IMG/VR virus record: IMGVR_UViG_2778261693_000003 | DNA: 17,858 bases | Direction: 5' to 3' (one strand) | Origin: a virus | Taxonomy: Duplodnaviria; Heunggongvirae; Uroviricota; Caudoviricetes | In this document: piece after piece, positions 1 to 17,858 of the stretch | Position numbering within the stretch: the stretch's first letter is position 1 | How the letters are laid out: every line of letters starts with the position of its first letter | The notes under the pieces: model-generated | Told to the model about the DNA's origin: nothing | What the model saw: only the letters and a program-made list of their open reading frames with translations | Database searches by the model: none | Made by a program: the position numbers and the translations under genes

Positions 1-9281: not shown

Positions 9282-10063
9282 GCTGCCACCTTCTGCTCAG
9301 TGGCTTTCTGTTTCAGGAATCCAAGAGCTTTCACTGCTTCGGCCTGTGTCAGTTCTGACGATGCGCGAATGTCGCGGCGAAATATCTGGGAACAGAGCGG
9401 CAATAAGTCGTCATCCCATGTTTTATCCAGGGCAATCAGCAGAGTGTTAATCTCCTGCATGGTTTCATCGTTAACCGGAGTGATGTCGCGTTCCGGCTGA
9501 CGTTCTGCAGTGTATGCGGTATTTTCGACAATGCGCTCGGCTTCATCCTTGTCATAGATACCAGCAAATCCGAAGGCCAGACGGGCACACTGAATCATGG
9601 CTTTATGCCGTAACATCCGTTTGGGATGCGACTGCCACGGTCCGGTGATTTCTCTGCCTTCGCGGGTTTTGAATGGTTCGCGGCGGCATTCATCCATCCA
9701 CTCGGTAACGCAGATCGGATGATTGCGGTCTTTGCGGTAAATCCGGCATGTGCAGGATTCGTTGTCCTGTTCAAAGTCCATGCCGTCAAACTGCTGGTTT
9801 TCGTTGATGATGCGGGACCAGCCATCAACGCCCACCACCGGAACGATGCCGTTCTGCTTATCAGGGAAGGCGTAAATTTCTTTCGTCCACGGATTAAGAC
9901 CGTACTGGTTGGCGACGATCAGCAATGCGATGAACTGCGCATCGCTGGCATCACCTTTAAATGCCGTCTGGCGAAGAGTGGTGATCAGTTCCTGTGGGTC
10001 GACAGAATCCATGCCGACTCGTTCAGCCAGCTTCCCAGCCAGCGTTGCGAGTGCTGTACTCAT
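9278..10063 (-). CDS. bet: Lambda-type single-strand annealing protein (Red beta, RecT family), 261 aa
   Basis: Translation [66 protein letters not shown]... matches my memory of lambda Bet. Confidence 0.92.
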
Positions 10064-10068
10064 CCGTT

Positions 10069-10365
10069 TTATACCTCTGAATCAATATCAACCTGGTGGT
10101 GAGCAATGGTTTCAACCATGTACCGGATGTGTTCCGCCATGCGCTCCTGAAACTCAACATCGTCATCAAATGCACGGGTAATGGCTTTTTTGCTGGCCCC
10201 GTGGCGTTGCAAATGATCGATGCATAGCGATTCAAACAGGTGCTGGGGCAGGCCTTTTTCCATGTCGTCTGCCAGTTCTGCCTCTTTCTCTTCACGGGCG
10301 ATCTGCTGGTAGTGACGCGCCCAGCTCTGAGCCTCAAGACGATCCTGAATGTAATAAGCGTTCAT
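10069..10365 (-). CDS. gam: RecBCD inhibitor Gam, short (98-aa GamS-type) form
   Basis: Translation [60 protein letters not shown]... matches lambda Gam. The frame hits a stop 19 codons upstream of this ATG, so a longer N-terminally extended form is not encoded. Confidence 0.88.
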
Positions 10366-10440
10366 GGCTGAACTCCTGAAAATGGCTGTGAAAATATCGC
10401 CCGCGAAATGCCGGGCTGATTAGGAAAACAGGAAAGGGGA

Positions 10441-10731
10441 TTAGTGATTGAGGCCGTTACCGCGTCCGTCGAGAAAAACTTCCACGAGCAAATCACGGGT
10501 ATAAGTGCGCTCGATGCCGCGATGCAGATAAAGCCGTCCGCGTAAATTAGCTGATGCAGTCCAGGTACCATCTTTGTGTTTGACCAGCATGCCTGGCATG
10601 ACCGCACCGCGATTAACGGTCTGCGTTCCGTAATGTTGATGAACCATAAAAACTCCTGCCCGTAAGCTGGGCTGCTGAACATATAGAGACTTCTGCGCGT
10701 ATTCAGGCGGTGGATGGCCGCCGGTTGTCAT
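10441..10731 (-). CDS. Hypothetical protein at the lambda kil position (96 aa; alternative start at 10647 gives 68 aa)
   Basis: First ORF downstream of pL on the leftward strand, ending 76 nt before gam. ATG at 10731 has GAGG 10 nt upstream; ATG at 10647 has AGGAG 5 nt upstream. Sequence is unrelated to lambda Kil as I remember it. Confidence 0.5.
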
Positions 10732-10868
10732 AACTAAGCCGCCTCGTTGAAGCGACTGAGGTATAAAGTGTTGTGTTGATTTCAGCTGGTCACACCGACG
10801 TTCACGCGTCCGTTTCACCCCTCGCACTCCCCGAAGCCTGCTGAAATTCAAACTGCGGATCTAAGCGG

Positions 10869-10920
10869 TCATCGCAACGGTGAAACAGGTGGTTATCGTA
10901 TCGTTGTGTCGTTGCGATGA
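10869..10920 (-). promoter_or_regulatory. Perfect 11-bp inverted repeat (TCATCGCAACG / CGTTGCGATGA) with a 30-nt loop, in the pL leader
   Basis: Read directly from the sequence. Lies just downstream of the putative pL -10 on the leftward transcript; no U-tract follows, so it is not an intrinsic terminator. Confidence 0.5.
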
Positions 10921-10924
10921 ATTT

Positions 10925-10990
10925 ATTTAAAACTATAGTTGTTTTATCGTCAACAACAAAAGTTGTTTTATCGGTTGTTTTTAATATAAC
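10925..10990 (-). promoter_or_regulatory. Putative OL/pL: leftward promoter with an array of GTTGTT/AACAAC operator half-sites
   Basis: Minus strand reads TTGACG, 17 nt, TTAAAT, embedded in repeated AAAACAAC/GTTGTT motifs. A near-identical promoter-operator segment occurs at OR (12469-12504). Confidence 0.55.
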
Positions 10991-11090
10991 TGGTTGTATT
11001 TAGGATGGATTTATTTTGTGACTTGCATCGCATAGCGATAACTGAAGTGAGGTGTGGTGGTTTTTTGGACGGTATGAGTTATGAGGGGGA

Positions 11091-11119
11091 GGAAAAGAAA
11101 ACCCGGCGCGGTTGCCGGG
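11091..11119 (-). terminator. Rho-independent terminator downstream of the lipoprotein gene (minus strand)
   Basis: Minus strand: stem CCCGGC / loop AACCGC / stem GCCGGG followed by TTTTCTTTTCC, 9 nt after the stop codon. Confidence 0.7.
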
Positions 11120-11127
11120 TATGATTA

Positions 11128-11508
11128 TCAGTCAGCCCAACCTGATTTCGAGTTTATTTGGGTTTCTGACATTGTGTATTTCTTAATCGTGTCATCGTTA
11201 AAAAGAATAGTAAGTTCTTTTTTCGTACCGTTCGTTCCATTATGGAATAATCCATAGAATGGAATAAAAGTGGTGCCATTCACTTTTACTTTTGCAAAGG
11301 CGTACTTCCAGATCTCGTTTCCACTGTCAGTATATGAAACAGCATCAGGAGAACCAAAGTAAGATTTAACCTCATTCTTGGTTGTTTTACCTTCCTGAAG
11401 TTTAGACTGGACACTAATTTCAGTTTCATTTTTGAGTTGCTGGTTGTCTGAAGAAGCACACCCAGCCAATACAGATGCCATCATGGCAGCGATTAGGATT
11501 TTTCTCAT
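11128..11508 (-). CDS. Lipoprotein (lipobox LAGC), 126 aa, at the rexAB/sieB position of the immunity region
   Basis: Signal peptide MRKILIAAMMASVLAGC with a lipobox cysteine. AT-rich gene with a TATAAT hexamer about 15 nt upstream of the ATG and its own terminator. Mature part loosely resembles small BamE/SmpA-OmlA-like lipoproteins. Confidence 0.8.
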   Translation of the reverse strand: MRKILIAAMMASVLAGCASSDNQQLKNETEISVQSKLQEGKTTKNEVKSYFGSPDAVSYTDSGNEIWKYAFAKVKVNGTTFIPFYGLFHNGTNGTKKELTILFNDDTIKKYTMSETQINSKSGWAD

Positions 11509-11737
11509 TTTATGTTTCTATTCATTATAATCAGAAACATCTTAACATAATGATTCGAAATAAAAACCGCTACGAGATAGGGGGACATTTTGCTGACAGT
11601 AGCAACAAATCTCAGCTAACAACGAGAATATTTACTGAAATATGCAAACAGATTTGGCGTTCTTATAGAGAATTTAGTGCAATATCTAATCCGAGTGGTA
11701 TAAACCTTAACCTTCGCTCCCTTAAGTCGTAGATAAA

Positions 11738-12427
11738 TTAACCATGCTTCCTGTACGTCTGCGGCATGCTTCCAATGACCTTACCGAATATGAACACCCG
11801 GTTCATCTCGTCTTTCTCGATCGGGTCCCACGGCGAGTAGCTCTTGTTATCAGAGATAACCAGCAGCTTATCCTTCATCATTTGAAGACGTTTTACATGG
11901 GCAGTGTCGTCGTACAGAAACGCATAGATGCCATCACCGTCGAAAGATTTAACAGTGATATCAACGAACAGCAGGTCACCTGGTTCGATCGTCCCTGACA
12001 TGCTGTCACCTCGCACGTTAATGATGCGGATATTTTCCGCCTTCCTGCCATCGAACATGTGACGAGCATCGTCAAACGAGTACTCAACCGAGCGTAGAAC
12101 TTCTACAAACTCACGGTTGATTACACCTGGCCCGGCACTGACTTCTATATCAAGAACGTCAATTTTGAAGTATTTGGAATGGCTGACAGTTGATTGTATT
12201 GGTTGCACTGTACTGTCTGACATATTTCCAACGCCAGAAGATAACCATTCTGCGCGTACACCCAAAGCGTTCGCGATCTCCACGATTTTAGTTGTTTGGT
12301 TAGCTTTCCCTGTTTCGATTTTCTGAATAGCAGCCTGGCTAACCCCGACCAAATCCCCAAGCGCCTTTTGTGTAAGGCCTCGCGCTAATCTGGCTTCTTT
12401 AAGTCTTTCTGAGAGTGTTGTTTTCAT
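11738..12427 (-). CDS. cI: cI-type prophage repressor (N-terminal HTH, C-terminal S24 LexA-like peptidase), 229 aa
   Basis: HTH segment LTQKALGDLVGVSQAAIQKIETG, C-terminal autocleavage-domain motifs (VRGDSMSGTIEPGDLLFVD, catalytic Lys in HVKRL). Divergent from cro across an operator region. Confidence 0.88.
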   Translation of the reverse strand: MKTTLSERLKEARLARGLTQKALGDLVGVSQAAIQKIETGKANQTTKIVEIANALGVRAEWLSSGVGNMSDSTVQPIQSTVSHSKYFKIDVLDIEVSAGPGVINREFVEVLRSVEYSFDDARHMFDGRKAENIRIINVRGDSMSGTIEPGDLLFVDITVKSFDGDGIYAFLYDDTAHVKRLQMMKDKLLVISDNKSYSPWDPIEKDEMNRVFIFGKVIGSMPQTYRKHG

Positions 12428-12531
12428 AGATCAAATGTACAACCAAGGTTTTATTTCATCAAACGAAAATGGTTGTTGACTAAAAACAACCATAGTTTTA
12501 ATCTTGATTCGGATTAACCGCGGAGGTTGTT
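12428..12531. promoter_or_regulatory. Putative OR with divergent promoters PRM (leftward, cI) and PR (rightward, cro)
   Basis: 25-bp palindrome ATGGTTGTTGACTAAAAACAACCAT at 12469-12493 overlaps a TTGACT -35 hexamer for PR. On the minus strand, TTGATG, 17 nt, TACATT sits 6 nt from the cI ATG, which has no SD sequence. Confidence 0.55.
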
Positions 12532-12762
12532 ATGAACCCAGCAATCAAAACAGCGATCAATATCGTTGGTTCACAAAAGAAACTAGGCGATGCCTGCGAA
12601 GTTTCACAGCAGGCCGTCTATAAGTGGCTTCACAACAAAGCAAAGGTATCCCCTGAACATGTCGGCAGCATTGTTACGGCTACTGGTGGAGTTGTGAAGG
12701 CATACCAGATTCGCCCGGATCTTCCGAAGTTGTTTCCACACACCGAAAAGAACGCAGCTTAA
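12532..12762 (+). CDS. cro: Cro-like HTH regulator, 76 aa
   Basis: GGAGG 6 nt upstream of the ATG. Small HTH protein (GSQKKLGDACEVSQQAVYKWL) divergent from cI. Confidence 0.75.
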   Translation: MNPAIKTAINIVGSQKKLGDACEVSQQAVYKWLHNKAKVSPEHVGSIVTATGGVVKAYQIRPDLPKLFPHTEKNAA

Positions 12763-12774
12763 ATTTCCATTTCA

Positions 12775-12787
12775 CGCTCTTTAACAA
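12775..12787 (+). promoter_or_regulatory. boxA-like element CGCTCTTTAACAA
   Basis: Matches the antitermination boxA consensus (GCTCTTTAACAA) and sits at the nutR position just after cro. No convincing boxB hairpin follows. Confidence 0.4.
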
Positions 12788-12831
12788 TAAGCAATCAACT
12801 TAACAGTCAATTCAAACTAAAGGAGTCAATT

Positions 12832-13371
12832 ATGCAACCACTTACATACCAACAGACTAGCGAATTTATTCCGACTGCGGTGATAAATCGTTCTCAAACA
12901 AAACAAGCTCCAGGCCACGAAAAAATCCGTGATGCCGTCCGCGCCTGGTCGGCTGTAGATAATCAGGATGTCGTTGCCGCACTCATTGTGAATGAGTATC
13001 GGGAGCAGGGCGACGGCACCATCGATTTCCCTGATGATGTCAGCCGTGCACGCCAGAAGCTGTTCCGCTTCCTCGATAACAAATTCGATTCTGAAAAATA
13101 CCGAAATAACGTGCGTGAACTGACCCCGGCAATTCTGGCGGTACTACCGCTGGAATATCGCGGTTACCTGGTTGAGCAGGATAGCTTCATGACTCGGTTG
13201 GCTGAAATGGAAAAGGAACTCAGTGAGGCAAAACAGGCTGTCATTCTCAACGCACCACGCCACCAGAAACTGAAGGAAATGAGTGAAGGTATTGTGTCGA
13301 TGTTTCGTGTGGACCCGGATCTGGCTGGTCCATTAATGGCGATGGTGACCACCATGCTGGGGGCAATATGA
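12832..13371 (+). CDS. cII-position regulatory protein, possibly YdaT-family, 179 aa
   Basis: AAGGAG 6 nt upstream of the ATG. Occupies the cII position between cro and O. The YdaT-like assignment rests on a remembered motif (LTPAILAVLPLEYRGYL) and is tentative. Confidence 0.6.
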   Translation: MQPLTYQQTSEFIPTAVINRSQTKQAPGHEKIRDAVRAWSAVDNQDVVAALIVNEYREQGDGTIDFPDDVSRARQKLFRFLDNKFDSEKYRNNVRELTPAILAVLPLEYRGYLVEQDSFMTRLAEMEKELSEAKQAVILNAPRHQKLKEMSEGIVSMFRVDPDLAGPLMAMVTTMLGAI

Positions 13372-13457
13372 CAGGTTCAGAAATGGCGAAAGTCGGTCTG
13401 CGGGAACAGAACCGACTTTCAGGTGCAAATCGTAACACACTCATTGCGGGAGGAATT

Positions 13458-14387
13458 ATGGCAAACACTGCTGAGATATTCAATTTTCCAGTGCCGGATG
13501 CGGCACAAAAGGAGCCGCGCGTGGCAGATCTCGATGATGGTTATACGCGCATTGCAAATGAGTTGCTGGAAGCTGTGATGCTGGCCGGATTAACACAGCA
13601 CCAGCTTCTGGTCTTCCTGGCTGTCATGCGCAAAACATATGGCTTTAATAAAAGACTGGATTGGGTGAGCAACGAGCAACTTTCCGAATTGACCGGGATA
13701 TTGCCGCACAAGTGTTCTGCTGCAAAAAGCGTTCTGGTAAAGCGTGGGATTCTTATTCAGAGCGGGCGAAATATCGGCATTAATAATGTGGTCAGTGAAT
13801 GGTCAACATTACCCGAATCAGGTAAGAAAAATAAAGTTTACCTGAAAGAGGTAAATTTACCTGAATCAGGTAAGAAAAGTTTACCCAAATCAGGTAAAGG
13901 CGTTTACCCGAATCAGGTAAACACAAAAGACAAACTAACAAAAGACAATATAAAACCTTTTTCGTCCGAGAATTCTGGCGAATCCTCTGACCAGCCAGAA
14001 AACGACCTTCCTGTGGTGAAACCGGATGCTGCAATTCAGAGTGGCAGCAAGTGGGGGACAGCAGAAGACCTGACCGCCGCAGAGTGGATGTTTGACATGG
14101 TGAAGACCATCGCGCCATCAGCCAGAAAACCGAATTTTGCAGGGTGGGCTAACGATATCCGCCTGATGCGTGAACGTGACGGACGTAACCACCGCGACAT
14201 GTGCGTGCTGTTCCGCTGGGCATGCCAGGACAACTTCTGGTCCGGTAACGTGCTGAGTCCGGCCAAACTCCGCGACAAGTGGACCCAGCTCGAAATCAAC
14301 CGAAACAAGCAACAGGCTGGCGTGACAGCCGGCAAACCAAAACTCGACCTGACGAACACTGACTGGATTTACGGGGTGGATTTATGA
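13458..14387 (+). CDS. O: Replication initiator O: N-terminal iteron-binding domain of non-lambda specificity, C-terminal domain lambda-type
   Basis: GGGAGG precedes the ATG at 13458; N-terminus MANTAEIFNFPV...VADLDDGYTRIANELLEAV aligns with lambda O. The C-terminal about 110 aa match my memory of lambda O. The ORF frame stays open upstream to an ATG at 13368. Confidence 0.88.
   Translation: MANTAEIFNFPVPDAAQKEPRVADLDDGYTRIANELLEAVMLAGLTQHQLLVFLAVMRKTYGFNKRLDWVSNEQLSELTGILPHKCSAAKSVLVKRGILIQSGRNIGINNVVSEWSTLPESGKKNKVYLKEVNLPESGKKSLPKSGKGVYPNQVNTKDKLTKDNIKPFSSENSGESSDQPENDLPVVKPDAAIQSGSKWGTAEDLTAAEWMFDMVKTIAPSARKPNFAGWANDIRLMRERDGRNHRDMCVLFRWACQDNFWSGNVLSPAKLRDKWTQLEINRNKQQAGVTAGKPKLDLTNTDWIYGVDL
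13807..13965. repeat. Replication origin inside O: four to five 23-bp-spaced palindromic iterons plus an A-rich tract
   Basis: Iteron cores TACCCGAATCAGGTAA (13810), TACCTGAATCAGGTAA (13859), TACCCAAATCAGGTAA (13882), TACCCGAATCAGGTAA (13905) and a degenerate copy near 13836, followed by the A-rich 13921-13965. Confidence 0.8.
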
Positions 14388-15085
14388 AAAACATCGCCGC
14401 ACAGATGGTTAACTTTGACCGTGAGCAGATGCGCCGGATCGCCAACAATATGCCGGAACAGTACGACGAAAAGCCGCAGGTACAGCAGGTAGCGCAGATC
14501 ATCAACGGTGTGTTCAGCCAGTTACTGGCAACTTTCCCGGCGAGCCTGGCTAACCGTGACCAGAATGAACTGAACGAAATCCGCCGCCAGTGGGTTCTGG
14601 CTTTCCGGGAAAACGGGATCACCACAATGGAACAGGTTAACGCTGGAATGCGCGTAGCCCGTCGGCAGAATCGACCATTCCTGCCATCACCCGGGCAGTT
14701 TGTCGCCTGGTGCCGGGAAGAAGCATCTGTTAACGCCGGGCTGCCAAACGTCAGCGAGCTGGTTGATATGGTTTACGAGTATTGCCGGAAGCGTGGCCTG
14801 TATCCGGATGCAGAGTCTTATCCGTGGAAATCGAACGCGCATTACTGGTTGGTTACCAACTTGTACCAGAACATGCGGGCCAATGCGCTGGCTGACGCGG
14901 AATTACGGCGCAAGGCTGCCGATGAACTGACCTGTATGACAGCGCGAATTAACCGTGGTGAGACGATACCTGAACCAGTAAAACAACTTCCTGTTATGGG
15001 CGGTAGACCTCTAAATCGTGCACAGGCTCTGGCGAAGATCGCAGAAATTAAAGCTAAGTTCGGACTGAAAGGAGCAAGTGTATGA
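14384..15085 (+). CDS. P: Replication protein P (DnaB helicase loader), 233 aa
   Basis: Translation MKNIAAQMVNFDREQMRRIANNMPEQYDEKPQVQQVAQIINGVFSQLLATF... matches lambda P along its length. ATGA overlap with the O stop. Confidence 0.92.
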   Translation: MKNIAAQMVNFDREQMRRIANNMPEQYDEKPQVQQVAQIINGVFSQLLATFPASLANRDQNELNEIRRQWVLAFRENGITTMEQVNAGMRVARRQNRPFLPSPGQFVAWCREEASVNAGLPNVSELVDMVYEYCRKRGLYPDAESYPWKSNAHYWLVTNLYQNMRANALADAELRRKAADELTCMTARINRGETIPEPVKQLPVMGGRPLNRAQALAKIAEIKAKFGLKGASV

Positions 15086-15384
15086 CGGGCAAAGAGGCAA
15101 TTATTCATTACCTGGGGACGCATAAGAGCTTCTGTGCACAGGACGTTGCCGCGGTAACAGGCGCAACCGTAACCAGCATAAATCAGGCTGCGGCTAAAAT
15201 GGCGCGGGCAGGAATCCTGGTCGTTGATGGTAAGGTCTGGCGAACGGTGTATTACCGGTTCGCTACCAGAGAAGAACGGGAAGGAAAGGTGAGCACGAAT
15301 CTGATTTTTAAGGAGTGTCGCCAGAGTGCCGCGATGAAACGGGTATTGAGGGTATATAAAAGAACATCAATGGGAACACAATGA
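15082..15384 (+). CDS. ren: Ren protein, 100 aa
   Basis: Translation MTGKEAIIHYLGTHKSFCAQDVAAVTGATVTSINQAAAKMARAGILVVDGKVWRTVYYRFATREEREGK resembles lambda/DLP12 Ren. ATGA overlap with the P stop. Confidence 0.85.
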   Translation: MTGKEAIIHYLGTHKSFCAQDVAAVTGATVTSINQAAAKMARAGILVVDGKVWRTVYYRFATREEREGKVSTNLIFKECRQSAAMKRVLRVYKRTSMGTQ

Positions 15385-15451
15385 TGAAACAGGTGAGTTG
15401 AGTTCAAACTGTAGTACAATTCTCTCCAGTTTGAACAGGAAAGAATATGCT

Positions 15452-15784
15452 ATGAACCCTTATATTTATCTTGGTGGTGCAATACTTGCAGAGGTCATTG
15501 GTACAACCTTAATGAAGTTTTCAGAAGGTTTTACACGGTTATGGCCATCTGTTGGTACAATTATTTGTTATTGTGCATCATTCTGGTTATTAGCTCAGAC
15601 GCTGGCTTATATTCCTACAGGGATTGCTTATGCTATCTGGTCAGGAGTCGGTATTGTCCTGATTAGCTTACTGTCATGGGGATTTTTCGGCCAACGGCTG
15701 GACCTGCCAGCCATTATAGGCATGATGTTGATTTGTGCCGGTGTGTTGATTATTAATTTATTGTCACGAAGCACACCACATTAA
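15452..15784 (+). CDS. emrE: Small multidrug resistance (SMR) efflux transporter, 110 aa
   Basis: Translation MNPYIYLGGAILAEVIGTTLMKFSEGFTRLWPSVGTIICYCASFWLLAQTLAYIPTGIAYAIWSGVGIVLISLLSWGFFGQRLDLPAIIGMMLICAGVLIINLLSRSTPH is a four-helix SMR protein with the conserved Glu in TM1; matches my memory of EmrE. Confidence 0.92.
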   Translation: MNPYIYLGGAILAEVIGTTLMKFSEGFTRLWPSVGTIICYCASFWLLAQTLAYIPTGIAYAIWSGVGIVLISLLSWGFFGQRLDLPAIIGMMLICAGVLIINLLSRSTPH

Positions 15785-15814
15785 AATAATTTGTTTCTAA
15801 ACGACTAAAATATG

Positions 15815-15846
15815 GAGGCTCTTATATTTATATGAGCCTCGTTTTA
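15815..15846 (+). terminator. Rho-independent terminator after emrE
   Basis: Stem GAGGCTC (15815-15821), 12-nt loop, stem GAGCCTC (15834-15840), then GTTTTAT. Confidence 0.65.
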
Positions 15847-16038
15847 TGCTTCTTGTTAATGTCTTTATTTTTTATGTATTCTTTTATGCTTTCAAGATTA
15901 TGGCGTAAGAAAATTGCAATACGATTATTGTTGTATATTCAAGATAATGTGACCTTAATTGTCTTTTTAAATAAAAAATAAACAAAAATTATATCCCACC
16001 ACTAAGGTTTATAAAAGCATACGTTAGCAGGTGTCACC

Positions 16039-17858: not shown

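Follow-up and report, generated by a model that had tools for sequence, protein, structure and literature searches.

A probable KilR-type kil gene occupies the kil slot of a lambdoid prophage at the argU/DLP12 site

Introduction

The closest described relatives of the gene studied here are the kil genes of lambdoid phages and prophages, of which the Rac prophage gene kilR (b1352, 73 aa) is the reference. FtsZ inhibition by the KilR family was demonstrated in 1996 and confirmed in 2025; according to the accounts given in PMC12482147 and, for Conter et al. 1996, as cited in PMC3961180, KilR causes filamentation and loss of the Z-ring, and extra FtsZ rescues the cells. That KilR binds FtsZ is deduced even for this reference protein. 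KilR acts independently of ZipA, which lambda Kil needs (PMC12482147). Its published model has a beta core with an unstructured 7-residue N-terminal end and a 12-residue C-terminal one, and the C-terminal tail is essential in a length-dependent manner: KilR lacking three residues (a 9-residue tail) keeps toxicity and filamentation and loses cell rounding, and a second, MreB-linked activity depends on tail length (PMC12482147). Lambda Kil (47 aa) belongs to the same general phenotype class in the literature, an FtsZ-directed division block. The Kil proteins of phi80 (PHI80_42), HK225, and mEp237 are 67-69 aa long and end in ...GL(S/T/N)H; the Lula/phi80 paper (PMC2885432) has nothing on kil.

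Here we describe a gene in a 17,858-nt stretch of viral DNA (IMG/VR record IMGVR_UViG_2778261693_000003; hereafter the window), which carries a lambdoid prophage at the argU/DLP12 site. Comparison with known families and analogy with KilR make it very probable that the ORF is a KilR-type, not a lambda-type, kil, and that its product is an FtsZ-directed division inhibitor.

Results

The prophage and its leftward operon

The prophage lies at the argU/intD site (window 5696-17565), extends into emrE-ylcJ-ybcK, and retains Red, kil, cI, cro, O, P, and ren. It appears to be a relative of the cryptic prophage DLP12 of K-12, in a far less decayed state. A stretch 100% identical to the window is present in E. 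coli Combat11I9, where the order is tRNA-Arg, intD, ... exo, bet, gam, a 68-aa CDS, a BamE-like lipoprotein, an S24 repressor, cro, a YdaT-like gene, O, P, ren, emrE, and ybcK. The genes needed below, all on the minus strand, are as follows:

8601-9281, minus: exo (ORF list)
9278-10063, minus: bet (ORF list)
10069-10365, minus: gam, short 98-aa form only (ORF list and annotation)
10441-10851 at most, minus: the ORF under study, KilR-type kil (ORF list)
11128-11508, minus: BamE/SmpA-like lipoprotein gene (ORF list)
11738-12427, minus: cI-like repressor gene (ORF list)

Over 10441-11119, Perceval, IdasGreatGrand, 4A7, and other viable relatives match the window at 92-97%; only the cargo between pL and cI sets them apart. 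In the window that cargo is the lipoprotein gene, which has its own intrinsic terminator at 11101-11120 and occupies the position of rexAB between cI and pL, a position whose cargo differs among related phages.

Like the window gene, Rac kilR is an early gene of the leftward operon of a lambdoid prophage and lies upstream of recombination genes, but the downstream modules differ: a lambda-type gam-bet-exo in the window, ydaE-racC-recET in Rac, a Gifsy-like RecE module in HK225, and gene 41 plus agt in phi80. At positions 2274-2371 of the HK225 locus, on its minus strand and between Gifsy-like small genes and recE, there is also a match to the Rfam family isrB, an Hfq-binding sRNA (38.2 bits, against a gathering score of 35).

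The product belongs to the KilR family

From position and sequence, the original prediction had taken the ORF for a gene unrelated to lambda kil and of unknown function, a candidate host-targeting early gene likened to Kil as an FtsZ inhibitor. The NCBIfam profile NF008465/PRK11354 (“FtsZ inhibitor protein”) aligned over positions 1-70 of 73 with residues 69-136 of the long form of the ORF (E 9e-17), at a score of 60.8 bits that lies under the curated cut-off of 92 bits for the KilR subfamily proper; by the NCBI threshold the product reads as a relative of KilR, not as its ortholog. The match to phrog_294 (“Kil protein for bacterial septation inhibition”) was far beyond chance, with E 2.4e-38 for the ORF and 1.3e-37 for the 68-aa form. 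Rac KilR falls in the same PHROG (E 7.5e-35), whereas lambda Kil falls in three others (phrog_3924, phrog_2461, and phrog_2055). In a BLASTP alignment, Met1 of Rac KilR from MG1655 pairs with Met69 of the long ORF, with 36% identity over 61 aa (E 9e-12), so that the two proteins are homologous from residue 1 to about residue 63; a profile of 29 homologs compared with KilR gave an hhalign probability of 97.8% (E 6.7e-13). No resemblance to lambda Kil was found in sequence or profile: BLASTP gave no alignment at E<=100, the hhalign probability was 0.14%, and none of the lambda-Kil PHROGs matched. The difference from lambda Kil, an alignment with which had been named as refuting, is thereby confirmed.

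Homologs of the gene occur, several of them already named, in many phages. By tblastn, Kil is 100% identical in the viable phages 4A7, 1W, PhiR26_1, and PhiR47_2, 84-85% identical in HK225 and mEp237 (“Kil protein”), 80-82% identical in Klebsiella phages and Salmonella SEN34, 41% identical to the phi80 kil product (“FtsZ inhibitor protein Kil”), and 36% identical in Stx2a phages, several records of which are annotated kilR or Kil. A 420-bp region is present in 2,239 of 5,426 complete E. coli genomes (about 40%), nearly always at 95-99% identity, and together with the viable phages this answers the question of conservation in related prophages that came with the original prediction. A genome scan also found the gene in Citrobacter, Leclercia, Kluyvera, Enterobacter, Klebsiella, Raoultella, Siccibacter, and other Enterobacteriaceae. 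Two contigs binned as “Bacillota bacterium” (L135) and “Atopobium sp.” (L144) MAGs carry this enterobacterial kil at 100% and 85% identity, respectively; they are probably mis-binned phage or Enterobacteriaceae contigs. In the database variants P0109 and P0119 a central segment is read in an alternative frame (that of a 106-aa ORF at 10362-10682) before the kil frame returns; they represent either double-frameshift alleles or errors of assembly.

A novel host-targeting early gene, of unknown function and unrelated to known kil genes, would fit the lack of similarity to lambda Kil and the absence of any match, for the 136-aa or the 68-aa form, in a Pfam-A copy that predates PF27398. The Pfam result reflects the age of that copy, since the newer accession PF27398 is attached to all the database homologs. 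Given the clear homology to KilR and phi80 Kil, and the names already present in RefSeq (“phage encoded cell division inhibitor protein”), PHROGs, and NCBIfam, we give a novel gene almost no chance of being the right description. These comparisons place the gene as an intact, widely conserved, already known and routinely annotated member of the KilR (Rac/phi80) family. The earlier idea of an FtsZ inhibitor was thus right in kind, by homology to KilR, but “unrelated” and “unknown function” do not hold, and the family had been described before.

Conservation points to the 68-aa form as the product

An open frame extends over 10851-10441 (a 136-aa form) and holds two ATG codons, at 10731 (96 aa) and 10647 (68 aa), both of which the original prediction had listed.

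10441-10647, minus: kil (KilR-type) CDS, 68 aa plus stop (family profiles, homolog starts, RefSeq)
10653-10657, minus: Shine-Dalgarno AGGAG, 5 nt upstream of the kil ATG (read from the sequence)

We chose the start at 10647 because of the AGGAG motif, the starts of homologs, upstream stops, an insertion in phage PhiR30_1, and the RefSeq call. Homologs from many genera are 67-68 aa long and share the start M-x-x-x-H-Y-G-T; in HK225, Mulock, and phi80 in-frame stops directly precede the kil ATG; in PhiR30_1 one inserted nucleotide between the Shine-Dalgarno sequence and the ATG disrupts the longer frame and leaves a Kil that is still 100% identical; and RefSeq WP_000233576.1 has the same 68-aa coordinates in the 100% identical genome.

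The alternative is that the real product is the 96-aa form, or one of 125-139 aa, that is, a Kil whose N-terminal extension would have a new function. The open frame in the window would allow it, lengths of 96, 125, or 139 aa appear in some GenBank phage records, and predicted database proteins of 83-116 aa are numerous. Besides the upstream stops, the PhiR30_1 insertion, and the RefSeq call, it is opposed by the profiles, since the alignments to KilR, NCBIfam, and PHROG all begin at M69 of the long ORF, and by the ATG at 10731 itself, which is base-paired in a covarying stem (see below) and reads AUC, with a compensating change in its partner, in one relative. A longer product is therefore very improbable, and sequence conservation singles out the 68-aa form as the product, the 96-aa and 136-aa forms not being conserved. 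Of the two forms first proposed, only the shorter stands as such. The overlapping 106-aa ORF (10362-10682), in an alternative frame over kil, was considered and found to be without support.

Annotation of this gene varies among phage records. GenBank PV340558.1, OM475428.1, OM475430.1, OV696612.1, and PV340555.1 give it as 68, 96, 125, or 139 aa, under names such as “membrane carboxypeptidase” or “hypothetical”, and the PhiR30_1 record places the “Kil” CDS on a different, overlapping ORF. A sequence search of the PDB found no relative with a solved structure and only chance matches to PBP1a (E>1); such matches might explain why the gene is misannotated as “membrane carboxypeptidase” in 1W and 3W.

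A mosaic junction at the 3′ end of kil

The original prediction held that lambda homology resumes at the stop codon of the ORF and that a recombination junction lies near 10441. The ORF stops at 10443-10441 and the gam ATG is at 10365, leaving a spacer of 75 nt, and in lambda the kil stop (33187) is likewise 74-75 nt before the short-Gam ATG, so that the two genes fill the same slot, as predicted. A single block of lambda homology was found (BLASTN against lambda 31000-38500), in which window 8253-10450 corresponds to lambda 31000-33196 at 97.1%; the spacer lies inside it, in agreement with its description as a lambda-like gam leader. At base level the match runs up to ...GGGG(A/G)TTAGTGA(T/A)TG, beyond which divergence is total. 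Lambda homology thus ends 2-3 codons inside the 3′ end of the ORF, up to 10450, not exactly at its stop; the junction is there, but the breakpoint had been placed slightly too far toward gam.

10366-10440, minus: kil-gam spacer, lambda-homologous (base-level alignment)
10441-10450, minus: mosaic junction, about 10 nt of microhomology AAT/ATT-CAC-TAA common to the 3′ ends of KilR-type and lambda-type kil (lambda and HK225 alignments)

The last codons are AAT-CAC-TAA (N-H-stop) in the window and ATT-CAC-TAA (I-H-stop) in lambda, so both genes end in x-His-stop. The match between the window and HK225 kil, upstream of a Gifsy-like RecE module, stops exactly at 10441. Since the lambda match ends at 10450 and the HK225 match at 10441, the crossover is placed within the microhomology at 10441-10450. 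The same boundary is used recurrently, because an Stx1a phage is 98-99% identical on the gam side as far as 10450 and beyond it has lambda-type kil and cIII. The kil-gam spacer has one A more than lambda (CTGAAAATGG vs CTG-AAATAG), which puts the extension of the lambda “long Gam” (138 aa) out of frame, and only the 98-aa GamS is possible.

A second crossover point is suggested by phage D2, which has the window-type pL leader through the kil ATG and, from there on, lambda sequence: the 3′ end of cIII, then kil and gam. At 741-1033 of this locus the window-type leader, with the KilR-type ATG, joins the final ~30 codons of lambda cIII, ahead of lambda kil, and the hybrid looks like a recombination product with its crossover exactly at the kil start codon. 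Judged by these alignments, lambda-type and KilR-type kil replace each other as cassettes, with crossovers at the ATG (D2) and, on the gam side, at the His-stop microhomology. Such a swap is ordinary lambdoid mosaicism, unusually cleanly delimited.

The pL promoter and the kil leader

Inverted, the cI-cro intergenic region (12458-12501) recurs at 10927-10971 (19 nt at 95%, 29 nt at 72%), which points to a pL promoter with its operators. The hexamers (spacing 17) were read by eye and are absent from the consensus-scan output.

10925-10971, minus: putative pL promoter and OL operators, with -35 TTGACG at 10953-10948, -10 TTAAAT at 10930-10925, and GTTGTT/AACAAC half-sites (inverted copy of the cI-cro region)
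10648-10918, minus: leader of the leftward early transcript, ~270 nt from the putative pL start (~10918) to the kil ATG (no conserved ORF)

As the original prediction proposed, kil is the only gene between pL and the Red module, in the sense that it comes first on the pL transcript and no other conserved gene precedes gam-bet-exo; N, cIII, ea10, and ral are all absent there. Window 10852-11127 showed no N gene, and no recognisable nut site was found between pL and kil, unlike phi80, HK225, and mEp237, which have N or other genes and intrinsic terminators in this interval. A strong 10-bp hairpin (UCAUCGCAACG...CGUUGCGAUGA, ~10920-10870) opens the leader at the putative transcription start. Folded whole, the 281-nt leader had no significant stability (z = -0.53), and an inverted-repeat search downstream of pL and pR, aimed at duplicated put-like RNA elements, gave only the promoter/operator copies.

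A conserved two-hairpin RNA element in the leader

The leader contains an element that recurs in related loci:

10705-10765 (61 nt), minus: conserved two-hairpin RNA element (covariance-model match, 86 bits)
10765-10729, minus: hairpin 1, with CAUA/UAUA paired to UAUG at its base, including the ATG 10731 of the 96-aa form (covarying stem)
10722-10706, minus: hairpin 2, GGCGG-CCAUCCA-CCGCC (fold)
1365-1425 of the HK225 locus, 992-1051 of locus L009, and 1527-1586 of locus L014: further copies of the element

The block around ATG 10731 is common to phi80 (a 28-nt perfect match) and HK225, and phi80 and HK225/mEp237 have the same conserved element upstream of kil; Rac has a kilS sRNA region in its leader, without the element. 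An exact-pattern scan of viral contigs found the element at no fewer than 120 loci, and a KilR-family ORF lies at most 1.5 kb downstream in 86 of the 104 loci with enough flank; the link to KilR-type genes extends over more than 100 viral contigs and several enterobacterial genera.

Hairpin 1 has a stem of 14 positions in which two C x U mismatches are conserved. Across its 33 distinct sequences, 84% of positions were paired, against 23-35% when the 3′ arm was slid, and positions 9-14 each showed 2-7 pair types. In the covariance-model alignment (44 matches), 8 of the 12 pairs of helix 1 had compensatory changes and 97% of cells were paired; the covariation score was 0.411, compared with 0.127 +/- 0.012 in shuffles (reached in none of 500) and 0.03-0.08 in slid alignments. 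The G-U pairs of hairpin 1 fit the kil-sense strand only. Hairpin 2 showed no covariation, and its invariance is partly due to its use as the scan anchor.

Diverged copies from other genera, anchored on kil, keep both hairpins and change the would-be peptide, and in one copy AUC replaces AUG and a C-to-G change in the partner compensates. These comparisons identify the conserved feature as an RNA structure, not a leader peptide. A leader peptide MTTGGHPPP, acting by polyproline stalling, was considered and rejected: the downstream frame is not conserved, Siccibacter changes the peptide and keeps the hairpin, and the AUC copy is compensated.

In most phages an intrinsic terminator precedes the element (tL1A in phi80), and for HK639 the annotation gives hairpin 2 together with a U-run as a terminator; in the lineage of the window the preceding terminator is missing and the element continues in frame into kil. 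Lambda has a weakly scoring, visibly similar hairpin 1 directly upstream of cIII (CATACC...TTCACTCGAG...GTTATG), in what we take to be the tL1 region. No Rfam 15 family was found at the leader in a scan of 10000-12800 and of the HK225, phi80, and HK639 loci, and a full-text literature search with the core sequence of the element found no paper. Tentatively, the element could be a cis-regulator, not described so far, that is dedicated to the toxic KilR-type gene, a reading we hold to be possible rather than likely; it may serve as an RNase III or Rho entry site, or as a translational gate.

Predicted structure and mode of action

An AlphaFold2 model built on the 29-sequence alignment (mean pLDDT 84, pTM 0.67) has six strands over residues 7-59 and low-confidence ends. 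The predicted fold is a small SH3-like beta-barrel, an all-beta core with unstructured N- and C-terminal ends. This predicted barrel with loose ends agrees with the published KilR model (PMC12482147), so that KilR and the window Kil share a predicted beta core with floppy ends, while lambda Kil is predicted to be helical. The C-terminal tail has nine residues, DGRGNGLNH, is glycine-rich, and includes G61, G63, and L66, which are invariant or nearly so in the family; it aligns with the 12-residue KilR tail (GRDGLPVKAESW) only as far as “FL..G” and is three residues shorter.

The most likely function, by analogy with KilR, is that of a small beta-barrel protein with a flexible C-terminal tail, expressed from pL, that blocks formation of the FtsZ ring. 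Loss of cI repression would lead to transcription from pL and so to synthesis of this SH3-like barrel with its flexible, glycine-rich, 9-residue tail; the product would then stop FtsZ-ring formation, causing filamentation and, when over-expressed, loss of viability, with the tail as the likely active part. Because the tail has nine residues and KilR with a tail of that length filaments cells without rounding them, we propose, more speculatively, that this shorter-tailed relative may block division without the MreB-linked elongation defect and give filaments rather than round cells.

A KilR homolog with a diverged target, acting mainly on MreB and elongation, on another host protein, or in superinfection exclusion and not on FtsZ, might be suspected from the 36% identity to KilR, the different and shorter tail, the score under the NCBIfam subfamily cut-off, and the second, tail-length-dependent MreB-linked activity of KilR (PMC12482147). 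The core is nevertheless conserved end to end, the gene has the same pL-operon position as the kil genes of Rac, phi80, and lambda, and a change of target is unusual within a family of small single-domain toxins; we consider a change of target unlikely and retain FtsZ-directed division inhibition as the preferred reading.

Discussion

The finding is real but ordinary, and there is little new in the gene itself. For annotation, the correct 68-aa start is now fixed for a gene that is inconsistently annotated in GenBank phage records. Only the leader RNA element might reward further study. The subfamily is very common in E. coli prophages, and as a natural variant with a shorter tail it is convenient for the tail-length model of KilR. 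For lambdoid phages, the locus adds one well-resolved case in which two unrelated, functionally analogous division inhibitors have been swapped in the same slot, with both crossover points of the kil cassette exchange placed within a few bases.

Follow-up and report, generated by a model that had tools for sequence, protein, structure and literature searches.

The window, which is the whole stretch of 17,858 nucleotides that was analysed, carries a lambdoid prophage adjoining a tRNA gene (5604-5677). In the leftward direction, the genes and signals are arranged in the order of a CI-like repressor gene, a BamE-like lipoprotein gene, the promoter pL, a leader of about 270-286 nt, kil, gam, bet, and exo, and the operon continues after exo with several small lambda-like ORFs, a TraR-like gene, DUF4222, xis, and int. 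The rightward order is a YdaS-type cro, a YdaT/CII-like gene, O, P, and ren. The nearest relatives are viable phages, namely PhiR26_1 with 99% identity, and Turner, 4A7, and Lambda_4C10 with 94-95% identity over the leader and 90-95% over a wider 751-nt region. The features relevant to this study are listed in Table 1.

Table 1. Features of the early control region and the pL operon, with positions in the window.
Feature	Position	Strand	Details
YdaT/CII-side boxA	12776-12787	plus	perfect rrn-type boxA GCTCTTTAACAA, exact 12-mer, between cro and the YdaT/CII-like gene
CI-like repressor gene	11738-12427	minus	
BamE-like lipoprotein gene	11128-11508	minus	own intrinsic terminator; region including terminator 11092-11508
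pL	10925-10953	minus	-35 TTGACG (10953-10948), 17-nt spacer, -10 TTAAAT (10930-10925)
Hairpin SL1	10869-10920	minus	11 perfect bp, 30-nt loop; arms 10920-10910 and 10879-10869
Core stem I	10825-10867	minus	helix a CGCUU/GAGUG, internal loop AGAU/G, helix b CCG/CGG, helix c AGUUUG/CAGGCU, loop AAUUUCAG
Core stem II	10788-10819	minus	helix d GGU/ACC, internal loop, helix e, loop CGUGAA
Core 3' tail	10780-10785	minus	complementary to loop I (10846-10841)
Cassette hairpin H1	10729-10765	minus	12-bp variable stem, 10760-10749 with 10745-10734
Cassette invariant block	10706-10733	minus	28 nt, TTATGACAACCGGCGGCCATCCACCGCC, with ATG 10731 (MTTGGHPPP)
Cassette hairpin H2	10706-10722	minus	GGCGG-CCAUCCA-CCGCC; never varies
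Cassette 3' half	10648-10698	minus	conserved block GCGCAGAAGUCU..GUUC, H4, AGGAG Shine-Dalgarno of kil
kil	10441-10647	minus	68-aa cell-division inhibitor, first gene of the pL operon; PHROG 294, E = 1e-37
Intrinsic terminator	8518-8540	minus	in the pL operon, about 2.3 kb past the core
Strong intrinsic terminator	7927-7945	minus	8-bp stem, then TTTTTATTGTT

Several neighbouring genes are of interest in their own right. The BamE-like gene, located between the repressor gene and pL, occupies the position of lambda rexAB and likely serves in lysogenic conversion or exclusion; in other phages of the group, this slot holds different cargo (an ASCH-domain protein, SIR2). In the pR operon, ren is followed by a gene for a small-multidrug-resistance (QacE-like) transporter (15398-15784, plus strand) and by a 508-aa recombinase-family gene (16039-17565, plus strand), both of which are unusual cargo for a nin region. 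The tRNA gene (plus strand, 72 bits) directly adjoins the integrase gene (5696-6859, minus strand) and is probably that of tRNA-Arg(UCU), because its anticodon loop is CUUCUAA; the site of the prophage is probably an argU-type attachment site, like that of DLP12.

The putative pL that had been pointed out in an earlier note on this DNA is sound, with its two hexamers situated within operator-like repeats (10931-10973) that recur in inverted orientation at pR (12483-12501). From the position of pL, transcription would start near A10918. The comparison of homologues indicated that at least 10 different promoter/operator sequences meet the common leader at one nucleotide, which coincides with the inferred +1.

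By comparison of lineages, the leader was split into three modules, that is, the 5'-terminal hairpin SL1, a core of about 88 nt (10867-10780, minus strand; about +52 to +139 of the transcript), which is the conserved element, and a cassette at 10765-10648. The core was found in every lineage compared, including type A, to which the window belongs, type C, and types B and D, in which it lies behind phi80/HK639-type promoters. The earlier view of the leader as highly structured did not hold for the whole, as the 286-nt leader gave a z of -0.58 against shuffled sequences, and the stability of the core alone was about that of shuffled sequence as well (z about -0.6 to 0). Of the two inverted repeats described in the earlier note, both of which are present, only SL1 was statistically unusual. 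The energy of this perfect 11-bp repeat was -16.7 kcal/mol compared with -6.1 +/- 2.0 kcal/mol for shuffled sequences (z = -5.4), and none of 200 shuffles was as good. The long-range repeat (10851-10840 against 10787-10777) takes the form of 7 bp, a 1-nt bulge, and 4 bp and is part of the minimum-energy fold, and a 7-bp match within 190 nt is estimated to be about at chance level.

SL1 starts at the inferred transcription start or at most 2 nt from it and is the least conserved part of the leader. Most type A prophages retain 8-11 bp of it; the O157 lineage has another sequence in place of its 5' arm, PhiR26_1 has a mismatch in its stem, and type B largely lacks it, the phi80/HK639-type leaders having a different 5' segment. 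SL1 is a separate lineage-specific hairpin, which most plausibly shields the 5' end or insulates the folding of the core.

For the core, we aligned 22 distinct sequences (alignment A3, in which column n corresponds to window position 10877-n), with stem I in columns 10-52 and stem II in columns 58-89. In the two-stem model, 95.6% of the cells were paired, compared with 30-46% when the 3' partners were slid by 1-3 columns; double-sided changes occurred at five pairs, and none of 500 column shuffles reached the observed covariation score. The helices of stem I were 98-100% paired, with double-sided compensatory changes at column pairs 21-44, 23-42, and 24-41, which represent exchanges of A-U/C-G/G-U, G-C/A-U, and G-C/A-U in helices b and c, and with three single substitutions in helix a, all of which kept the pairing. 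Stem I is joined to stem II by an invariant linker, CGAGG (10824-10820). In stem II, pairs 64-83 and 68-79 covaried, and type B has a different hairpin of equal length at this place. An apparent U/C...A/G covariation at CUUC/GAAA was discarded, as several sequences broke the association and the register was not helical. The independent covariation events are few because the changes come from about four lineages, and the covariation may thus be taken as good, but not overwhelming, support for the two stems. Regarding the earlier suggestion that covariation be checked across related prophages, paired regions are indeed conserved among them, namely the two-stem pairings of the core, whereas SL1 and the long-range repeat did not stand as the functional structure.

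When the 3' tail is left out, which is the situation while transcription is still under way, the minimum-energy fold is the two-stem structure; only with the tail included does the long-range helix become the minimum-energy fold. This helix was paired in 95.9% of the cells over the 22 distinct homologues, with no double-sided change in the full 11-pair helix. It also overlaps both helix c and helix d, and it is in partial competition with stem I. Its centre, in which loop I faces the 3' tail, was 100% paired in A3 with wobble-compatible changes only, and this part is compatible with both stems as a pseudoknot.

The core also bears on the annotation of kil. The Kil protein is most likely the 68-aa form that starts from ATG 10647 with an AGGAG Shine-Dalgarno sequence (10657-10653) upstream, and a 68-aa Kil is also annotated in 4A7, HK225, and O157. 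The kil frame remains open for 68 codons 5' of this ATG, across the cassette and part of the core (10441-10851, minus strand), and a 125-aa "Kil" corresponding to the frame 10851-10441 is found in GenBank PV340555. We rejected the long frame as coding, because stop codons close it in type B. The open frame of the window being stopped by TGA or TAA there, the core is non-coding, and the 125-aa entry, the start of which lies inside the core, is probably an over-extended gene call.

The segment between the core and kil (10765-10648, minus strand; here termed the CATAC cassette) proved to be a separate, widespread structured cassette of about 120 nt that belongs to the downstream gene. It is composed, in this order, of CAUAC, H1, an invariant block with H2, a spacer of variable length, a conserved block, H4, and a Shine-Dalgarno sequence. 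The base of H1, UAUA/UAUG, is invariant, the AUG at 10731 being paired with the invariant CAUA. The hairpin is otherwise extremely variable, with over 40 different sequences seen, and among 18 variants of the same length, compensatory changes were found at five pairs. H4 (10672-10658) is a small covarying hairpin in the form of GCCC/GGGC, GCGC/GCGC, or GCC/GGC. A codon-degenerate scan for MTxGGHPPP detected at least 120 viral loci, almost all of which had the identical 28-nt TTATGACAACCGGCGGCCATCCACCGCC. The cassette precedes different early-left genes, with kil in some loci only, and is also present at about 2500-2640 in both L004 and L005 and in many of the loci L008-L127. In most phages it starts a few nucleotides from the U-tract of an intrinsic terminator; the window and some of the put phages (L236, L300) instead have it immediately behind an antiterminator RNA (put, or the candidate core). 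A search of Rfam at E <= 10 with a terminator-plus-cassette example gave no credible match. The reading frame from ATG 10731 is doubtful as a conventional conserved peptide gene, the conservation being at the nucleotide level and including wobble positions. Because of this nucleotide-level invariance and because the frame and the position of its stop vary past codon 9, a function of the cassette at the RNA level is indicated rather than a peptide gene, and it is possible that the cassette encodes a short polyproline stalling peptide.

Of 5426 complete E. coli genomes, 2210 contained the leader segment at 10766-10925 with an identity of 90-100%, and the core was also found in Trabulsiella, Scandinavium, and Enterobacter genomes. 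It directly follows pL in at least 10 immunity and promoter-operator types, with varying downstream genes, and the phages that bear it include viable ones, grown on K-12 and E. coli C. The covariance model of the core (R1) indicated one copy per phage. Scans of metagenomes and species-representative genomes detected three enterobacterial genomes, a convincing match in a high-GC viral contig (L342, 25 bits), and a weak one in a soil contig (L408). In L342, the linker and the basal part of stem I are preserved (ACCGCUUAGAGCCG...CGGGGAGCGCGAGGG), the apical part is different, stem II is a new one of 7 bp, and the complementarity between loop and tail is absent. Such deep conservation, represented by one or two sequences, would fit a broadly conserved component of the host that recognizes the linker and the base of stem I. 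In Rfam, at the curated gathering scores, a tRNA was the only match in the whole window, and a search with the leader at E <= 10 gave nothing credible, the best sub-threshold matches (E >= 0.44) being to unrelated families. No description of the core was found in the searchable literature.

In lambda, the leftward transcript carries nutL and the N gene at this place, and the earlier note had suggested that no N gene follows here. This was supported by Pfam and PHROG scans of the operon, which detected none; the only ORF before gam, which had been described as having no N-like features, is Kil and matched no N-like family. The complete 4A7 genome carries a Q-like gene with no N annotated, and an O157 prophage has the same N-less layout. 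No boxA (CGCTCTTA or GCTCTTTAACAA-like) was present within 3 mismatches in the pL leader (10640-10925). The loops of the leader are 30, 8, 6, 3, and 7 nt long, and none corresponds to a boxB-type hairpin with a 5-bp stem and a GNRA-like pentaloop. Thus, on comparison with lambda nutL, neither an N homologue nor a boxA-boxB site in the leader was found. The window resembles lambda in that the core is the first cis element after pL and precedes the same recombination module, kil-gam-bet-exo, whereas it differs in lacking an N gene, a boxB hairpin, and a boxA in the leader.

The only perfect boxA is located in the other early operon, downstream of cro, at the position equivalent to nutR and with no obvious boxB. 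A boxA of this type is used in the rrn-type boxA/Nus antitermination of rRNA operons, CRISPR arrays, and suhB, and a role in recruiting host Nus factors to counter Rho is possible for it in the pR operon. Antitermination by host factors only is an established mechanism (PMC5725501, PMC7665894). The boxA is tied to the immunity type of the window, being present in 37 of 46 loci of this type and in 2 of 64 of other types. Because it belongs to the other operon and to one immunity type and is absent from the pL leader, an rrn-type boxA cannot explain the conserved core. The EAR RNA (eps-associated RNA) of Bacillus is a cis-acting RNA with reported processive antitermination of a long operon. The core is similarly a candidate cis-acting antitermination RNA for a long operon; however, EAR belongs to another phylum, operon type, and sequence, and no Rfam family matched the leader at gathering scores.

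To our knowledge, put is the only family of RNAs by which processive antitermination is achieved by RNA alone in phages. Put RNA acts in cis without phage proteins via the beta-prime zinc-binding domain of RNA polymerase, and rpoC mutations block its action. The evidence for put includes genetics, biochemistry, and a cryo-EM structure, with the structural mechanism solved in 2022 (PMC9378689). The first approximately 55 nt of the type B leaders are common with phage HK639, in which the next segment is annotated in GenBank as a "putL-like antiterminator RNA"; the experimental basis for HK639 putL is reportedly the work of King et al. in 2011. The shared 5' flank, GTTAGCCAGCGGnGAAGTGGAG, was found in 112 viral loci, and the element next to it was of the put type in 98, the core in 14, and anything else in none. 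The same 3' flank, a third stem-loop with GCUCUUUG, resumes in many loci of both kinds. The core-bearing locus L312 and the put-bearing HK639 agree in both flanks (promoter-proximal and 3') and in the gene that follows, and the core-bearing L201 and the put-bearing L249 likewise share flanks and downstream gene. Since identical flanks bracket either element, put and the core are interchangeable modules at one fixed site of early leaders that are nearly identical in other respects. It is on this exact positional swap with HK639 putL that a put-like role of the core is based; the swap demonstrates interchangeability and not which function the two elements share.

The third stem-loop (UUUACCAGCAGCUCUUUGCGAGGGGCUGACGGUAAA), which has the boxA-like GCUCUUUG inside, was located at 1640-1700 in L219 (HK639) and at 8470-8535 (minus strand) in L105. 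In phi80/HK639-type leaders it comes after put and the core alike; it lies within the annotated HK639 putL feature and is missing from the type A leader of the window. In the right operon of HK639 (L332, 3911-3970), an "M3-like RNA" is annotated in GenBank after the CII-like gene, where putR might be expected.

Despite the shared site, the core and put are dissimilar in sequence. A covariance model built from 10 put sequences (R2) recognized its positive controls, HK639 putL (107 bits), HK022 putL (87 bits), and HK022 putR (27.6 bits), and at E <= 10 matched neither the window's leader nor any part of the 4A7 genome or the core-bearing loci. Conversely, R1, which was built from the core, did not match HK022 or HK639, and blastn-short indicated no similarity of the leader to HK022 putL. 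As the covariance models fail both ways, the core is not a put homologue. The HK022 comparison proposed earlier was thus supported with respect to position, at which the core is put-like, but not with respect to homology by sequence or covariance model.

The core and the put RNAs of HK639 and HK022 are alike in being non-coding and in belonging to the early leftward transcript of a lambdoid phage that has no N, with cis action being presumed for the core. Both have two stem-loops with internal loops and a length of about 70-90 nt, the two stems of the core spanning 80 nt, and both have terminators downstream. The structural likeness is one of secondary structure, the detailed geometry of put including a triple helix and a V shape. 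The core is the longer of the two and has the additional conserved loop-to-tail complementarity. Its start is near +52 to +66, and that of HK022 putL is at +2/+3 (PMC9378689). HK022 has a second copy, putR, whereas no second, putR-like copy of the core was detected in the window or in the whole 49-kb 4A7 genome. R2 similarly detected no second put copy in HK639 over a region that begins at pL, includes the pR operon, and ends about 4.9 kb past pR. Only putL being annotated and detectable in HK639, putR is not universal in the put family, and the core resembles HK639 putL in occupying the same slot in the left operon only.

The operon downstream of the core contains terminators that an antiterminator could act on. 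The strong terminator at 7945-7927 lies upstream of the TraR-like gene, DUF4222, xis, and int. Among 76 distinct core-bearing loci, a stringent search of the 5 kb behind the core gave one or more intrinsic terminators on the sense strand in 72, and the mean number per locus in the 5 kb was 2.18 on this strand compared with 0.36 on the antisense strand. In one type B example, three terminators were interleaved with genes on the same strand. The proximal genes may not need antitermination, because the first strong terminator of the window is 2.3 kb downstream.

Of the three roles suggested for the leader in the earlier note, the put-like element is the one favoured by these comparisons, although by way of the two local stem-loops of the core and not of SL1 or the long-range repeat; for the RNase III site and the attenuator, the analysis gave no specific support. 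We lean towards the interpretation that the core represents a new, non-homologous class of put-like processive antiterminator RNA, which we infer to bind the polymerase and suppress termination. According to this interpretation, the core would fold co-transcriptionally into its two stem-loops and attach to the very RNA polymerase that transcribes it or to a conserved elongation factor of the host. The polymerase thus bound would resist the intrinsic and Rho-dependent terminators further along the pL operon, so that kil-gam-bet-exo and especially the distal TraR-like gene, xis, and int could be expressed without an N protein.

It is also conceivable, but unlikely, that the core is a nut-like site at which an unrecognized phage-encoded antiterminator protein, analogous to N, is recruited. 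The invariant AGAU, AAUUUCAG, and CGAGG, being single-stranded or internal-loop sequences, would suit sequence-specific binding by a protein, the position just past pL is that of nutL, and a canonical boxA is present in the pR operon of the same immunity type. However, no N-like family was found in the operon scans or annotated in the complete 4A7 genome; the leader is devoid of boxA at the 3-mismatch level, and the core loops of 8 and 6 nt do not represent a boxB pentaloop. In addition, the core accompanies many different immunity and early-gene sets, and in contexts that are otherwise identical, downstream genes included, it is exchanged with put, an element independent of phage proteins. 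An interpretation without any antitermination is that the leader contains elements of mRNA stability or processing, SL1 blocking 5'-end-dependent decay and stem I being an RNase III or RNase E site, which would set the level or timing of kil and the downstream genes. RNase III acts on the lambda N leader, and tight control of the kil dosage is plausible because Kil is toxic; SL1 is very stable and placed at the inferred start, and stem I is an interrupted helix of 14 bp. We nevertheless consider this role improbable. SL1 is the least conserved part of the leader, the invariant loops and linkers and the conservation into a high-GC phage would not be needed, and a processing element would not be expected as the sole alternative to put at one fixed site. 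Typical RNase III substrates are about 20 bp, and the helices here are shorter (SL1, 11 bp; stem I, 14 bp in three segments; H1 with its base, 16 bp).

The competition between the two stems and the long-range helix could in principle constitute a switch, such as an attenuator or a riboswitch-like element, for the next gene. The long-range helix becomes the minimum-energy fold once the tail is transcribed, excluding part of helices c and d, and its complementarity is retained in all enterobacterial homologues. A switch nevertheless seems decidedly unlikely, as the core is followed by neither a terminator nor a partner that sequesters the Shine-Dalgarno sequence, the sequence after it differs by type (the cassette, the third stem-loop, or a small ORF), the long-range helix exhibits no double-sided covariation and is missing in the distant L342, and no Rfam riboswitch or leader family was matched. 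The compactness and structure of the core and its location near a strong early promoter might alternatively suggest that it is released as a stable small RNA acting in trans on host or phage targets, as do prophage anti-sRNAs, and the unrelated leader of kilR in the Rac prophage of K-12 gives an annotated small RNA, KilS. Identity of the core with KilS was rejected, the sequences being unrelated. We regard this possibility as highly unlikely, because in type A no terminator or obvious 3'-end signal follows the core, CACAACACUUUAUACC coming after stem II and the tail, because the core has no similarity to KilS or any Rfam sRNA, and because action in trans would leave the exchange with put unexplained.

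Taken together, the core as a put-like antiterminator RNA and the cassette behind it can be combined in a wider reading, which we put forward tentatively and hold at slightly less than even. The core would then represent an independent class of protein-free, polymerase-binding antiterminator RNA ("put-2"), interchangeable with put as a module, carried in about 40% of sequenced E. coli genomes and with relatives in high-GC proteobacterial phages, and the CATAC cassette would be a further undescribed regulatory RNA of put-type, core-type, and other lambdoid early operons. The antiterminator question is directly testable, because near-isogenic swaps of put and the core exist naturally. If the put-like role of the core is true, a second RNA, dissimilar in sequence to put, would show how differently RNA can reprogramme RNA polymerase, and the core would provide a compact new part for the synthetic control of read-through. 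It would also explain how early genes are expressed in a very common group of N-less lambdoid prophages, which includes the O157 prophages and phages with sit and other cargo genes.

Follow-up and report, generated by a model that had tools for sequence, protein, structure and literature searches.

A putative 14-bp, 434-like operator switch at the early promoters of a lambdoid prophage of E. coli

The region analysed here is identified by its sequence as the immunity switch of a lambda-like (lambdoid) E. coli prophage, and two nearly identical segments within it as the early promoters pL and pR with their operators. We explain it best, and with good confidence, by an operator switch as in lambda and 434, in which cI, and later Cro, would bind as dimers to 14-bp ACAAC-N4-GTT(G/T)T operators. 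The layout would be that of lambda and 434, with OR1 in the pR spacer, OR2 between the two -35 hexamers and OR3 in the pRM spacer, while OL1 and OL2 would hold the equivalent positions on pL. Repressor bound, presumably cooperatively, to OR1/OR2 and OL1/OL2 would block RNA polymerase at pR and pL, and repressor on OR2 would be placed where activation of pRM is possible. At high repressor levels OR3 would be occupied and pRM turned off, and RecA-stimulated self-cleavage through the S24 domain would release repression and allow induction.

The gene content comprises cI (HTH_3 and S24 domains), cro, a YdaT-type cII (PF06254, 4e-30), O, P, Gam and RecT, in agreement with the original prediction that divergent early promoter-operator regions flank a cI-type repressor gene. 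The modules follow the lambdoid order: divergent cI and cro separated by a 104-bp gap, then the YdaT-type cII, O and P. In Pfam, cI shows an N-terminal HTH_3 domain (PF01381, 5e-13), which contains the recognition helix VSQAAIQK, and a C-terminal S24 domain (PF00717, 1e-18); the protein also matches phrog_4 at 9e-73. Its translation displays the features of an HTH plus LexA/S24 autocleavage architecture, namely a candidate Ala-Gly cleavage site (SAGPG) and a Ser/Lys dyad formed by the serine of GDSM and the lysine of VKRL. A phmmer search against the PDB aligned cI residues 5-68 without gaps to residues 2-65 of the 434 repressor, the best PDB match (E 4.5e-9; 1per and related entries). The Cro protein (PF15943 at 7e-17 in Pfam; phrog_35 at 1e-27) weakly matches the structure of Xfaso1 Cro, 3bd1 (E 0.0055). 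Its recognition helix is VSQQAVYK, and a family alignment read by eye gives [ST]-Q-x-A-[IV]-x-K as common to cI and Cro. Over this region, identity to the inducible phage PhiR26_1 is 99.5%, and 1,524 of 5,426 complete E. coli genomes (28%) carry the immunity module. A literature search with the operator strings and the names of related phages found no published description of the module's operators. A terminator-like hairpin located 3' of a lipoprotein cargo gene probably ends the cI operon ahead of OL. An Rfam search of the whole window, that is, the entire 17,858-base stretch of DNA analysed, returned tRNA only.

Table 1. Genes and predicted elements of the immunity region (positions in the window)
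Feature	Sequence	Position	Strand	Details
cI-type repressor gene		11738..12427	-	229 aa
cro gene		12532..12762	+	76 aa, YdaS-type
Terminator-like hairpin with T tract	tail TTTCTTTTCC	11091..11120	-	7 pairs, 6 G-C
OR3	ACAACCAAGGTTTT	12439..12452	+	1 mismatch to ACAAC-N4-GTTGT; in predicted pRM spacer
OR2	ACGAAAATGGTTGT	12463..12476	+	weak left half, perfect right half
OR1	ACAACCATAGTTTT	12486..12499	+	in pR spacer between -35 and -10
Candidate fourth operator	ACCGCGGAGGTTGT	12517..12530	+	2 mismatches; about +7 to +20 of pR
Predicted pR		12476..12504	+	-35 TTGACT 12476-12481, 17-nt spacer, -10 TAATCT 12499-12504
Predicted pRM		12434..12462	-	-35 TTGATG 12462-12457, 17-nt spacer, -10 TACATT 12439-12434
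OL1	ACAACTATAGTTTT (pL strand)	10929..10942	-	in pL spacer
OL2	ACAACTTTTGTTGT	10953..10966	-	perfect arms, zero mismatches; touches pL -35
Extra half-site	ACAACC	10973-10978	-	near candidate OL3
Candidate OL3	ACAACCAGTTATAT	10984..10997	-	good left half only; 31 bp from OL2
Predicted pL		10924..10953	-	-35 TTGACG 10953-10948, 18-nt spacer, -10 TAAATA 10929-10924

The rightward segment, GGTTGTTGACTAAAAACAACCATAGTTTTAAT, lies at 12471-12502 on the plus strand, exactly where it had been placed, and the leftward one, TTGTTGTTGACGATAAAACAACTATAGTTTTAAAT, occupies 10925-10959 of the minus strand, shifted by one base to the left of the 10926-10960 first given. They are indeed nearly identical, their best local alignment having 28 of 31 identical columns, two mismatches and one gap. 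This likeness is accounted for by a common succession of elements in both segments, which begins with an operator right half and continues with TTGAC, a complete operator and a -10 hexamer. The original prediction had read each segment as a palindrome of GTTGTT/AACAAC arms over the -35 hexamer. These arms are real at both promoters: GTTGTT-N6-9-AACAAC occurs twice in the window, just at pL and pR, for an expectation of 0.01 derived from 200 shuffles. What had been overlooked is that the spacer between the arms is unequal, 7 nt at pR versus 8 nt at pL, which is the source of the one-base gap in the alignment. The half-site search that had been proposed placed 8 of the 16 GTTGTT copies near the two control regions, but the hexamer is not enriched over the whole window (16 versus 11.7 expected). 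The additional ACAAC copies also exist, as ACAACC at 10992-10997 on the minus strand and 12439-12444 on the plus strand, and as the extra half-site of Table 1.

In order to define the unit of recognition, we compared the window with 20 related Enterobacterales loci (21 in all), from Escherichia, Klebsiella, Kosakonia, Enterobacter, Providencia, Morganella, Xenorhabdus, Serratia, Brenneria, Erwinia, Rosenbergiella, Arsenophonus and others. The family shares the recognition helix and has its sites at the same positions, with the conserved unit ACAAC-N4-GTT(G/T)T. Position counts over the family loci show hardly any variation in the outer 5+5 bases and free variation in the inner four; as common descent links many of the 20 loci, these counts are not independent events. 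In an unbiased histogram of gaps, the convergent ACAAC to GTTGT distance is 4 nt at every site of the 21 loci, while the divergent GTTGT to ACAAC distance, on which the longer palindrome is built, is for the most part 9 nt in OR and 10 nt in OL. Divergent pairs are thus also fairly constant in spacing, and spacing alone does not exclude pairing them. ACAAC-N4-GTTGT stands alone as OR3 by the cI start, and it is also the sole conserved palindrome ahead of rdgA-like genes. In the window, the motif with at most one mismatch gives five matches for 0.6 expected, four of the five in OL or OR, and a pair of sites 22-25 bp apart was found in 0 of 1000 simulated sequences. Among close relatives, substitutions fall in the spacers and none in OR1-3 or OL1-2. 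The real binding unit is most likely the 14-bp, 434-like site and not the longer palindrome. From this evidence, the palindrome is the right half of OR2 (OL2) followed by the left half of OR1 (OL1), and the -35 hexamer would be located in the inter-operator gap, between halves of two neighbouring operators.

We consider it improbable that the unit is instead one palindrome of 19-23 bp, (G)GTTGTT-N7/8-AACAAC(C), with the -35 hexamer of pR or pL at its centre and the other ACAAC copies as auxiliaries. This palindrome is perfect at pR, with 8-nt arms TGGTTGTT/AACAACCA, the pattern is restricted to pL and pR, and in each region its divergent spacing varies little throughout the family. However, its spacer differs between the two promoters of one phage and, family-wide, between OR and OL, and the centres of its half-sites would lie 14-15 bp apart, on different helix faces, which does not fit a 434-like dimer. 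Nor does it explain why OR3 stands alone as a palindrome, why rdgA-like genes have a single 14-bp palindrome, or why invariant arms surround a variable centre.

The half-site itself changes together with the repressor. In a sister specificity group whose recognition helix is VAQPTIWR, the OR3, OR2 and OR1 positions carry ATACG-N4-(C/G)(G/C)TAT, the right half at the OR2 position being GCTAT. The repressor very likely reads the half-site ACAAC/GTTGT; since this half-site follows the recognition helix, it marks immunity specificity. The claim that the repeats define the repressor's recognition sequence and the immunity of the prophage is thus supported for ACAAC/GTTGT, but not for the GTTGTT...AACAAC palindrome as a unit. 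The closest full-length cI relatives (72-82% identity: PhiR68_2, SPLA1b and Klebsiella phage 6) were considered as members of the same immunity group and rejected, the C-terminal domain alone being shared; their N-terminal domains and operators differ, and they were therefore used as a covariation control.

There is little to recommend the reading in which pL and pR are duplicated promoter cassettes whose ACAAC repeats are bound mainly by Cro alone or by the YdaT-type cII, with cI acting elsewhere. The Cro helix shares [ST]Q-A-[IV]-K with that of cI, and Cro therefore very likely binds the same sites. Nevertheless, the half-site changes along with the cI recognition helix, rdgA-like and Methylobacterium loci retain the site ahead of the repressor gene, and the YdaT site TTGATT-N6-AATCAA (PMC9986795) is absent from the region. 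When up to two mismatches were allowed, the window held one match to this YdaT site, at 10068, which is the chance level. Hairpins at the level of nucleic acid in place of protein sites, which might for instance terminate or attenuate transcripts reading through leftward, are the least credible reading: the hairpin scan did flag ATGGTTGTTGACTAAAAACAACCAT, on both strands, as a stem of 9 pairs with a T-rich tail behind it, but the stem has just three G-C pairs, its location is upstream of the predicted pR start, the loop changes length in relatives, and the arms are operator halves that covary with the repressor helix.

Under the 14-bp reading, the putative operators overlap the predicted promoters. 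The starts of OR3, OR2 and OR1 are 24 and then 23 bp apart here; in the family, the OR3 to OR2 distance is 24 bp in 18 of 21 loci and the OR2 to OR1 distance 23 bp in 17 of 21. This arrangement of three OR operators overlapping pR/pRM, with matching operators over pL, is conserved across the 21 loci. The OR3 position carries ACAAC-N4-GTT(G/T)T in all 21 loci, with almost invariant arms and a variable centre. OR2 is ACGAA-N4-GTTGT in most loci, and its left half matches at 3 of 5 positions here; it adjoins the predicted pRM -35, touches the pR -35, and is centred at about -42 from both predicted starts. The centre of OR1 is A/T-rich (Y-A-T-R). Transcription from pR would start near 12511. Relatives keep TTGAC where pR has it, and phiEt88 has TATAAT as the homologous -10. 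For pRM, CAAACGAA and GTTGTA..TT are kept in relatives; its predicted start coincides with or adjoins the cI ATG (12427), a geometry from which the cI mRNA would be leaderless. A consensus promoter scan reported none of pR, pL and pRM, so the assignments are based on geometry and on the conservation of TTGAC. The -10 hexamers match the consensus weakly (3 of 6), and it is this low match of its -10 that made the scan miss pR.

On the left side, OL1 and OL2 are both strong sites whose starts are 24 bp apart. OL1 is kept as ACAAC-N4-GTTTT in relatives. Among the 20 related loci, 15 have a perfect OL2 at a distance of 24 bp from OL1 and one has it at 23 bp, and 3 further related loci keep the OL2-OL1 spacing with one arm degenerate. 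Relatives conserve an ACAACC either 31 or 42 bp upstream of OL2, the difference being one helical turn; the half-site of the candidate OL3 is partly mutated in PhiR47_2 and IdasGreatGrand, and the OL3 assignment is weak. The predicted pL start lies near 10917 and the pL TTGAC is kept in relatives, while its -10 is assigned tentatively, to within 1-2 nt. The fold of the pL leader is no more stable than shuffled sequence (z -0.94), and no compensatory changes were seen in its 11-bp stem in close relatives. We did not find a recognizable N gene after pL in this phage.

A probable fourth operator, with ACAAC/GTTGT arms, wraps the Shine-Dalgarno sequence of cro, the GGAG at its centre, which the repressor would not contact, being the Shine-Dalgarno core. 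The same position reads ACCACGGAGGTTGT in close relatives, with one mismatch, and has at most one mismatch in 15 of the 21 loci; the sister group has ATAC(G/C/T) directly 5' of its own Shine-Dalgarno sequence. Taken jointly, the parts that go beyond the lambda/434 layout (the fourth operator and the phased OL half-sites) and a specificity readable from the helix on a fixed scaffold make up a proposal to which we give slightly less than even chances. If true, four sites per region could support repressor assembly of a higher order, possibly with looping. The whole family would then use a single 14-bp scaffold of fixed 24/23-bp spacing, and specificity could be read from the recognition helix, VSQAAIQK pairing with ACAAC and VAQPTIWR with ATACG.

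Knowledge of the 14-bp operator and its layout would make homo-immune prophages predictable and guide the design of reporter and virulent-mutant constructs. In a family extending as far as the RdgA-type regulators of Pectobacterium, specificity would be readable from the recognition helix. RdgA of Pectobacterium is the SOS-responsive repressor of the pectin lyase and carotovoricin genes. The Pectobacterium loci compared here, which we take to be RdgA-like, encode a 244-aa protein with an identical recognition helix and have a perfect ACAACCTAGGTTGT that lies 11 nt ahead of the ATG; the phiEt88 homologue is annotated rdgA. RdgA differs in being a chromosomal regulator without a cro/O/P context, with single sites versus the tripartite OR described here.

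Immunity of the HK022 type was considered and rejected: HK022 cI is 41% identical overall, mostly in the C-terminal domain, and its N-terminal domain and operators (TGAAC-N5-GTTCA type) differ. No similarity was seen between the pL leader and the HK022 put region. CP-933P (PaaR2/YdaS/YdaT) and Rac (RacR/YdaS/YdaT) share with the present module a YdaS-family Cro and a YdaT-family cII, but PaaR2 and RacR are without an S24 domain, which cI has here. The CP-933P intergenic region has four repeats and a matching pL (PMC8630535, PMC9986795). These repeats are 18-bp palindromes with the consensus GTTTAGTAA, which is unrelated to the OR sites here, and the CP-933P/Rac operator type was therefore rejected (PMC8630535).

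The similarity to lambda extends to the divergent cI and cro genes, the back-to-back pRM and pR, the 24- then 23-bp spacing, OR2 at about -42 from pRM, a leaderless cI mRNA (predicted here), the S24 autocleavage domain in cI, and OL/pL lying beyond a cargo slot (the rexAB position). In contrast, lambda has 17-bp operators and another cI N-terminal sequence, and the present phage has a YdaT-type cII and no recognizable N.

The 434 repressor binds 14-bp ACAA-N6-TTGT sites. In the 14-bp 434 operators, the outer 5+5 bases are contacted and the inner four are not (PMC1636474). The module described here has a DNA-binding domain homologous to that of the 434 repressor and 14-bp operators whose outer 4-5 bp are conserved while the inner 4 bp vary; as in 434, the half-site starts with ACAA, each region has three operators, OL3 being a candidate here, and repressor and Cro share recognition-helix residues (PMC1636474). 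The helix VSQAAIQK, compared with TTQQSIEQ in 434, keeps Gln28 and has Ala for Gln29 and Lys for Gln33. The operators differ by a fixed C at position 5 and a fixed G at position 10; moreover, Cro is of the YdaS/P22-Cro type and not a 434-Cro paralogue, and a fourth site probably overlies the cro Shine-Dalgarno sequence. The differences in helix and operator place the module outside 434 immunity. As judged from its sequence, it is mechanistically an ordinary phage switch of the expected lambda/434 design, with an immunity specificity different from that of 434.

The closest full-length relatives of the cI protein (72-82% identity) differ from it in their N-terminal domain, and their control regions are also quite different; the N-terminal domain alone was therefore used as query in the family search. 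This search yielded 20 phage-type loci from many genera of Enterobacterales, all with the recognition helix (V/L)(S/T)QA(A/S/N)IQK and a homologous Cro. Beside the cI start, all loci share the conserved element ACAAC-N4-GTT(G/T)T; position counts across the loci showed that its ten outer positions are almost invariant, while the four inner ones vary freely. A second copy starts 24 bp on in 18 of the 21 loci (window included), and a third a further 23 bp on in 17. These are the candidate operators OR3, OR2 and OR1 of the window. In 15 of the 20 related loci, a perfect ACAAC-N4-GTTGT and, exactly 24 bp beyond it, an ACAAC-N4-GTTTT are located downstream of cI, their distance from cI (0.8-3.2 kb) varying with the cargo. 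The two are 23 bp apart in one more locus; in three others the spacing is maintained and one arm is degenerate. Five window sites have at most one mismatch (0.6 expected), four of them in OL or OR, and 1000 simulated sequences contained no pair 22-25 bp apart. Six near-identical phages have substitutions in spacers and leader; OR1-3 and OL1-2 are free of them.

Features of the immunity region and of the left end of the prophage
Feature	Coordinates	Strand	Sequence or remark
tRNA-Arg(tct)	5604-5680		directly beside integrase gene
Integrase gene	5696-6859	minus	
Putative pL	-35 10953-10948; -10 10929-10924		TTGACG, 18 nt, TAAATA
OL1	10929-10942		ACAAC-N4-GTTTT member of family pair
OL2	10953-10966		perfect ACAAC-N4-GTTGT member of family pair
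Further half-site upstream of OL2	10973-10978		
Candidate site upstream of OL2	10984-10997		bears ACAACC
Cargo slot, cI-OL	11091-11737		126-aa lipoprotein gene, then terminator-like hairpin
cI	11738-12427	minus	229 aa, HTH_3 and Peptidase_S24 domains
Putative pRM	-35 12462-12457; -10 12439-12434		TTGATG, 17 nt, TACATT
OR3	12439-12452		ACAACCAAGGTTTT
OR2	12463-12476		ACGAAAATGGTTGT
Putative pR	-35 12476-12481; -10 12499-12504		TTGACT, 17 nt, TAATCT
OR1	12486-12499		ACAACCATAGTTTT
Fourth candidate site	12517-12530		ACCGCGGAGGTTGT, two mismatches
cro	12532-12762	plus	YdaS family

In the original prediction, the repressor was proposed to recognize a palindrome with GTTGTT and AACAAC arms, lying over the -35 hexamers of two near-duplicate promoter segments. 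The rightward segment is located exactly as proposed, at 12471-12502; the leftward one, on the minus strand, occupies 10925-10959, one base to the left of its proposed position. Local alignment confirmed the near-duplication, with 28 of 31 columns identical and a single gap, which reflects the one-base difference in the spacer between the arms (7 nt at pR versus 8 nt at pL). GTTGTT-N6-9-AACAAC occurs twice in the window, at pL and pR only (0.01 expected); the hexamer GTTGTT by itself is not enriched across the window (16 versus 11.7 expected). A histogram of half-site gaps was made without any assumed spacing. Convergent ACAAC->GTTGT pairs at short range are all separated by 4 nt (15 pairs at OR, 17 at OL); divergent GTTGT->ACAAC pairs, as in the proposed palindrome, are for the most part 9 nt apart at OR and 10 nt apart at OL. 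A dimer reading both OR and OL needs one geometry, which the 14-bp unit alone provides. This unit also occurs by itself: as OR3, as the only conserved palindrome preceding rdgA-like genes of Pectobacterium, and at two Methylobacterium loci that encode the same recognition helix. The predicted regions and half-site were right, but not the operator boundaries: the palindrome most likely joins the right half of candidate operator OR2 to the left half of OR1 (at the left region, OL2 to OL1), and the putative -35 TTGAC occupies the 9-10-bp gap between neighbouring operators.

The rdgA-like chromosomal repressor genes (Pectobacterium loci L011-L021, Methylobacterium loci L046-L047) encode the same helix and have the perfect ACAAC-N4-GTTGT just upstream of their start; in Pectobacterium an additional ACAACTATAGTTTT lies about 1.1 kb downstream. 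This suggests that they derive from the same pair of repressor and operator by domestication.

A sister group of repressors carries the helix VAQPTIWR (PhiR68_2, SPLA1b, Klebsiella phage 6, Providencia and Rouxiella loci), and a different half-site occupies the same three OR positions: ATACG-CTTG-CGTAT, ACACG-TTTT-GCTAT and ATACG-CATT-GCTAT. The scaffold stays constant while the half-site changes with the helix, which is our best evidence that the sites are likely read by the repressor. Cro and cI have [ST]-Q-x-A-[IV]-x-K in common; Cro and repressor of 434 likewise share recognition-helix residues.

A fourth 14-mer, AC(A/T/C)AC-GGAG-GTT(G/T)T, surrounds the cro Shine-Dalgarno, and 15 of 21 loci deviate from it by no more than one mismatch; its left arm is ACCAC in close relatives. 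It is probably genuine, because the sister group carries ATAC(G/C/T) in the corresponding position. The CP-933P intergenic region likewise contains four repeats (PMC8630535). A conserved ACAACC precedes OL2 by 31 or 42 bp, two distances that differ by one helical turn; this site constitutes weaker evidence, since it is mutated in two close relatives.

The positions of pR, pRM and pL are assigned from TTGAC and TA...T, which relatives conserve. A consensus promoter scan reported none of the three, because their -10 hexamers are weak; phiEt88 has a perfect TATAAT at the equivalent of the pR -10. Transcription from pRM would start at the cI ATG. OR1 and OL1 would occupy the pR and pL spacers, with centres at about -18.5, and OR3 the pRM spacer. 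OR2 would lie between both -35 hexamers, at about -42 from either start, the position from which the lambda repressor activates pRM. OR1 and OL1 have A/T-rich centres (Y-A-T-R), those of OR3 being more G/C-rich, and by analogy with 434 this composition would tune affinity.

The predicted pL leader, about 190 nt long (10729-10920, minus strand), precedes the likely kil ATG (10729) and opens with a perfect 11-bp stem (10869-10879/10910-10920). Its fold is no better than that of shuffled sequence (z -0.94), the stem shows no compensatory changes in close relatives, and comparison with HK022 revealed no similarity. The Kil ORF annotated in PhiR26_1 (window 10441-10818) is 125 aa long; as the Kil family covers only residues 49-125, the gene more likely starts at 10729 and encodes the 96-aa form that is annotated in PhiR5_1. 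CGCTCTTTAACAA, at 12775-12787, 13 nt past the cro stop, matches the boxA consensus. The annotation of PhiR26_1 has no N-like gene following pL.

The window contains the left portion of a lambdoid prophage, 99.5% identical to Escherichia phage PhiR26_1 across 2.5 kb, and the adjoining tRNA-Arg(tct)/integrase pair marks its left junction. Kil, Gam and RecT/Bet lie left of pL, and cro is followed by YdaT-family cII, O and P. The cargo slot is the equivalent of the rexAB position; its lipoprotein has a weak BamE-like Pfam match and is assigned to phrog_3135. In phages with the same cI, the slot contains HipA/HipD, GevT/GevA or nothing. The cI of PhiR5_1 and PhiR34_1 is annotated 66 nt longer, with a start codon inside OR, probably a mis-annotation. 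A 541-bp segment (cI N-terminus, OR and cro) is present in 1,524 of 5,426 complete E. coli genomes; some E. coli genomes contain up to four copies of the immunity module.

Residues 5-68 of cI align without gaps to residues 2-65 of the 434 repressor (E 4.5e-9). In phage 434, each region comprises three operators of 14 bp, of which the outer 5+5 bases are contacted and the inner 4 are not; the synthetic reference operator of 434 is ACAATNNNNATTGT (PMC1636474). The immunity is not that of 434, whose helix has other residues, and in this module position 5 is a fixed C; nor is it of the CP-933P/Rac type, whose operators differ. Our literature search found no published description of these operators. 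The module, which would work like those of 434 and lambda, is a very common new example of a well-known type of switch.

Follow-up and report, generated by a model that had tools for sequence, protein, structure and literature searches.

A prophage lipoprotein of predicted BamE-type fold, carried as a moron beside cI of a lambda-like Escherichia coli prophage, as a possible phage-exclusion factor

Introduction

Few prophage outer-membrane lipoproteins have known roles (Bor, Cor, Llp and TraT-like proteins), and each of them opened a small field. T5 Llp and the Cor proteins of phi80 and N15 are phage lipoproteins that block receptors. The small phage lipoproteins Lpp021 and Lpp010 of the mEp phages were shown experimentally to exclude phages (PMC11893012). 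The lipoprotein described here resembles these proteins in being phage-encoded, in carrying a lipobox and in its predicted outer-membrane location; however, they are about 60-80 aa long and encoded beside the receptor-binding gene, whereas the present protein has 126 aa and is unlinked to the type of J. Lpp021 is encoded directly after J, while our gene lies beside cI or, in relatives, beside the tape measure gene.

The two genomic slots in which this family occurs are documented homes of lysogen-expressed exclusion and defence genes: the cI-N slot houses rexAB and bstA (PMC8585504), and the slot between chaperone and tape measure houses HK97 gp15 (PMC3594210). Lambda rexAB and BTP1 bstA share slot and strand with our gene, directly downstream of cI, and some of its relatives share an operon with cI, lying 47-48 nt beyond the cI stop. 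In contrast to the lipoprotein, which is secreted and has no homology to them, rexAB and bstA are cytoplasmic or inner-membrane abortive-infection systems. HK97 gp15 (Cumby et al. 2012) is likewise a promoter-gene-terminator cassette, and it too belongs to a host-derived small envelope protein family recruited by phages; yet it is a YebO-like inner-membrane protein without homology to the lipoprotein, which is predicted to reside in the outer membrane and whose copy here sits in the immunity region.

By fold, the comparison is with BamE (SmpA/OmlA; PF04355), an outer-membrane lipoprotein of about 110-130 aa with a homologous fold, which is core chromosomal whereas the phage lipoprotein is accessory and prophage-borne. 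BtiO is a characterised envelope binder among the fold matches (PMC12541434). BLIP differs in being a tandem domain duplication, BLIP and BtiO act in other organisms and on other partners, and no effector gene adjoins the phage lipoprotein gene. The family has so far been catalogued as 'unknown function' (phrog_3135) or named BamE by automated annotation (PGAP); a search of the literature on BamE/OmlA-type prophage lipoproteins, PhiR26_1 and ECOR lambdoid hotspots found no study of it, and no transcriptome of a carrier lysogen turned up.

Results

The window, i.e. the whole stretch of 17,858 nucleotides that was analysed (IMG/VR record IMGVR_UViG_2778261693_000003), derives from a lambda-like E. 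coli prophage of the DLP12 site. The region around cI carries the following features:

~10925-10990, minus strand: putative OL operators and pL (TTGACG-N17-TTAAAT), leftward to kil-gam-bet-exo, assigned by comparison with OR/pR at 12465-12500
11091-11120, minus strand: intrinsic terminator ACCCGGCAACCGCGCCGGGT with a T-run, 8 nt after the lipoprotein stop codon
11128-11508, minus strand: lipoprotein coding sequence, 126 aa, stop TGA at 11130-11128; phrog_3135, BamE-domain superfamily
11548-11737, no strand assigned: AT-rich orphan spacer of 190 nt from the cI stop to the promoter motif, part of the cassette
11738-12427, minus strand: cI-type repressor (HTH_3 and Peptidase_S24), 229 aa, upstream neighbour of the lipoprotein gene on the same strand
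12532-12762, plus strand: cro-like gene

OL/pL and OR have in common AACAAC/GTTGTT operator half-sites and a TTGAC(G/T)-N17 arrangement of -35 element and spacer, the -35 element being TTGACG at pL and TTGACT at OR. The lipoprotein ORF occupies the rexAB position between cI and OL/pL on the cI strand, as the initial annotation had proposed. An Rfam scan of 10600-11800 returned no RNA families.

That annotation also regarded the gene as an independently acquired moron (a term used here as in Juhala et al. 2000 and Cumby et al. 2012), and comparison with related phages bears this out. PhiR26_1, which is 99.5% identical to the source DNA across the region, carries the cassette, whereas PhiR34_1 and Turner, having cI, OL and the terminator in common with it, carry about 128 unrelated bp in place of 11121-11737. 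What the cassette-less phages, alike in cI, OL and terminator, are missing is exactly 11121-11737; this segment is therefore a true insertion, a self-contained moron cassette placed after the cI stop codon and before the terminator of the immunity region, which some immunity regions have and others, otherwise identical, do not. The interval originally delimited, 11091-11737, agrees almost exactly with the indel boundaries given by the comparison with PhiR34_1. The base composition of the cassette is unlike that of its neighbours: the GC content is 0.381 for the lipoprotein ORF and 0.361 for the cassette (11121-11737) as opposed to 0.468 for cI and 0.49-0.54 for kil/gam/bet/exo/O/P, confirming the AT-richness noted earlier (36-38% GC against 47-53% for the neighbours), and GC3 is 0.36 for the ORF versus 0.51-0.59 for the neighbours. 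The spacer 11548-11737 was found solely in PhiR26_1 among 50,697 phage records. An 85-aa ORF at 11475-11732 on the plus strand, located in an orphan spacer and matching no PHROG, was not accepted as a gene.

The predicted N-terminus of the product, MRKILIAAMMASVLAGC, carries a canonical lipobox:

11458-11508, minus strand: signal peptide with lipobox L-A-G-C, Cys17 codon at 11460-11458, Ala at +2 and Ser at +3

Its layout, with MRK as n-region followed by ILIAAMMASV and LAGC, is that of a bacterial lipoprotein, in agreement with the lipoprotein gene called initially, which is a real ORF of 126 aa. From the cysteine onward the consensus is C-A-S-S/G-G-N, and among 101 distant relatives C17 is invariant and G16 nearly invariant; the match of the ORF to Pfam LPAM_1 is weak. 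By the Asp+2 sorting rule of the Lol pathway, the residue at +2 predicts the membrane destination of a lipoprotein. Since +2 is Ala and not Asp, the protein is predicted to reside in the outer membrane, its lipid anchor in the inner leaflet and its body facing the periplasm. The ORF is intact, with 126 codons, in 90/90 surveyed loci, and the gene is under strong purifying selection (dN/dS at most 0.06; pN 0.10-0.13, pS 0.72-0.94, the latter saturated).

Upstream of the gene lie three elements on its strand:

11524-11529, minus strand: TATAAT hexamer inside the self-complementary ATTATAAT, 15 nt before the ATG
11539-11547, minus strand: TGTTAAGAT, extended -10-like promoter candidate (TGnTAAGAT), its end 30 nt before the ATG; transcription predicted to begin near 11532
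11558-11568, minus strand: GGTTTTTATTT, what remains of the T-run of a terminator found ahead of the cassette in relatives, here without the 5' half of the hairpin

The TATAAT hexamer had been noted in the initial annotation. It is indeed found at the position described (11529->11524), but this position reads TGCAAT in most relatives and the hexamer would leave a leader of ~8 nt. Upstream of the ORF, a consensus scan gave no -35/-10 pair for the gene strand, and it listed the self-complementary octamer as a plus-strand site only. The conserved candidate promoter is the extended -10 at 11547-11539 rather than TATAAT: in 65/90 loci, immunity-slot and tail-slot alike, the pattern TG.TA[AG][AG]AT has its end 30-35 nt before the ATG, and the upstream region from -45 to -1 is 69-78% identical versus 37-48% for third codon positions. 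This conserved sequence and position suggest that lysogens transcribe the gene from an extended -10 promoter of its own. The TATAAT hexamer probably lies within the 5' UTR and may act as a second promoter peculiar to E. coli. In the Shine-Dalgarno region, AGA stands here where at least 19 sister copies have GGA. A regulatory hairpin formed by TTTCC...GGAAA around this region was weighed and rejected, given that the predicted transcription start lies within its 5' arm and that the pairing is inconsistent among relatives.

In relatives the promoter motif is preceded by a terminator. Here the T-run remnant at 11558-11568 gave no convincing terminator hairpin, and therefore read-through from cI/pRM into the lipoprotein gene is plausible in this phage and probably contributes to its transcription. 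At the other end, a stem of 7 bp (6 GC) extends from 11120 to 11101 and is followed by a T-run to 11091, on the minus strand. A hairpin with a T-run follows the lipoprotein stop in nearly all loci. The initial annotation assigned this terminator to the gene itself; the hairpin does follow the stop codon, but the comparison with PhiR34_1 shows the same terminator at the same place in cassette-less phages as well. It is either the terminator of the immunity operon or one of a family of terminators that flank such cassettes.

The protein was modelled with AlphaFold. A model from a shallow alignment (24 sequences of 68-84% identity) had a pLDDT of 65.8 and was superseded by a run with 101 sequences, which reached 85.6. 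The mature part (~109 aa) has a BamE/BLIP/OsmE-type alpha-alpha-beta-sheet fold, in which two helices lie against a sheet of three antiparallel strands as in BamE, and a family-specific FIPxxG loop:

11224-11268, minus strand: conserved loop FIPFYGLFHNGTNGT (residues 81-95), inserted relative to BamE in the stretch that joins the last two long strands

The fold similarities are at superfamily level (11-24% identity), and the matches with a characterised function are all non-enzymatic envelope binding proteins; OsmE, another fold match, has no assigned function. Homology to BamE was also recovered by profile-sequence comparison (hhalign, 92.6% probability) and by PF04355, which matches 82/101 family members at E<=0.01, relatives reaching E=4e-9. 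The resemblance to BamE/SmpA-OmlA folds suggested from the sequence at the outset is thus supported at the level of profile and fold. The lipoprotein nevertheless departs from BamE in several respects. Its own PF04355 match, over profile positions 10-68 of 71, scores 21.8 bits against a gathering cut-off of 23.2 (E=1.6e-4). In BAM structures, the N-terminal segment of BamE before helix 1 contacts BamD/BamA. This conserved segment, RPDINQGN in E. coli BamE, faces a 7-residue query gap in the hhalign alignment, and the Pfam match omits profile positions 1-9. Conversely, the FIPxxG loop (14 residues; local pLDDT 55-72) has no counterpart in BamE in that alignment; it is invariant in close relatives, and in distant ones P83 is nearly invariant and F81 and I82 are in the majority. 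Unlike the single-copy core chromosomal gene expected of a BamE orthologue, the gene is prophage-borne and present in 69/5426 complete E. coli genomes (1.3%). The product name that RefSeq gives WP_001226568.1, 'outer membrane protein assembly factor BamE', probably misleads. When PDB chains were searched with the family profile, only signal peptides matched, and the NCBIfam matches, confined to signal peptides or N-termini, scored far under the cut-offs.

In these E. coli genomes the gene is always prophage-borne, the prophage being located at argU/DLP12 or of a similar kind; at least 758 genomes have the empty allele and at least 1520 the cI type. Relatives of 70-88% identity were found exclusively in temperate phages of Enterobacterales, carried by Escherichia, Salmonella, Citrobacter, Enterobacter, Klebsiella and Serratia. 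The surveyed loci fall mainly into two contexts: 63/90 follow an HTH/S24 repressor gene of the same strand (16 of the 63 in the repressor operon, 47-48 nt after the cI stop) and 24/90 are flanked by the genes for the major tail protein and the tape measure, with 3/90 in other contexts. None of the 90 loci of this close subfamily lies outside temperate-phage modules. Distant family members (36-39% identity) occupy ordinary chromosomal contexts; therefore the fold family has non-phage roles as well. In Salmonella phage S107, the lipoprotein gene and the defence gene bstA share one slot. Moron slots are not function-specific, the PhiR26_1 type of prophage holding Bor, Lom, an OmpD-like porin and an omptin, i.e. 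envelope morons of virulence or fitness.

Among described exclusion and defence proteins no homologue emerged. PADLOC-DB 2.0 gave no defence-protein family at E<=0.01, and scans of Pfam and PHROG gave no match to the Cor, Llp, Bor, TraT or mEp Lpp families. The mEp exclusion lipoproteins were rejected as relatives, being unrelated 72-aa proteins encoded next to J. An o-spanin (Rz1) role was rejected too, as the lipoprotein is globular and of 126 aa and the phage Rz is encoded elsewhere.

Discussion

The gene is, with high confidence, an expressed moron lipoprotein. What it was selected for can be proposed with far more reserve, and phage exclusion is the reading that we tentatively put forward. 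In a lysogen, the cassette promoter, probably together with read-through from cI, would supply the lipoprotein, which after Sec/Lsp processing would be anchored in the outer membrane on the periplasmic side. There it may bind a conserved envelope component non-enzymatically and so block an early envelope step of infection by an incoming phage, either receptor use or DNA delivery across the periplasm mediated by the tail tip and tape measure. The outcome would be superinfection exclusion or lysogenic conversion not tuned to the prophage's own receptor-binding protein. Binding without catalysis and a block of infection are suggested because of the known uses of the fold and the two genomic slots in which the gene recurs.

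Alternatively, the protein could alter the envelope in a way that helps the lysogen irrespective of phages, for instance in serum, bile or osmotic tolerance, like lambda Bor or chromosomal OsmE. Such a host-fitness or virulence conversion appears rather unlikely, yet it has several points in its favour: envelope morons abound in the carrier prophage, distant members of the family are normal chromosomal lipoproteins, and a conserved host target fits the very strong conservation across genera. It is less easily reconciled with the confinement of the close subfamily to temperate-phage modules throughout the 90 loci and with its recurrence in the two slots best known for exclusion and defence genes, and the protein has no homology to Bor.

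The remote but significant homology and the fold match to BamE, along with the PGAP product name, also raise the possibility that the lipoprotein is a surrogate or modulator of BamE which docks on BamA/BamD, either replacing BamE or next to it, and alters outer-membrane protein assembly, RcsF handling or receptor display. PhiR26_1 encodes several beta-barrel proteins, and such a surrogate might possibly assist the assembly of the prophage's own outer-membrane proteins. The departures from BamE described above, namely a Pfam score under the gathering threshold, the lack of a counterpart to the N-terminal segment and the conserved 14-residue insertion, speak against this reading, and we consider it improbable.

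The initial annotation had drawn on T5 Llp and phi80 Cor in suggesting receptor masking. The lipoprotein would then bind the outer-membrane receptor of J, stop re-adsorption and spare progeny from inactivation by debris. Precedents exist in T5 Llp, phi80/N15 Cor and the mEp proteins (PMC11893012 for Lpp021 and Lpp010; see also bioRxiv 10.64898/2026.03.26.714494), the predicted outer-membrane topology agrees with it, and the tail-module copies would be co-expressed late. However, the last 250 aa of PhiR26_1 J are at least 95% identical in 43 phage records, of which PhiR26_1 alone has the lipoprotein gene, and copies of 80% identity accompany unrelated tail modules. Because the gene is thus unlinked to the receptor-binding domain of J, masking of the phage's own receptor is disfavoured. 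Cor/Llp-type genes, moreover, encode ~60-80 aa beside the receptor-binding gene, while this one encodes 126 aa elsewhere, and hhalign against Lpp021 aligned only 15 signal-peptide residues (29% probability). What is left of the suggestion is an analogy, and we regard masking of this type as a long shot. Least probable of all is a BLIP/BtiO-like periplasmic inhibitor or immunity protein neutralising a colicin, a T6SS effector or a phage tail peptidoglycan hydrolase, for which the fold similarity is at superfamily level only and a cognate toxin gene is adjacent in none of the contexts examined.

Returning to phage exclusion, a more specific and quite speculative form of it would be a BamE mimic docked on BAM, or on another conserved outer-membrane machine, that reprogrammes receptor display or blocks periplasmic passage of the tape measure. 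The purifying selection, the conserved promoter-like element and the repeated capture into two classic exclusion-moron slots of temperate siphophages make the family worth testing. Should its function be phage exclusion, the gene would represent a compact single-gene envelope defence with relevance to phage-therapy host range in Enterobacterales. Were its target BAM or another envelope machine, the protein would offer a natural probe of that machine; and if it works there as a BamE mimic, the family would constitute a fold-defined exclusion class that works via the essential envelope-assembly machinery of the host and is mobile between the immunity and tail-module slots.

The lipoprotein gene occupies the rexAB position of an intact DLP12 relative

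Analysis of the minus strand revealed an ATG-started ORF (11128-11508) of 126 residues, whose N-terminus, MRKILIAAMMASVLAGC, reads as a classic lipoprotein signal: its n-region is positive, its core is hydrophobic and its lipobox is L-A-G-C. The lipobox cysteine, residue 17, is predicted to be acylated and is followed by Ala-Ser-Ser. Residue +2 governs lipoprotein sorting by the Lol pathway (the Asp+2 rule), and the protein is thus predicted to be sorted to the outer membrane. The ORF is surrounded by the following features:

11738-12427, same strand as the ORF and directly upstream: repressor (cI), 229 aa, HTH_3 and Peptidase_S24
12532-12762, divergent, past the repressor: cro-like gene
past the cro-like gene: cII-like gene, O, P and ren
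~10925-10990, downstream of the ORF: OL/pL region, pointing leftward to kil, gam, bet and exo

The OL/pL region shares with OR/pR the AACAAC/GTTGTT half-sites and a TTGAC(G/T)-N17 layout of -35 and spacer, the -35 hexamers being TTGACG at pL and TTGACT at OR. Judged by its flanking genes, the ORF occupies the position of lambda rexAB, between cI and OL/pL on the cI strand, as the initial annotation had placed it. The greater AT-richness noted there was also borne out: the GC content of the ORF is 38.1% (GC3 36%) versus 46.8% in cI and 49-54% in early genes.

In the window, a lambda-like prophage sits at argU, the DLP12 site (572-6859 and 16039-17565). It is related to the defective K-12 prophage DLP12 but is intact. 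Its extent is marked by:

sfm fimbrial genes and fimZ
5604-5677: tRNA-Arg
5696-6859: intD
16039-17565: ybcK-type recombinase

No N-like or cIII-like gene was found between pL and kil (10441-10818) in window 10819-10953. The pL leader opens with an 11-bp stem (~10870-10920), its overall fold is no better than shuffles (z -0.39), and it had no Rfam match. The fimZ-like response regulator (4729-5424, minus) gave weak PADLOC CARF3-type matches (E ~1e-6) along its C-terminal HTH, which almost certainly reflect a generic DNA-binding domain.

The gene is an inserted cassette under purifying selection

Phage PhiR26_1 (PV340555.1) is 99.5% identical to window 10850-12500, and the ORF is annotated there as a putative lipoprotein. 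Phages PhiR34_1 and Turner share with the window its cI gene and OL region as well as an identical terminator, while ~128 bp of unrelated DNA between cI stop and terminator replaces 11121-11737. Among 5426 complete E. coli genomes, at least 1520 have this cI type, at least 758 have the empty junction and 69 have the cassette, every copy at least 99% identical. The presence or absence of the cassette between otherwise shared flanks supports the earlier proposal of an independently acquired moron. In one carrier, strain Combat11I9, the prophage is also at the argU/DLP12 site (fimZ, tRNA-Arg, intD ... emrE, ybcK). PhiR26_1 has an unusually large set of envelope and defence morons, namely PD-lambda-1, an OmpD-like porin, Bor, Lom, an omptin and a YbcY-like gene.

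Proteins 70-88% identical are found in Citrobacter, Enterobacter, Salmonella, Cronobacter, Kluyvera, Leclercia and Serratia. A survey drew on the window, phage S107, eight contigs from genomes and 80 from IMG/VR, and found the gene intact, at 126 codons, in all 90 loci. Non-synonymous divergence from the window copy was 0.10-0.13 with synonymous sites saturated (0.72-0.94) and dN/dS, where computable, ~0.05-0.06, indicating strong purifying selection on a genuine gene. An HTH/S24 repressor lies upstream on the same strand in 63 loci, among which repressor, replication and recombination modules differ; in 16 of these the gene starts 47-48 nt past the stop of a window-type cI with no intervening terminator, and there it simply forms an operon with cI, as its second gene. 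In S107 the known abortive-infection gene bstA occupies the slot, followed by the lipoprotein gene. In 24 loci the gene lies outside the immunity region, between major tail protein and tape measure, and in three it is in neither slot. Together, these data show that the lipoprotein gene is an autonomous, selected, phage-borne cassette.

The genes of distant relatives (30-46% identity; Klebsiella phage RAH1, Pseudomonas phages, Alteromonas phage P24) precede the tape measure within morphogenesis modules. The wider family comprises 1206 clusters (50% identity) at E<=1e-3, some members of which are in ordinary chromosomal contexts, and phages have thus taken up a host lipoprotein family.

Other ORFs were seen in the immunity slot of related prophages (L-numbers denote surveyed loci). 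A convergent phrog_3975 ORF of 68-75 aa, with function unassigned and not present in the window, directly follows the lipoprotein gene, ahead of pL, in Citrobacter, Enterobacter and Salmonella prophages (L004-L011, 8410-8722; L003, 4423-4650). In Citrobacter prophages (L005-L007, 7003-7911) cI and the lipoprotein gene are separated by a phrog_4506 protein of 302 aa, a further uncharacterised occupant of this cI-N hotspot.

The protein is predicted to adopt a BamE-type fold

The lipoprotein matched Pfam BamE (PF04355) at E=1.6e-4, slightly below the gathering score, and phrog_3135, a PHROGs family with function unassigned, at E=5e-48; a PADLOC scan of it gave no match. PF04355 was matched by 82 of 101 diverse relatives at E<=0.01. 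The family profile aligned with E. coli BamE (sequence confirmed against PDB) at 92.6% probability (E=4.6e-7, 88 columns). An AlphaFold model on the diverse alignment reached a mean pLDDT of 85.6; its top Foldseek match was BamE, and BFVD matches were 'SmpA/OmlA' lipoproteins of Pseudomonas phages PP9W2 and B3. The loose BamE/SmpA-OmlA resemblance first remarked on is thereby strengthened, and the modelled structure places the lipoprotein in the BamE/BLIP/OsmE fold superfamily. We rejected a BamE orthologue: the Pfam score is sub-threshold, BamE's N-terminal segment is without counterpart, a conserved 14-residue insertion (FIPFYGLFHNGT...), the family's most conserved motif, is not in BamE, and this is an accessory prophage gene while BamE is a core chromosomal one. 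The RefSeq name in Combat11I9, 'outer membrane protein assembly factor BamE', is probably misleading.

A conserved promoter-like element and a shared terminator

The TATAAT reported ~15 nt upstream of the ATG is present on the gene strand (11529->11524). As a -10 it would give a leader of ~8 nt, and it reads TGCAAT in most relatives; conserved instead is TGTTA(A/G)GAT, of the extended -10 type (TGn + TAAGAT/TAGGAT):

11547->11539, minus: candidate extended -10, by conservation; predicted transcription start near 11532

In 65 of 90 loci this element ends 30-35 nt before the ATG, in immunity-slot and tail-slot versions alike despite otherwise differing surroundings; most of the 25 loci that lack it are fused to cI. 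In same-register loci identity to the window is 69-78% over the 45 nt before the ATG versus 37-48% at third codon positions, indicating that the element is constrained. On the gene strand, a simple -35/-10 scan gave no match upstream of the ORF, and we infer these promoter assignments from conservation.

In most relatives a GC hairpin with T-run, often CCCGGCCACCGCGCCGGG-TTTTTATTT, lies upstream of the promoter candidate. The window retains the T-run half alone (11568->11558), where folding found no convincing hairpin, making read-through from cI plausible in this phage. As described initially, a terminator-like hairpin does lie downstream (11120->11091; 7 bp, 6 of them GC, plus T-run). This terminator, CCCGGCAACCGCGCCGGG-TTTT, is of one sequence family with the relatives' upstream one and is found in the cassette-less PhiR34_1 and Turner, so that a shared bracket describes it better than a private terminator of the gene. 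The family, CCCGGC(C/A)ACCGCGCCGGG plus T-run, occurs on both sides of lipoprotein cassettes in different phages (window 11091-11120; upstream of the gene in L052, L057, L083, L094, L050 and L077) and in cassette-less phages, and may provide a homology/recombination handle for swapping morons in the cI-N slot.

The presumed Shine-Dalgarno triplet of the window copy (11519-11521, minus, 11-13 nt upstream of the ATG) is AGA; it is GGA in at least 19 otherwise near-identical E. coli copies and most relatives. The window copy may be translated less well.

Possible function at the envelope

Given that temperate phages alone carry the close subfamily, which recurs in two classic exclusion/defence slots, we tentatively favour superinfection exclusion at the envelope. 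The cI-N slot classically holds the lysogen-expressed rexAB and bstA (PMC8585504), the chaperone-tape measure slot holds the HK97 exclusion gene gp15 (PMC3594210), and small phage lipoproteins have been shown experimentally to exclude phages, lambda among them (PMC11893012). The protein would be expressed in lysogens and held in the outer membrane facing the periplasm. It would probably act through binding, as its structural relatives of characterised function, BamE, BLIP and BtiO (PMC12541434), are non-enzymatic binders.

A Bor/OsmE-like fitness factor is a less probable role, though one to be kept in view, and modulation of BAM is improbable. Slightly more doubtful still is the Cor/Llp-type masking of the phage's own receptor suggested at the outset: the PhiR26_1 J receptor-binding end is at least 95% identical in 43 phage records, only one of which has the gene, near-identical lipoproteins are carried by phages with unrelated tails, and homology to Cor/Llp-type proteins was absent. 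The very high cross-genus conservation points to a conserved host target instead. A periplasmic anti-toxin binder is the least likely of these readings.

We found no paper on this lipoprotein family, which is catalogued yet uncharacterised. A prophage moron for an envelope lipoprotein in a known hotspot is already familiar; new here are the BamE/BLIP scaffold, the occurrence in two slots and the conserved promoter-like element. The lipoprotein is a clean, cheaply tested candidate for envelope exclusion and not a surprise, but it would be of much greater interest if it acts via the BAM complex or blocks tape-measure-mediated DNA entry.

What the first reader, a model, noticed from the sequence alone, without database searches (positions are those of the whole stretch)
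12763..12831. boxA-like sequence at the nutR position without a boxB hairpin
CGCTCTTTAACAA at 12775-12787, 13 nt after the cro stop, matches the boxA consensus used in N-dependent and rRNA-operon antitermination. The remaining 45 nt before the next gene's RBS contain no GC-rich boxB-type stem-loop. Together with the absence of an N gene near pL, this suggests host-factor (NusB/NusE) or non-N antitermination.
Basis: partly seen in the sequence, partly recalled or inferred. Interest (0 to 1): 0.45.

Follow-up and report, generated by a model that had tools for sequence, protein, structure and literature searches.

The report
Orphan boxA left from nutR
A perfect host Nus-factor binding motif (boxA) sits just after the cro gene of a very common E. 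coli prophage, but it is most likely the leftover half of a lambda-type antitermination site whose hairpin partner and N protein have been lost, not the phage's own antitermination device.

Summary
CGCTCTTTAACAA is at 12775-12787, 12 nt after the cro stop. It is the only copy in the window and in the near-identical 48-kb phage PhiR26_1, and it fits the functional boxA consensus GYTCTTTAANA. The next 44 nt do not fold. No N gene, second nut site or HK022-type put RNA was found.

Comparison explains the motif. Cro homologues in eight other Enterobacterales genomes are followed at the same position by boxA plus a GC hairpin (boxB). Several of these also carry a matching boxA+boxB left of cI and an arginine-rich N gene. 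The window has lost boxB, nutL and N.

Sibling phages with the same pL leader, the same YdaT-type cII-like gene and the same downstream genes carry a different cro. They have no boxA between int and Q, and they are isolated phages. So boxA travels with the immunity module and is not needed by this backbone.

The 13 nt are no more conserved than the rest of the spacer. Three variants were seen, including a boxA5-like G>T.

Most likely this is a vestigial half of nutR. It should still bind NusB-NusE and may modulate Rho action or translation of the cII-like gene. Interest is low to moderate.

The parts
12476..12504 (+). Inferred pR promoter (TTGACT, 17 nt, TAATCT) with operator repeats (AAAACAAC...) between the divergent cI and cro genes. 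The boxA lies on this transcript, about 265 nt from the start.
   Evidence: Read from the sequence. The same operator/promoter pattern is seen at pL and in the pL of UPF_BP1 and L091. The consensus scanner did not list it, so this is an inference.
12532..12762 (+). cro gene, 76 aa, YdaS-family helix-turn-helix protein.
   Evidence: Pfam YdaS_toxin 6.6e-17 and P22_Cro 7e-5. PHROG 35 transcriptional repressor. Annotated Cro in PhiR26_1.
12763..12831 (+). The 69-nt cro-to-ydaT spacer. It is unstructured, G-poor and C-rich (14 C and 3 G in the first 58 nt), and it belongs to the cro immunity module.
   Evidence: The homology break with 4A7-type siblings lies at the ydaT ATG.
12775..12787 (+). Orphan boxA, CGCTCTTTAACAA. 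It is an exact match to GYTCTTTAANA and is rrn-type (…UUUAACAA).
   Evidence: Homologous boxA sequences sit at the same place in 8 of 14 cro relatives.
12820..12825 (+). Shine-Dalgarno sequence AAGGAG of the YdaT-type gene, 6 nt before the ATG.
12832..13371 (+). YdaT-family 'CII-like' gene, 179 aa. Its start codon is 44 nt after the end of boxA.
   Evidence: Pfam YdaT_toxin 4.2e-30. PHROG 163 CII-like activator. Distant match to PDB 8bt1 YdaT.
11738..12427 (-). cI-type repressor (HTH plus S24 peptidase domain).
10925..10953 (-). Inferred pL promoter (TTGACG, 17 nt, TTAAAT) with operators like those at pR.
   Evidence: Sequence. Similar pL sequences in UPF_BP1 and L091.
10648..10918 (-). pL leader of about 270 nt. 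It is non-coding and has no boxA, no boxB, no put motif and no N gene. The first gene after it is kil (10441-10647).
   Evidence: PHROG 294 Kil match.
15815..15846 (+). Intrinsic-terminator-like hairpin (GAGGCUC...GAGCCUC followed by GUUUUAU) after the emrE-like moron in the rightward operon.
   Evidence: -14 kcal/mol, z = -3.5.

Best explanation
The motif is a true boxA. It is the 5' half of a lambda-type nutR site that is inherited together with this YdaS-family cro immunity module.

In the ancestral arrangement, cro is followed by boxA, a boxB hairpin, a second hairpin and a lambda-type cII. A matching nutL and an N gene lie downstream of pL. This arrangement is still present in relatives from other Enterobacterales.

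In the E. coli lineage of this window, the segment after boxA now runs directly into a YdaT-type cII-like gene. boxB and the tR1-like hairpin are gone. The pL side carries a different non-coding leader with no nutL, and there is no N gene. What remains is an orphan boxA.

Shown here: homology of position and sequence; absence of boxB, nutL, N and put; and dispensability for the phage backbone.

Inferred: the sequence is an rrn-type consensus, so the nascent pR transcript should still bind NusB-NusE tightly and could load the host Nus complex. The consequence is probably nil or modulatory. It could shield the G-poor, C-rich spacer from Rho, or it could damp translation of the cII-like gene as at suhB. 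It is not the phage's main antitermination device.
For: - The motif is exact and unique.
- 8 of 14 cro homologues (63-86% aa identity) from other genera have boxA 7-24 nt after the cro stop. It is followed by a GC hairpin and then a roughly 100-aa cII-like gene in most of them.
- L090, L092, L094 and L096 carry a second boxA plus a similar boxB-type hairpin on the other strand left of cI, followed by Arg-rich N ORFs. L097 also has left-strand boxA copies and an N ORF, but its left hairpin differs from its nutR hairpin. Three of the N ORFs match Pfam N_peptide, one of them above the curated cut-off.
- The window lacks boxB, nutL, N and put.
- Among 80 IMG/VR loci with the same YdaT gene (96-100% aa identity), 43 have this cro plus boxA. 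The other 37 have a 4A7-type cro with a 30-nt spacer and no boxA.
- 4A7 shares the pL leader and the downstream genes, and has no GCTCTTTA from int to Q.
- Both types exist as isolated phages.
- Among 74 distinct sequence contexts there are 3 substitution events in the 13-nt boxA. Two of them break the consensus, and one equals lambda boxA5 (G>U). The other 56 nt show about 9 events.
- rrn-type boxA binds NusB:NusE at 5-8 nM, against about 90 nM for lambda nutR. boxA5 weakens binding (PMC2800207).
Against: - The boxA is still a perfect 13/13 match, although everything else of the nut system is gone. The cro-boxA-ydaT junction is present in 1515 of 5426 complete E. coli genomes. Both facts would also fit maintenance by selection.
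- The E. coli copies are 97-100% identical, so the constraint test has little power.
- No intermediate form was found in E. coli, that is, the same cro with boxB and a lambda-type cII.
- boxA lies 44 nt before a start codon. This is the geometry in which boxA-only elements are known to be functional (suhB and a ParE-like toxin; PMC5725501).
- The spacer is the only C>G stretch of the early pR transcript, so a Rho-related role is plausible.
- The phage's real early antitermination mechanism is unknown.
Confidence: 0.6

Rival explanations
1. The site is a functional, N-independent, rrn-style antitermination site. NusB-NusE bind the boxA on the pR transcript. NusA, NusG and SuhB then assemble on RNA polymerase and make it resistant to Rho through ydaT-O-P and beyond.
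For: - The motif is a perfect rrn-type consensus, and rrn-type boxA has nanomolar affinity for NusB:NusE.
- There is no N and no put RNA, so some other mechanism must exist.
- The spacer is G-poor, C-rich and unstructured, like a rut site, and boxA sits inside it.
- The arrangement is very common in E. coli.
- A Serratia prophage (L091) with the same operator family has a consensus boxA about 45 nt into its pL leader, with no obvious boxB or N.
Against: - Sibling phages with the same backbone lack any boxA from int to Q.
- There is no boxA on the pL transcript.
- The obstacles detected downstream are intrinsic terminators. rrn-type complexes suppress these poorly (established knowledge).
- No boxC-like element follows the boxA.
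- Natural variants that break the consensus exist.
Confidence: 0.15
2. The site is a suhB-type BoxA repressor. Nus-factor loading at boxA keeps the ribosome off the ydaT Shine-Dalgarno sequence. This lowers production of the CII-like protein and allows Rho-dependent polarity. The lysis-lysogeny choice of this immunity type would then depend on Nus-factor availability.
For: - The motif matches GYTCTTTAANA and lies within 50 nt of a start codon. These are the criteria of Baniulyte et al. 2017.
- In that work, repression persisted when boxA was moved up to 100 nt from the Shine-Dalgarno sequence, and a ParE-like toxin gene was a second validated target (PMC5725501).
- There is a C>G, rut-like region around and after boxA.
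- The boxA belongs to the immunity module, where tuning of a cII-like gene would make sense.
Against: - Other YdaT-type junctions (4A7, HK639, L089, L093) have no boxA.
- There is no detectable constraint on the motif.
- Polarity on O and P would cost the phage replication.
- No experimental data exist.
Confidence: 0.15
3. The site is a working N-dependent nutR whose boxB and N have simply not been recognised.
For: N proteins and boxB hairpins are highly diverse. A minority spacer variant with a 12-nt insertion does form a hairpin with a 5-bp stem and 5-nt loop, GACUG-AUUAA-CAGUC, 19 nt after boxA.
Against: - The window's own spacer does not fold.
- No element is shared between the pL and pR transcripts, and there is no boxA on the pL side.
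- No Arg-rich N ORF exists. The only ARM-like frame (MKRTRERR, from GTG 10818) shows no third-codon bias and is broken by 5-, 1- and 2-nt indels in relatives.
- No N is annotated in the whole PhiR26_1 genome.
Confidence: 0.03
4. The sequence is kept for a DNA-level reason: it is part of a YdaT operator or a leftward PRE-like promoter that overlaps the spacer. The resemblance to boxA would then be incidental to its present use.
For: In CP-933P, YdaT protects about 95 bp spanning the end of ydaS and the ydaS-ydaT spacer, and it recognises TTGATT-N6-AATCAA (PMC9986795). Window 12781-12798, TTAACAATAAGCAATCAA, has a perfect right half-site and 3 of 6 matches in the left half, and it overlaps the 3' end of boxA.
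Against: - The window's YdaT is only distantly related to the CP-933P protein (E = 5e-4), so its specificity is unknown.
- The same 13-mer is a boxA in relatives that have lambda-type cII rather than YdaT.
- 4A7-type siblings with the same YdaT have no such sequence.
Confidence: 0.05

Closest known systems
Lambda-type nutR (boxA + boxB) of N-dependent lambdoid phages, as in lambda, P22 and phage 21, and as found here in the prophages L090, L092, L094-L097, L099 and L100
   Same: The position is the same: 7-24 nt after the cro stop, on the pR transcript, before the cII-type gene. The boxA sequence is the same: CGCTCTTTAACAA is identical to the nutL boxA of L090, L092, L094 and L096 and to the nutR boxA of L097. 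The Cro family and the operator/promoter family are the same.
   Different: The window has no boxB hairpin, no second hairpin (tR1-like), no nutL and no N gene. The downstream gene is a YdaT-type rather than a lambda-type cII.
rrn operon leader boxA (UGCUCUUUAACAA), the NusB/NusE/NusA/NusG/SuhB antitermination complex
   Same: 12 of 13 nt are identical, the full GYTCTTTAANA consensus is present, and no phage protein is needed.
   Different: The rrn boxA sits in an untranslated, structured rRNA leader flanked by boxB and boxC. Here it lies between two translated genes with no boxC. Dependence on Nus factors was not tested.
suhB 5'-UTR BoxA and the C. koseri ParE-like toxin BoxA (Baniulyte et al. 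2017, PMC5725501)
   Same: It is a boxA-only element within 50 nt upstream of a start codon, in a pyrimidine-rich, G-poor leader that could double as a rut site.
   Different: Those elements are conserved across orthologous loci, and repression was shown experimentally. Here the element is absent from other YdaT-type junctions, and nothing has been tested.
HK022 / HK639 put antiterminator RNAs (N-independent lambdoid antitermination)
   Same: The phage has no N. The architecture is HK639-like: YdaS-type cro, YdaT-type cII-like gene and kil-gam-bet. The pL promoter/operator resembles that of the put-carrying phage UPF_BP1.
   Different: No put motif or structure occurs anywhere in the window or in 4A7. 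The covariance-model search gave a best score of 8.9 bits, against 74-92 bits for true put RNAs.

Membership tests
Lambda-type nut site (N-utilisation site) | A boxA consensus on the early transcript, just downstream of cro. | tested here: met
   CGCTCTTTAACAA at 12775-12787, 12 nt after the cro stop.
Lambda-type nut site (N-utilisation site) | A boxB stem-loop a few nucleotides 3' of boxA. | tested here: not met
   MFE -4.1 kcal/mol, z = +0.41. The hairpin scan found none before 13056. Relatives have the hairpin 6-22 nt after boxA.
Lambda-type nut site (N-utilisation site) | A second, matching site (nutL) on the pL transcript. | tested here: not met
   There is no GCTCTT-type boxA on the minus strand downstream of pL. 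Only scattered 9-10-nt matches (nothing nut-like) link the pL transcript to the first 2.9 kb of the pR transcript.
Lambda-type nut site (N-utilisation site) | A cognate N protein with an arginine-rich motif, encoded early on pL. | tested here: not met
   Pfam and PHROG give no N. tblastn with N proteins has best E = 0.09. The ARM-like frame in the leader is not coding. None is annotated in PhiR26_1.
rrn-type, N-independent Nus-factor antitermination site | A boxA matching GYTCTTTAANA. | tested here: met
   GCTCTTTAACA is an exact match. It differs from the rrn boxA only at the first base.
rrn-type, N-independent Nus-factor antitermination site | Flanking boxC (and boxB), in the leader of an untranslated operon. 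| tested here: not met
   No TGTGTG-type element lies within 12763-12900. The site sits between two ORFs.
rrn-type, N-independent Nus-factor antitermination site | Readthrough of Rho-dependent terminators that depends on NusB, NusE and SuhB. | not testable with these tools
   This needs reporter fusions or ChIP in nusB, nusE and suhB mutants.
suhB-type BoxA translational repressor / Rho attenuator | A consensus boxA within 50 nt upstream of the regulated start codon. | tested here: met
   boxA ends at 12787 and the ATG is at 12832. The criterion is from PMC5725501.
suhB-type BoxA translational repressor / Rho attenuator | Conservation of the boxA upstream of orthologous genes. | tested here: not met
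   37 of 80 loci with the same YdaT gene lack it. HK639, L089 and L093 also lack it.
suhB-type BoxA translational repressor / Rho attenuator | boxA- and NusB-dependent repression with Rho termination inside the gene. | not testable with these tools
   Only a C>G, rut-like composition could be shown.
HK022-type put antiterminator RNA | A two-stem RNA with the conserved GAACGG...AGGAWGA...CAAU core downstream of pL and pR. | tested here: not met
   The motif scan was negative. The covariance model built from 5 put RNAs found only hits of 9 bits or less in the window and 4A7, against 74-92 bits for true puts. Rfam has no hit.

The most novel reading that the evidence does not exclude
The orphan, rrn-strength boxA is kept because it loads the host Nus complex (NusB/E/A/G/SuhB) onto pR elongation complexes with no phage N protein. 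Either this makes the right early operon of a lambdoid phage Rho-resistant using host factors alone, or it couples translation of the CII-like YdaT to Nus-factor availability. It would then be a phage use of boxA-only regulation in a prophage family present in over a quarter of complete E. coli genomes.
Probability: 0.2. Interest if true: 0.6.

Novelty: new member of a known kind. Interest (0 to 1): 0.33.

Why it matters
BoxA-only Nus-factor sites outside rRNA operons are a recent and still short list: suhB and a ParE-like toxin. A consensus boxA sitting in front of the lysogeny-decision gene of one of the commonest E. coli prophage immunity types would be a cheap test case. The cro-boxA-ydaT junction occurs in 1515 of 5426 complete genomes. 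The test would show whether such sites act on phage transcripts without N.

More broadly, the comparison shows how an N-nut system decays piece by piece. It also exposes a gap: this large DLP12-like (Bievrevirus-like) phage group has no N, no nut pair and no put RNA, yet it has intrinsic terminators before Q. Its early antitermination mechanism is therefore unknown.

If the boxA is only a relic, as judged most likely, the finding is ordinary molecular archaeology.

Tried and rejected
- **Rfam.** The window (E <= 1) gave only tRNA-Arg and noise. HK022, HK639 and UPF_BP1 at gathering thresholds gave nothing, so Rfam does not detect put or nut elements in these phages.
- **A put-like RNA in the pL leader.** Blastn against HK022, a motif scan and a covariance model with filters off were all negative.
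- **A hidden N.** The frame from GTG 10818 (MKRTRERRCDQ...), in frame with kil and annotated as the 'Kil' start in PhiR26_1, looked ARM-like. The differences from 4A7 also seemed synonymous. With 52 unique relatives, substitutions fall 7/5/4 on codon positions 1/2/3, and 5-, 1- and 2-nt indels occur. By contrast kil itself, from ATG 10647, shows 18 of 29 changes at third positions. This idea was rejected.
- **tblastn with N proteins.** Queries were the ORFs found downstream of the relatives' nutL sites (real N proteins among them), plus lambda, P22 and phage 21 N and HK022 Nun. Nothing matched.
- **A shared element between pL and pR transcripts.** None was found.
- **A second copy of the pL leader elsewhere in PhiR26_1.** None was found.
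- **A YdaT operator reading of the motif.** There is only a half-site match, and the proteins are distantly related.
- **Covariation in the pL leader.** Only one-sided, wobble-compatible changes were seen.
- **King et al. 2011 (put-like RNAs, HK639).** The paper could not be retrieved.
- **Constraint test on boxA.** It is underpowered because the E. coli copies are 97-100% identical.
- **An E. coli intermediate.** A form with the same cro plus boxB and a lambda-type cII was not found in the phage collection. It was not searched exhaustively in genomes.

Full report
**Context.** The window is E. coli chromosome (sfm fimbrial genes, fimZ, tRNA-Arg at 5604-5677) followed by a prophage. The prophage has an integrase at 5696-6859. 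Its immunity region is 99.7% identical to the isolated phage PhiR26_1. About 95% identity extends to heteroimmune relatives such as phage 4A7, genus Bievrevirus.

The prophage map, is:
- int, then exo, bet, gam and kil (10441-10647, minus strand);
- a ~270-nt leader and pL (about 10953-10925, minus strand);
- a terminator, a BamE-like lipoprotein moron and cI (11738-12427, minus strand);
- pR, cro (12532-12762), the 69-nt spacer and a YdaT-family 'CII-like' gene (12832-13371);
- O, P, ren, an emrE-like moron and a serine recombinase.

**Observation.** CGCTCTTTAACAA lies at 12775-12787, 12 nt after the cro stop.
- It is the only match in the window even at two mismatches.
- It is the only exact match to the functional consensus GYTCTTTAANA. 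That consensus comes from Baniulyte et al. 2017 (PMC5725501).
- It is the only such site in the 48-kb PhiR26_1 genome.
- From base composition, the 13-mer is expected 6e-4 times per window and about 1e-6 times in the spacer.
- The RNA from 12755 to 12850 is unstructured: -4.1 kcal/mol, z = +0.41.
- A scan for perfect GC-rich hairpins finds nothing before 13056.

So both halves of the observation are correct: a boxA is present and a boxB is absent.

**No N, no nutL, no put.**
- The pL-side ORFs give no N family in Pfam or PHROGs.
- tblastn with ten N-type or candidate ORFs finds nothing better than E = 0.09.
- PhiR26_1 has no N annotated in its 62 features.
- An Arg-rich frame in the pL leader (MKRTRERR..., from GTG 10818) is not coding. 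Among 52 unique relatives, substitutions fall 7/5/4 on codon positions 1/2/3 and frame-breaking indels occur. By contrast kil shows 18 of 29 changes at third positions.
- No boxA-like sequence lies on the pL transcript.
- No nut-like element, only scattered 9-10-nt matches, is shared between the two early transcripts.
- The HK022-type put motif is present in HK022, HK639 and UPF_BP1 but absent here.
- A covariance model built from five put RNAs scores them at 74-92 bits. It scores nothing in the window or in 4A7 above 9 bits.

**What the boxA is.** Cro homologues (63-86% aa identity) were recovered from 14 other Enterobacterales genomes.

In eight of them the cro stop is followed within 7-24 nt by a boxA. 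These are Izhakiella, Erwinia tracheiphila, Xenorhabdus, Buttiauxella, Photorhabdus, Arsenophonus and two Rosenbergiella. The boxA sequences are CGCTCTTTAACAA or close variants. Each is followed by a GC-stem hairpin. In most there is then a second hairpin and a roughly 100-aa cII-like gene.

Several of these genomes carry a second boxA plus a hairpin on the opposite strand, left of cI. In L090, L092, L094 and L096 that hairpin resembles the nutR one, for example TATGCCGCGAGGTGTA at both sites in Photorhabdus. In L097 the left hairpin differs. These sites are followed by Arg-rich N ORFs of phage 21-like and P22-like types. Three of the ORFs match Pfam N_peptide, one above the curated cut-off.

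This is the canonical N-nut system. The window keeps only its boxA, at the homologous place.

**Is it needed?** The homology break between this phage and 4A7-type siblings lies at the ydaT start codon on the right. On the left it lies at the first bases of the pL transcript. The boxA therefore belongs to the immunity (cI-cro) module.

Among 80 IMG/VR loci with the same YdaT gene (96-100% aa identity), 43 have this cro plus boxA. The other 37 have the 4A7-type cro, a 30-nt spacer and no boxA. 4A7 has no GCTCTTTA anywhere from int to Q. Both kinds exist as isolated phages. The shared backbone therefore expresses its early and late genes without boxA.

The visible obstacles in the rightward operon are intrinsic terminators. 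One is the hairpin plus U-tract at window 15815-15846. Strong ones lie before Q in PhiR26_1. By established knowledge, boxA-only (rrn-type) complexes deal with Rho-dependent terminators and deal poorly with intrinsic ones.

**Constraint.** 74 distinct sequence contexts of the spacer were examined.
- The 13-nt boxA shows three substitution events: G>T (equivalent to lambda boxA5), C>T (consensus preserved; this is the suhB form) and A>G (TTTGACAA).
- The remaining 56 nt show about nine events.
- There is therefore no excess conservation of boxA. The copies are 97-100% identical, so power is low.

**Could it still do something?** Several facts leave this open.
- The motif is rrn-type. NusB:NusE bind rrnG boxA at 5-8 nM, against about 90 nM for lambda nutR. 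The boxA5 change weakens binding about fifty-fold (PMC2800207).
- It sits 44 nt before the ydaT start codon. BoxA-only elements at that distance repress translation and promote Rho termination at suhB and at a ParE-like toxin gene (PMC5725501).
- The region around the spacer, about 12711-12908, is the only C>G stretch of the early pR transcript. The first 58 nt of the spacer have 14 C and 3 G. This is rut-like, as at lambda tR1, where by established knowledge rutA includes boxA.
- The junction occurs in 1515 of 5426 complete E. coli genomes.
- A Serratia prophage (L091) with the same operator family has a consensus boxA near the start of its pL leader, with no obvious boxB or N.

These points keep a modulatory Nus-factor role alive. 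I put about 15% on the anti-Rho version and about 15% on the suhB-like version. They do not outweigh the comparative evidence.

**Other readings.**
- A DNA-level role, as a YdaT operator or PRE-like promoter, was considered. CP-933P YdaT protects the ydaS-ydaT spacer and recognises TTGATT-N6-AATCAA (PMC9986795). Window 12781-12798 has only one perfect half-site, and the two YdaT proteins are distant.
- An unrecognised N/boxB system is very unlikely, for the reasons given above.

**Verdict.** The motif is a real boxA, homologous to nutR boxA, now orphaned. It is best read as a vestige of an N-nut system carried with the cro module (confidence about 0.6). It is predicted to be biochemically competent for NusB-NusE binding, but it is not the phage's antitermination device. 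As boxA-only sites are already known, this is at most a new member of a known kind. Interest is about 0.33.

The more intriguing open point lies outside the finding. This abundant phage group has no N, no nut pair and no put RNA. It does have a conserved ~270-nt non-coding pL leader of unknown function.

Noticed in passing
window 10648-10918 (- strand): The pL leader is about 270 nt and non-coding. It is conserved from the first transcribed bases in heteroimmune siblings, but is found in only 16 phages of this group. It has a 10-bp hairpin at its 5' end, no put motif and no Rfam hit. Changes in predicted stems are one-sided and wobble-compatible only. It is a candidate for the unknown N-independent early antitermination or processing element of this phage group.
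   Followed up: partly
window 10706-10735 (- strand); L004 (HK639) about 1874-1905; L089 1611-1672: The block TTATGACAACCGGCGGCCATCCACCGCC contains the hairpin GGCGG-CCATCCA-CCGCC. It recurs in HK639, where it is annotated as a terminator, and in an Enterobacter prophage (97% identity over 62 nt). In both it lies just after an intrinsic terminator, in otherwise unrelated sequence.
   Followed up: partly
L002 (4A7) about 9020-9045; L004 about 6070-6090; L005 about 5220-5245; L087-L089; L006 about 2780-2800: Cro relatives that lack boxA have a short GC-rich hairpin straddling the cro stop codon (GCCGCC-TAA...-GCGGC). It is conserved across quite different cro sequences. Its function is unknown.
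   Followed up: no
L007, L008, L020, L022, L026, L033 (spacer after cro): A minority spacer variant carries a 12-nt insertion (ACTGATTAACAG) flanked by TTAACAG repeats. It creates a hairpin with a 5-bp stem and 5-nt loop, GACUG-AUUAA-CAGUC, 19 nt after boxA. The window's form could be a slippage deletion of it.
   Followed up: partly
L006 (Salmonella phage UPF_BP1) 1522-1598 (-) and 2807-2877 (+): This P22-like phage carries both putL- and putR-type RNAs (74-92 bits with the put model). They appear not to be annotated. Its pL promoter/operator closely resembles the window's.
   Followed up: partly
L091 (Serratia sp. Ag1) about 2170 (-) and the spacer after cro at about 4229: This is the mirror-image case. 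A consensus boxA lies about 45 nt into the pL leader with no obvious boxB or N ORF. The cro-cII spacer has only a degenerate boxA-like CGCTTAATAACAG.
   Followed up: partly
window 15815-15846 (+); PhiR26_1 record about 11842 and 12630-12675 (+): Intrinsic-terminator-like hairpins lie in the rightward operon between ren and Q, after moron genes. Reaching Q from pR should therefore need some antitermination mechanism or separate promoters.
   Followed up: partly
window 12804-12811 and 12823-12830: A direct repeat AGTCAATT, 19 bp apart, flanks the ydaT Shine-Dalgarno sequence. An AATCAA half-site lies at 12793. These are possible YdaT or other protein-binding sites, by analogy with the CP-933P YdaT operators.
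   Followed up: no
window 11128-11508 (-) and 11101-11120 (-): A BamE-like lipoprotein gene with its own terminator sits between cI and pL, in the position of lambda rexAB. It is a likely lysogenic-conversion moron.
   Followed up: no
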